Both the position numbers and the translations under genes were made by a program. This document shows positions 1-64,000 of a stretch of DNA of 64,000 nt, piece by piece. This DNA is from Eledone cirrhosa (taxonomy: Eukaryota): contig OZ024751.1 of assembly GCA_964016885.1 (NCBI GenBank), positions 24,676,001-24,740,000 on the forward strand, given 5' to 3'. Position 1 is the stretch's first letter. Every line of letters starts with the position of its first letter. The notes under the pieces were generated by a model. It was given only the letters and a program-made list of their open reading frames with translations. It ran no database searches and was not told the DNA's origin.

Positions 1-606
1 CATCACAGCCACCCACCACCACGACAAACCAACACCACCACCACCACCACCACCACCACCACCGCCGCCACCACCATCAACGCCACCACACCACCACCAT
101 CACCACTACCACCACTACAGCCACCCACCACCACTATCACTACCACCACACCCACAACAAACCAACACCACTACCAACACGACCATCGCCACCAACAATT
201 GCATCATCACCACCACCATCACCACCACAAGCAACCCCTACCACTACCATCATAACAATCCCACCCACCCATACACATAAAGTGAGGAGTAGGAGGAGGA
301 GGGGGGTAGGAGTAGGAGAAGGTGGGAGGTTTTGGTGCTACAATTCACCAACTTTAATCAATATTTCACTTCTTAGAATATCGTTTTCACTTCTAGTTCT
401 ACCTTGGTTTGTTTCAAAATCTAATTCATTGATGCATGTACATCATTTACAACATTCTATCTTCATTCTCCATGGATTATATACACACACACACACACAT
501 ATATGTCTTTCCTGACATTTGTACATTATTCTATGTACTATACATGCACCTTTGATGAGTTGTAGTGCACCTGAGCACTGTACACAATCATTTTCATTAT
601 TATTAG

Positions 607-793
607 GGCGGTGGGTTGGCAGTATCGGTGGAGGGTCGGACGCCATGCTTTCCAGCATAGTTACGTCCCTTTACGATCTGAGTTCAAATCCCGCCGAGGT
701 TGACTTTGCCTTTCATCCTTACGGGGTCGATAAAATAAAGTACCAGTAATGCACTGGGTAATTGCTGGCCTTGTGCCTAAAGTAGAAACAATT
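607..793 (+). mobile_element. tRNA-derived SINE family A (Meta-domain-like core); >15 copies in window, e.g. 4302-4489, 13995-14154, 15787-15972, 26893-27084, 31752-31905, 38745-38933, 41933-42095, 58392-58512
   Basis: B-box gagttcaaatcc plus conserved core gcctttcatccttacggggtcgataaaataaagtaccag, dispersed in both orientations. Confidence 0.85.
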
Positions 794-1016
794 ATTTTAC
801 GATCGTTTCTGGGGGTTAGTTCTGCGTATGAATTACCCGTATTTTTTTTTTCATTATTTTCACTATTTGTATTATTTTGACTCTGCTTCCAATGAATTAT
901 ATCGTTGAAAATTTTGCATTTTAAACTTTGCTTCACGACATCTACATACGGATTACATTGAGTTCTTCATACGGCTTGGACCCTACCATTAATTGGTGGA
1001 TTTATCTGTGTGTGTG

Positions 1017-1092
<76 letters not shown>

Positions 1093-1131
1093 ATATTAAA
1101 TAAATGGAAACTATATTTATAAAACCATATT

Positions 1132-1197
1132 TATTTCATTATATATATTTCGGTGATATCATATTAACAATATGCTATGCCTTCCTCAGACAAAATA
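1132..1197 (-). ncRNA. Hammerhead ribozyme motif
   Basis: UAUUUUGU-CUGAGGA-aGG...(cauauu/aauaug hairpin)...CC-GAAA-UAUAUA-UA^AUGAAAUA, with an 8-bp helix I including two GU pairs. The 3' tail is shared with the copy at 34169. Confidence 0.65.
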
Positions 1198-1655
1198 CAA
1201 TATAAACAGTTTTATAGATAAATATAACTTTCCATGTATATATATGCATATATATATATATGTATATATATATACATATACATATGTATATATATATGTA
1301 TATATATATACATATATTTGTTTTGCAATGTTTTTGATATAAAATTGTGTGTTGAAACAAATATTGTTATATTTGGGGAGGGTCATATTGTTATAATATT
1401 GCTAGAAATAATAATAAAACACACTCACTGTTTGGTTTGGATTGGTTTTCGCTTCTGTACCTTTTATATCTCCCTAATTAATGTATCTGGTAATCAGTGT
1501 TTCTCATTGATTGACCAACAGTTAAAAATACAGATATAAATATATATATAGTCTATCAAAGTTCCTTCATCACACATCTGTGACATCATCAGTGGTACTA
1601 TTATATTTTATTATATTTCCTCTCATTATATTGTAATGTCTACATCATTTTTATT

Positions 1656-1690
<35 letters not shown>

Positions 1691-1780
1691 TTCTTGTCTC
1701 TGTCTCTAAAATACGGCAAAAGCTTCTATTTCTACTAAATTTAAAACTCTATTCGCTGTCTTCAAAACAAACACTTGCTT

Positions 1781-1825
<45 letters not shown>

Positions 1826-2097
1826 CATTCCATTTGTAAAACAATAGGTTATGTACCAGTTATGGTGTCCCCAAAAAATGTATACACACTTTGATTACCT
1901 GTACAGGCAATATTTATTGAAATGCTGTTGAAGTGTACATACATTTTTGGGGGACATCCTGTATATATCTAGCCTGATCAGTTGGAGACGGTTGCTTCTG
2001 ATAGGACCTGCTAGGAGGAGTGTTTGAGGACTCTGCCACCAAGACGCTCTCAGGAATAAGTGAGCAAAGAAGAAGAAGAAAGATGTGAAATACTCAC

Positions 2098-2212
2098 TTT
2101 TGTCTGCTGTACATAGAAGTCTATGCCATCTAATATAATGACCTGGGGGTAGAGAACTGATTGGTGAACTGAGGCACTGTAGTCATACACCTCAGATAAT
2201 GTCTTCAGATAC
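2098..2212 (-). CDS. SWSAP1: Third coding exon of SWSAP1-like gene (YLKTLSEVYDYSASVHQSVLYPQVIILDGIDFYVQQTK); gene continues beyond the window start
   Basis: Minus strand reads ctctgcag|G...AAA|gtgagt, 115 nt, phase 2 in and phase 0 out. It completes AT|G from the 44574 exon and carries a Walker B-like VIILDGID (cf. SWSAP1 LLLLDGLEEY). Confidence 0.8.
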
Positions 2213-2891
2213 CTGCAGAGGGATAATACATTATATTAACAATGATAGAGACCTCAGGTAACACTGACAAATATCTCATAGATTCGATATTATGTGAAAT
2301 AATTATGTAAGGTAAAGAATCTACCACAAAAATACAATAGTGTAATATAGATTAATGAAAATGTTAAAGGGTTAATGATGAGAAAGTTAGTTATATTAAC
2401 TAAATCACTTAAAATTCTTGAATATATTCAAAATTATTTGGAAGTTCTTGATAGTGTCTTTCAGTAGAAATATGGTAACGAAAGTGTTAAGCTGTTTTAT
2501 GTTTAGACAAAAACACTAACTCAAAATCTTTGGCGGCTGACATTTTGTTTTGTTTTGTTCCAGTTTGTTTTAGTTGGGAGATAGATTGGCGCCATCAATT
2601 GTCATTGATATTTCAGTGACTTTTAAGAGGGGAGAGAAAGGAGATTGAATCTGTTAGAATATAATTCTTTATCTGTTGATATATAACAGTATAGTTGCAA
2701 GAGAAGTTTTTAAGAATGGCTCAAAACTGCTGAATAATTGATTGCCAGTAGTTACTCACTTTTACACACTCTCTCTCACTTACACTCACTCACTCTCTCT
2801 CTCTCCCTCACACATACACACACACACACACTCACTCACTCTCTCTCTCTCCCTCACACACACTCACTCTCTCTCTCTCCCTCACATACAC

Positions 2892-2937
<46 letters not shown>

Positions 2938-5219
2938 TGTACCAGCAACAACAGATATATTAGTACCTTTTAAAAATTACATTAGTGCAATAATAATAAT
3001 CCTGGTGGTTGCGGTGGTGTTAATGGTGTTGGTGGTGTTGTTGTTGTTGTTGGTGGTGGTGTTGTTGTTGGTGGTATTGTTGTTGTTGGTGGTTGTGGCT
3101 GATGTTGATGAGGATCATCATCATCATCAGGGTGAGGATGATTGGTGGCGGTCCCAATGACAATGACAAAGGTGATGGTGGTGGTGGTGGTCGTGGTGGT
3201 GATGATGATGGCATAGTGATGACAACTGTGGTGTTGGTAGTGGTGGTGAAGGTAGTGATGATGATAATGATGTTATAAATACTATTATCATCATCATCAT
3301 CCTGATTTTACATCCATTTTCCCTGCTAGCAAGTGTTGGACAGGCACCAGGCCACATCTTCTTTACATATGTTTGTTCCCACCCTCTACAGAGTGAGAAA
3401 CACTAGACATTCATGGCACCAACCATAGGGAGGTCGTAATGTCATTGACACAACAGAAGAGTCCCTCCAGCTTTTTGTTTGGCAAGTTCTCTATGGCTGA
3501 ATGCTCTTCCTATCACCAACCACTTTACAGAATGCATTTTATCGTGTCAATAGTACTAGGGAGGGAGGTTGTTGTGCCCTTGACATAGTGAACAATCCTC
3601 ACAACCCTTTTTGTTATGGGTTCTACAGCTGGATGCTCTTCCGATCACCAACCACTTTACAGAGTGAAACGGGTGCATTTTATGTTTCTAATGAAAGACA
3701 ATGTCCATGATTTTCAAATAATTTCGAAAATAATTAAGGATTTAGCAATATAACTAACTTTCTCATTATCAAGTTGATGTTTAAAACATAACTAAATGGT
3801 TCTTACACAGAATTATGATGGAAAGTTTTTAGATAAATATAAACACTTTAACGTTTTCATTATCATATTTCCAATGAAAGACACTGTCTATAATTTTCAA
3901 ATAATTTTGAAATAATCAAGAATCTGAAGGGAGTTAGTAATGTAACTAAATTTCTCATTATCAAGTTGGTATTTGGAGGATAACTTAACATAGGATCATA
4001 AATACATTTATGATGCAAGGCTTTTAGATAGATATAAACATTTCAAAAGGTATTTGGAGGCCTTTTAGCATTTAAACCGGCCATATTCGGTCAGAATTCT
4101 CTCATCTCCTTCTCACTGTTCAAACCGGCTGTAACCAGCCACTCATACTGATGTTAAGGTATTGTTCTCAAAATAAATATTATCAAAATCTCATAGATTC
4201 GATATTATGTGAGAGGATTATGTCAGGTATAGCCTTTAGCATGAAAATATAGAGTAATGTAAATGCTAAAGCGTTAAGACAGGATCTTAAATAGATTTAT
4301 AATTGTTTCTACGTTAGGCACAAGGCCAGCAATTACCCAGTGCATTACTGGTACTTTATTTTATCGACCCCGTAAGGATGAAAGGCAAAGTTAACCTCGG
4401 CGGGATTTGAACTCAGAATGGCAAGGGCCGTAACTCTATGCGTCAAAGCATGGCGTCCGACCCTCTACCAATACTGCCAATCCACCGCCTATAAATAGAT
4501 TTATAATGCAAGATTTTTAGATAAATATAAACATTTTAAAATATGTTTGGAGCATAACTTAACACACGATCTTACATAGATTAATGATGCAAGGTTTCTA
4601 GATATATACTCTGTTACATGTTCCAGTCATCTGGCTGAGGCCATGCTGGGGCACCACCCTTTATAAACATTTCAAAATAAACAGAAGTATTGCAAAACCA
4701 GGAGCAGTTTTGGAAAGTGTTATGAAAAAGGTTAATATTTAATCTTATTGCCAGGAAACAGAACCTAAAGAATCCTATATTGGAGTGAAAAGTAATTCTA
4801 AATTACACAGAATATCAGAGAGATTCCATTATTACAGAGATATTTCTCTAAAGAATTCTCACATTCAACTTTACAAATATTTCCCTTGGCTGTCTCTTGA
4901 GTCAAAGACAAATATTGCGGCCAGTGAAAATGAATTACTATTGGATATCATAATGGCTTATGACTGAGTCTCAGAAATTAATATCACAGACACACACACT
5001 CTCTCTCTCTCTCTCTCTCCCATACACACATGTACTCTCTCTCTCTCTCTCTCTCTCTTTATATATATATAGCGTAGGTCATTCAGTGAAATACTAGTTT
5101 TAGTACCAAAGCAAGCATTCTATGCACAGGTGGAGTGTAGATATTAGAAAAAACATGTATATGTTATTTATTGTGTATTGTTCTGCTATGCGCATTTCGC
5201 AGAGGATTGGCCCAAAGTC

Positions 5220-5279
<60 letters not shown>

Positions 5280-5323
5280 CGTGCACTCATATATATATAT
5301 ATATATATATACACACGCGTGCA

Positions 5324-5361
<38 letters not shown>

Positions 5362-5641
5362 TATTTTGCCTTGTTTTCATTTATTATCTTCTCTTTGTTA
5401 GTTTTCCTAAGTTTATCATTAGTAATCTGTGATGAATGGGCAACGTTTTTTGAGCAGTGGGTCACATAGGATGTGACACATCTTAAGGTGGGTCATTTAG
5501 GATATGACTCACCATAAGGTGGGCCGCACTACCGAAAATCTCAAGGTAATTTCGAAATTAGACGTCATATATAAAGCCTAACAGGCTGCATGTAGCTCGC
5601 AGGCCACAGTTTACCCAAGACTGATGTATTGTATGAGTTAA

Positions 5642-6792
5642 CCCTTTAGCATTTATACCAGCCATATCCGGCCAGAATTCATTCCCCTCTTTCTGTTCAA
5701 ACTGACCATAATCGGCCACTCATACTGATATTAAGGTATTGTTCTCAAAATAAATAATATCAAAATGTCGTAGATTCAATATTAAGAGAGAAGATAAAGC
5801 CTTTACCATGAAAATACAATAGTATATATATATATAGAGTAATGTAAATGTTATGTGAGATAAAGCCTTTACCATGAAAATACAATAGTATATATATAGA
5901 GTAATGTAAATGTTATGTGAGATAAAGCCTTTACCATGAAAATACAATAGTATATATATAGAGTAATGTAAATGTTATGTGAGATAAAGCCTTTACCATG
6001 AAAATACAATAGTATATATATAGAGTAATGTAAATGTTATGTGAGATAAAGCCTTTACCATGAAAATACAATAGTATATATATAGAGTAATGTAAATGTT
6101 ATGTGAGATAAAGCCTTTACCATGAAAATACAATAGTATATATATAGAGTAATGTAAATGTTATGTGAGATAAAGCCTTTACCATGAAAATACAATAGTA
6201 TATATATAGAGTAATGTAAATGTTATGTGAGATAAAGCCTTTACCATGAAAATACAATAGTATATATATAGAGTAATGTAAATGTTATGTGAGATAAAGC
6301 CTTTACCATGAAAATACAATAGTATATATATAGAGTAATGTAAATGTTATGTGAGATAAAGCCTTTACCATGAAAATACAATAGTATATATATAGAGTAA
6401 TGTAAATGTTATGTGAGATAAAGCCTTTACCATGAAAATACAATAGTATATATATAGAGTAATGGAAATGTTATGTGAGATAAAGCCTTTACCATGAAAA
6501 TACAATAGTATATATATATATAGAGTAATGTAAATGTTATGTGAGATAAAGCCTTTACCATGAAAATACAATAGTATATATATAGAGTAATGGAAATGTT
6601 ATGTGAGATAAAGCCTTTACCATGAAAATACAATAGTATATATATAGAGTAATGTAAATGTTATGTGAGATAAAGCCTTTACCATGAAAATACAATAGTA
6701 TATATATAGAGTAATGTAAATGTTATGTGAGATAAAGCCTTTACCATGAAAATACAATAGTATATATATAGAGTAATGTAAATACTAAAGGG
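5642..6792. mobile_element. piggyBac-like MITE expanded by an internal ~60-bp tandem array (~16 copies, ~5790-6782)
   Basis: TTAA|ccctttagcattta ... taaatactaaaggg|TTAA. Unexpanded ~220-bp copies lie at ~4060-4276, 25100-25316 and 38100-38326. Confidence 0.8.
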
Positions 6793-7131
6793 TTAATACA
6801 CACATTCATCCCTATATTATATGATTGGTAAACACAGATCTGTACTGAGGGTCCTGCTGTACACCGACCCCAAATGCAGGAGTTGATGTCTCATCAATGA
6901 TGTAATTCTGTAGGTGTTTGTTTTGGGCCCTAAACATATATATGACAACATTTTTAGTGAATATGACTGAGAGAGATGGGGAGAAAAGAGGTGGAAGCTG
7001 GATTTAATACTGCCATGTCATGTTGATATTTTGCGAAAAGATAGCTAAATAGCTTTCTGTGAGATTGTTGGTATGACAGACAGAGGTATGCCTATAAATT
7101 GCCAGCCATCGACAACAAAGGAGATTACCAT

Positions 7132-7575
7132 TATAACTAATAACTAAATTTGGTTTAACTCAAGAATCTGATATTATCTTATAGCTTTTGATGGATTGGC
7201 AGTATCGGCAGAGGGTCGGACGCCATGCTTTCTAGCATAGTTACGTCCCTTTACGGTTTGAGTTCAAATCCCGCCGAGGTTAACTTTGCCTTTCATCCTT
7301 ACGGAGTCAATAAAATAAAGTACCAGTAATGTACTGGGTAATTTCTGGCCTTGTGCCTAAAGTAGAAACAATTATAACTAATAACTAAATTTGGTTTAAC
7401 TCAAGAATCTGATATTATTTTATAGCTTTTGGTGGATTGGCAGTATCGGCAGAGGGTTGGACGCCATGCTTTGCAGAGTTACGACCCTTTATGGTCTGAG
7501 TTCAAATCCCGCCAAGGTTAACTTTGCCTTACGGGGTCGATAAAATAAAGTACCAGTAATACACTGGGATAATTG
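7132..7575 (+). repeat. Tandem duplication (~241 bp) of a SINE plus its 5' flank
   Basis: tataactaataactaaatttggtttaactcaagaatctg plus the SINE occurs twice. Confidence 0.8.
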
Positions 7576-7887
7576 CTTTTGGTTTGGGTTTGGGTTTGTT
7601 TTGTTTGTTTTTTTTTGTTTTTGTCAGAAAAAATATTTGCAGTTGGCCATTTTTGTTTTTTTGTTTGTTTTTGCTGAATATACAATGACCTGTCCAACCC
7701 ATTGTAGCAGGAAGAACGGACATTCAATGATGATGATAGTGATAGTGATGATGATGATGATAGGGGTGATGATAATGTTGATGATGGTGGTGATGATGAT
7801 GATGATGATCCAATGCCAAAGAGCACATTGTGCCTTGAACTACATTGCTGACCTTTGGAAGTTTGTGTCTAAAAGGGTTTTATGTGA

Positions 7888-7968
<81 letters not shown>

Positions 7969-8066
7969 TATGTGTGCATATGTGTGTGAGTGTACCTGTA
8001 TACATATATACGCATATGTATATTACACAGACACATACACACATATATAGTGAGAGTATGAGAGGT

Positions 8067-8105
<39 letters not shown>

Positions 8106-8213
8106 AGGAAAAAAATAAATCTCTGGTGAAGAAGAATCGCCTGAAGGGCAATAACTCCCATCTTCCAATTCCACAGACACTTGGTGGAGAGGAAGGAGGG
8201 AGAAGAAAATCTC

Positions 8214-8251
<38 letters not shown>

Positions 8252-8553
8252 CTTTTCAACTTAAGTTTCTCTCAGTTCTGCTGCAAAGCCTAATCAATTT
8301 CATCACGAACTCTCACCTCACTTTCCTTTTACGTTGCCCCGGCAACAACTAGCTACAACATGCAGTCATCGGTTGAGACTCTATCTTTAACTCTTTCGAA
8401 GCTAAACCACTTGAAACCAGCCCTGCTTCAATCCTATTTTCAAGTGTTCATCATCATCATCAACAAAATCCTATGTTTGTTTTCCCATGCTTGCATCTTC
8501 ATCATCATCATCATCATCATTATCACCATTTTATGTCAATTTTTCCACGCTAG

Positions 8554-11500
8554 CAATTGTGTGCAGAACGGTTTCGATGTCCTGCTCGCATCTTGGAAAG
8601 GTTCTTTTGGCAGGATCTCTGCCAGGGCGTCCATGCCTGTAGATTTCATCTCGAACTGGTAGAGCTCCTCGGCAACACTGCCAGGCCAGAGACCTCTGAA
8701 AGTCATCCATAGGCCGTGGAAGGAAAGTCTTCCCGAACAGACTGGTCAGTTCGTCCTCCTCGATGCCTAGAGTTTCCCCGAGAACGCCGTCGCACTTATC
8801 CTCCAATAATCCCCTATAGAATTTCGAAGTGGTGTCTCCGCTGATTTCCATTTCTGCTTGGTAGAGGGCTGTGAGCGCCCGAAGGCACTCGAGGTGCCAG
8901 GCGCCCATTTTCGGTCTTCGCTTGACCCAGGACTGCAGCTCTGTTAGTGAGACGAGTTGTAGCCTCAGCACCTGTTTGCGCATCATCAGCCACAGCATTC
9001 CCAGCCCTCTGTTAGAAGGGTGTTGACAGCAGATGGATCTGCTCACCAATGGAGCCTGTTTCTTCCAAAGGAACTTAAAGAGTAGGCGTTCCATTTTGGT
9101 GAGGTGTTCGCGGGGCCAAGGCACGACTGTCAAGCGGTAATAGATGACAGATGCTATGTAAGTGTTCGCCACCTCCGCTCGACCTTTCAAGGAGAGTTTC
9201 ACTCAGCCCACTTCTAGGTGAGTGCAAACACCTTCGCCATGACCTTGTTCCAGTTCTTGTCCACCTGGAGGTCTGGACCAAACCAGACCCCAAGCAATTT
9301 CACCGGTCCTTCTGTCCAGCATCCAACGACACTGTCAGCAGGCATGGGTTTGCCTCTCCATGTACTGAGTTGCAAACCGACAGTCTTGTTCCTGTCAACG
9401 TTTTATATTCCTGTAATAGGTTGCCGATTACCCCGATGTCCGAGGTTTTCGACACCATTATGGTTACGTCATCGGCATAGGCCGACACTGCTTTCCGCAG
9501 TCCTGGTTCGATCGGGATGCCCTGCAACAGCTCCAACTTCTGCAGTAATGGCTCGAGAGTCAGTACATACAGAATGGAGGAGAGAGGGCATCCGTGAGGG
9601 ATGGAACGCATGATTTGGAATGGCTCCGATAGGTAACCATTCACCTTGACTGCCGAGCAGATGCTGGTATGCATGGCAGCGATCCAGCCTCTGAAGATGG
9701 GACCGAAGCCGGCCGCTTTGAGAACTGCTTACAAGTATTGATGGTCGACCCTATCAAATGCCTTAGACTGATCTAGATTGATCAGAGCTCCACCAAAGCC
9801 CAGCTTACACCCTACCCTCTCTATGATGTATCGTATGAGGTGGAGGTTGTTGTGTATGGACCTGGTCGGGATTGCACATGTTTGCGCTTCCCCTACCAGG
9901 TTCTCAATGCCAAGCACCAGCCTCGCTGCTAACACCTTTGTTTAGGAGAGTTATAGGCCTGAAATTGCTTATCTCATCCCCCTTGTCCTCACCTTTCCTG
10001 ATCTGCCTACAGAACTAGGAATCCTCCCGTTCTGCTGCTAGCTGCAGTAGACCACTTTGAGGATGCCAGAAAACAAGTCTGGCATACCTATGTAAAACGC
10101 ATTAGGGTAGACCATATAAATCGGGAGATTTGTGTTTCCCACAATGGCCTAGGGCATCTTCTATTTCGCCTGCTGTGATTGGCCTTTCGCAGCTCTCTGC
10201 ATCTGTGCTCGAGAGTCGTGGTAGGCCGTCGAAGTAGGAACTGAAGTCCATCACCTCGCTTGACGTACCACTTTTCCCAAACAGTTGTGCAAAGTGCTAC
10301 TGGAAGGCCATGCACATCTGCTTGGATTTAATTAGAATACATCCATCTTTGTCTTGCAAAGACCGAATTGCGGATTTGTTGCCACTTTTCGCCTCTGCCA
10401 CTCGGGCCCAGCTAACAGCTTTGGCTCCCTAGTTTCTTAGAGCACGTGTTCTACTTCTGTTTTTTGTTGAAGAACTGGTGTAGTGCTGTTCTCGCTGCTA
10501 GCACGTCAGCTGTACTGCCATTCCTAAGTGCCTCTTCTTTTCAGTTTTGTTTTTTTCCAAAGCTACTTCCTTGCTAAATGCTATCGATTCTATTCTAATT
10601 GCTCTCTTGAGAGAGCTCCACCACCTGTTGTTAACGATGGCCCCCGTCAACTGTCTCTTAACTAAGGTGTTAATCCGTTCACTGTAGGCTTTACGCGCCG
10701 GGAACGACATGTTTAGCATCCAGTATCTGGGTCCCTGTCTATGTATTCTATCAAGGTTGACTATGCAGGTGACTAATTTGTGGTCTGAATAGGCAACCAT
10801 GTGCATTTGTGGACAGCTTAATGTTTCCTTATCCTTCTGTCTAATTAGAAATCTATCTAAATACGATCTAGAAGACCCAGTGCGGTTGCTGCACGTCCAC
10901 AGTGGTACACTTGGGAAGTCTAGTTGATATCTATCAGCCAGTTGGAATTGGCTGATGAGATTTTTGAGATTATTACACTCCCCTCTATTATCACAAGCTC
11001 CTATGTAGTCCCAACGTGCGTCTAAGATGCCATTCCAGTCCCCCGCTAACACTAAGGAGCGAGACATTCCCAGGAATGGCTCCAGACGCTTGAAGAACTC
11101 TGGTTGCAATGTCCCAGTCGGCGCATATATGACCACCAGGCTGAAGGCTCCACCTTCACTACCAATCACGTCCAGGACCACCAGGCTGGCCTCCAGTTCC
11201 AAGTTAATCATCTGTACTTTGAGATCCAGTTTTTTTCGAAACAGAACAGCAACTCTCCCACCACCTCCTGGCTTACAGAGAGATGTGTAGATCTCAAAAT
11301 CATCGAACATGGGGGTTAGCTGCTGCTTGTCGTAAATCCTGGATTCGGTGATGGCTATCATATCTATACAGTGTGACTTGAGATCATTTAAAAACTGGCC
11401 CTGTTTCCAGGGCATGCCCAGGCCACATACATTCAAATATCCAGCTTGTATAGTCGCCATGTTGGTGAAGAAGAGTTAGGGAGGGAATAGGCAGGAACAC

Positions 11501-11770
11501 TTACTTTTTAGTTTCCTGGAGGTCGGGTTGTTCGATCTCCATGTCCAGATTGCGGCTGTTTGTGGAGGGAGGGAATCCTTTTAGCAGGATACAGTTAAGG
11601 GGTTTTTGACAAGGGGGGGGGGGGCACATCATGTGGGAAGGTCCCTTTCAATGTTTCATGTTGTAGGATTGTTACCCTGATCAGTTTGAGGTTTGGGGGT
11701 GGGTCGTTGGTGGGGAAGATTTTCCCTTCTGTTTGGATAGTAGGGTCATTTCGGACAGTTTCTACCAATT
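8554..11770 (-). mobile_element. Decayed L1/Tx1-clade LINE (ORF1 tail, APE endonuclease, frameshifted RT, C-terminal domain)
   Basis: ORF 10498-11460 has APE motifs (LNVCGL, AITES, VIYAP, LAGDWN, SYLDRF, SDHK). RT motifs LDQSKAFDRVDH, PHGCPLS and AYADD lie in broken frames. Confidence 0.92.
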
Positions 11771-12106
11771 CTTTGTTTGTTGTTTTTATGTATGTGTAAT
11801 GTGTTTTGTTTTTTTATGTGTACTGTTTCTGTTTGTAGTTTTCTTTTTGTGATCGGGGGGGGGGGGGTGATTGTGGTGGTGTGGGTGTTTGTTTTGTTGG
11901 TGAAGTGTCTGGTTGTGTTGGTGGTGATTGTGTTGTTGGTGTGTTTGTCATTTGTGGCGGTCTGTTTATGGTGGGGTTGGGTGTGTGCGTGTTTTCTGTA
12001 GATGTTAGACTGACAGATAGAGAGTAAGATAGACAGACAGAGAGACTGACAGACACATAGACAGACAGAGAGACTGACAGACAGACAGACAGATAGACAG
12101 ACAGAC

Positions 12107-12151
<45 letters not shown>

Positions 12152-12404
12152 CAGCTATTTATAGTTAAAGGTATTACTACTGTGGTGTTGTTGTTGCTGG
12201 TGGTGGTTGTGGTGATAGTGGTGGTGGTGGTGGTGATAGTGTTGTTATTGTTGTTGTTGGTGGTGGTGTTGGTGTGGTGGTGGTGTGGTGATGGTAATGG
12301 TGGTGGTGGTAGTAGTGATAACATCAGTTACACTATCAGCAAGAGTACCTGTAAACACAATATCAGCAGCAGCAATAATAAAACCAAGCCAAAGAGAAAC
12401 AGTT

Positions 12405-12449
<45 letters not shown>

Positions 12450-12847
12450 ATGGTTGTAGTAGTAGTAGTAGTAGCAGTAGTAGTAGCAGCAGTAGTAGTA
12501 GTGGTGTATAGTGTAGTAGTAGTAGTAGTAGTAGTAGTAGCAGCAGTAGTAGTAGTAGCAGCAGTAGTAGCAGCAGCTGTGGTAGTAGCAGTATCAGAGA
12601 CAAGCAGTAATTGTTTCAATAGGATGACTCATTCACATTCACCTCTTCTCCCACCACTACTATCACCACAAATACTATTACACCTCTACTCCCCTTCTCT
12701 CTCCCCCTGTCTCCTTGCCATTCAGGTTTTCTAGTCAACCTTGATAGCTCATGTCAGCATGTTGATGTTAATGTCAGCTATGCATACACACATATATATA
12801 TACACACATACACACCTGACAGGTTTATTGGAGAGATAGACACGCAT

Positions 12848-12884
<37 letters not shown>

Positions 12885-13069
12885 GAAAGAGTGAGATAGG
12901 TAAAATCCTCACCACAGCACCAAGCGGTGGCAAGAGTGGTTGGGATTTTACCTATCTCTATATCCACTCTACTTCTCCCCATGTTTTGAGTACTCCCGTG
13001 GTTTGTGGGCCCCTCTGTTTCACCGCAGATGCTACACACACACACGCACATATATATATATACATAATG

Positions 13070-13402
13070 GAGGCACATGGCTTAGTGGTTAGAGCATTGG
13101 CCTTGCAATCGAAAGGTTGTGAGTTCAATTCTCAGACTGGGTGATGAGCAAGGCACTTTATTTCACATTGCTCCAGTTTACTCAGCTGTAGAAATGAGAT
13201 GATAGGGACTGGGGTCCCTATCATTCCACTGCAAAGTGGTTGTGTAGGTGCCACGACAAAAAAGCACCCAGCATTCACTGTAAATGAGGTTGGTGTTAGG
13301 AAGGGCATCCAGCTGTAGAAATCAAGCCAGAATCAGTTCCCGTCCCACCCTTGCAAGCAGGGAAAAAGCGGACGTAAAATGAAATGATGATGATGATGAT
13401 GA
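13070..13402 (+). mobile_element. tRNA-derived SINE family B with RTE-type (GAT)n tail; related copies ~16055-16210, 18940-19280, 23420-23628, 34420-34590, 43365-43660, 57720-58000
   Basis: A-box tggcttagtggtt, B-box gagttcaatt, core gttaggaagggcatccagctgtagaaa, and tail cggacgt...gatgatgat. Confidence 0.82.
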
Positions 13403-15004
13403 TATATATATATATATATATACTATTTATGTTACTTTGTTTACCAGTGGGTGGAACTGGAGATTCCAGTTAGTAAATAATGATGCAATAAATTAATGCA
13501 CTGAACGTTATGCAGATCATCCACCGTAGAAGTGCTTCCAGTGCCGGAAGTGCATGAAATATTCATTTAAAACAACAACAGAAAGCCGGACTAGAAATTT
13601 TATTATTTTAATTCCGTGAAAACACTATATATATTTCAATGGCCCAGCTTCATCATCCGAATATGATGCAAAACCCAGGTGATTTCATCAGGTGTTAATT
13701 GCAGAATTATATAAGAGAACAGGATTTTGGTGAACACAAACAGAGAATAGAAAATTAAAAATGGAGGACTGATTTAGATTTGGAGATGGCCCGCCAATTC
13801 TGTGTTATTTTAACAGCAGGTTATTCCCGAATGATCTGTTTGATTAAGGTTCACCTCGAATCAAACAACAACAATCCTGGATGGCTCCATACATGGTCAA
13901 TAAAATTGCTAGAAGCAGCAACCCTATCTCACTCAAATCACATCTTACCATCATAAAAAAGGGCAGATATTGTCTTTTACAATTTTTGTATTAATAATTG
14001 TTTCTACTTTAGGCACAAGGCCAGCAATTACTCAGTGCATTACTGGTACTTTATTTTATCGACCCCGTAAGGATGAAAGGCAAAGTTAACCTCGGTGGGA
14101 TTTGAACTCAGACCGCAAAGGGACGTAACTACCGATACTGCCGATCCACTGCCCAATTTTTGTATTAATAATGGTTCCTGATACATGCATGTGGCCAACA
14201 ATTTTGTGGGGAGGGGTAAGTTGATTAAATCGACCCCAGTGCATTACTGGTGCTTTATTTCATCAACCTCGTAAGGATGAAAGGCAAAGCTAACCTCAGC
14301 GGGATTTAAACTCAGACTGTAAAGGGCCATAATTCTAAGCTGCAAAGCATGGTGTCTGGCACTCTACGATACTGCCAATACATTGTTGTATTTATATTAT
14401 TAATAAAAAACAAGATGGCATTGATATTGAACTGTGAACCTGGTAACAGGGATTCATTTGTTTCATAAATTGGAAGAGTCATGAGAGTATAGGACAAAAT
14501 GCCTTGTGGTAGTTTTTTTCAGCTTTCTAAGGCCTGAGTTCAAATTCAACCCAGGGTCTACTTTGTCTTTCATTCTTTCATGGAGGAAGAGGGTCGATAA
14601 ATCAAAGTACCAGTGTGATGTGGTGGACTGGCGGTATTTCTAGGTCATCGGGGGAGGGGGAAGTTTATAGAGGGTCAGATAGAATGGTTTGTAGTATTTA
14701 TTGTGGTGCTGTGAGCACACACATCCCACCAAAGGTCAACTTTGCCTTTCATCCTTTCGGCAGGAGGAAGTGGTTGATAAACTGAAGTACCAGTCACATA
14801 CTGGGCTGAACATAACAGCTGGAACTGATAGGTGTCTGACATAACAAGAGGAACACCACACCTGCTATCACCATTACCACCAACAACAACACGACTATCA
14901 CCACCAACGCCAACAACAACAAAAACAACAACAACACCACTATCATCACCAACACCACCACCAACAACACCACCACCAACAACACTATCACCACCACCAC
15001 CACC

Positions 15005-15053
<49 letters not shown>

Positions 15054-17284
15054 GGAAACAAATTCCTAGAATAAATATATGGAAAGGTTTATATGTAATT
15101 ATTTGCTGTGAAGACAGGACTGAAGAGTTGTTTCAATAATCACAAATACAAGACTATAAATGATGCTAATAAGCAGAAAATTCCACCGACACAAACACAA
15201 ACAAACAAATAAAATAGTAAACAGTGTGTATATTTAATTTATATGTAGTCAGAATGGAGAAACCAACAGAGTGAAACTGTGGACAGAACGCTTGGTTGGT
15301 TTTGGGTTTTGTTGTAAACCATAAATTAGTTACGATGCAAAATATGGAAGATGCCCAAAAATATTTAAATAACAACATAAATATTATAACTTTAATACAA
15401 ATTCTCACCACCCACCCAGCCCTGCTACACCCTGGTCAGGAAAGAAAGAAAAAAAAAACCCCAAAAGAAATGGGGGGAGAGGGGACACAATGTAACTAGA
15501 ACATATGAAGCTAGAACTTATTAAATATTGAGAATTGATAGGCGAGAGAAGTAATTTATAATTATTTTTATTAGTAGTAGTATTACTATAATTCATGGCA
15601 TAGTGCTTCGCAGTACAGAGTTATGTTCCTTTCGGTTCCGAGTTCAAATCCCATTGAAGTTAACTCTGCCTTTCATCCTTACGGGCTCGATAAAATAAAG
15701 TACCAGTAATGTACTGGGGTAATTTAATTGAGTTGCTCTTCCCCACAAACTGTTGGCCTTATGCCTAAATCAGAAACCATTATTATTGGATTGGCAGTAT
15801 CGGTAGAGGGTCGGACGCCATGCTTTGAAGCATAGAGTTACCTCCCTGTGTGATCTGAGTTCAAATCCCGCCGAGGTTAACGTTGCCTTTCATCCTTCCG
15901 GGGTCGATAAAATAAAGTACCAGTAATGCACTGGTTAATTGCTGGCCTTGTGCCTAAAGTAGAAACCATTATTATAATTATTATTCACGGCATAGTGCTT
16001 CAAAATCGCTTAGTGCCACGGTTGGGATTTTAAACATCTCTCTCTCTCAATCATCATCATCATCATCATTTCATTTTACGTCCGCTTTTCCCTGCTTGCA
16101 AGGGTGGGACAGGAACTGTCTCTGGCTTGATTTCTACAGCTGGATGCCCTTCCTAACACAAACCTCCTTTACAGTGAGTGCTGGGTGCTTTTTTGCCGTG
16201 GCGCCTACACGTCTATATATATATATATAGGGAGTGCAACGTGCAGTTACTGTAGGGTCACCTGAGTGAGCAACCGATACATAGTTCCCAGTCTATAAAG
16301 AGGTGTAGAACAAAGTAGAGTTTAAATATAATAATAAAAAGGACGAGGGACCAAGCGGTGGGCAGCGGTCACTTGGCTGTGAGGAGACGAGTCGTGTGAA
16401 GATAGACGCTGTTTGAAAGTTCCCCACGTGGACGGTGGAACGAGTGATAGAAAGGTAAGTCTGAATGCCTCCGACTACATATATATATATATATATAATA
16501 AACTAATCTATCTATCCATCTTTCCATATATTTTTCAATATTCAATTTCACACTTTCCCAGCTTTAATTCCCACCTGCGTACCATCCTAACATCTGATAT
16601 ATTCCATCATTACCCTCACTTTACCCCTTCTCTTCTCCCTCCCCCTCATATTTCCCATTTCCTACTACTCCCCTTCCTACCTCTTCCCTCTACTGCATGT
16701 TACTCCCCTTCCTCCTGCCTCATCCTTTTCCCCACCTCTTCTGCATATTACTCCCCTCCCCCACCATTCTGTTAGATCTATCACAGATTAAACTACAATA
16801 TTTGATGAGTTAATTAGCTCATTTCCTGACAAGCTGCAATACTTTTCCACACAGTTTCTGTTAAAATATTTGCTAGATATTAACATCAATAAACAAAAAA
16901 AAAAATCAATGTTTAAGTGGAAACCAAGCAGCAGTAATATGTTTCATTGGTTGTCCACACAAACTCACATTAGTTGACAACATATCACATGGCTTTTTAA
17001 TATATATAGGATACTAGCTCTCTATGGATAACATATGGTTTTTATTATATATAGGATACTGGATCTCCCTAGACAACATATCATATGGTTGTTTATAGTA
17101 TATAGGATACCTGGAGTCATATCACGTTTTTTTTAAAAATTATATATAGGATACTGGCTCTCACTGGCTCTCCCTAGACAACATATCACATGGTTGTTTA
17201 TAATTTATAGGATATCTGGAGTCATATCACATGTTTTTTTAATAGCATATACTTGATGCTTTTGACGCTAAGTAAGCAATTAGA

Positions 17285-18022
17285 GACGTACAATATAGTG
17301 GAATAGTGGGAATTTTTGAAAGTGAACCTGCTGAAGGCAACAGATGAAATCTGTGGCTGGAGCAGACTTATAGGCAGGAGGAGAGTGACTTAGTTGTGGA
17401 ACAGTAAGGTGGAGGAGACAATCAAGGCCAAAAAGCAGGCTTGGAAAATATGGCAGGATGGGGGAAGTAGAGAACACTATCAAGTGACTAGGAGAGAAGC
17501 TAGGAGACAAGTGTACTTTGCAAGAAGAGACGCAGAGGATAGAAAGTTCAAGTATGTTCTACAACGTGAGGACCAAAAACGTGAGGTGTTCAGGATTGCA
17601 AGACAATGTGTCAAGGAAAACCATGATATTGTCAGGGAGAAGTGTGTCCGTAATGATGATGGTGTACTTGCCCTCACTGATACTGATAAGAAGGTAGCTT
17701 GGAAGTGTCACTAAATGAGGAGAATAAATGGGAAAAAAATAGTCTGCCCCAAATCAATCCAATAGAGGGACCAGCGGTGCAAGTTAAAGGTTATATAATA
17801 AGTAAGGCAATCAAAGATATGAAGACTGTCAAGGTAGCTGGGCCTTCGGAGATAGTTGCTGAGATGTTGAAGGCATCTGGAATGGTGGGACATACTATGG
17901 TCACCCGGATAGTAAACCAAGTAATACATAATGGGGTTATAGCAAATGACTGCCGTAGCAGCATCATCATTAACTGCTACAAGGGTAAAGGAGATGCTCT
18001 AGATAGGGGAAACTATAGAGCC
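17285..18022 (+). mobile_element. RTE-clade LINE fragment (pre-RT region)
   Basis: WNSKVEETIKAKKQAWK...GPSEIVAEMLK...CYKGKGDALDRGNYR, with stops. Confidence 0.88.
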
Positions 18023-19399
18023 ATTATGGGGGAAGTATTAACCCCTTTTGGCAGAATTGGTGGAGCATTGGATAACATGCTTTATGGCATAGAGTTATGC
18101 CTCTTTACGATCTCTGTTCAAATCTTGCCATGGTTAGCTTTGCCTTTCATCTTTACAGGGGTTGATAAAATAAAGTACCAGTAATGCACTGGGGCCAATT
18201 TAATCGACTTTCCTCTGCCAAAAAATTGTTGACCTAAATCAGAAATCAATGTTAACCAATCCGTAACTGACTCTGTTTTTATGAAAACAAAACCACCCAT
18301 TTTAAAGGGTTCTTATTTAGAATAAAACCTTTCAACATGATTTGATTTAAGGATCTTTTGTTAATTAAATGAAGTAATAAATACCATCTTAATCTTGAAA
18401 TAATTAATCATTTTAGTAAATCCCTCCAAATTCTTCATTAGTTAATTGAATCACAGCAATATATTTTATTAGAAATATGGTAATGAAAGGGTCAACCTTT
18501 TTAATATCAACTTGCCCCAAACTATCATTGTTTCCATGAAACAAAGCCTCCCATTTTAAAGAGTTCCTATTTAAACCAAAATCTTCCAGCATGATTTGAT
18601 ATAAGAATCTTTTGTTTCATTACATTAAAAATATCATCTTAATAATAACGTAATTAATCCTGTGAGATCCTTCTGAAATCTTCATTAGCTAATTGAAACA
18701 CAGCAATGTACTTCGTTAGAAATATGATCACAAAAGAGTCAAACCTCTACTTCAGATCATAATACAGATATATACAGATGTGTAAAGGTAGGGGAGGAGG
18801 TTGCTGCAAATGTGTGGATGAAAATCTCTGGAACAGCTGCTTGGTAATGAAAGAGAAAATTAAGTGTATGTGTATGTGTACATATATATACATATATATA
18901 TATATGTGTGTGTGTATATAATATATATATATATATATATAGCATTGGCCTTGCAATCGAAAGGTTGTGAGTTCAATTCTCAGACCGGGTGATGTGTTGT
19001 TTCCTTGAGCAAGACACTTTATTTCACATTGCTCCAGTTTACTCAGCTGTAGAAATGAGATGATAGGACTGGGGTCCATATAATTCCACTGCAAAGTGGT
19101 CGTAGAGATGTCACGGCAAAAAAGCACCCAGCCCACACTGTAAAGTGAACGTGCAGGCGCCACGGCAAAAAAGCACTCAGCACTCACTGTAAATGAGGTT
19201 GGTGTTAGGAAGGGCATCCAGCTGTAGAAATCAAGCCAGAATCAGTTCCAGTCCCACCAGGGAAAAGCGGACGTAAAATGATACTAAAATGATACAGAAT
19301 AAGAAAATGCAAAGTAGTTTCAGATGTGAAAGTCCTTTAATGATAATGCTGTGATACATAGTTTGTTGAGTGCTTGAATGGAATTGCAACTAAGTTAAC

Positions 19400-19438
<39 letters not shown>

Positions 19439-19685
19439 ACACACTGGAAGGTAATATCCATAGTGGTAGAGCACTCAGTCCATGGGACGAGTTTGGTAGG
19501 AGTAGTAACACACCAGTTAGTTCACCATACCGAGAAACAATTGTTTTCGGTATGTTGAACTAACTGGTGTGTTACTACTTATATATATATATATGTATGT
19601 AAAAGGTAAACAGAAATAACAACACAATCAGTACAGTATATGGAAGGAATATATTAGGTTAATGCTTGATATAGCAGGAAGAGGG

Positions 19686-19721
19686 TCTTAACGTTTCGGA
19701 CGCTAGTCCTTCATCAGAAGA
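19686..19721 (-). ncRNA. Minimal hammerhead ribozyme
   Basis: UCUU-CUGAUGA-a-GGAC uagc GUCC-GAAA-CG-UU^AAGA: helix I UCUU/AAGA, helix II GGAC/GUCC, loopless palindromic helix III (ACGU). Confidence 0.72.
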
Positions 19722-19984
19722 AAGAATGAAAAATAAGATAGATTGAGGGGACGGGCGGACTGGAATTGAAAAACGGTTGATCGACCCAACAAAACCATCA
19801 AAATTATTTGAAATTCATACATAGTGTCTTTCATCTCAAAACCTCCCATTATAATTTTATGCAAGAACCTTTGTTAAGTTATGCTCCAAACACAAGATAA
19901 TCAACTAGTTATTAATACTTACATTATTAAATCATTCAAAATTTGATTATTTTCAAATTTATTTGAAGGCAGTGACTTTCATTA

Positions 19985-20230
19985 GAAATAAGGTAATGAA
20001 AGGGTTAACCCTTTCATTTGAAATATGGTAATGTAAGGGTTAACCATTTCATTTGAAATATGGTAATGTAAGGGTTAACCCTTTCATTTGAAATATGGTA
20101 ATGTAAGGGTTAACCATTTCATTTGAAATATGGTAATGTAAGGGTTAACCCTTTCATTTGAAATATGGTAATGTAAGGGTTAACCATTTCATTTGAAATA
20201 TGGTAATGTAAGGGTTAACCCTTTCATTTG
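19985..20230. repeat. 35-bp tandem repeat (~7 copies) with alternating variants
   Basis: Unit gaaatatggtaatgtaagggttaacc[c/a]tttcattt. Confidence 0.9.
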
Positions 20231-21284
20231 TGAATTAGAAAAAATACTGGCAGTGACCAACCATTACATGATAAATACACACACACACATGTACACACAT
20301 ATACACATACACATACACGTACACACAAACACATGCACACACACATATTTACACACATATGTACACAAATACACATATGCACACACATTTACACAAACAT
20401 ACACATTCACACACATGTACACACACACAAACACATACACACATGTAAACACGCATATATACATGCACAAACACATACACACACCTGTATACCGGTAATT
20501 TATTGGAGCAGTAGTATAAAATATAAGGTATATTAATCAGTGTTTAACCGGCCTAAACATTGCTGATTTGAAAAATAACAGAGTTGACAGTGAAATAATA
20601 CTTAGCAATTTAAAGACAATCTTCAGTATACAATTATATCGAAAATGTAGTGTGTAACTCTTGCATGAGACTAGTTACCTTCTCCTCATTGTTTATAGAC
20701 ATAGGCAGGCATGGCTGGATGGTGAAGACATTCAGATTGCAATCGCGAGGTCTCTGGTTTGATCGATCCCACTGTATGGCATCAAAGGCAAGTGTCTTTC
20801 ACCGAAGACCTGGGTCAATACAAACCTTGTGAATGAAGCTGGGAGTTTAGTAGATGGAAACTGTGTGGAAGCCTGTCAGATAGATTGTATCTGTAATTCA
20901 AAGGTCCAGTTTTCTCAATTATTGCGTTATGATAGTTTGGCTTGGGAATCATGCTAAGGGTACCTTGTCTGTGGAATACTCAGCCACTGAGACTGTAAAA
21001 CAAGATGGATTGTCTCTGTAATTCAAATGTTCAGTTTTGTCACACACTGTGTTATGTTGATTCTGCCTGAAAGTTATATCAAAGGTACACATGTCTGTGG
21101 AATACTCGGCCAAATATCTTGTATGTAAAAACCTCTGTTAAAGTTATTTTCGAAACCCCAACTTAATAGTGAGAAAGTCAGTTATATTTCTAAATCCTTC
21201 AAAATTTGAAAATCACAGGCAATATCTTTTATTAGAAGTATGGCAATGAATGAGTTAAGATATGTTCCAAACAATAAATTAACA

Positions 21285-21895
21285 ATGGCTTCTGATTTAG
21301 GCACAAGGGCAACAATTTTGGGGTAGGGGAAAGTCAAGTAAATCGACCTCAGTAGATTACTAGTGCTTTATTTTATTGACCCCATAAGGATGAAAGCCAA
21401 AGCTAACTTCGGCAGGATTTTAACTCAGAACGTAAAGGGACGTAACTCTATGCCACGAAGCATGGTGTCCAACACTACCAATACTGCCAATCCACTGAGC
21501 TAAACACCAACTTAATAATTGTTTCTACTTTTGGCACAAGGCCAGCAATTACCCCAGTACATTACTGGTACTTTATTTTATCAACCCCGTAAGGATGAAA
21601 GGCAAAGTTAACCTCGGCGGGATTTGAACTCAGAATGGCAAGGGCCGTAACTCTATGCGTCAAAGCATGGCGTCCGACCCCTTACCGATACTGTCAAGCT
21701 TAATAATTGTTTCTACTTTTGGCACAAGGCCAGCAATTACCCAGTGCATTACTGGTACTTTATTTTATCGACTCCATAAGGATGAAAGGCAAAGTTAACC
21801 TTGGCGGGATTTGAACTCAGATCATAAAGGGACGTAACTCTATGCTTCAAAGCATTGTGTCCGACTCTCTATCGATACTGCTAATCAACCGCCAA
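21285..21895 (-). repeat. Three tandem family-A SINE copies
   Basis: Same SINE repeated head-to-tail at ~21285, ~21515 and ~21703. Confidence 0.8.
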
Positions 21896-23991
21896 GCTTA
21901 ATAATGAGAGAAAGTCAGATATTTCACCATTAAATACCTGAAGATTATTGAATATTTTGAAAATTATTTCAAAGCCATAGGTAGGAAGTGTGTTTCATTC
22001 AAAATATGGTAATGAAAAGGTTTAAAATATATTTAAGTCAAGGTTGAGGGTGTGGGTAGAGAATATTGGTCTGGTATCTAATTATAGTTGTTCTCGTTAA
22101 TTCTTTATGGCTAGGAAATAGAAATCCATTTCATCTTTGTAAAATTTTATATTTATCTTATTGAGTGCCATTAAGTTCATAATTAAGATCACACCGAAGT
22201 GAAAGCCTTGGATATAGTTTTTTTTTAAGATGCCATTATCCATATTATTATTATTAATGTTTTTTTGTTGTAGTTTTTGTTGTTATTAATATTATTATCA
22301 ACATACAGTACTTGACCTAAAAATACACCCACAAGCACACAAACTAAACATCTCATACAAAAAGGAAATACTATATTGATTTCTTTATTAGCCACAAGGG
22401 CGCAACAAGAAAGGGGACAATACAAAGACATGCCGGGGATTTTACATACAGTCGTGTAAAAAATATAAAAACAAACAATTTCAACAAAAAGGAAATACTA
22501 TATTGGCAATTGATGTCATTCACGTGGAAAGCGAAATAACCATAAAAACGCTTGAAAACGACTTAAAAAACATTTAAATCAAAATCAAAATTTCATCCCA
22601 AAGAGAGGAAATTGGAACATTATCTACTGAAAGTTCCTTAAACCTTGAAGAAGGGACTTACAGGTCTTGAAATATTGGACAGAAAAAAGAACAACAACAA
22701 CAACAACAACAACAAAAACAAAACAAAGATTACCAGATAACTTACTTTTTGTTACCTCATCGTACAGTCGATTTGGCATTGTTTAGCCTTCTACCTCTTT
22801 CAATGTTATTTGCCTTTCACCCTTACGGGGTTGATAAAATAAAGTACCAGTAATGCACTGGGTAATTGCTGGCCTTGTGCCAAAAGTAGAAACAATTATT
22901 ATTATTATCATTATTCTTCTAGCAAGTTTGTTGAAAGGTGGGTGAATGTAGCGAGAATGGTCCGAGTGAACGGGACCGCTCTGAATATACACCTGTAGTT
23001 TGAGAAATGGAAAAATTGAGAGAGGGCGCTTGCCCTGGTGGTCAGGGTGGCCATGGTCTATTGTGTGGTTTTCGCCACGAGTAACCCTCAGAGGTTCCCC
23101 CCCCCCCCCATTGGGGAATTTTTCATTGTTTCAATTTTCATTTTTATTGTTTATATATATATATGTTTCTGTCTTTTTCTTTTTCTTTTCTTATATAAAT
23201 AATAAAAATCTTTACACGAACAAAACCCACATCGTACCATCCTGTACCGTCTGTAATGTTTTTCTTGATGTCAGCCCTTGTGGCCAATAAAGAAATCATT
23301 ATTATTATCATCATAGTAATAATTATTATTATTATAATTATTACTATTATTATTGTTTTTGCTATTAATATTATAATTATTATTGTTATAATAATTATAA
23401 TATGTGTAGGCGCCACGTGTAGGCGCCACGAAAAAGCACCCAGCACTCACTGTAAATGAGGTTGGTGTTAGGAAGGGCATCCAGCTGTAGAAATCAAGCC
23501 AGATCAGTTCCTGTATGAGCAAGGCATGGTCAGCCGACCAGACACTGCCCACAACAAGACAACCCGTCTAACCCATGCTAGCGTGGAAGAACGGACGTAA
23601 AACGGTGATGATGATGATGATGATGATAATGTGCTTTATTTTACGACCCCATTTCATTCTTGTGGTGTCGATAAAATAAAGCACCAGTAATGCATTGGGG
23701 TAATTGCTGGCCTTGTGTCAAAATTAGAAACATTATTAGCATCATCATCATCATCATCATCAACATAATTATAATTATCATTATTATTACCAATATCCTC
23801 CTCATCACCATCATCATCATAATAATATAAGAAGAAGGTGAGATCAGAGAGAGTGGAGTAAGGAGCGGCAGTGGAGAAGAGGGGGAGTGAGCTAGGAATA
23901 AATTTGTGGTTTGTTTTCACTATTTAATCAGCATTGATGTAACAATGGAATATTGGCAGACTGTCAGAGATTCCGGCACCATTAGTTGCTG

Positions 23992-24028
<37 letters not shown>

Positions 24029-24280
24029 CCCTAGGCTTAGTTGCTTTTAATATTCATTATAGAAAACAGCTCAATGTGAAAAAAAAATAAAAGAAAAAAG
24101 AAAAAAAAATGACCCCCCACTCATCACATGATTGTTACTCATCTTTTGCCCTAGTCCTTATAATATATATATTTTAATATGTTTCACAGAGATTTATCAT
24201 ACTTTGCAGTTTTTAACTTTGCCTAAAGAGAGAGATAAAAAAAACCAACAAAAAAATAAGATAAAAATATACATATATAT

Positions 24281-24357
<77 letters not shown>

Positions 24358-24479
24358 TTGAAGTTGGTGGTTCAGCATTGGATAAAGCTGGTCATTCCTG
24401 GCCATTGAAATATATATAGTGTTAGCAACAATAAAACTTTAAAGGAAATTCACCACTCCGGCCTCCTGTTATTTCATTC

Positions 24480-24532
<53 letters not shown>

Positions 24533-24572
24533 AAGTGTTAAAACGATCAAATTTTAGTTTAGAACATTTATT

Positions 24573-24619
24573 TACTGACAATTGTTTCTTCCAGAGGGAA
24601 GTCTGGAATCATCAAAGCA
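24573..24619 (-). ncRNA. Degenerate hammerhead motif (C3>U)
   Basis: UGCU-UUGAUGA-UUCCAGA...UCUGGAA-GAAA-CAAUUG-UC^AGUA. Helix III is a different palindrome from the 50.1 kb copy (CAAUUG vs CGAUCG). Confidence 0.5.
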
Positions 24620-25679
24620 TAGGGAATGTCGAAACATGTGACTAAAATCCTAGTCATTCAGAACATTTAGGGTACATAATTGTTGTTAGTGTCATAGGCA
24701 TCATGTGGAGAGTCAGGAATTAAAATACCACTAACCAGCTAGTACTTAGTACTACCCTCCATATTTATAGTTGTATTAAACATATATAAATATAAATATT
24801 CTTATTACTATATATATATATATATATATATAATAAAAAGGATGATATGTTATGCCTTCATTACATTTATTGAGTAGCGATGTGTGTTTTACTATCAATC
24901 AGATCAGCCCAAGGTTCGATCAGTATCGTCGATCTAGCCTGACTCACAAAAGCTTGTCAGCCTCAAAGTTGATATTTTGCAGAGTTAGTGCTGCTTCTAG
25001 GATATGTTTAAAGTGGTTCTCCTCAGATGGTATGAGAAATTGCAGGAAGATGGCCACAAAGTTACTATTTCCTAGGGTTAGTGCAGCTTCCAGGATATGT
25101 TTAACCTTTTAGCATTTAAACCAGCTGCATCCAACCAGAATTCTCTCACCCCTTTCTGTTCAAACTGGCCATAACTGGTCACTCATACTTATGCTAAGGT
25201 ATTATTCTCAAAATAAATAACATCAAAATCTCATAGATTCAATATTATGTAAGATAAAGCCTTTACCACGAAAATACAATACTAAATATAAAGTAATATA
25301 AATGGTAAAGTGTTAAAGCTGCTATGAACATACTTGTGCATGTTCCATCAAATTTCTTCTCAAGTCTCTCTATAATTTGACGGCTGCAGCTTGAAAAAGT
25401 ACGCCTCCTTCATACACATATTTAGAGTGGGTAAGGGGTTGGGATATATTGAAGATGTCTGAGGTAGGGATTATGGAGGATGTCTTAGTTCTAATATAGA
25501 CATTTACTTCATGATTGGCTTGGCTTGGCTTGGCTTTTACGAATGAAATGTTTACAAGTTTAGAATCCAACGGTCTTGTCCGCTAGAGATTTTGTTTATT
25601 GTTGGCTTTGTTTTCCAAATGCATTATTTATGTATAGGGTATTGGTGATTGCTTGGGTTTGTTCGATATATATATATAT

Positions 25680-25881
25680 ATAGGAAAATGTATCACCCGG
25701 ACGGCAGAGCTCAAGCCGTTTCGACGGCTATTTCTGGACATATTGCGTCCAGAAATAGCTGTTGAAACGGCTTGAACTCTGCCGTCGGGGTCATTCATTT
25801 TCCTATTACCCACTCTACTACCCTAAGTATTGAGTACTCTGGTGCGTTATGGTCCATATGGTTCCTTACCACAACTCCTTC

Positions 25882-25884
<3 letters not shown>
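25680..25884. repeat. Imperfect hairpin (25680-25806) plus family tail, between (TA)n tracts
   Basis: ~60-bp arms around atattgc. The tail ctactaccctaagtattgagtactctggtgcgttatggtcc is shared with the 31.2, 31.4 and 35.7 kb copies. Confidence 0.85.
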
Positions 25885-25931
<47 letters not shown>

Positions 25932-25952
25932 CACACACACATATATATATAT

Positions 25953-26828
25953 AAGAAGACTTCTTGATATTAGTGTTGTGGAGGGAGTATGTGGACACTG
26001 GGTTTTTACTCCCAAAATGCATGGTGATACACTTGTCCACAGCCAGCTTGAGTTGCCAGTCTGTGATCCATTGCTGCCTTGTGTCCAGGTCTGATTGCAG
26101 GAACGATCTATAGTGTTCAGGATCTATCCTTTTTATCTCAAGGTACAGCTTAGCTTGATGTCAGCTGCATATTTCAGTACTGTGGCATTCTTTAAGTTGG
26201 CATCTATGTCATTAATATATGCCACAAACAAAAGGGGACCAAGAACAGATCCCTGCGGTACACCAGATGACATCTCATACGGTAAGGAATGCTGTCCTAG
26301 AACCGTTGCTACTTCTCTCCGACTGAGAATGAAGGACTTCAACCAGATAAAAAGATCATCCTTCACACCCATTGCAGAGAGTTTTGCCATAAGTCTTTTG
26401 TGTGGCACAAAATTAAAAACTTTAGCAAAGTCAAGGTAAACAACATCCACCCATGAGCCGCTATCAGTGATCTGGGTTAGGTCTTCAAGAAACTCGATAA
26501 GTTGATCACAGCAGCTGGAGTTAGGGATAAATCAAAATTGCGAGGGCCAGATAAGACCATGAGAGTTCCAGAAGTTCCAAAGTGTTTCTCTGACACAGGA
26601 TTCCATCAGTTTGGCAATGCAGCTAGTAAGACTGACTGGACGATAGTTGACAGGTGATGTGCGGTCACCCTTTTTGAACAGAGAAATGACACTGGCAGTT
26701 TTCCATTGCTCCAGAGTAGCACCTTTGTTAAGACAGAATTGAAAGAAGGGTGATAGCTGGTGCAGAAGGAAGTACCTTCCATGTTTGAGAAGCAGGTACA
26801 TTAACTCCATCAAGACTAGGAGAGGCAT
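25953..26828 (-). mobile_element. CR1/L2-group LINE RT fragment
   Basis: NYRPVSLTS, VYLDFAKVFNFVPH, SGVPQGSVLGPLLF, KYAAD (degenerate YADD) and KCITMHFG, in frameshifted pieces. Confidence 0.88.
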
Positions 26829-27292
26829 AGTTGCGTTTATTCTTCTATTGTTATATTTGGGGAGGGTCCATATTGTTATAATATTGCCAGAAATAATTGT
26901 TTCTACTTTTGGCACAAGGCCAGCAATTACCCAGTGTATTACTGGTACTTTATTTTATCGACCCCCGTAAGGATGAAAGGCAAAGTTAACCTCAGCGGGA
27001 TTTGAACTCAGACCATAAAGGGCTGTAACTCTTTGCTGCAAAGCATGGTGTCAGACCCTCTACCGATACTGCCAATCCACTGCCAGAAATAATAAAATAC
27101 ACTCACTGTTTGGTTTGGATCGTTTTGCGCTTCTGTATCTTTTATATCTCCATAGTTAATTTATCTGGCAATCAATATTAGATAAATTAACTATCGAGAT
27201 ATAAAAGATACAGAATCGAAAACCGATCCAAACCAAACAGTGAGTATATATATATATATATATATACATATATATTTATATATATACATATA

Positions 27293-27354
<62 letters not shown>

Positions 27355-27479
27355 AAAAAGGGTTTTATTTACAGTCTTAACAATTGTTCCACTGATTAAG
27401 TTGTCTAAAAATTGGTGAACACTTGAAGCTGTGCCACTCAATTTTAAATACGATGTTAGCTTAACCAGATCATCAGAAA

Positions 27480-27517
<38 letters not shown>

Positions 27518-28089
27518 ATAATACGGTTTCCTAAATAGAATATTAGTCTAATGACTCCGTTTATACCATAAACGTGGTTTTGTCTTTCCGTGTAATTGTT
27601 CTCATCGCTCCACATAACGACATATTATCTTCACTATTTTCCATTCATTACCAGGGAACGTCTTTACGAACCAAAGTATCATCTTCCTGTTTTCCTGCGC
27701 TTGCAACGTTTTTCGAAATATTTACTTCTGCGTTCGTAGATTGATTTTTTTTAGTTTCAGAAGATTCCGTTAAGGGTGAAAGCGGCGATTCTTTGCTTAA
27801 ACTTTAATCTGTGAAGTGGACGTGTAAAAGATATGGCAAAAAGCACCCAGCACGCACTGTCAATGTGGTTGGCATTAGGAAGGGCATCCAGCTGTAGAAA
27901 ACCAGCCAGAAACTATCCTATATGAGTGAGACATGGTTACCTAACCCAACTTACCTCTAATTGGGACAAACCCGTCTAACCCATGCTAGTGTGGAAGACA
28001 ATGACGATGATGATGATAATTCAGTAATATTGCATCTCAACTTTCATGTTTTATCAGAAAAGATTACAAAATGGAATCCCAGCTGCACA

Positions 28090-28945
28090 GGAATAGTGGA
28101 ATTGTGGAATTGTGGAATGGTAGAATGGTGGAATGGAGGAATGGTGGAATAGTGGAATGGAGGGATGGTGGAATGGAGGGATGGTGGAATGGTGGAATAG
28201 TGGAATGGTGGAATGGTGGAGTAGTGAAATGGATGGATGGTGGAATAGTGGAATGGTGGAATGGTGGAATAGTGGAATGGTGGAGTAGTGGAATGGTGGA
28301 ATGGAAGGATGGTGGAATGGTGGAATAGTGGAATGGAGGAATGGTGGAATGGAGGGATGGTAGAATGGAGGGATGGTGGAATGGTGGAATGGAGGGATGG
28401 TGGAATGGTGGAATGGTGGAATGGAGGGATGGTGGAATGGAGGGATGGTGGAATGGTGGAATGGTGGAATGGAGGGATGGTGGAATGGTGGAATGGTGGA
28501 ATGGTGGAATAGTGGAATGGTGGAGTAGTGAAATGGAGGGATGGTGGAATGGTGGAATGGTGGAATAGTGGAATGGTGGAGTAGTGGAATGGTGGAATGG
28601 AAGGATGGTGGAATGGTGGAATAGTGGAATGGAGGAATGGTGGAATGGAGGGATGGTAGAATGGAGGGATGGTGGAATGGTGGAATGGTGGAATGGAGGG
28701 ATGGTGGAATGGTGGAATGGTGGAATGGAGGGATGGTGGAATGGAGGGATGGTGGAATGGTGGAATGGTGGAATGGAGGGATGGTGGAATGGTGGAATGG
28801 AGGGATGGTGGAATGGTGGAATGGAGGGGTGGAGGAATGGTGGAATGGTAGAATGGGGGGATGGTGGAATGGTGGAATAGAGGGGTGGTGGAATAGAGGG
28901 GTGGTGGAATGGTGGAATGGTGGAGTAGTGGAATGGTGGAACTGG
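28090..28945. repeat. (GGTGGAAT)n-based 8-bp satellite
   Basis: Direct reading. It generates the spurious MVEWWNGG ORFs. Confidence 0.95.
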
Positions 28946-29349
28946 TTTTTAACTGAATATTTTAGAAATTGCCAGTTTTAGGTGTGATAGTTGGAGGGAG
29001 GTTGTGGGGAGGGGGATACAATGAGGAATGGGGAGAGAGAGAGAAGTAGAAGAATTTAGTGAGGAATTAAGTTGGAGAGAATGATAATGTGAGGGCGTGA
29101 GCAGAGAGAGGTGGGGTAGGGAAAAGAGGGAGAGGGAGGAAGAGAGGAGAGTGAGGGAGAGAAAGGAAGAGAGGACAGAGAGAGAGGGAGAAAGAGAGGG
29201 AGAAGTAGAGAGAAAGAGAGAAAGAGAGAGTGGGAGAAAGAGAGAGAGAGTTATCAAATATTGAGACTAAGCAGAAAAGATGTCCATATCTTGTTCATAT
29301 ATTCAATTTTAACACAGTTTCAATGTCTGGATATCCATCTTACAATCAA

Positions 29350-29860
29350 CTACTTTACAGAGTGTACTGGGTGCATTTTATTGTGACATCAGCACTACTA
29401 TTTTACAGAGTGTACTGGGTGCATTTTATTGTGGCATCAGCACTACCACTTTACAGAGTGTACTGGGTGCATTTTATTGTGGCATCAGCACTACCACTTT
29501 ACAGAGTGTACTGGGTGCATTTTATTGTGGCATCAGCACTACTATTTTACAGAGTGCACTGGGTGCATTTTATTGTGGCACCAACACTACCATTTTACAG
29601 AGTGTACTGGGTGCATTTTATTGTGGCATCAGCACTACCACTTTACAGAGTGTACTGGGTGCATTTTATTGTGACATCAGCACTACCACTTTACAGAGTG
29701 TACTGGGTGCAATTTATTGTGGCACCAGCACTACCACTTTACAGAGTGTACTGGGTGCAATTTATTGTGGCACCAGCACTACCACTTTACAGAGTGTACT
29801 GGGTGCAATTTATTGTGGCACCAGCACTACCATTTTACAGAGTGTACTGGGTGTATTTTA
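29350..29860. repeat. 48-bp minisatellite (~10 copies)
   Basis: Unit ttacagagtgtactgggtgcattttattgtggcatcagcactaccact. Confidence 0.92.
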
Positions 29861-30164
29861 TGCAAGATACTACAAGGCTTTGGTTATCTTCTATATGGAG
29901 GCACCGCAAGGGTTTTGCAAAGTGGGGAGATCACCCCCAGGTGAGTGGTACTAAAACTGTGTTTCTTTGCCCTGGGGCCCTGCGAGAACTTGTAAGGCCA
30001 CTGGTCCCATATAATTCCTTCTGTATATACCAGATTGAGAGAGAGAGGTGTATGAGAGAGAGAGAGAGAGGGAGAGGTGTATGAGAGAGAGAGAGAGAGA
30101 TGTATGAGAGAGAGAGGTGTATGAGAGAGAGAGAGAGGGAGAGAGATTTATGAGAGAGAGAATG

Positions 30165-30364
30165 NNNNNNNNNNNNNNNNNNNNNNNNNNNNNNNNNNNN
30201 NNNNNNNNNNNNNNNNNNNNNNNNNNNNNNNNNNNNNNNNNNNNNNNNNNNNNNNNNNNNNNNNNNNNNNNNNNNNNNNNNNNNNNNNNNNNNNNNNNNN
30301 NNNNNNNNNNNNNNNNNNNNNNNNNNNNNNNNNNNNNNNNNNNNNNNNNNNNNNNNNNNNNNNN
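30165..30364. other. Assembly gap (200 N)
   Basis: Run of N within a GA-rich repeat. Confidence 1.
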
Positions 30365-31086
30365 AGAGGTGTGTATCAGAGAGAGGTGTATGAGAGAGAG
30401 AAAGGAGGAAACATTAAGAAAAAGCTGCTGCTGTTGATGATGATGATGATAATGATGATGATGATGATGATGATGACAATAATGACGATGATGATGATGA
30501 CAATAATGACGATGATGATGATGACGATGATGATGATGATGATGATGAGGATGATGATGATGATGAGGATAATGCTTATGATAATGACAATGATGATGAA
30601 GTTGATGATGATGGATGCTTTAGAGATGAAGTAATTGTGATGTAGGAGAAGACTAAATAAATCAATAAATATATAGACAACAACAACAATAAATAGTGAA
30701 TAACAAAAGGATGAAAGTGATGAAAAAGCCAAACAGCCACCTCGTTAATTAGTGGCTGAGTAATAATTATTATCGAAGAAAATGAAGCAAACTTAACAAC
30801 AATGTACATGTATGTGTGTGAAGTATATATATATATATATATATATATACATAGTGGATGTAAAATGATGATGATGATAAATATATATGTATATTTATCT
30901 GTGAAAATTTGGTGATGGAATAGTTATATCTTGTGTTGTCCACTTTCTAATTAAATAGCTCTGTTCTATATATAGAGCACTCTTTTTTCCTTTGTTTTTT
31001 TCTTCGGAAATACTTCACACACACACACACACATATATATATCATCATCATCATCACCGTTTTACATGCTAGCATCAGTTAGACGG

Positions 31087-31228
31087 GAGTCCAGAAATAG
31101 GCGTTGAAACAGCTTGAGTTCTGCCGTTGGGGTCTTGAACATTTTCCTATATATATATATATATATAGGAAAATGTTCAAGGCCCCAACGGCAGAGCTCA
31201 AGCCATTTCAACGGTTATTTCTGGACTC
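31087..31228. repeat. Imperfect inverted repeat with (TA)n loop, same family as 25.7/31.5/35.7 kb
   Basis: gagtccagaaatag...cattttcc (ta)n ggaaaatg...ttatttctggactc, with several mismatches between arms. Confidence 0.85.
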
Positions 31229-31475
31229 TACTACCCTAAGTATTGAGTACTCTGGTGCGTTATGGTCCACCTGGTTCCTTACCACACTTCCTTCATTATG
31301 ATGATATATATAAAAATGTAATCTGAGTTTTTCAAATATTAATAATAATATTCGTTTCATTTGCAATTATGCATATATTATGCAATTATATATATATATA
31401 TATATATAACGAAGGAACCAAGTGGACCATAACACACCAAAGTACTCAATACTTAGGGTAGTAGAGTGGGTAATA

Positions 31476-31698
31476 GGAACGAGTAGGACCCCGATGGCTG
31501 AGCTCAAGCCATTTCGACGGCTAATTCTGGACTAAATGAAAATTTTTATCCTGAATAGCCGAGCTTCTCAGGGGGTAATTCCATGGAATTACCCCCTGAG
31601 AAGCTCGGCTATTCATATACCAGGATAAAAATTTTCATTTAGTCCAGAATTAGCCGTCGAAACGGCTTGAGCTCAGCCATCGGGGTCCTACTCGTTCC
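31476..31698. repeat. Palindrome, ~110-bp arms, centred on CCATGG (31581-31586)
   Basis: Direct reading shows reverse-complement arms with one short indel and one mismatch. Confidence 0.9.
31591..31686 (+). ncRNA. Hammerhead-like motif with variant core (mirror copy in left palindrome arm)
   Basis: ACCCC-CUGAGAAG-cucGGCUAUUC...GAAUUAGCCGuc-GAAA-cGGCU...AGCCa-UC^GGGGU. The sister copy at 25764-25791 has canonical GAAA-CGGC...GCCG-UC^GGGGU. The core deviates from CUGANGA. Confidence 0.55.
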
Positions 31699-32040
31699 AT
31701 ATATATATATATATTATATATATATATATACATATATATATACATATATCAATAATTGTTTCTACTTTAGGCACAAGGCCAGCAATTACCCAGTACATTA
31801 CTGGTACTTTATTTCATCGACCCCGTAATGATGAAAGGCAAAGTTAACCTCGGCGGAATTTGAACTCAGACTGTAAAGAGACGTAACTATGCTAGTTCAC
31901 CGCCCTTTATACATATATCAATAATATTGATCATTTGCAATTATGCATATATTATGCAATTATATATATACATATATATATGTATATATATATATATGTA
32001 TACAGTTGAAAATTGCAAACTTGACTGTCACCACAGAATA

Positions 32041-32079
32041 TGAACCTGAAGATTGCAAAAGCACGAAAGTACTTGTTCA
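32041..32079 (+). ncRNA. Minimal hammerhead ribozyme motif (helix II base mismatched)
   Basis: UGAAC-CUGAAGA-u UGC aaaa GCA c-GAAA-GUAC-UU^GUUCA, with a 5-bp helix I and palindromic helix III AGUACU. Confidence 0.6.
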
Positions 32080-32230
32080 ATTAACACTTAACATTTAATA
32101 TTCTACCATACTATTTCATTCTAATACCATTATAAATTTTAAAGGATTGTAAATAAAACGAGTAAATCAGACAAAGTTGGAATTCCTTTTATTAATATAT
32201 ATATATATATTTTTATATATATATATATAT

Positions 32231-32909
32231 ATAGAAGAAGTTAATATGCCCGTGGGTACTAAGTACCCCTGGAAATATATAGGTTGTCTATGATTTAAGG
32301 TTGTTCTATGGTATTAATTTGACATACCAGAACTATAATATTAAGATAAGCAGAACAAGCAAAATTCGACCAATTTTTTAAAACAAAATTAAAAAAAATA
32401 TAATTTAAATATTTACCTATTCTTTTGGCCCTTACCGATCGGTTTCGCTTTGTAAAACACCAGAAATCCAATGGATTTCCAATGGAAAATCAAAGCTCAT
32501 CAGAGAAGCATTTTCCTTTCCTAGGGCTAAAGACCCAGGAACGATAAAATATATTGTTATCTGCCAGCTAGCACAGATTCGAAAGGCCAAAAAATGACCT
32601 GTACGTGAACTAACCGAGGTGAAAGCGGGAAAAGCATAGACGTGTTGTCTATCTCGTTACTAAAAATAGCAGCTAAATATAAACAACAGATTTGTTCTCA
32701 ACATAACGGAGAATATTAATAGAAGAAGTTAATATGCCCGTGGGTACTAAGTACCCCTGGAAATATATAGGTTGTCTATGATTTAAGGTTGTTCTATGGT
32801 ATTAATTTGACATACCAGAACTATAATATTAAGATAAGCAGAACAAGCAAAATTCAACCAATTTTTTAAAACAAAATTTAAAAAAATATAATTTAAATAT
32901 TTACCTATT
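32231..32909 (-). mobile_element. Non-coding element with ~190-bp terminal direct repeats (period 488 bp) enclosing a hammerhead; Penelope pLTR/retrozyme-like
   Basis: 32231-32421 is nearly identical to 32719-32909, with the HHR at 32428-32509 and TA-rich microsatellite on both sides. Confidence 0.6.
32428..32509 (-). ncRNA. Type I hammerhead ribozyme
   Basis: gcuucu-CUGAUGA-GCUUUG...CAAAGC-GAAA-CCGAUCGG-UA^agggc: intact core, 6-bp helix II base, palindromic helix III ACCGAUCGGU, GUA triplet. Confidence 0.78.
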
Positions 32910-32993
32910 ATATATATGTATGTATATATATATATATGTATATATCATCATCTCATCATCACCTTCGTTTAACGTCCATCTTCCATGCTAACA

Positions 32994-33039
<46 letters not shown>

Positions 33040-33675
33040 TCCGACCTCACACACTTACACCTCTCCAAGACAATGTCACTGGACCGAGACCTTTGGCGGT
33101 ACTCAGTAACAGAGAAGACCCGCCTTACCTAAATACATAGTAAAACCTACTACAGCCAGTAGGCATCTCTAACAAAATCCCCCCCACCCCGTCCCACCAC
33201 CCCCACCCCGTTCTATGTAAAGTTGTGTTGGTGCCACACCATCCAGGCCGAAACAAATGAGATCATGTAGGTGTCACGACAAAAAAACACACAGTCCACG
33301 CTGTAATGTGGCCGTGTAGGCAACACGGTAAACACCTCCCAGACCCACACTGTAAATGTGGTTGGTGTTAGGAAGGGCATCCAACTGTAGAAAACCTGCC
33401 AGACAGTCCTATGCGAGCAAGACAATCACTCTTGCCTCAAGTGGGACTACCCCCATCCAAACCCATGCAAGCGTGGAACACGGACGTTAAACGTTGATGA
33501 TGATGATGATGATGATGATATATATATATATATATATATATGTAGATAAATCTATCAAGAGTTTACGGTAGTGTCCAATCCGTATGAAGAACTCAATGTA
33601 TTCCGGATATCATGGAAAGAAGAGATGTAATGAAAAATCACTTTCGGTGAAAGATAAACTGAATACAGAGTCAAG

Positions 33676-34104
33676 ATAAAATATTAAACAAATAATGAAT
33701 AAAACAATGAAACAGTTCCTTATATTAAACAAAAAAAGTTCATTATTTAACGATCGTTTCTAGGATATATATGTGTTAGAATTGGCATGCATATTCAACA
33801 GATCTATGTACAAAATTATACAAAATTATACAAACTATCAAGATTAAATATACATACCAAACACACATATATGCCGTCTTCAGAAATAATACATTATTTC
33901 TGAAGACGGCATATATGTGTGTTTGGTATGTATATTTAATCTTGATAGTTTGTATAATTTTGTATAATTTTGTACATAGATCTGTTGAATATGCATGCCA
34001 ATTCTAACACATATATATCCTAGAAACGATCGTTAAATAATGAACTTTTTTTGTTTAATATAAGGAACTGTTTCATTGTTTTATTCATTATTTGTTTAAT
34101 ATTT

Positions 34105-34107
<3 letters not shown>
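33676..34107. repeat. Long inverted repeat, 215-bp arms, 2-bp spacer
   Basis: The arms read as reverse complements around 33891-33892, and the right arm ends in (TA)n. Confidence 0.9.
33892..34042 (+). ncRNA. Hammerhead ribozyme with ~115-nt helix II domain (mirror copy on - strand at ~33741-33890)
   Basis: CAUUAUUU-CUGAAGA-[AUAUAUGUGU...ACACAUAUAU]-GAAA-CGAUCG-UU^AAAUAAUG, with a perfect 8-bp helix I. The base of helix II is imperfect. Confidence 0.6.
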
Positions 34108-34143
<36 letters not shown>

Positions 34144-34168
34144 GTATATATACATAGGCAAAAGGGAT

Positions 34169-34227
34169 ATTTTATCTGAAGAGAGCGAACCAAAGTTCTG
34201 GTACCCTTGAAATATATATAATAGAAT
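34169..34227 (+). ncRNA. Hammerhead ribozyme motif
   Basis: AUUUUAU-CUGAAGA-GAG...CUU-GAAA-UAUAUA-UA^AUAGAAU, with a 7-bp helix I. Same downstream tail family as 1093-1150. Confidence 0.6.
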
Positions 34228-34280
34228 AAATATTGCTTTATAAATATAGTTTCCATTTATTTAATATCATTGTATATATA

Positions 34281-34400
<120 letters not shown>

Positions 34401-34800
34401 GAATAATAATATATATATATACACTGTAAATGTGGTTGGTGTTAGGAAGGGCATCCAACTGTAGAAAACCTGCCAGACAGTCCTATGCGAGCAAGACAAT
34501 CACTCTTGCCTCAAGTGGGACTACCCCCGTCCAAACCCATGCAAGCGTGGAACACGGACGTTAAACGTTGATGATGATGATGATGATGATATTATTAGAA
34601 AGTGAGGGTTTTTTTTTACAAAATGAAAAAAAACGAGATGTCCTACATGAGTGAAAGTATAAGGGGAAAAGAAGAAATCGAAAATGCAACTTTTATAAAA
34701 AAATATATATGTATGTGGTTCCTTTACCGGTTTCGCAGTTCTTGTGCTTTTCAAAAGTAGAATTGAGATGGAGGGTTTGTGGTTTTTCTCGCACCTGTAC

Positions 34801-34834
<34 letters not shown>

Positions 34835-35131
34835 GTATGCGTGTGCGTGTGTGTGTATATATATATATTAATATATATGTATATATAGTGAAGGCGCATG
34901 GCTTAGTGGTTAGAGCATTGGGCTTGCAATCAAAAGGTTGTGAGTTCAATTCTCAGACCGGGCTTTATTTCACGTTGCTCCAGTTTACTCAGCTGTAGAA
35001 ATGAGTACCGGCCTGCCCGCGCAGCCAGTGGGATGGCGTTATCTTATGGCTAAAACAGCACGACGTGCTGTGACCAGCAGCGCCGACTGGCGCCCGACAG
35101 ACTGGTCGGTCAAGATGATATATATATATAT

Positions 35132-35503
35132 ATGAATGTATATATAGTATATTTGGCAATATACTGTAAGCTTAATTAAAAGCATTTTGAAGACCTTGCC
35201 CTATTATTTTAATCTCACTCCTTTATTGCGCTATTATTTTATGTCACTCCCTTTTTCCAACTCCCTTTGTTTGTTGAAAAAAGAAGTAAGTGACATAGTC
35301 ACTACTTTAAAACAATAGCGTAAGGTCTTCAAAATGCTTTTAATTAAGCATACAGTATATGTAGTTCTTCTATAGTTCACCTGTAGTTCACCAATAGTTC
35401 TCCTATAGTTCTTCTATAGTTCACCTGTAGTTCACCAATAGTTCTCCTATAGTTCATCTATAGTTCACCTGTAGTTCGCCAAATATACTATATATACATT
35501 CAT
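35132..35503. mobile_element. Fold-back/MITE-like element whose right arm is interrupted by an 11-bp satellite
   Basis: atgaatgtatatagtatatttggc-atatactgtaagcttaattaaaagcattttgaagacctt is mirrored at 35321-35360 and 35478-35503, separated by (tagttcaccaa)-like units. Confidence 0.65.
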
Positions 35504-35530
35504 GTATACATCGCTATTTCAGAGCACCAA

Positions 35531-35562
<32 letters not shown>

Positions 35563-35682
35563 GGAACCAGTAAGACCCCAATTTTTTCGCATGGTGCGGG
35601 TGAAATGAATTGAGCTTAGCGGAAAAGTCTGGATACGGCGTGGTAGGGTCGGAAAGTGCTCTACTACGGGAGTAGGAGCTAG

Positions 35683-35878
35683 ATAACGAAGGAAATGTGG
35701 TAAGGAACCAGGTGGACCATAACGCACCAAAGTACTCAATACTTGAGGTAGTAGAGTGGGTAATAGGAACCAGTAAGACCCCGGGGTCTTACTGGTTCCT
35801 ATTACCCACTCTACTACCTCAAGTATTGAGTACTTTGGTGCGTTATGGTCCACCTGGTTCCTTACCACATTTCCTTCG

Positions 35879-35882
<4 letters not shown>
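35683..35882. repeat. Perfect palindrome, 100-bp arms, no spacer
   Basis: ataacgaagg...gtaagacccc|ggggtcttac...ccttcgttat, centre 35782/35783, followed by (TA)n. Confidence 0.92.
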
Positions 35883-35916
<34 letters not shown>

Positions 35917-36067
35917 ATACATTATATTATATTACATATACATATATTATATTATATATATGTATGTATGTATATACATTATATTATATTACATATACAT
36001 ATATTATATTATATATATATATATGTATGTATGTATATACATTATATTATATTACATATACATATAT

Positions 36068-36135
<68 letters not shown>

Positions 36136-36399
36136 GCCCACACATACACAGAGCAATGGTTTCTTGCCCTTGAAAAAAGCCAGATTCAAAGCAATTTTGA
36201 GGCTGTTGAGATAATAAAAACTTTCTGACAGTAGCTGACATGGGAACTTCCCCACAGAGTTTCCCACTTATAGCTGTTTTATGTCTGTTGCCTTTGGCAC
36301 AGAATGTTCCCATCAGACCAGACAAGTCCATTTCAGCATACATTAACCGAGATTCCTTCTCTGACCCACATTCTATTAAACTTCTGAACTCAAGAGTTC

Positions 36400-36890
36400 A
36401 CAAATAGTTCACCCAGAGTTTAGTTACAGTTCACCTATAGTTCCCCTATAGTTCACCAATAGTTCACCTATAGTTCATCGATAGTTCACCAATAGTTCAC
36501 CAATAGTTCATCGATAGTTCACCAATAGTTCACCAATAGTTCATCGATAGTTCACCAATAGTTCTCCTATAGTTCACCAATAGTTCTCCTATAATTCACC
36601 AATAGTTCACCAATAATTCACCAATAGTTCATTGATAGTTCACCAATAATTCTCCTATAGTTCACCAACAGTTCATCTATAGTTCACCAATAGTTCTCCT
36701 ATAGTTCATCAATAGTTCACCAATAGTTCATCTAGAGTTCACCAATATTTCATCTATAATTCATCTATAGTTCACTTATATTTCATTTATAGTCCACCGA
36801 TAGTTCATCTATAGTTCTCCTATAATTCATCTATAGTTCTCCTATAGTTCATCTATAGTTCTCCTATAGTTCATCTATAGTTCACCTCTA
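36400..36890. repeat. 11-bp satellite (tagttcaccaa)n
   Basis: Direct reading. A smaller array lies at 35362-35478. Confidence 0.92.
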
Positions 36891-38337
36891 TTTCACATAA
36901 CAAAAGATGGAACTGTTAGAGTATCAGATGAGATACTTCATATTATATATTCTGGTTCTTTGTATACTGAGTATATTGAGTCCTAGTTTGGTGAAAGACT
37001 TAATCTATCCCCTGTTTTAACACCACCATCTGGTCCTTGGCTGCCTTTTACAGGGTTCACTCTGTTGCAAGTATTTTGTCCCAGGGCAACTGTTTGACAA
37101 TTCCCCACCCCCACTCCACACGAGTTCTGAAGTTCTGAAAAACAAACGGCCATGGGCACAGCCCTTTCCTCCCTGACTAAGTGGCAAAGAAATATTAAAA
37201 TTTCTGCTTCTCATAACTACTAAGCTCTGTAAGTGAGTGAATGTATGTGGGTAAGTGAATGAGTGTGTATGTGAGAATAAGTGAGTGTGTGAGTATGTGA
37301 GTGAATGTATGTGGGTAAGTGAATGAGTGTGAGAATGAGTGAGTGTGTGAGTGAGTATGTGAGTGAATGTGTATGTATGTGAGCATGTTAGTGAGTGTGT
37401 ATGTGTGTGAGTGTGTATTAGTGTGTGTTTGTGTGTGTGTGTGCATTAGTGAGTGTATGAGTATGTGAATTTATGTTAGTGAGTCTGTGGGTTTGTGAGT
37501 ATGTTAGTGAGTGTGTGGGTTTGTGAGTATGTTAGTGAGTGTGTGTATGAGTGCGCATGTATGTGAGTAAGTGAGAGTGTGTGTATGAGTGAGCGTGTAG
37601 TCGAACGAGTGTGTGTGTGAGTGAGTATGTGAATGAATGTGTAATTGGATGAACATGTGTGGTAGTGTGTGAGTGTGTGTTAGTGAGTCAGTGAATGTAT
37701 GTGTATGTGTGTTAATAAGTGAGTGTGTTAGTGTGTATGTGAGTGTATAACTGGATGAATGAGTGTGTGAGAGTGTGTTAGTGAGTCTGTGAACGTATGT
37801 TTGTGTTAGTGTGTGAGTGTGGATGTATGTGTGATGTTGAAGTTGTTATCTAGACTAAAAACTTAATGAACCATGACTAAATAATTACAGGTATAATTAC
37901 AGGTGAAATACAGGTGTATAATAAAGAAAGAGTGAAAGGGGGAGGGTCAGTATTTGGTTCTTGGCTGTTGCTTCCTGCTAGCTTTGCTGGAACTGACCAC
38001 AACTTCTCACTGTCTTAATTAACCCTTTTGATAACAAACCACCTAAAGCCACCTCTGGGTCTATGAAACAAAACCACTCATTTTAAATGCTTCCTATTTA
38101 ATCCTTTAGCATTTAAACTGGCCATATCTGACCAGAATTCTGTCACCTCTTTCTGCTCAAATTGACCATAACTGGCTGCTCATACCAACATTAAGGTATT
38201 GTTCTCAAAATAAATAACATCAACATCTCGTAGATTTGATATTATGTGAAATAATTATGTAAGATAAAGCCTTTACCACAAAAATACAATAGTATATAGA
38301 GAGTAATGTAAAAGTTAAAGGGTTAAATTAAAATCTT

Positions 38338-38542
38338 ATATACTCGTATATAAGCTGATATGAATATAAGCTGACCCCACTATTTTATGTCTGAAAATGG
38401 GTAAAAAATCTAAACCTTATTTATGTAGAATTTGAAATTGGTAAAGATCATCAAAATATTGACCCCCAAAACCAACACCCCCATTTCTACCATCGATTTT
38501 TTGGTCACATATTCCTCGGCTTCTATTTAAGTATATACGGTA
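38338..38542. mobile_element. pogo/Tigger-like MITE remnant
   Basis: Termini tatactcgtatataagc ... ggcttctatttaagtatatacggta. Confidence 0.5.
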
Positions 38543-39669
38543 ATTTAGATGAGAATCTTTTGTTTCGATATGTTACAAATAACTTCTTGATAATGAAATA
38601 ATTTATAATTTTAATAGATATTTCCAAACTCTCCATTAATTAATGGGAAGAGCATCCAACGATAGAAACCAATATATATATATATATATATATACTATTG
38701 TATTTTCATAATATCAAATCTATGAGATTTTGATATTATTTAATAGGGTGCTGGATTGGCAGTATCGGTTGAGGGTCGGACAAGCTTTCCAGCATAGTTA
38801 CATCCCTTTATGATCTGAGTTCAAATCCTGCCGAGGTTAACTTTGCCTTTCATCCATACGGGGGGTCGATAAAATAAAGTACCAGTAATGTACTGGGTAT
38901 TGCTGGCCTTGTGCCAAAAGTAGAAACAATTATTTACTTTGAGAACAATACCTTAACATCAGTATAAGCAGCCAGTTACAGCTGGTTTGAACAGAAAAAG
39001 GTGAGAAAATTCTGGCCGGATATGGCTGGTTTAAATGCTAAAGGGTTAAATGATATTCAACAATATTTGCTTACTATTTAAAAAGTTAGCTGTTCTATTA
39101 ATTTCCTGCAAACTTTTGATTATTTTCAAAATTAATTGAAACATAGGGGCAGGTTATTTCATTAAAAAATATGGTAAGAAGAGGTTTAAACCCACTGGAA
39201 GCTTTAGGTGAGGGATGACTCATTTTTCTGTGTTATTGATTGAGGATATTTCAGTTAGAATTAGAAGAGGAGGAGGCTATCTTTTAATGAACGATCTTAA
39301 TAAGGCAAATCCAGTCAACCATAAATCAGCAAGATGTTCTCTTCATTGGTTACAAGAAAATAGAAGAATATTCCCATCTTGAAAAGGAAGCTATTCACCA
39401 TTCATATCAAAGCCATAAGACAAATATATTTGAAGAGCATTGAGGAAAACATAAGGGAGGATTAGCAAATGGAAAGGATAATAGAGAGGCCAATAGAAAA
39501 ATGGTGATACCTTGATTTCTTGAGGGAAGAGAGGGGAAGAGGGGGAGAGAGGGAGGGAGAGAGAGAGAGGGAAATAGATAGATGGAGAGAGAGAATGATG
39601 GATAGATACAGTGAGAGAGAGACAGTGAAAGAAAGTAAAATAGGTAGAGAGATGGAGAGAGAGAGAGGG

Positions 39670-40120
39670 AAGAGAGATAGAGGGATGTCGACAGTTGGAG
39701 AGAGAGGGCGAAGAGAGATAGAGGAATGTAGATAGTTGGAGAGAGAGGGGGAAGAGAGATAGGGGAATGTAGATAGTTGGAGAGAGAGGGGGAAGAGAGA
39801 TAGGGGAATGTAGATAGTTGGAGAGAGAGGGGGAAGAGAGATAGGGGAATGTAGATAGTTGGAGAGAGAGGGAGAAAAGAGATAGAGGAATGTAGATAGT
39901 TGGAGAGAGAGGGGGAAGAGAGATAGGGGAATGTAGATAGTTGGAGAGAGAGGGGGAAGAGAGATAGGGGAATGTAGATAGTTGGAGAGAGAGGGAGAAA
40001 AGAGATAGAGGAATGTAGATAGTTGGAGAGAGAGGGGGAAGAGAGATAGGGGAATGTAGATAGTTGGAGAGAGAGGGGGAAGAGAGATAGGGGAATTAGA
40101 TAGTTGGAGAGAGAGGGGAA
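39670..40120. repeat. 41-bp purine-rich minisatellite
   Basis: Units like gagagataggggaatgtagatagttggagagagagggggaa. Confidence 0.9.
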
Positions 40121-40369
40121 AGAGAAACACAGGGAGGGAGAGAATAAGAACAATGGTAACTCAAACATACAAACACACACACACATATACCACTCAAACA
40201 TACACACACATATATCACTCAAACATACACACACAGCCTATTTCTGTTGTAAGATGGTGGTTACATTCTTGTACCAGATCAGGCTATAGAAACCAACACA
40301 CCAAAAGTAACCAGCTTATGAAAAAAGCAGCGTGGAGGGTGAAAAGTATTTCATAATATAAATACACAG

Positions 40370-41480
40370 GCTATGAAATGTTGAAGGTATCTGGAATGGT
40401 GGGACATATTGGAATGCTGGGTACATAAAATATGTAGTGGGATCAGAGGTAAGCTATCTAAGAATGTAGATTTTATATATGGCCAATGCTCAAGTGCAGT
40501 TAGTAGCAAGGACCCACTGGATGCTTTCTCCTTCAACTGCCCAGATGGTTCTAGAGAAATAGTAGACACATTCCGTTACCTGGGTGACAAAATCAGCAGT
40601 GGAGGAGGGTGCTCTGAAAGTGTAGTAGCCAGAGTTAGAGCAGGATGGAAAAAGTTCAGAGAGCTAATACCACTGTTGGCCACAAGGGGTTTTTCTCTAA
40701 AAGTGAAAGGCAGATTGTATGATGTGTGCATACGAACGACGATATTACATGGTAGTGAGACCTGGGCGCTGTGTGTAGAAGACTTGCGTAGATTAGAAAG
40801 AAACAAAACTTGCATGCTCCGATGGATGTGTAATAGTAATGTGCGTGAATGGCGAAGCACAAAGGAATTAAGAGAGAGACTAAGCATAAGAGGTATCAAA
40901 TGTTGTGTTCTGGAGAGGAGATTGCGTTGGTATGGACATGTGATGTGTATGAAGGACGACAGCTGTATAAAAAAGTGCAGGGCAATGAAAATTGATAGAA
41001 GCTATGGAGTGGGTAGTCCAAGAAAAACCTGGGACGAGGTGATAAAAACTGACCTTGCCCACTTACACCTCTCTAAGACAATGTCACTGGATCGAGATTT
41101 TAGGTCCTATACAGTTGTACAGAAGACCCGATTGCCATTGCATACAAACCTACATTCAGTAGGCACCACTTAACCCAATGTACACCCCACCCCACACACC
41201 TTACCCCACACACCATACCCCATCCTCCCTTTCCTGTTCCCTCCACTGTGTTGATGACACAACACTCCACACTGTAAGGTGGCCGTGTAGGAGACATGGT
41301 AAAAAGGCTCCCAGTCCACACTGTAAATGTGGGTGGTGTTAGGAAGGGCATCCATCTGCAAAAATAACCTGCCATAGACACTTCCGTACAAGCGAGACAT
41401 GGTCTCCCAACCATTCTCGCATCAAATGGAACAAAACCGTCTAATCCATTCTGGAAGATGTACGTTGAACGATGATGATA
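40370..41480 (+). mobile_element. Internally deleted RTE LINE 3' part with 3'UTR and (GAT)n tail
   Basis: ORF 40409-41173 contains FRYLGD, ILHGSETW, RRLRWYGHV and GSPRKTW. The first ~40 bp match 17862-17895 and then jump past the RT domain. Confidence 0.88.
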
Positions 41481-41599
41481 ACTATGTCATATATATATAT
41501 ATATATATAACCCATGCTACTGTGGAAAATTGACATTAAATGATGATGATGACACATGCATATATATGGGTGCGGCAGGCATCATATATATAAATATGT

Positions 41600-41645
<46 letters not shown>

Positions 41646-43224
41646 AAACTCAAACCATTATGAATATATTGAGAAGAATGAAAATCTAGAAAGAAGAAAG
41701 TAATTTATATTATTTAAATACATTTATTACTGCATTGTCGGTAGCACAGCAGGAGGTGGTACTACAAGGGTCAGTTCTTCATATCACCCATGAAAAACAC
41801 AACACAATACACTAAAAATGTCACCCAGCATAAACATGTGGACTGACATCAGCTTACTCCTCCTAATTAAACTACTGAACGTCAAATAAGTGGAGGTGCA
41901 TGGCCTAGTGTAAAGGTGTTGGACTTATGATGATAATTGTTTCTACTTTTGGCACAAGGCCAGCAATTACCCAGTGTATTACTGGTACTTTATTTTATCG
42001 ACCCTGTAAGGATGAAAGGCAAAGTTAACCTCGGCGGGATTTGAACTCAGATCATAAAGGGACGTAACTACGCTGGAAAGCATGTCTGACCCTCTAGATA
42101 ATGTTGTGTGTTGTGTTCTTGAACAAAACACTTCATTTCACATTGCTCCAGTACACTTAGCTGTAAATGAGTACCAGCAGTAGCCGAGGGTTTGACCCTG
42201 CGGTGGACTGGCGTCATGTCTAGAGGGGGAGTCTTGTACTCTCAGCCACTTAACGCCATGGAAACTGAGATAAGCACACTGGCCAGATGAACCTCCAGGC
42301 TCCTGGCAAACTTTAGACTTCAGATGTAAAATAAACAAACAACAATATAACAAGTGTTTTAATGCCATTTTCCTTGCTAAAGAATGGGTTAGCTTTGAAG
42401 GGAGTTACACATGACAGTCTAAATCTAAAGTCTGTCTTAAGGCATTTAAGGCTTGTTAGGGATGTGCTTGTCTTGGTTTCATGGCGTGAAGTGACTGAGA
42501 GTGCAAAACTCAACCCTGGACAGGATGCCAGTCCATTGCGGGGTTAAACCCTCAGATGAGTATACTGGAGCAACGTGAAATGAAGTGTTTTGCTCAAGAA
42601 CACAACACACAATCCAGCCCAGGATTCAAACCTATGACATTATGATCATAAGTCCAACACCCTCACGACTGTGCCACAGGCCTTCACATCATGACAAACT
42701 TCATATTAATCATTGGGTCCTTTTCTTAGGCAATGTCTTACAGCCAGATGCTGTTCCTGCGCCCAACTCTTTTAGTTACCTGTTACAACATAGACTAAGA
42801 TATGGTGATATGGTGCATATATTCTAAATCTAGAACACACAGAAATGTTGTTGAATAAACAAACTGTTGAATAAAAAACAAAAAATAAAATAAGCTTGTG
42901 AGTGTTTATCTTCTGGAGATAGTATGTCACCAGTGACATGCATTCCCATGATGCATTGCTTACCTTATAAATATTATTATTTATTTAATTATCTAACCTT
43001 GTTTTCTGTTTCACATTTTCCTAAACTATTAGACTCCATAGCGGACTAATTGAAGTATGACATAATAAATTGATAATGGCAGAAGATTTTTTCTAAATTT
43101 TATTTTGAAAGAGATACAAAGATATGATCACTGATAACAGCTAATGTCCCTCAAATATGCAACATTCCATTTGCATACTCTATCATTTTTTCACATCATG
43201 CCCCAGTGGTATATACATACATAG

Positions 43225-43300
<76 letters not shown>

Positions 43301-44299
43301 TGTGTGTGTATATATATAGAAATAGCCGGGCTAGACACCCGATCGCACGGTTAAACCATATATATCATCATCATCATCATCATCGTTTAACGTCCATCTT
43401 CCACGCTTGCATGGGTTTGGACGGGAGTTTTCCCACTTGAGGCAAGATTGGTTGTCCTGCTCGTATAGGACTGTCTGGCGGGTTTTCTACGGCTGGATGC
43501 CCTTCCTAACACCAACCACGTTTACAGTGTGGACTGGGAGGTTTTTACCGTGTTACCTACACGGCCACATTACAGCGTGGACTGTGTGTTTTTTTGTTGT
43601 GACACCTACACGACCTCATTTGTTTCGGACTGGATGTTGTGGTACCAACATAACTTCACATACATATATACAAATACACATACATATATACATATATACA
43701 CATACATATGAATATACAAGTGGAGAGATGCTGTGCTGATAGGACCCACCCAACCTTTGCAAGCAGGGAAAAGCAGACGTAAAATGATGATGATGATGAT
43801 GATACACACACACATAATATATATATATACACATATATAAATACACATACACACTTACAAACACATACATATACATATATACACATCACAAAAATGTAAG
43901 AAAAGGGGGTGTTGGTGTTTTGAGATGAGTGATGGGGTTACCATGGCATGACAGGGTCGGTAACCCCCTAAGTAAGACATTGGCCCCTCGCAAGATGGGC
44001 AAACAGATGGGTCAAATAAAAAAGAAAACTTTTTTTGCTCTACATGGCTGAATACAATAAATGTAATCTGAGTTTTTTTAATATTAACATTCGATTCGTT
44101 TGCAATTATTCAAACAAGCCTCAATTTTATAGCCATGTCAGTAGAATGAACCCTTCATTCTTGCTCTTGTGTTGGCATGTGAACAGAACTGCAGACACTA
44201 ATGTTTCTGGCTATCACACTTCATCAGTACAACTCACTGTTCACCTACCAAACTGTCAGAGCTAGTGAAAATATATGCTATTTTAAAAAATACACAGTG

Positions 44300-44440
44300 A
44301 CTGATTGGCCTGATTTGCATATTAGCAGACTGGCTGATCTGTCAGATTTACATATTAGCAGACTGGCTGATCAGTCAGATTTGCATATCAGCAGACTGGC
44401 TGATCAGTCAGATTTGCATATCAGCAGACTGGCCAGTCAG
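44300..44440. repeat. 33-bp tandem repeat (~4 copies)
   Basis: Unit gatttgcatatcagcagactggctgatcagtca. Confidence 0.85.
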
Positions 44441-44573
44441 TTTCCTGTATACGAGCGATAAATGGCCGGCTTTTCCAAATTCAAGTAAAAAAGAAAACCA
44501 TAGATAACTTTGTTAAAGAGATAATTATGATTGGAAAATGGAATAACAGGAAAAAAGGAATCAATTTACTCAC

Positions 44574-44729
44574 ATAAATTTCACCATTCCAAGAGTGGCA
44601 GAATTTGGTTTTGACATCCCATGGACTGGCAATGGAAGATGTGTGAAAGAGTCTTGACAAATGTAAGTGACATGGTTGCCTTCTTTAGCATAGGAAATGG
44701 CACACTGGAAAAGCAGGGAACTTTTATTC
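44574..44729 (-). CDS. SWSAP1: Second coding exon of SWSAP1-like gene ([52 protein letters not shown])
   Basis: Minus strand reads ttttttctccaag|G...TTTAT|gtgagt, 156 nt, phase 2/2. The peptide resembles from memory the SWSAP1 segment GKTALLFAAALEAAGEG...VLFL...IRF. Confidence 0.8.
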
Positions 44730-45444
44730 CTTGGAGAAAAAAAGCAAAAATATATATATATAAATATATATAAAGACATATGAATATATATAAATATATA
44801 TGAATATATAAAGACATATAAATATATATAAAGACATATGAATATATATAAATATATATGAATATATAAAGACATATAAATATATATAAAGACATATGAA
44901 TATATATAAATATATATGAATATATAAAGACATATAAATATATATAAAGACATATGAATATATACAAATATATATGAATATATAAAGACATATAAATATA
45001 TATAAAGACATATGAATATATATAAATATATATGAATATATATAAATATATAATAGTGTTAATAATTATAATATTATTAATAAATGGAGTATTAAAACAG
45101 CTTGACTGGATGGTTAAAAGCTCAATGCAATGGGATGACACAGAGCTGTTATAATTTTAAAAACCAAAGATTCAAGGCATTGTCAAACTGACACATGTTT
45201 CTGCTGACCTAAACCTCATCCCAGGGTCAATGAATTGCAGTTAAAAAACTCTCAAAATTTGGGTTTGTGGTTTTTCTCACATCTGTGCTGTTGAAGTGTG
45301 TATACAGATGTGAGAAAAACCACAAACCCTCCATCTCAATTCTACTTTTGAAAAGCAGAAGAACTGCGAAACTGGTAAAGGAACCAAATAAATATATATT
45401 TTAAAAAAAAAGACTCCAGTTGCATTTTTGATTTCATCTTTTTT

Positions 45445-45510
<66 letters not shown>

Positions 45511-45972
45511 TCTCTGTTTAACGTCCATTTTTCCACACTGGCATGGGTTAGACGTGTTATCTTGTTGTGTGCAATGCTAGGTCAGGTGGTCATATCAAGC
45601 TCATACAAAACCAATTTTGGCTTGGTTCCTATAGCTGGATGCCCTTCCTAGTGCCATCCTCATTTACAAAGAGTACAGGGTGTTTTCTTTGTTGTGACAC
45701 CTACATCACCATGTTCTATGCATGCATGGGTTAAGCACGTTGTGATGTGCTGAAACTAATCTGGTCAAGTGACCATGTCTTACATGTTTGCTGCATTTTT
45801 GGCTTGGATGCTCTTCCTAATATTAACCACTTTACAGTGTGTACTGGTAAATTTCTATCATGACTCTAGCACTAATACCTTACAGGATGGGTGGTGTGTT
45901 TTTAATCATGGCATCAGCAACAGCATCTTTACAGGGTAGACTTAGTGCTTTTTATCGTAGTACCATATGTAT

Positions 45973-46013
<41 letters not shown>

Positions 46014-46111
46014 CAGGGTGTCCCAAAACATGCATACACACTTTGATTACTAGTACAGGCAATATTTATTAGAATGCCGTTGAAGTGTGTATACATTTTG
46101 GGGACACACTG
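46014..46111. mobile_element. Tc1/mariner-type MITE (~100 bp); second copy ~1864-1961
   Basis: TA|cagggtgtcccaaaa ... ttttggggacacactg|TA. Confidence 0.75.
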
Positions 46112-46691
46112 TATATATATATACACACACACAAACACATATATACACACACAAACACACATACACACCAATTTTAATCATTTCTCTTCATTCTTAAGAA
46201 GCAAATTGTTCTAAAAAATTGTACCTGGCTTTCTCTGAAATATATATTAAACAAAGAATGACTGAATGAATTCTGAAAAATTACATTTTCTATATCCAAC
46301 TTTCATCACCGACAATTTTATTTCAAAGAAAACCAAAAAAAAAACACAAAAAAACAAAAACCAATTAAATTGAGTTGAAACTTATATTGATTATATTTTC
46401 TGGAGAATTTTATTTCATATTCGTGAAAGATCTTTCCCAGTTGCGTTCTAACAAATCAATGATACAGCTAAAATGTACAACTCTGGTATAATTTCTAACT
46501 TTAATAGTTATAGCTTTTACTTTTGTTGGAAGTGAAGCAAAGAGGTATTAGCTGATTTTAAGGAGAGCAAAGTGAATCAAGGAGGAAGTGAATTTGAAAG
46601 ATGGGCTATTATTACAGCACGGAGGATGAGGGGTGAGGGAGAAAATGTTTTTTTTCTTTTTAAATTGATTAAAATATGGCTTCTGGCATTA

Positions 46692-46736
<45 letters not shown>

Positions 46737-46737
46737 C

Positions 46738-48265
46738 ATTTCATTTATCTTGCTTTATGTTCATATGAGTTATCACCAAGTCACAACCAGTGACAACAAG
46801 ATCTGCCATGTTCAAGAAAGAACATACACACACACACATGTATCTTTAGGTGTTTAGACTTGTGATATATTTATATTGACAGAATCTTCTTTAGTATAAG
46901 GGCAGTTCCCATTAGTACTATCTTTTGTAATTCTTCTATACGCGGGTTTCCTGGGTTTTAGGATAAGTAAGCATTAGACCCTTTAGGTATCATTCCTAGA
47001 GCGCCTACAACCACTGGTATTGTTTTAGTTCTCAACTTCCACATTTTTCCAATTTTTATCTCCAGGTCTTTAACTTGCTCAATTTTTCAAATGTTTTTAT
47101 AGATACATTCTTGTCTATAGGAATGGTCATATCAATTAGCAGGCATACCCTCTTTTTAAAGTCCTTCAGTATTATATCAGGTCTATTTGCATCTATCTGT
47201 TTGGATGCTAAAGTTCCACAAAATTAAGATGTGACCTTTTTCAAGTACAGGAGGTGGTTGATGCTCCCACCAATTCTTTTGATGAGGCAGGTCAAAATGC
47301 TTACACATTACCCAATATATGTATTGTGCAGCTCTGTCATGCCTATTTAGGTATTCGGTTGGAGCTATAGGACTGCACATTGAAATTATATGATCAATGG
47401 TTTCTGGTTGTTTTTTACATACACGTCATAATGGGTTGCATTCATTTTTTATGATGTTGGCTTGATAATTTTTTATTGGCAGACACTGATCTTGTGCTGA
47501 TATAATCAGTCATTCAGTCTCCGATTTCAGTCCAGAGGATGCCAACCAATGATGGGTTAAAGTTTTGTCAACATCAGGATTGTTAGCTCTTTCTGGGTAT
47601 TTTCCATACAGAGGCTTTTCTTGCCATTTCTTAGCCAGTTTCTGAAGCAGTTCTTTCTTTGCAGTTACTTTTACCTGCTTTGCTTTTTCTGTGTTTTTCA
47701 TTTCAGCAGTAAATGGAACTTCTGAAATGTGTAGTTCATTACTGTATCTTTGTGTATCTTTTGTAATGGAGTGTGATCTTTTGATGCTTTCATGTTTCAA
47801 AACGAGTTTGATCATCCAATCATGTGATTCCCTTAGATATGTAGATAATCCAATTGTTGCAGTTTTCAAAGAAATATCTAACTGGATTAATCCATGTCCT
47901 TCTTCTTTCCTAGGGAGATATATTCTATCTGTATCTGCCTTAGGGTGATGCATTCTGTGCATGGTTAAGAATTTTCTAATTTTCGTATCGAGCCTACGGA
48001 TCTCTGTGCTTGACCAGTTGATGACATTGAAACTGTAGGTTACTACTGGTATGACAAGTGTGTTTATGGCATCGATCCTGTTCCTTGCATGCGACTCCGT
48101 TCTTAAGATTGTTCTTACTCTGCGGTAACATTCCTCCCTTATCCTTTCCGTCATTGTCGAATGCTTGATTCCGTCTCCTTCACAAACACCTAGATATTAG
48201 CTAGTTTGTTACTGTCGATATAATCTCTGTTTTCAGGATGTTTCTTTTTTCAGTTGATATACGTT
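46738..48265 (-). mobile_element. R4/Dong-clade (restriction-like endonuclease) non-LTR retrotransposon 3' part
   Basis: ORFs 47510-48154 (HHPKAD.DRIYLPRKEEGHGL) and 47183-47380 (YLNRHD, WNFSIQTDR). The 3' end abuts (TAA)n at 46690-46737 on the element strand. Confidence 0.88.
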
Positions 48266-48431
48266 TGTTCTGTATTCGATCTATTTGATTGGCAGTAATG
48301 TGAGAGAAAAATGTACCCAAGATAGACATGTAGCATGTAATATATCAGAAAGAACCATAAATGGAAATGTGGTACAGAGAAAGCACAGGTAACAATGGAA
48401 TATAGTGGTACGAGACATAGCATAGTAACAT

Positions 48432-49075
48432 AGTGGTACCACAGGTGAGAGAGTGATAGAGAGGTACCACAGGTGAGAATTTGACATATACCACAGTTGA
48501 CAATGTGACAGGCAGGTACCAAAGGTGTCAATGTGACAGGTAACACAGGTGACAATGTGACAGGTACAATAGGTGACAGTGTGACAGGTGACAATGTGAC
48601 AGGTACCATAGGTGACAATATGCCAGGTACCACAGGTGAGAATGTGACAGGTACCACAGGTGATAGTGTGATAGGTACCACAGGTGACAAAGTGACTGAC
48701 AGGTACCACAGGTGACAAGTACCAAAGGTGACTATGTGACAAGCACCAAAGGTGACAATGTGACAGGCACCAAAGGTGACAATGTGACAGGTACCACAGG
48801 TGACAATGTGACAAGCACCAAAGGTGACAATGTGACAGGCACCAAAGGTGACAATGTGACAGGTACCACAGGTGACAATGTGACAGGTACCACAGGTGAC
48901 AATGTGACAAGCACCAAAGGTGACAATGTGACAGGTACCACAGGTGACAATGTGACATGTACCATAGGTGACAATGTGACAGGTACCACAGGTGACAATG
49001 TGACAAGCACCAAAGGTGACAATGTGACAGGTACCACAGGTGACAATGTGACAGATACCACAGGTGACAATGTGT
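48432..49075. repeat. 24-bp minisatellite
   Basis: Unit ggtgacaatgtgacaggtaccaca; homogeneous on the right, degenerate on the left. Confidence 0.92.
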
Positions 49076-49243
49076 TATAGAGTTACCCCCAACCTTTGCT
49101 GCTGTTGTTTCTTTATTTCTTGGTGCATGCTGAGATTGATTTAGTCAACTTTCCCCAACCCCAAACATTGCTGGCCTTGAGCCTATATCAGAAACAATTA
49201 TTAAAACTGCCATATCATAGAAATCCTACTTTAATTTACTTAC

Positions 49244-49374
49244 ATGTCATTAAATGTACATAAAACAACAGGTTTCTCTTCTTTCTCCCAAATACTCAAA
49301 CATTGGAGCAGTTTTTCTTTGTCCCCTTTCATCCAATGTGACAGCAAAGGAAACATGCGTGTCAACACAGACAT
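49244..49374 (-). CDS. SWSAP1: First coding exon of SWSAP1-like gene (MSVLTRMFPLLSHWMKGDKEKLLQCLSIWEKEEKPVVLCTFND-M)
   Basis: Minus strand reads ttttatcttgcag|aATG...GACAT|gtaagt. It has 43 codons + 2 nt, and its phase 2 matches the next exon. The acceptor just before the ATG implies an upstream 5'UTR exon. Confidence 0.72.
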
Positions 49375-49943
49375 TCTGCAAGATAAAACAAACTATTTTG
49401 AGCTGTATATTATAATAACTGCACAATGTGGCCTAGTGGTTAGGGTGTTGGACCTATGATCAAAATCTGATGGGTTTGGTTCCTGGACCAGATTGTATGC
49501 TGTGTTCTTATGTAAAACACTTTGTTTCATGTTTCTCATGAAATATTATGGTGATATATTTAACTTTCCTATTATAAAACTGGTGTTTTGAACAAACCTT
49601 AACAAATGTTCTCACATAAAATTATGATGGAAGGGTTTTATCTGAGTATAAAACAATTTAACTCATTCATTATCATATTTCTAATGAAAGACTGCCAATA
49701 ATTTTCAAATCATTTTGAAAATAATTAAGAATTTAAAGGGATTTAGTGATATAGCTAACTTTAGTATTATTAAACTGGTGTTTGGAACATAACTTAACAG
49801 AGTTTTTTTCATAAAATGATGAAGGTGGTTCTTTCGTTTAGATAAATATAAATGCTTTTTAACAGTTTTGTATTATAGATCCAGAGGAGGTGTTAAGCAG
49901 TTTAAGTGGTTTGATATCAAAAAGATTAGTGTTGGGTTTAAAG

Positions 49944-50020
<77 letters not shown>

Positions 50021-50097
50021 CACATATCTATATATATACAAAATATATATATACATATATATATAAAACAATTACATTTTAGCTTAATACATTTAAT

Positions 50098-50144
50098 TGC
50101 TGACGATCGTTTCTTCCAGACAACTGTCTGGAATCATCAGATTT
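50098..50144 (-). ncRNA. Degenerate hammerhead motif
   Basis: CUGAUGA-UUCCAGACA gu UGUCUGGAA-GAAA-CGAUCG-UC^; helix I is poorly paired. Same family as 24573-24619. Confidence 0.5.
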
Positions 50145-50744
50145 ATTCAAATCAACTACAGCCTATAAACTTTAATAAACCCTACCACCCTATATTCTAT
50201 CTGATATCCTTTTCTCTTACTTAATTATAATATAACCATAACATATATATATATATATATTAATAAACTCCTTCCTATATCTCATAGCTAATACAAATCA
50301 TATATTTCTTAATAACCAAATAAATAAACACTTTATGCACCCTACTATGCTTTCCATCCTTACTACTAAAGTAATATAACAATAATTAGATTGCTGCCAC
50401 CACTAATTACTCCATTATATTTCCATATATTATATAAATCCCTCTCTAGTTATTAATAATTCAACTCTCTTTACACAATTTGAATAAATAATAATAATAA
50501 TTAATTTTTATATATTATTGATAAATAATTAATAATTTATAATTTATAAATATTAATTTATACCAGCATTTAATGAATGTTAATCTTTAATAGATAATTA
50601 ACACAAATTTTTTTATTAATACCCCTCCCCCCTCTATATCAATAAATATTAATAGATTATAATTCTTTGGAAAAGTTTTTAAGAATTATATTAATTGATA
50701 AAATTAATAAATAAATATATAATAAACAAGTATATTAATTGATT

Positions 50745-51255
50745 AACTGATTTGGGATTGTATAGCCTTGATGTAGTTCAGCATGCTGTCTTTTGCTTAT
50801 AGCTAAGTCTCCCAGGTAGGAAATTTTACTCATGTTAGTGAGTTTCACCAGGCCTCTGACATTCAGTAGCAGCACTGGTGTGACATTTGGGGTGTCAGCA
50901 ATGGCTGTCGGTGTGACACCTGGCCTGGTGTCAGTGGCGGCCACCCTGGGTCCCTTAATTGTGGTGGTCTCAAATGCTGGTGTGAGTGACACTGGCTCTG
51001 AAAATGATGCAGCCAGGTCAGCTGTCCCACAATCTTCTCTACCATCACTAAAAAATGTTTTTGCTCTGCTGCCGCCATCCGTATTTCGTCGGCATATGCG
51101 TGCTTTCTCCTTGTTGGAGCAGCACGCGCGACATCAGCATACTTCTGGGGCAGCTTGATCGGTTCTGGTTTTGGCTGGGGCATGTTGTGTGAGTAGGTTG
51201 GGCGTAGTTCGCTTGGGGCCTGGGGTGAGCAAATCTACAGCCTGTCCCTGTTTCT
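50745..51255 (-). mobile_element. LINE fragment spanning ORF1 end and APE start
   Basis: LLLNVRGL...KISYLGDL is an APE N-terminal motif. The segment is GC-richer than its flanks. Confidence 0.6.
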
Positions 51256-53881
51256 CCATGTTAGATCTAACTAACTTACTAGATCTACCAACTCATAATA
51301 TTATATTATAAAATTAAATCAAATTATTTAACACTACAAGTGAAGTCCTTCTTTTCTTTTTTCAAATATACCTAACTGTATCAAGGATCTCACATATTTT
51401 CCAATATATATATATATATATACACAAAGTCTTAATTGTGTTTTCAATTAATTGAGGCTGATAATAATAGTTTCAAGCAGCTACCAATCATTAAGAAAAA
51501 GATGGGAACAGTTTATTACCAATAAGGTCTCCAGTAATAGAAGCTATTTAAAGCAGACCTTAAACTAAAATCATGAGGTAAGGTAGTTAGAGAATGCTCT
51601 GGTCAAATATAGTGAGTGGGTATCAAAGACAATTATCATGTAGAACAGCAGGATCAAGAGAATGAAACATTAACAAAAAAAAAAGAAATTTGTCAGAACA
51701 GGAGAAGTGTGTATGTGTGTGGTGTGGGAGGGGGGGGGGGGGCATCATAAGAGATAAGGGAGTCACAGAGAAAGGGGCTCATGAAAGTAGAGACAAAGGT
51801 ATGTATAGAGAGAAGGAAGAGGGGTTTAGAGATATTAATAATAAATTATATTTCAATAATCTTTGTGGCATCAGTTGAATTATAATTTTAGTTCTCACCA
51901 CTCATAAATTTATCATGCAAAATGTCTTTGAAGTTTGAGCAAATGATTAGGTTAAAATATAATGACAGTTTCACAAACAGTTAATGTGCTGAATGCAAAC
52001 CTATTACACAGGAATTTATGAAATAGTGGTGTTTGCCATGTAGTAATCAATGACAGGCTCCTTTAGGGGCGGGAGGAGGTGTGGGTGGGTGGGTCATGGT
52101 CCTTTATACACCCAGCCTAGACAAATTAATTGCAAACAAGTCATCCTTGCTTCAACTCTGACTCACAGTCAGAATCTGAGAGTGTTTCTAGCTCTAAAGC
52201 TGAACCCTTTTTGATACAAAATTGCCTGAAACTGCTTCTGGTTCTATGAAACAAAACTGTTTATTCTAAAGTGTTTATATTTATCTAAAAAAACTTCAAT
52301 CATAATTTTATGTAAGAACCTTTGTTATGTTATGTTTCTAATACCAACAAAAGTTAGATATATTACTAAATCTCTCTAAATTCTTGAATATTAAAAAAAA
52401 AAGGTTAAACTGTTTATATTTATCTAATAACTTTCCATCATAATTATTTGTAAGAACCTTGTTATGTTTCGAGCACCGACTCAATGTGAAAGTTAGATAC
52501 AATACTAAATCCTTCCAAATTCTTGGTTATTTTCAAAATGATTTGAAGACCATAAGCAATGTCTTTCATTAGATATACGGTTGAATTATTTTATGTTCAG
52601 ATAAAAACCTTCCACTTTACTTGTGGCAGCGTTTACCTGAGGTGGGTTGAGCTGGCTCCATCAAAGGAATTCAGTGTAAGTTCATTTCCATAGAGCCTTT
52701 TCAGATGGTTGGTTTCACAAGCAGTGCCCAGCCACAAGTATATGCACTTTAGGATAATGCTATCCAAACACTGCATCGGTTTTGGTGCCAAGCTCTTATT
52801 TTCACACACAACCCAATTTGGTGGAGCCAGTGCCTTGACGGTGGACACATGGGAAGCAGTTTGGCTGGCACATAATTTTATATAAGAACCTTTGTTAAGT
52901 TATGTTCCAAACTCCAGTTTAATAATAGAAAAGTTAGCTATATCATTAAATAACTCTAAATTCTTGACTATATTCAATATAATTTGAAGACCATAAGCAG
53001 TGTCTTTCATTAGAAATATGATAATGAATGGGTTAAATTGTTTTAATGTTTAGATAAAAACCTTCCATCATAATTTTAACCTAATCATTTGCTCAAACTT
53101 CAAAGACATTTTGCATTAGAATCTTTGTTAAGTTATGTTCCAAACACTGAATTAAGAGACCACAGCTCTGATACTATGGGAATGTGGTTAGAATATCTCA
53201 GAAAGAATCGCTGGACGGATTTTACGGGCAAAACCAACAGGTAGGAGACACAGGGGTAGATCCCAGGCAAGATATTTGGATGACATCCATCAGCTTAGCT
53301 AGTCTTGCTTAAGTTATGTTCCAAACACCAGTTTAATAATTTAGCTATATCATTAAATAACTCTAAATTCTTGATTATTTTCAAAATTATTTGAAGACCA
53401 TAAGCAGTGTCTTTCATTAGAAATATGGTAATGAAAGGGTTAAATATCTGATTGTACAAAGGCTATAATATCATTCTTTATCTAACGAAGGCGATGGAAT
53501 CCATTATCAATGATTTAGTTCTGATAATGATAATAATAGGAGACAACAAGTCAGTGAAATAGAATTGTTATCAGAGAAAGCTAAACAGAAATTTAACTCT
53601 TTCATTACCATATGAAAAACACTGCCTATGATTTTCATAGAAATTTGAAAATAATCCATAATTTATAGGGATTTTATAAAATAACTATCTTTCTCATTAT
53701 CAATCTGGTGCCTGAAGCATAACTTAAATCTCATTACCATATTCCTAATGAAAGACAATAATTATGATTTTTTTTATTGTTTTCAAGATAATCCAAAATT
53801 TAGAAAGATGAAGTAAAATATCTGATTCTCTCATTATTAACCTGGTGTTTGGAACATAAGATTCTTACATAAAACTATGAA

Positions 53882-54208
53882 GCAAAACCTATCCTGGAAA
53901 CGACATCCCACCTTGTCTAAAATCTACGGCAAACTCCCTCGAGCCTCTGCCCTTCTAAAATCCCGGAGAGCTCAATTTGCTGGCCAATGTCACCGTGCCA
54001 GCAATGAAATCATATCCGCTCTCTTGCTCTGGAACCCTGACTCCAGCCTGACTAGGAGTAGGAAGCTGTCATTCCCTGACGTTATCTCTAGGGATACGGG
54101 GAATCAGCAGACAGGACCTGGGGGCAGCGATGGGGGACAGGGGATTCTGGGGCATGAGAGTGGGATCCATCATCTCGACAGTAGTCAACGAGTGATGATG
54201 GTGATGAT
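53882..54208 (+). mobile_element. RTE-like LINE 3' fragment (different family)
   Basis: SWKRHPT...IYGKLP...RRAQFAGQCHR...LLLWNP, typical of the C-terminus of RTE-type ORF2, with a (GAT)n tail. It is inserted in a MITE-like repeat. Confidence 0.7.
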
Positions 54209-54624
54209 GGAAGTTTTACTTTAGATAAATATAAACATTTTAAAACAGTTTAGTCTCACGATGATGATGATGATGATGATAATGGTGATGATGATTATGG
54301 TAACAATGGTGATGACAATAATGATGGTGACAATGGTGATGATGGTGGCGGTGGTGGTGATGATGACGATGATGATGGTGGTGATAATGGTGACGATGAT
54401 GATAGTGATGGTGATGGTGACAATGATGATGGTGATGGTGGTGGTGATGATGATGGTGAGGATGATGATAGTGATGATGATGGTGACAATGATGATAGTG
54501 ATGGTGATGGTGGTGGTGATGGTGATGATGGTGACGATGATGATAGTGATGGTGATGGTGGTGGTGATGATGATGGTGACGATGGTGATGATGATGGCAA
54601 TGAGGGTGATGATGGTGATGATGT

Positions 54625-54665
<41 letters not shown>

Positions 54666-54734
54666 GTTACAAATACAATGATTGGGGTTAGAAAGAATTT
54701 GAAATTATTTTCATGTCCGCTGCAGAGGAATGAA

Positions 54735-55645
54735 GAGATGGATGGTTAGATGGACAGATGGATGGTTAGATAGATAGATGGATGGCTAGATAGACAGATG
54801 GATGGTTAGATAGACAGATGGATGGTTAGATAGACAGATGGATGGCTAGATAGACAGATGGATGGCTAGATAGACAGATGGATGGCTAGATAGACAGATG
54901 GATGGCTAGATAGACAGATGGATGGTTAGATAGACAGATGGATGGCTAGATAGACAGATGGATGGTTAGATAGATAGATGGATGGCTAGATAGACAGATG
55001 GATGGTTAGATAGACAGATGGATGGCTAGATAGACAGATGGATGGCTAGATAGACAGATGGATGGTTAGATAGACAGATGGATGGCTAGATAGACAGATG
55101 GATGGCTAGATAGACAGATGGATGGCTAGATAGACAGATGGATGGCTAGATAGACAGATGGATGGCTAGATAGACAGATGGATGGTTAGATAGACAGATG
55201 GATGGCTAGATAGACAGATGGATGGCTAGATAGACAGATGGATGGCTAGATAGACAGATGGATGGCTAGATAGACAGATGGATGGCTAGATAGATGGACA
55301 GATGGATGGCTAGATAGACAGATGGATGGCTAGATAGATGAACAGATGGATGGCTAGATAGACAGATGGATGGCTAGATAGATAGACAGATGGATGGCTA
55401 GATAGACAGATGGATGGCTAGATAGACAGATGGATGTCTAGATAGACAGATGGACAGATGGATGGCTAGAGTGATGGCTAGATAGATAGATAAACAGATG
55501 GATGGATGGACAGATAGATAGAGATGGATAGATGGATAGTTAGAGATGGATTGCTAGAGATGGATTGACAGATGGATGGATGGATGACTAGATAGAGATG
55601 GATGGCTAGATGGATAGAGATGGCTAGATAGACAGATGGATGAAT
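54735..55645. repeat. 20-bp minisatellite (gatggctagatagacagatg)n
   Basis: Direct reading. Confidence 0.95.
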
Positions 55646-55649
55646 GAAG

Positions 55650-56097
55650 GCGGCGGGGTGATCCTCACGATGGACTCAGCTGACTGGATGCATCCTACAC
55701 GTGACAGTAGCTATTCGACATAATTCCACAGATCGGTCACCCCTGGGCACTGAACAATTGCGTGCAGAACGGTTTCCATGTCCTGCTCGCATCTTGGACA
55801 GGTCCTTTTGGCAGGATCTCTGCCAGGGCGTCCGTGCCTGTAGATTTTGTCTCGAACTGGTAGAGCTCCTCAGTAGCACTGCCAGGCCAGAGAGAGATCT
55901 CTAGTAGTTATCCATAGGCCCGGACGGAAAGTCCTGCCGAACAGACTAGTCAGTTCGTCTTCCTCGATGCCTAGAGTTTCCCCCGAGAACGCCGTCGCAC
56001 TTATCCGCCACTAATCCCCTATAGAATGTCGAAGTGGAGTCTCCGCTGATTGCCATTTCTGCTTGGTAGAGGGCTGTGAGTGCCTGAAGGCACTTGA
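55650..56097 (-). mobile_element. 3' fragment of the same L1/Tx1 family
   Basis: High similarity to 8555-8890 (e.g. caggatctctgccagggcgtcc, agaacgccgtcgcacttatcc). Confidence 0.88.
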
Positions 56098-56904
56098 GAT
56101 AGATAGATAGATGGATGGATGGATAGATAAATAGATAGATAGCAAGATGCCTAAATGGATGGCTAGTTAGATAGCTAGAGATGGATGGATAAATGGATGT
56201 TAATAAAATCACACAGGAAACCAATGAAGTTGTGTTAATCTGTAAAAATAAAGTCCCCCCCCCCCAACCTCATAATGAGACTCCTATTGATTGGGTTTTT
56301 TTTTTCAAATATTAACACTATTAATTGTGTATATGGCATTCTTTGCATATAGTCTTCTGTATATCCCAATATGAAGAATCAATACTTATTGATCATGTAT
56401 TTAAGAGAAATATACAATAAAGTGCAATATACATCGTATTGATATAGTGTGTATGGAGAAGTGTTCCTTTGTTATCACAAATCAATAAGTAAAGCCCCCA
56501 CCAAACCTGACGTAACCCTACCTAACACCCCCAACACTATTGACCAAATGGACTGAGCAGGTTTTTTTTCTTTTAACTTTTTTCATCATTTTTTTTCAGT
56601 GAAGCCAATTTTCTCTCTGAACTATTTTGGTTCAAAGTCAGAGTTGGCTGGGGGTTTAAGGGCTGGTGCTGGTAATGTTAGGGCTTATTCTATAACTAAA
56701 TCAGGCAAAGTAAAAATAAAATGTGTTTATGTTGGGTTCCAGTGACAAAATAAGTAAACATATTTAGATAAATAAATATATAAATAGATATAAAAAAGTA
56801 AAGAATTGAAAATAAATGCAACGGTTCACAGGTGGTCTAGTATATATATAAAGTCGGTGTAAAATATATACAAGAATACAATGTGGACATACACATATAT
56901 ACAC

Positions 56905-57652
56905 ATTTTGGTAGCTGCAAAAGGCTTGTCCCTCAAAATGAAAGGCAGACTATGATGGGTGCATACGAACACCAATGTTACATGGTAGTGAGATCTTGGC
57001 ACTGTGCATAGAAGACTTTTTAGATTAGAAAGAAACAAAGTTTGCATGCTCCGATGGATGTGGAATAGTAATATACGCGAATGGCAAAGCATAAACGAAC
57101 TGAGAGAGAGACTGAGCATAAGAGGAATCAAATGCTGTTGGCAGGAGAGAAGGATGCGTTGGTATGGACATGTGATGCATATGAAGGATGACAGCTGCAT
57201 AAAAAGGTGCAGAGCACTAAAAGTTGATGGAAGCCGTGGAGTGGGGAGACCCAAGAAGACCTGTGACGAGGTGATAAAAGCAGACCTTGCCCAATTGCAC
57301 CTCTCAACGGCGATGACACAGGATTGTCACCTCTGGCGTCATGCAGTAATACAGAAGAGCCGACTTTCCACAGGAACAAGCCGAAGCATATAGGCAATAT
57401 ACCCCCATCCCCTCCCACTGCAAAAAAGCACCCAGCCCACAGTGTAAAATAGATGCCACAAAAAAAGAAGCACCCAGCACTCACTGTAAATGAGGTTGGT
57501 GTTAGGAAGGGCATCCAGCTGTAGAAATCAAGCCAGAATCAGTTCCTGAATAAGCACGACAAGGTCAGCCGACTTAACACTGCCCACAACAGGACAACCT
57601 GTCTAACCCATGCTAACATAGAAGAATCGACGTAAAACGGTGATGATGATGA
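56905..57652 (+). mobile_element. RTE LINE 3' fragment with SINE-shared tail
   Basis: ORF 57004-57393 (RRMRWYGHV, GRPKKT) is paralogous to 40.8-41.1 kb and ends in (GAT)n. Confidence 0.85.
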
Positions 57653-58199
57653 TATAAATATGTATATATATACACATACACATACATACACACATATATA
57701 TAAATACATACATATACATATGTAAAGTTATGTTGGTGCCACAACATCCACAACATGCCGAAACAAATGAGGTCGTGTAGATGTCACGACAAAAAAACAC
57801 ACAGTCCACGCTGTAATGTGGCCGTGTAGGTAACACGGTAAAAACCTCCCAGTCCCACACTGTAAATGTGGTTGGTGTTAGGAAGGGCATCCAGCTGTAG
57901 AAAACCTGCCAGACAGTCCTATGCGAGCAAGACAACCACTCTTGCCTCAAGTGGGAAAACTCCCGTCCAAACCCATGCAAGCATGGAATATGGACGATGA
58001 TATACAGAATGCAAATACACACGTAATCATATATACATATATATATATATATTTTGAGTATATGTTGGTTGTGTACCAACACCTCAGTATGCAGATTGGA
58101 GCACTCGACAAAGTGCGCAGGTTGGTTTGGTTACTCCGGAGTAATGTAAAATAAAATAAAATAAATAAGTCAAATGTTTAAAATTTGGCTTCGTTTATT

Positions 58200-58254
58200 A
58201 CTGCTATATATATTTCGGTGACAGCCATCTTTGGCTGTGACCTCTTCAGGCAGT
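58200..58254 (-). ncRNA. Type I hammerhead ribozyme, Penelope-type
   Basis: ACUGC-CUGAAGA-GGU c ACAGCCA aaga UGGCUGU c ACC-GAAA-UAUAUA-UA^GCAGU: complete core, 5-bp helix I, long helix II, palindromic helix III. AAUAAA follows immediately. Confidence 0.8.
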
Positions 58255-59629
58255 CCGAATTAGTGTGGTATAGACAAGTACATATGTTGTTGAGGTGTAT
58301 AACTTTGTCAATACTCTGATATGCCCAGTTCCTGGTTGGGTTGTTGTTTCATTGAGGAACTGGAATCATATGATTCCAGATAACCCTTGCCATTCTGAGT
58401 TCAAATCCCGCCAAGGTTAACTTTGCCTTTCATCCTTGCGGGATCAATAAAATAAAGTACCAGTAATGTACTGGGGATTTGCTGACCTTGTGCCAAAAGT
58501 AGAAACAATTATGTTTATTGATTGATTATGCGCGTTTTGCTATTGATCAGCTCAAGGTTCGATCTGGCCTGACTCTGGAATCAAAAGCTCGTCGGCCCTC
58601 TGCTGTGGTAATGACAGAATGAATATATAAAGCATAGAAATGTCTGTAACGTTAGGCGTTCATCTGGTGGTTTTAGCTATGAGAAATGTTTTACCATGTG
58701 TGATAGGAGGGGTGGGGGTGTGAGCATAGTCACGTGGGTGTGTGGGGGGAGCGATGGCTGATGTGAGTTGCGGGGTGTGGTGTTTTGGCTTATCCTAGAC
58801 ATTTTGGCGTGTACGTAGTGAGGTACTGTGTGTGGTAGGGCTGTGCGTGATAGGATGAAAGAATGCGATGCTGTACTAGGGGTAGGGAGGTTTCTGATGG
58901 TCATCAGTTTGTCACAGAAGAGTGAGTGGAAAGAAAGGAAGGAAGACATGTGTGGTAGGTTATACTAGGTGGTGGTGGTGGTGGGGGGGGGGGGGGGATA
59001 TATATATAGTTTTAAATAATTTATTGTTGTGGTGTTTACTATATAACACGAGAAATTAATCCATTCCCTCTTTGAGAGAGAAAGGGAGAGAGAGAGAGAG
59101 GGGGAGGGACATTTTGTTTACATTCGTTTACTTGTTTTAGTCGGCAGACTGCGGTCATGCTGGGGCACCGACTTAATATATATATATACATGCATCTTTT
59201 ACTTTTGAATTATTATAGCTCTGCAGTTTTTGTCTACCAAATTCCGCTCACAAGGCATTGGCCAGTCTGAAGCAATAGTAAAGACAGGTGCCCAAGGTGC
59301 AACATGTTACGAATAAGAAACGAACTCCTTAACGATACTTAAGTATTGAGATAAATTATTAGAACTAATCTAAAGCACTCTACACCGTAAAATATCTCAC
59401 GAACGACCCCAATATGATAGGAAAATAAAGAATAACATAAGTGATAGCAAAATCATTTTTGGGACGAAAGTTTGTTTTTGGTATCGTTACTAGAAATATA
59501 CTTAATGAATATTTGACATTAATGGACATAAAAATGCCGAAATGAAATTATGATGAAATATTATGAATACCCAGTTTTGTTATCCATCAAAATAAAATGT
59601 CATTTTTCTTTGAAGAAGAAAAAGAAAAA

Positions 59630-60095
59630 AAAATGACGTAGACACGTGTTGCTGTTAGCAACACGCTTGTTTTCGTTGACAAAAGAGTTCTACAAACCTT
59701 GAGTTCGACTTGTCACGTGATATGTAACCGGGGAAAAAAAAAAAAGAATTTACAAGATCGAGCCCGGATGAAACGAGACCGGGTGAAAGGAGACTGGATG
59801 ATAGGTGAACAGATGAAACGAGAGCGGGTGAAAGGAGACTGGATGATAGGTGAACGGATGAAATGAGGCAGGATAAAACAAGACCGGATAAAACGAGACC
59901 AGATAAAACGAGACCGGATAAAACGAGACAGGAAAAAACGAGACCGGATGAAACAGGACTGACCTAAAAACAAACAAACAAAACAATTTAATAAACAAAC
60001 CAACAATTTTCCGGTGTTTAATCAGATCTGCGTTTCGATTGGTTGACGATGACATCACCTGTCAACCATCACTCAATGACGTCATGCGCAGATGT
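59630..60095. promoter_or_regulatory. Putative (possibly bidirectional) promoter region
   Basis: Locally CpG-rich unique sequence. It clusters TGACGTA, E-box CACGTG (59643), palindromic RFX X-box-like GTTGCTGTTAGCAAC (59648-59662), GTCACGTGA (59712-59720), ATTGG (CCAAT box), CRE TGACGTCA (~60077) and TGCGCA. It lies upstream of the minus-strand gene. Confidence 0.5.
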
Positions 60096-61517
60096 GAGCT
60101 AGCTTCGACTTAATTGCAAATATTTTTTTCACTGTAATAATGCCTCGACTGTTGTGAAAAACATCCAGAATTAAAATATTTGTAAACAGATAACAAATAC
60201 ACACACAAATAAAAAGCATCTAATTTAGTCCAGCTTATTATTTTTTTTATAAACATTAACGATTTCAAGAAATGAAAGTCCATTATAGCAGATGTGAAAT
60301 TCCATCAGAATGACTAATTTGAAACAATTTAGAAATTTTATTTACATATTGAAAATCCATTTGCGTTAAATTCTTCATTTAAAATAGAATACGTACATAA
60401 TATAAAATAAAATAAATATGCAACAAGTGTATGGTGTATAAAAATGGTGACAGGCGTGTCAGTGTGTGTAAAATACATCTTTATTATTATTTTTATCATT
60501 ATTCATAGTTGAAATAACTTGAGACGTTTAGCAACGAGTGTCAGATTTTAGTGAGAAGAAATAAATTACTTTACTGGAGGAAAAATAAGGAAAAAATATG
60601 AGATGGATAATTATTATATAAGCATTGTAAAAAAAACAAGCATTAATGTAATATAATTATATATATGTGTGTATATATATCTAATGATGCTTGAAAGGGA
60701 AGTCAGTTACGGATGGAGTCACCAAGTGTTACAATAGTGAACACAGAAGCTTGCTCTCCGTCATCACCATCATACCATTGTTACTGTGTGATGACGCAGA
60801 GAGAGAGAGAGGAAGAAATAGATGAAAAAAGAAACAACGGAAGGGAGAATTTAATAAAAATAAAATGAGCGTAAGCGGAAGGAAGGTAGAGAAAAAGAAG
60901 TGAGATGGGCGTATTAGAAAGAGTAAAGGGGAATAAGAGAGGGAAAGAGTAAAACTGTGAGAGTGAAAGGAAAGAGAATTTGAAAGAGCGGGAGTGGACA
61001 GCAGGAAATGAGAGGGAAGGAAGTTGCAGTGAGAGTGATAGAGTGAGAGAAAGAGTATTGTTGGTGGCGGCAGCGGGAGCACAGCTTTAACAACGTCAGC
61101 AGCAGCCACAGCAGTGATAATGATGATGATAAAGAGAGTGAAAGCAGTGGCTACCTGATTGAACGGAGGAGAAGGAAGGGGAGGCTGTGGCTACCTGATT
61201 GAACGGAGAAAAAAAAAGACAGAAGAAGCAGTCGTGGCTGGGAACGCAAAGCCCATTTGCTCTACCTCCACTCTAAAATAAAACATATTTCTTCATGTCA
61301 TGTCCGCACTTTTTAAACTTTCCTTAAACCTAACTGACAAAAAAGGAGAGAGAGATAAGGGAGAAAGAATTTAAGAAAAAAATAAAAAAAAGCTTGGAGG
61401 CGAGGCCAGGTTTAAATATTTTCTGTTGTCAGGTAGGTGTGATGTTTCCTATCTCTTTCTCCATGTAACATAGCCTCATTTAATTTTTGTTAATTCGGGA
61501 GTTGGGGTTTAAACTAG

Positions 61518-61549
61518 ATGACAGCTGCGTACTTGTCATCCGGAATTTG
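61518..61549 (+). CDS. Possible first coding exon of a divergent gene (MTAAYLSSGI-)
   Basis: ATG followed by 10 codons and a good donor TG|gtaagc, downstream of a purine-rich unique leader (~60.7-61.5 kb). No homology evidence. Confidence 0.2.
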
Positions 61550-62373
61550 GTAAGCAAAAAATAAATAGAAGAAAAAAATAAAGCCATAAATGAACAGGAC
61601 ATCGGAATCTAATAATCTGTGCAAGCACTTGTTGGTTTATTTCACATACACAGGCATTGCTATAATTTGCGGATGGGTAATTTTACTTGCATAGTAACAA
61701 TTATTACTCCCTTCTTATCTTCGTCATCTCATCGCATTAATCCTTCCAAACCTTGTCTTCTTTACAAGGATGGAGAAAAAAAAATCCACTGAAAAAATGC
61801 AAGGCTACAAGAAGCAACACTAACATTCTTTCACTAATTACATCGTTGCCACTTCAAAATGGATGACGGTGATCTTCCTCTCACATCCTATTTCTTCTCC
61901 TCGCATTTGCCAGCCTCTTTCCTTTTCACTTTTACTACGTTCAAACACACGCACACAATTATTTCTGCCAAAAAAAAAAACTGGATCTGACTTTGTAGTT
62001 TAGAGGAAATATTTCACGGGTCGTTGCCTATGGGTCTGTCATTTAGAGGCGCCGATCTTGTTTATAAAGAAGTGCTTTGCCCTTAATTTGCTCTGCACAT
62101 GGGTTGGGTTGACAGGGGCTTTATATACATATATATACACACACACACACATATATATAATCATATGTACACGAATGTCTTAGCACACATCTGGTCATCT
62201 ACTTATCTATGTACACATACATATGATTGCGTATATGGTTTGCTGAGATGTCTAAATTAATGATGTGTATAGTTTACAACAGGTATTGGTATTTTCTGAC
62301 GTGAAATTAGGTTCGAAACATCAACATTAAATATGCTTAGAACTAGTGACTATATTATATACACATTTATGAT

Positions 62374-62412
<39 letters not shown>

Positions 62413-62449
62413 ATATATATGACAGTATGTGTGTGTTTATTAGTGACAT

Positions 62450-62492
<43 letters not shown>

Positions 62493-62564
62493 TTACGGGG
62501 TCGATAAAATAAAGTACCAGTAATGCACTGAGTAATTGCTGGCCTTGTGCCAAAAAGTAGAAAC

Positions 62565-62609
<45 letters not shown>

Positions 62610-62717
62610 CATGACAGTGTGTGTGTGCATTACTGACAGTATGTGTAAATATGTTTATATGTATACATATACGTGACAGTATTTGTGTGTATTAATGACA
62701 GCATGTATATATATGTA

Positions 62718-62760
<43 letters not shown>

Positions 62761-63039
62761 GTTTGTGTGTATATAATGTATGTATGCATATACATACGTG
62801 TGTATATATATATATATATACATATACAAATGTTTGTGTGTATATAATGTATGTATGCATATACATACGTGTATATATATATATACACGTATGTATATGC
62901 ATACATACATTATATACACAAACATTTGTATATATATATATATGTGTGTGAATGAAGTAATTCCGTCGGAAAGGTCCAGGAAAAAAGAGTGCTCTATGTA
63001 GGTTACAGAGCTTAATAGTTATGTGTAGGTTACTATAAC

Positions 63040-63729
63040 TATATATATATATAATATATATATATAATGTATATATATATAATATATATAATGTATATAT
63101 ATATAATATATATATATAATGTATATATATAATATATATATATATATAATATATATATATAATGTATATATATATATATATATAATGTATATATATATAT
63201 AATGTATATATATATATAATGTATATATATATATAATGTATATATATAATATAATGTATATATATAATATATAATATAATGTATATATATAATATATATA
63301 TATAATGTATATATATATAATGTATATATATATATATATAATGTATATATATATATATATAATGTATATATATATATATAATGTATATATATAATATAAT
63401 GTATATATATAATATATATATAATGTATATATATAATATAATGTATATATATATATAATATATGTATAATGTATATATATAATATATATATAATGTATAT
63501 ATATAATATATATATAATGTATATATATAATATATATATAATATATATATAATATATATATAATGTATATATATAATATATATAATATATATATAATGTA
63601 TATATATAATATATATATAATGTATATATATAATATATATATAATGTATATATATAATATATATATAATGTATATATATATATATATATAATGTATATAT
63701 ATATATATAATATATATATAATATATATA

Positions 63730-63794
<65 letters not shown>

Positions 63795-63797
63795 ATG

Positions 63798-63820
<23 letters not shown>
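63040..63820. repeat. Long interrupted (TA)n/TAATG low-complexity tract
   Basis: Direct reading. It is the source of the 263-412 aa YI-rich ORFs. Confidence 0.95.
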
Positions 63821-63834
<14 letters not shown>

Positions 63835-64000
63835 GCGCTTGTGTGTGTGACTCATGTTGTAAACACATTTCAAGAGGTGTGTATCACAATAACTTTCGCA
63901 TGACTCAGTATATATACACACAGATAACACAAGGACTTTCAAATACATATACACATGGATATATATGGTTGCCTGTATATAACAAGGCTAGTTTTTTGTA

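What the first reader, a model, noticed from the sequence alone, without database searches (positions are those of the whole stretch)
35561..35882. Perfect 2x100-bp palindrome centred exactly on the predicted hammerhead cleavage site
Seen: sister copies show GAAA-CGGC...GCCG-UC^GGGGUC (25764-25792; 31659-31687), so the 3' cleavage product would begin GGGGUC. The palindrome 35683-35882 has its axis at gacccc|ggggtc, exactly that nucleotide, and has no upstream ribozyme sequence. A third, inverted stub (35561-35579) also stops at the same cccc. Inference: this is a genomic fossil of in vivo self-cleavage, where reverse transcription ran to the cleaved 5' end and then snapped back or jumped template, fixing a hairpin insertion.
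Basis: partly seen in the sequence, partly recalled or inferred. Interest (0 to 1): 0.8.

Follow-up and report, generated by a model that had tools for sequence, protein, structure and literature searches.

The report
Mini Penelope retrotransposon ending at ribozyme
The palindrome is a miniature insertion of a common Penelope-type retrotransposon, whose inverted layout is well known; its one unusual feature is that two internal junctions fall at the predicted ribozyme cut, hinting that this single copy was made from self-cleaved RNA although most copies were not.

Summary
The palindrome is real: 2x100 bp, perfect, axis 35782/35783. It belongs to an abundant repeat with Penelope-like (PLE) anatomy: (TA)n target, two fixed 3' ends 20 and about 100 nt past a type I hammerhead-like site, and head-to-head inversions. 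The insertion 35560-35882 has the published Penelope layout: two direct pLTR pieces around a 103-nt spacer, plus an inverted pLTR with tail. Both pLTR pieces start at the predicted cleavage nucleotide. The three sister insertions end at -40, -42 and -93. Depth falls only 1.8-1.9% across the site in two RAD runs, a weak test, because the enzyme cut and hairpin loss bias it. The core reads CUGAGAA, not CUGANGA, and the axis can also be read as a 2-nt CG overlap on uncleaved RNA. Verdict: known kind of element. This copy plausibly (about 0.55) records a rare insertion from self-cleaved RNA, with a template jump and a fold-back. One locus, not proof.

The parts
35536..35559 (.). left (TA)n target tract
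   Evidence: sequence
35560..35579 (-). 3' pLTR stub, element positions +1 to +20 (+1 = first base after the predicted cut); ends at the family's short 3' end
   Evidence: 20/20 match to the arm; same end joined to (TA)n in 2945 and 2467 reads at 31473
35580..35682 (-). 103-nt spacer S, continuing the left arm past the long 3' end; origin not shown (start of the element body, or captured DNA)
   Evidence: no second copy in the window; no Rfam match listed at these coordinates; 9-bp complement to the arm, 20 of 1000 shuffles as long, but no folding-energy gain (119 of 300)
35683..35782 (-). left arm: pLTR +1 to +100 with tail
35783..35882 (+). right arm: inverted pLTR +1 to +100, ending at the family's long 3' end
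   Evidence: long end joined to (TA)n in 4835 and 4877 reads
35883..35908 (.). right (TA)n target tract
   Evidence: sequence
31488..31576 (-). type I hammerhead-like motif of the family in a sister copy: stem I 5' strand 31576-31572, core CUGAGAA 31571-31565, GAAA 31515-31512, stem III hairpin, predicted cut 31493/31492
   Evidence: descriptor scan; letters checked against reads
31409..31698 (.). sister insertion, inverted pair, axis 31585/31586 (element position -93)
25683..25886 (.). sister insertion, inverted pair, both arms begin at -40, 7-nt loop
31087..31299 (.). sister insertion(s): short copy, (TA)n, inverted short copy, then 3' part; 5' ends at -42
33543..34107 (.). control: palindromic insertion of a second family with canonical CUGAAGA hammerhead; 215-bp perfect arms, axis just 5' of stem I, not at its cut site

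Best explanation
35560-35882 is a young, miniature insertion of a Penelope-like (PLE) retroelement family into a (TA)n tract (class assignment about 0.9). It has the typical Penelope plan: two direct pLTR pieces around an internal segment, plus an adjacent inverted pLTR with tail. Most likely history of this copy (inferred): the template RNA had a physical 5' end at +1, made by the family's hammerhead. Reverse transcription primed in the nicked (TA)n target at the +20 start site and ran 20 nt to the cut end. It then jumped to a point about 203 nt into the same or another cut transcript, copied the spacer and +100 to +1, and stopped at the cut end again. The right arm came either from fold-back on the cDNA, resolved at +100 against the TA target, or from a second cDNA primed at +100 on the other target strand. 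This is a minority route; most copies were copied from uncleaved RNA and extend 5' of the site. Shown: geometry, fixed 3' ends, target, junction positions, most reads crossing the site. Inferred: self-cleavage, template jump, order of events, origin of the spacer.
For: Two fixed 3' ends into (TA)n at +20 and about +100 in thousands of reads match the two RT start sites and 'tail' of PLEs (PMC11167929; PMC8557442). The direct+direct+inverted pLTR plan, palindromes at inverted junctions and captured spacers are described for Penelope (PMC3846280). The hammerhead-like motif has stems I-III, CUGA, GAAA and NUH in order; the descriptor gives 8 hits in the window against a mean of 0.4 in 30 block shuffles. 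The site was predicted from the fold of sister copies, independently of this insertion, and both the stub/spacer junction and the axis fall on it. A rough uniform null over about 115-195 positions gives 1-2% per junction, so about 1e-3 or less for two in one of 4 insertions (my estimate, post hoc). There is no extra G at +1, as a capped RNA might leave (weak). Arms and stub are identical, so one young donor.
Against: The core is CUGAGAA: either N7 is missing or G8 is A. No other letter at 31565-31570 is among the 40 of 155 rows listed, no insertion there among the 12 of 15 rows listed (depth about 150-200), and one contig of organism B reads the same; activity is therefore unproven. 0 of 3 sister insertions end at +1. 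Depth drops 1.9% (X12) and 1.8% (X13) across the bin holding the site, against 1.4-4.4% in the next bins. No loose-end pile at 31492/31493 is among the six listed per RAD run (smallest 503 and 597 reads; 421 rows not shown). The axis can be written as two arms overlapping on the native C17-G1.1 dinucleotide, which needs no cut. The spacer's own continuation is unknown, so microhomology at the stub junction cannot be excluded. For the Anolis PLE, cleavage was not needed in vitro, unprocessed RNA was the main template, and no RNA-seq reads began or ended at the site (PMC11167929).
Confidence: 0.55

Rival explanations
1. Same PLE insertion, but copied from uncleaved RNA. The RT paused or slipped at the G-run of stem I and the three-way junction; the axis formed by a 2-nt CG overlap or a micro-hairpin, and the stub/spacer junction by microhomology. 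The match to the cut site is structural or coincidental.
For: Non-canonical core; no family-wide step; other axes at -40, -42, -93 and, in the second family, just 5' of stem I; the native CG straddles the site; uncleaved RNA dominates for the Anolis PLE.
Against: It needs two junctions on the same nucleotide, the one predicted independently as the scissile bond. The 3-nt loop that a micro-hairpin snap-back would leave is absent.
Confidence: 0.3
2. The RNA's 5' end at +1 is real but not ribozyme-made: a transcription start of the pLTR promoter, or a donor locus already truncated at +1 (possibly a 203-nt tandem or circular unit of arm plus spacer).
For: PLE transcripts start within pLTRs (PMC6765202, passage); the minus strand reads arm-spacer-arm start, like a tandem unit.
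Against: A start site falling exactly on the predicted scissile bond would be a further coincidence. No cap-derived extra G. The junction is not the GUC/G join that a ribozyme-ligated circle would restore. No tandem copy in the window.
Confidence: 0.08
3. Fold-back artefact of sequencing or assembly.
Against: The right arm stops at the family's natural long end and enters (TA)n, while the left arm runs into the spacer, so the inversion is bounded by element ends and not by a read end. Older, diverged inverted copies of the same family (86-93% arm identity) have the same plan.
Confidence: 0.04
4. A TA-targeting DNA transposon (MITE or foldback type) with long terminal inverted repeats.
For: Inverted arms and a TA target.
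Against: The ends are unequal (+20 and +100), the inner ends vary between copies, and a hammerhead-like motif lies inside; these are PLE traits.
Confidence: 0.03

Closest known systems
Endonuclease-containing Penelope-like elements, e.g. Pen2a_Av of Adineta vaga (PMC3846280, passages) and the general PLE plan (PMC8557442, passages)
   Same: Two direct pLTRs plus an adjacent inverted pLTR, tail at one end only, palindromes at inverted junctions, captured spacers, microsatellite target, type I hammerhead in the pLTR.
   Different: No ORF (body reduced to 103 nt); the distance between the two 3' ends is about 80 nt rather than 30-40; both pLTR pieces begin at the predicted cut; core CUGAGAA.
Poseidon PLE of Anolis carolinensis, PAc (PMC11167929, parts 1-2 of 4 read)
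   Same: Two RT start sites downstream of the hammerhead defining a tail; AT-rich target; both target strands cut and extended in vitro.
   Different: For PAc, cleaved RNA was not needed and no RNA ends were seen at the site; here one genomic copy has junctions there.
Animal non-LTR retrozymes (PMC7229834, passages; bioRxiv 10.64898/2026.07.22.740005, parts 1-2 of 5)
   Same: Non-coding, type I hammerhead, related to PLE pLTRs.
   Different: Retrozymes are head-to-tail tandems with a ribozyme in each unit; these copies are dispersed head-to-head inversions, and this one lacks the ribozyme.
R2 retrotransposon 5' junctions (PMC11204384, passages)
   Same: Ribozyme-defined template 5' end, template jumping and cDNA snap-back are all documented there, so the proposed steps work like R2.
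   Different: R2 uses an HDV-type ribozyme (PMC6765202, passage), targets 28S rDNA and has no pLTR or tail; not a member.

Membership tests
Penelope-like element (EN+) | pLTRs in direct and inverted arrangement, 5'-truncated | tested here: met
   4 of 4 insertions in the window hold inverted arms; this one also two direct pieces
Penelope-like element (EN+) | tail: two alternative fixed 3' ends | tested here: met
   ends at +20 and about +100 joined to (TA)n in thousands of reads; longer than the published 30-40 nt
Penelope-like element (EN+) | AT-rich or microsatellite target | tested here: met
Penelope-like element (EN+) | hammerhead motif in the pLTR | tested here: inconclusive
   motif present but with a non-canonical core
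Penelope-like element (EN+) | RT plus GIY-YIG ORF in a master copy; clade assignment | not testable with these tools
   no genome held; none of the window copies carries a body beyond the 103-nt spacer; pattern scans of three collections gave 0 loci
Type I hammerhead ribozyme | stems I, II, III around GAAA and NUH, G10.1-C11.1 pair, extra base after A9 | tested here: met
   stem I 5 bp and stem III 5 bp; stem II read by eye; unconstrained folds did not give the hammerhead fold
Type I hammerhead ribozyme | core CUGANGA with a C3-G8 (or U3-A8) pair | tested here: not met
   CUGAGAA in both arms of the one copy that has it, no alternative listed in reads, same in one organism B contig
Type I hammerhead ribozyme | self-cleavage after NUH | not testable with these tools
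   needs an in vitro assay or RNA end mapping
Non-LTR retrozyme | head-to-tail tandem units, each with a ribozyme | tested here: not met
   no tandem units in the window; not tested genome-wide

The most novel reading that the evidence does not exclude
This copy is a genomic record that a Penelope hammerhead with an unusual CUGAGAA core cleaves in the germ line, and that the PLE reverse transcriptase accepts the cleaved 3' product, runs off its 5'-OH end and jumps template, R2-style. A small, single-nucleotide excess of junctions at the scissile bond across thousands of copies and many families would then give an in vivo read-out of PLE ribozyme activity from genome sequence alone, and a new active core variant.
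Probability: 0.4. Interest if true: 0.68.

Novelty: new member of a known kind. Interest (0 to 1): 0.38.

Why it matters
The role of hammerheads in EN+ PLEs is stated to be unclear (PMC8557442), and the one reconstituted PLE used uncleaved RNA, with no RNA ends seen at the site (PMC11167929). Junctions at the scissile bond in genomic copies would be a cheap, countable proxy for cleavage in vivo, and this genome holds many families and copies to count (8 motifs in 64 kb). I found no paper reporting such junctions in searches of an open-access library that lacks most subscription papers and two directly relevant ones. As it stands this is one locus in an otherwise ordinary PLE family.

Tried and rejected
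Whole-genome copy collection: no genome held. Exact-pattern scans of metagenome, prokaryote-genome and viral collections: 0 loci each. Rfam: no hammerhead family at gathering threshold in the window or at E<=5 in 25000-36500; the microRNA hits are hairpin noise below their thresholds. Unconstrained RNA folding of the sister copy did not return the hammerhead fold and was not significant (z -1.86 and -0.66). Arm-plus-spacer folding was not significant (z -1.07; gain 119 of 300 and duplex 131 of 300 shuffles as good); the spacer's C-rich skew is common in the window (154 of 617 windows). The T-A change in stem III of the 31409 arm was rejected as covariation, since both changes fit CpG decay. 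Read-end peaks at 31526, 31537 and 31580 were rejected as biology: 31526 and 31580 end on AATT, most likely the library's restriction site (inferred), and 31537 probably on a variant AATT. The organism B contig with a loose end at 31492 continues into stem III, so it is not a truncation. Sequencing-run search: no RNA holder listed. Earlier scan notes: nothing found. Pure snap-back of the right arm onto itself was rejected, because the left arm continues into the spacer and not into the TA target. No protein search was run; the insertion has no convincing ORF.

Full report
Observation. The stretch 35683-35882 is a perfect zero-loop palindrome with 100-nt arms, and 35560-35579 repeats its first 20 nt in inverted form and stops at the same base. 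The whole insertion sits in a (TA)n tract. The window is animal-like repeat-rich DNA of 36.5% GC; its SINEs look like those of octopus, which is recalled and comes from no call. PLEs are reported as recently active in Octopus vulgaris (PMC13282606, passages).

The family. BLAST of the window finds four insertions: 25683-25886, 31087-31299, 31409-31698 and 35560-35882. All four hold inverted arms. Taking +1 as the first base after the predicted cut, their inner ends lie at -40, -42, -93 and +1. I laid four public runs on the sister monomer 31404-31592. 18,047 of 12,467,656 reads (X12) and 18,353 of 12,785,554 (X13) were laid, as were 9,719 of 16,285,364 contigs (X1) and 3 of 3,257,293 contigs of organism B (X4). 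The family is therefore abundant and present in a second species. Its outer ends are fixed: (TA)n joins at +20 in 2945 and 2467 reads, and at the long end (about +100) in 4835 and 4877 reads.

This is PLE anatomy. Craig et al. describe an inverted 5'-truncated copy, a tail at one end only, microsatellite targets and hammerheads in pLTRs (PMC8557442, passages). Arkhipova et al. describe two direct pLTRs plus an adjacent inverted pLTR, palindromes at the inverted junction and captured spacers (PMC3846280, passages). Frangieh et al. show that the tail lies between two RT start sites and that both target strands are cut and extended (PMC11167929, parts 1-2 of 4; supplement 1 gave only figure labels). 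Read on the minus strand, the insertion is arm (+1 to +100), spacer (103 nt), arm start (+1 to +20), preceded by the inverted arm: a Penelope in miniature. A second family in the window has the same plan at 33543-34107, with 215-bp perfect arms, a canonical CUGAAGA hammerhead and an axis just 5' of stem I, not at its cut. So palindromes as such are ordinary here.

The ribozyme. A descriptor scan finds the family motif at 31571 (minus strand): stem I 5 bp, CUGA, long stem II, GAAA, stem III 5 bp, NUH. The scan gives 8 hits in the window, 7 canonical, against a mean of 0.4 in 30 block shuffles. Metazoan PLE hammerheads have a long stem II and an extra base between positions 9 and 10.1 (PMC4209133, parts 1-2 of 4), which fits. 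But this family's core reads CUGAGAA, so either N7 is missing or G8 is A. Reads list no other letter at 31565-31570 (40 of 155 rows shown) and no insertion there (12 of 15 rows shown), at depth of only about 150-200, and one organism B contig reads the same. Rfam found no hammerhead, and unconstrained folds did not give the fold. The motif is hammerhead-derived; whether it cleaves is open. The donor subfamily of the palindrome might carry a different core; I could not see it.

Across the bin that holds the site, total depth falls 1.9% (X12) and 1.8% (X13), against 1.4-4.4% in the following bins; in the mate class not anchored on the 31526 end it falls 5.5% and 4.3%, against 3.1-5.9%. No pile of read ends (threshold one fifth of depth) and no loose end among the six listed per run lies at 31492/31493; 421 rows were not shown, and the smallest listed hold 503 and 597 reads. 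The summed contig depth of X1 shows no step at the site either, though it halves between about +27 and +6, where a variant subfamily breaks alignments; the tool warns that this is no copy number. Limits: about 7,000 reads per run end at 31526, an AATT site that selects copies reaching -34; hairpin molecules amplify poorly, and only one strand-switch joint was listed (31479 to 31521, one start); RAD samples a fraction of loci. The test excludes a large peak, not an excess of a few percent.

This copy. Two junctions fall on +1: stub/spacer and the axis. If ends were spread evenly over the 115-195 positions in play, each would hit the site with 1-2% chance, and two in one of four insertions with about 1e-3 or less; this is my rough, post hoc estimate. 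Two caveats reduce it. The native sequence has C at -1 and G at +1, so the axis can be written as a 2-nt overlap of two uncleaved copies. The spacer's own continuation is unknown, so microhomology at the stub junction cannot be ruled out. The spacer is unique in the window. It has a 9-bp complement to the arm (20 of 1000 shuffles), but no folding gain, so its being the element's native downstream sequence is inferred, not shown.

Mechanism. The simplest account (0.55) is a template with a physical 5' end at +1 made by self-cleavage: priming at +20, run-off after 20 nt, a jump to about +203, run-off at +1 again, then fold-back or joining to a second cDNA primed at +100. Template jumping and snap-back are documented for R2 (PMC11204384, passages). 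Equal inner ends of both arms in the sister copies and in the second family favour fold-back or self-priming as the general route. The main rival (0.3) is pausing and microhomology on uncleaved RNA, which agrees with the odd core and with the Anolis result that unprocessed RNA is the main template. An assembly artefact is unlikely (0.04) because the arms are bounded by natural element ends and older diverged copies share the plan, but this locus was not itself checked in reads.

Novelty. The element is a new member of a known kind. Junctions at the scissile bond were not found in print in searches; the library lacks most subscription papers, and PMC5850863 and PMC5785218 were not held. A similar argument from breakpoints at ribozyme sites has been made for a virus (PMC11014351, passages). 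The finding is worth a genome-wide count and an in vitro assay, and on present evidence it is one suggestive locus. Interest 0.38.

Noticed in passing
window 33543-34107: Young palindromic insertion of a second PLE-type family: 215-bp perfect arms, canonical CUGAAGA hammerhead with palindromic stem III, one arm about 133 nt longer; axis just 5' of stem I.
   Followed up: partly
window 1140-1189(-), 13626-13691(-), 34176-34220(+), 44194-44227(-), 58205-58249(-): Five more canonical type I hammerhead motifs that Rfam misses; 1189 and 34176 look like one family beside (TA)n.
   Followed up: partly
window 27097-27249, 19501-19579, 35159-35360: Further inverted pairs ending at or near (TA)n, probably other PLE-type insertions.
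   Followed up: no
window 31565-31571 (-): The CUGAGAA core is shared with a contig of organism B; a conserved non-canonical core could be an active variant or an old inactivation.
   Followed up: partly
window 31583-31588 and 33891-33892: In two different families the inversion axis lies right at the 5' boundary of the ribozyme domain (just 5' of stem I); a possible preferred stop or pLTR start.
   Followed up: no
window 35580-35595 (-): The spacer ends just after an ATG in a good start context, and arm plus spacer are open in one frame; may be the start of the element's ORF, but not above chance.
   Followed up: no
window 31087-31228: Two tail-to-tail short copies separated only by (TA)n form a 71-bp-arm inverted repeat.
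   Followed up: no
window 13076-13139 and 34899-34956: tRNA-like matches, probably heads of a tRNA-derived SINE.
   Followed up: no
window 19995-20228: Tandem array of about 35-nt units, each with an internal palindrome.
   Followed up: no
window 8531-11475, 25795-26954, 40385-41173, 47510-48196: Decayed LINE-like endonuclease and RT reading frames (recognised by eye, not searched).
   Followed up: no
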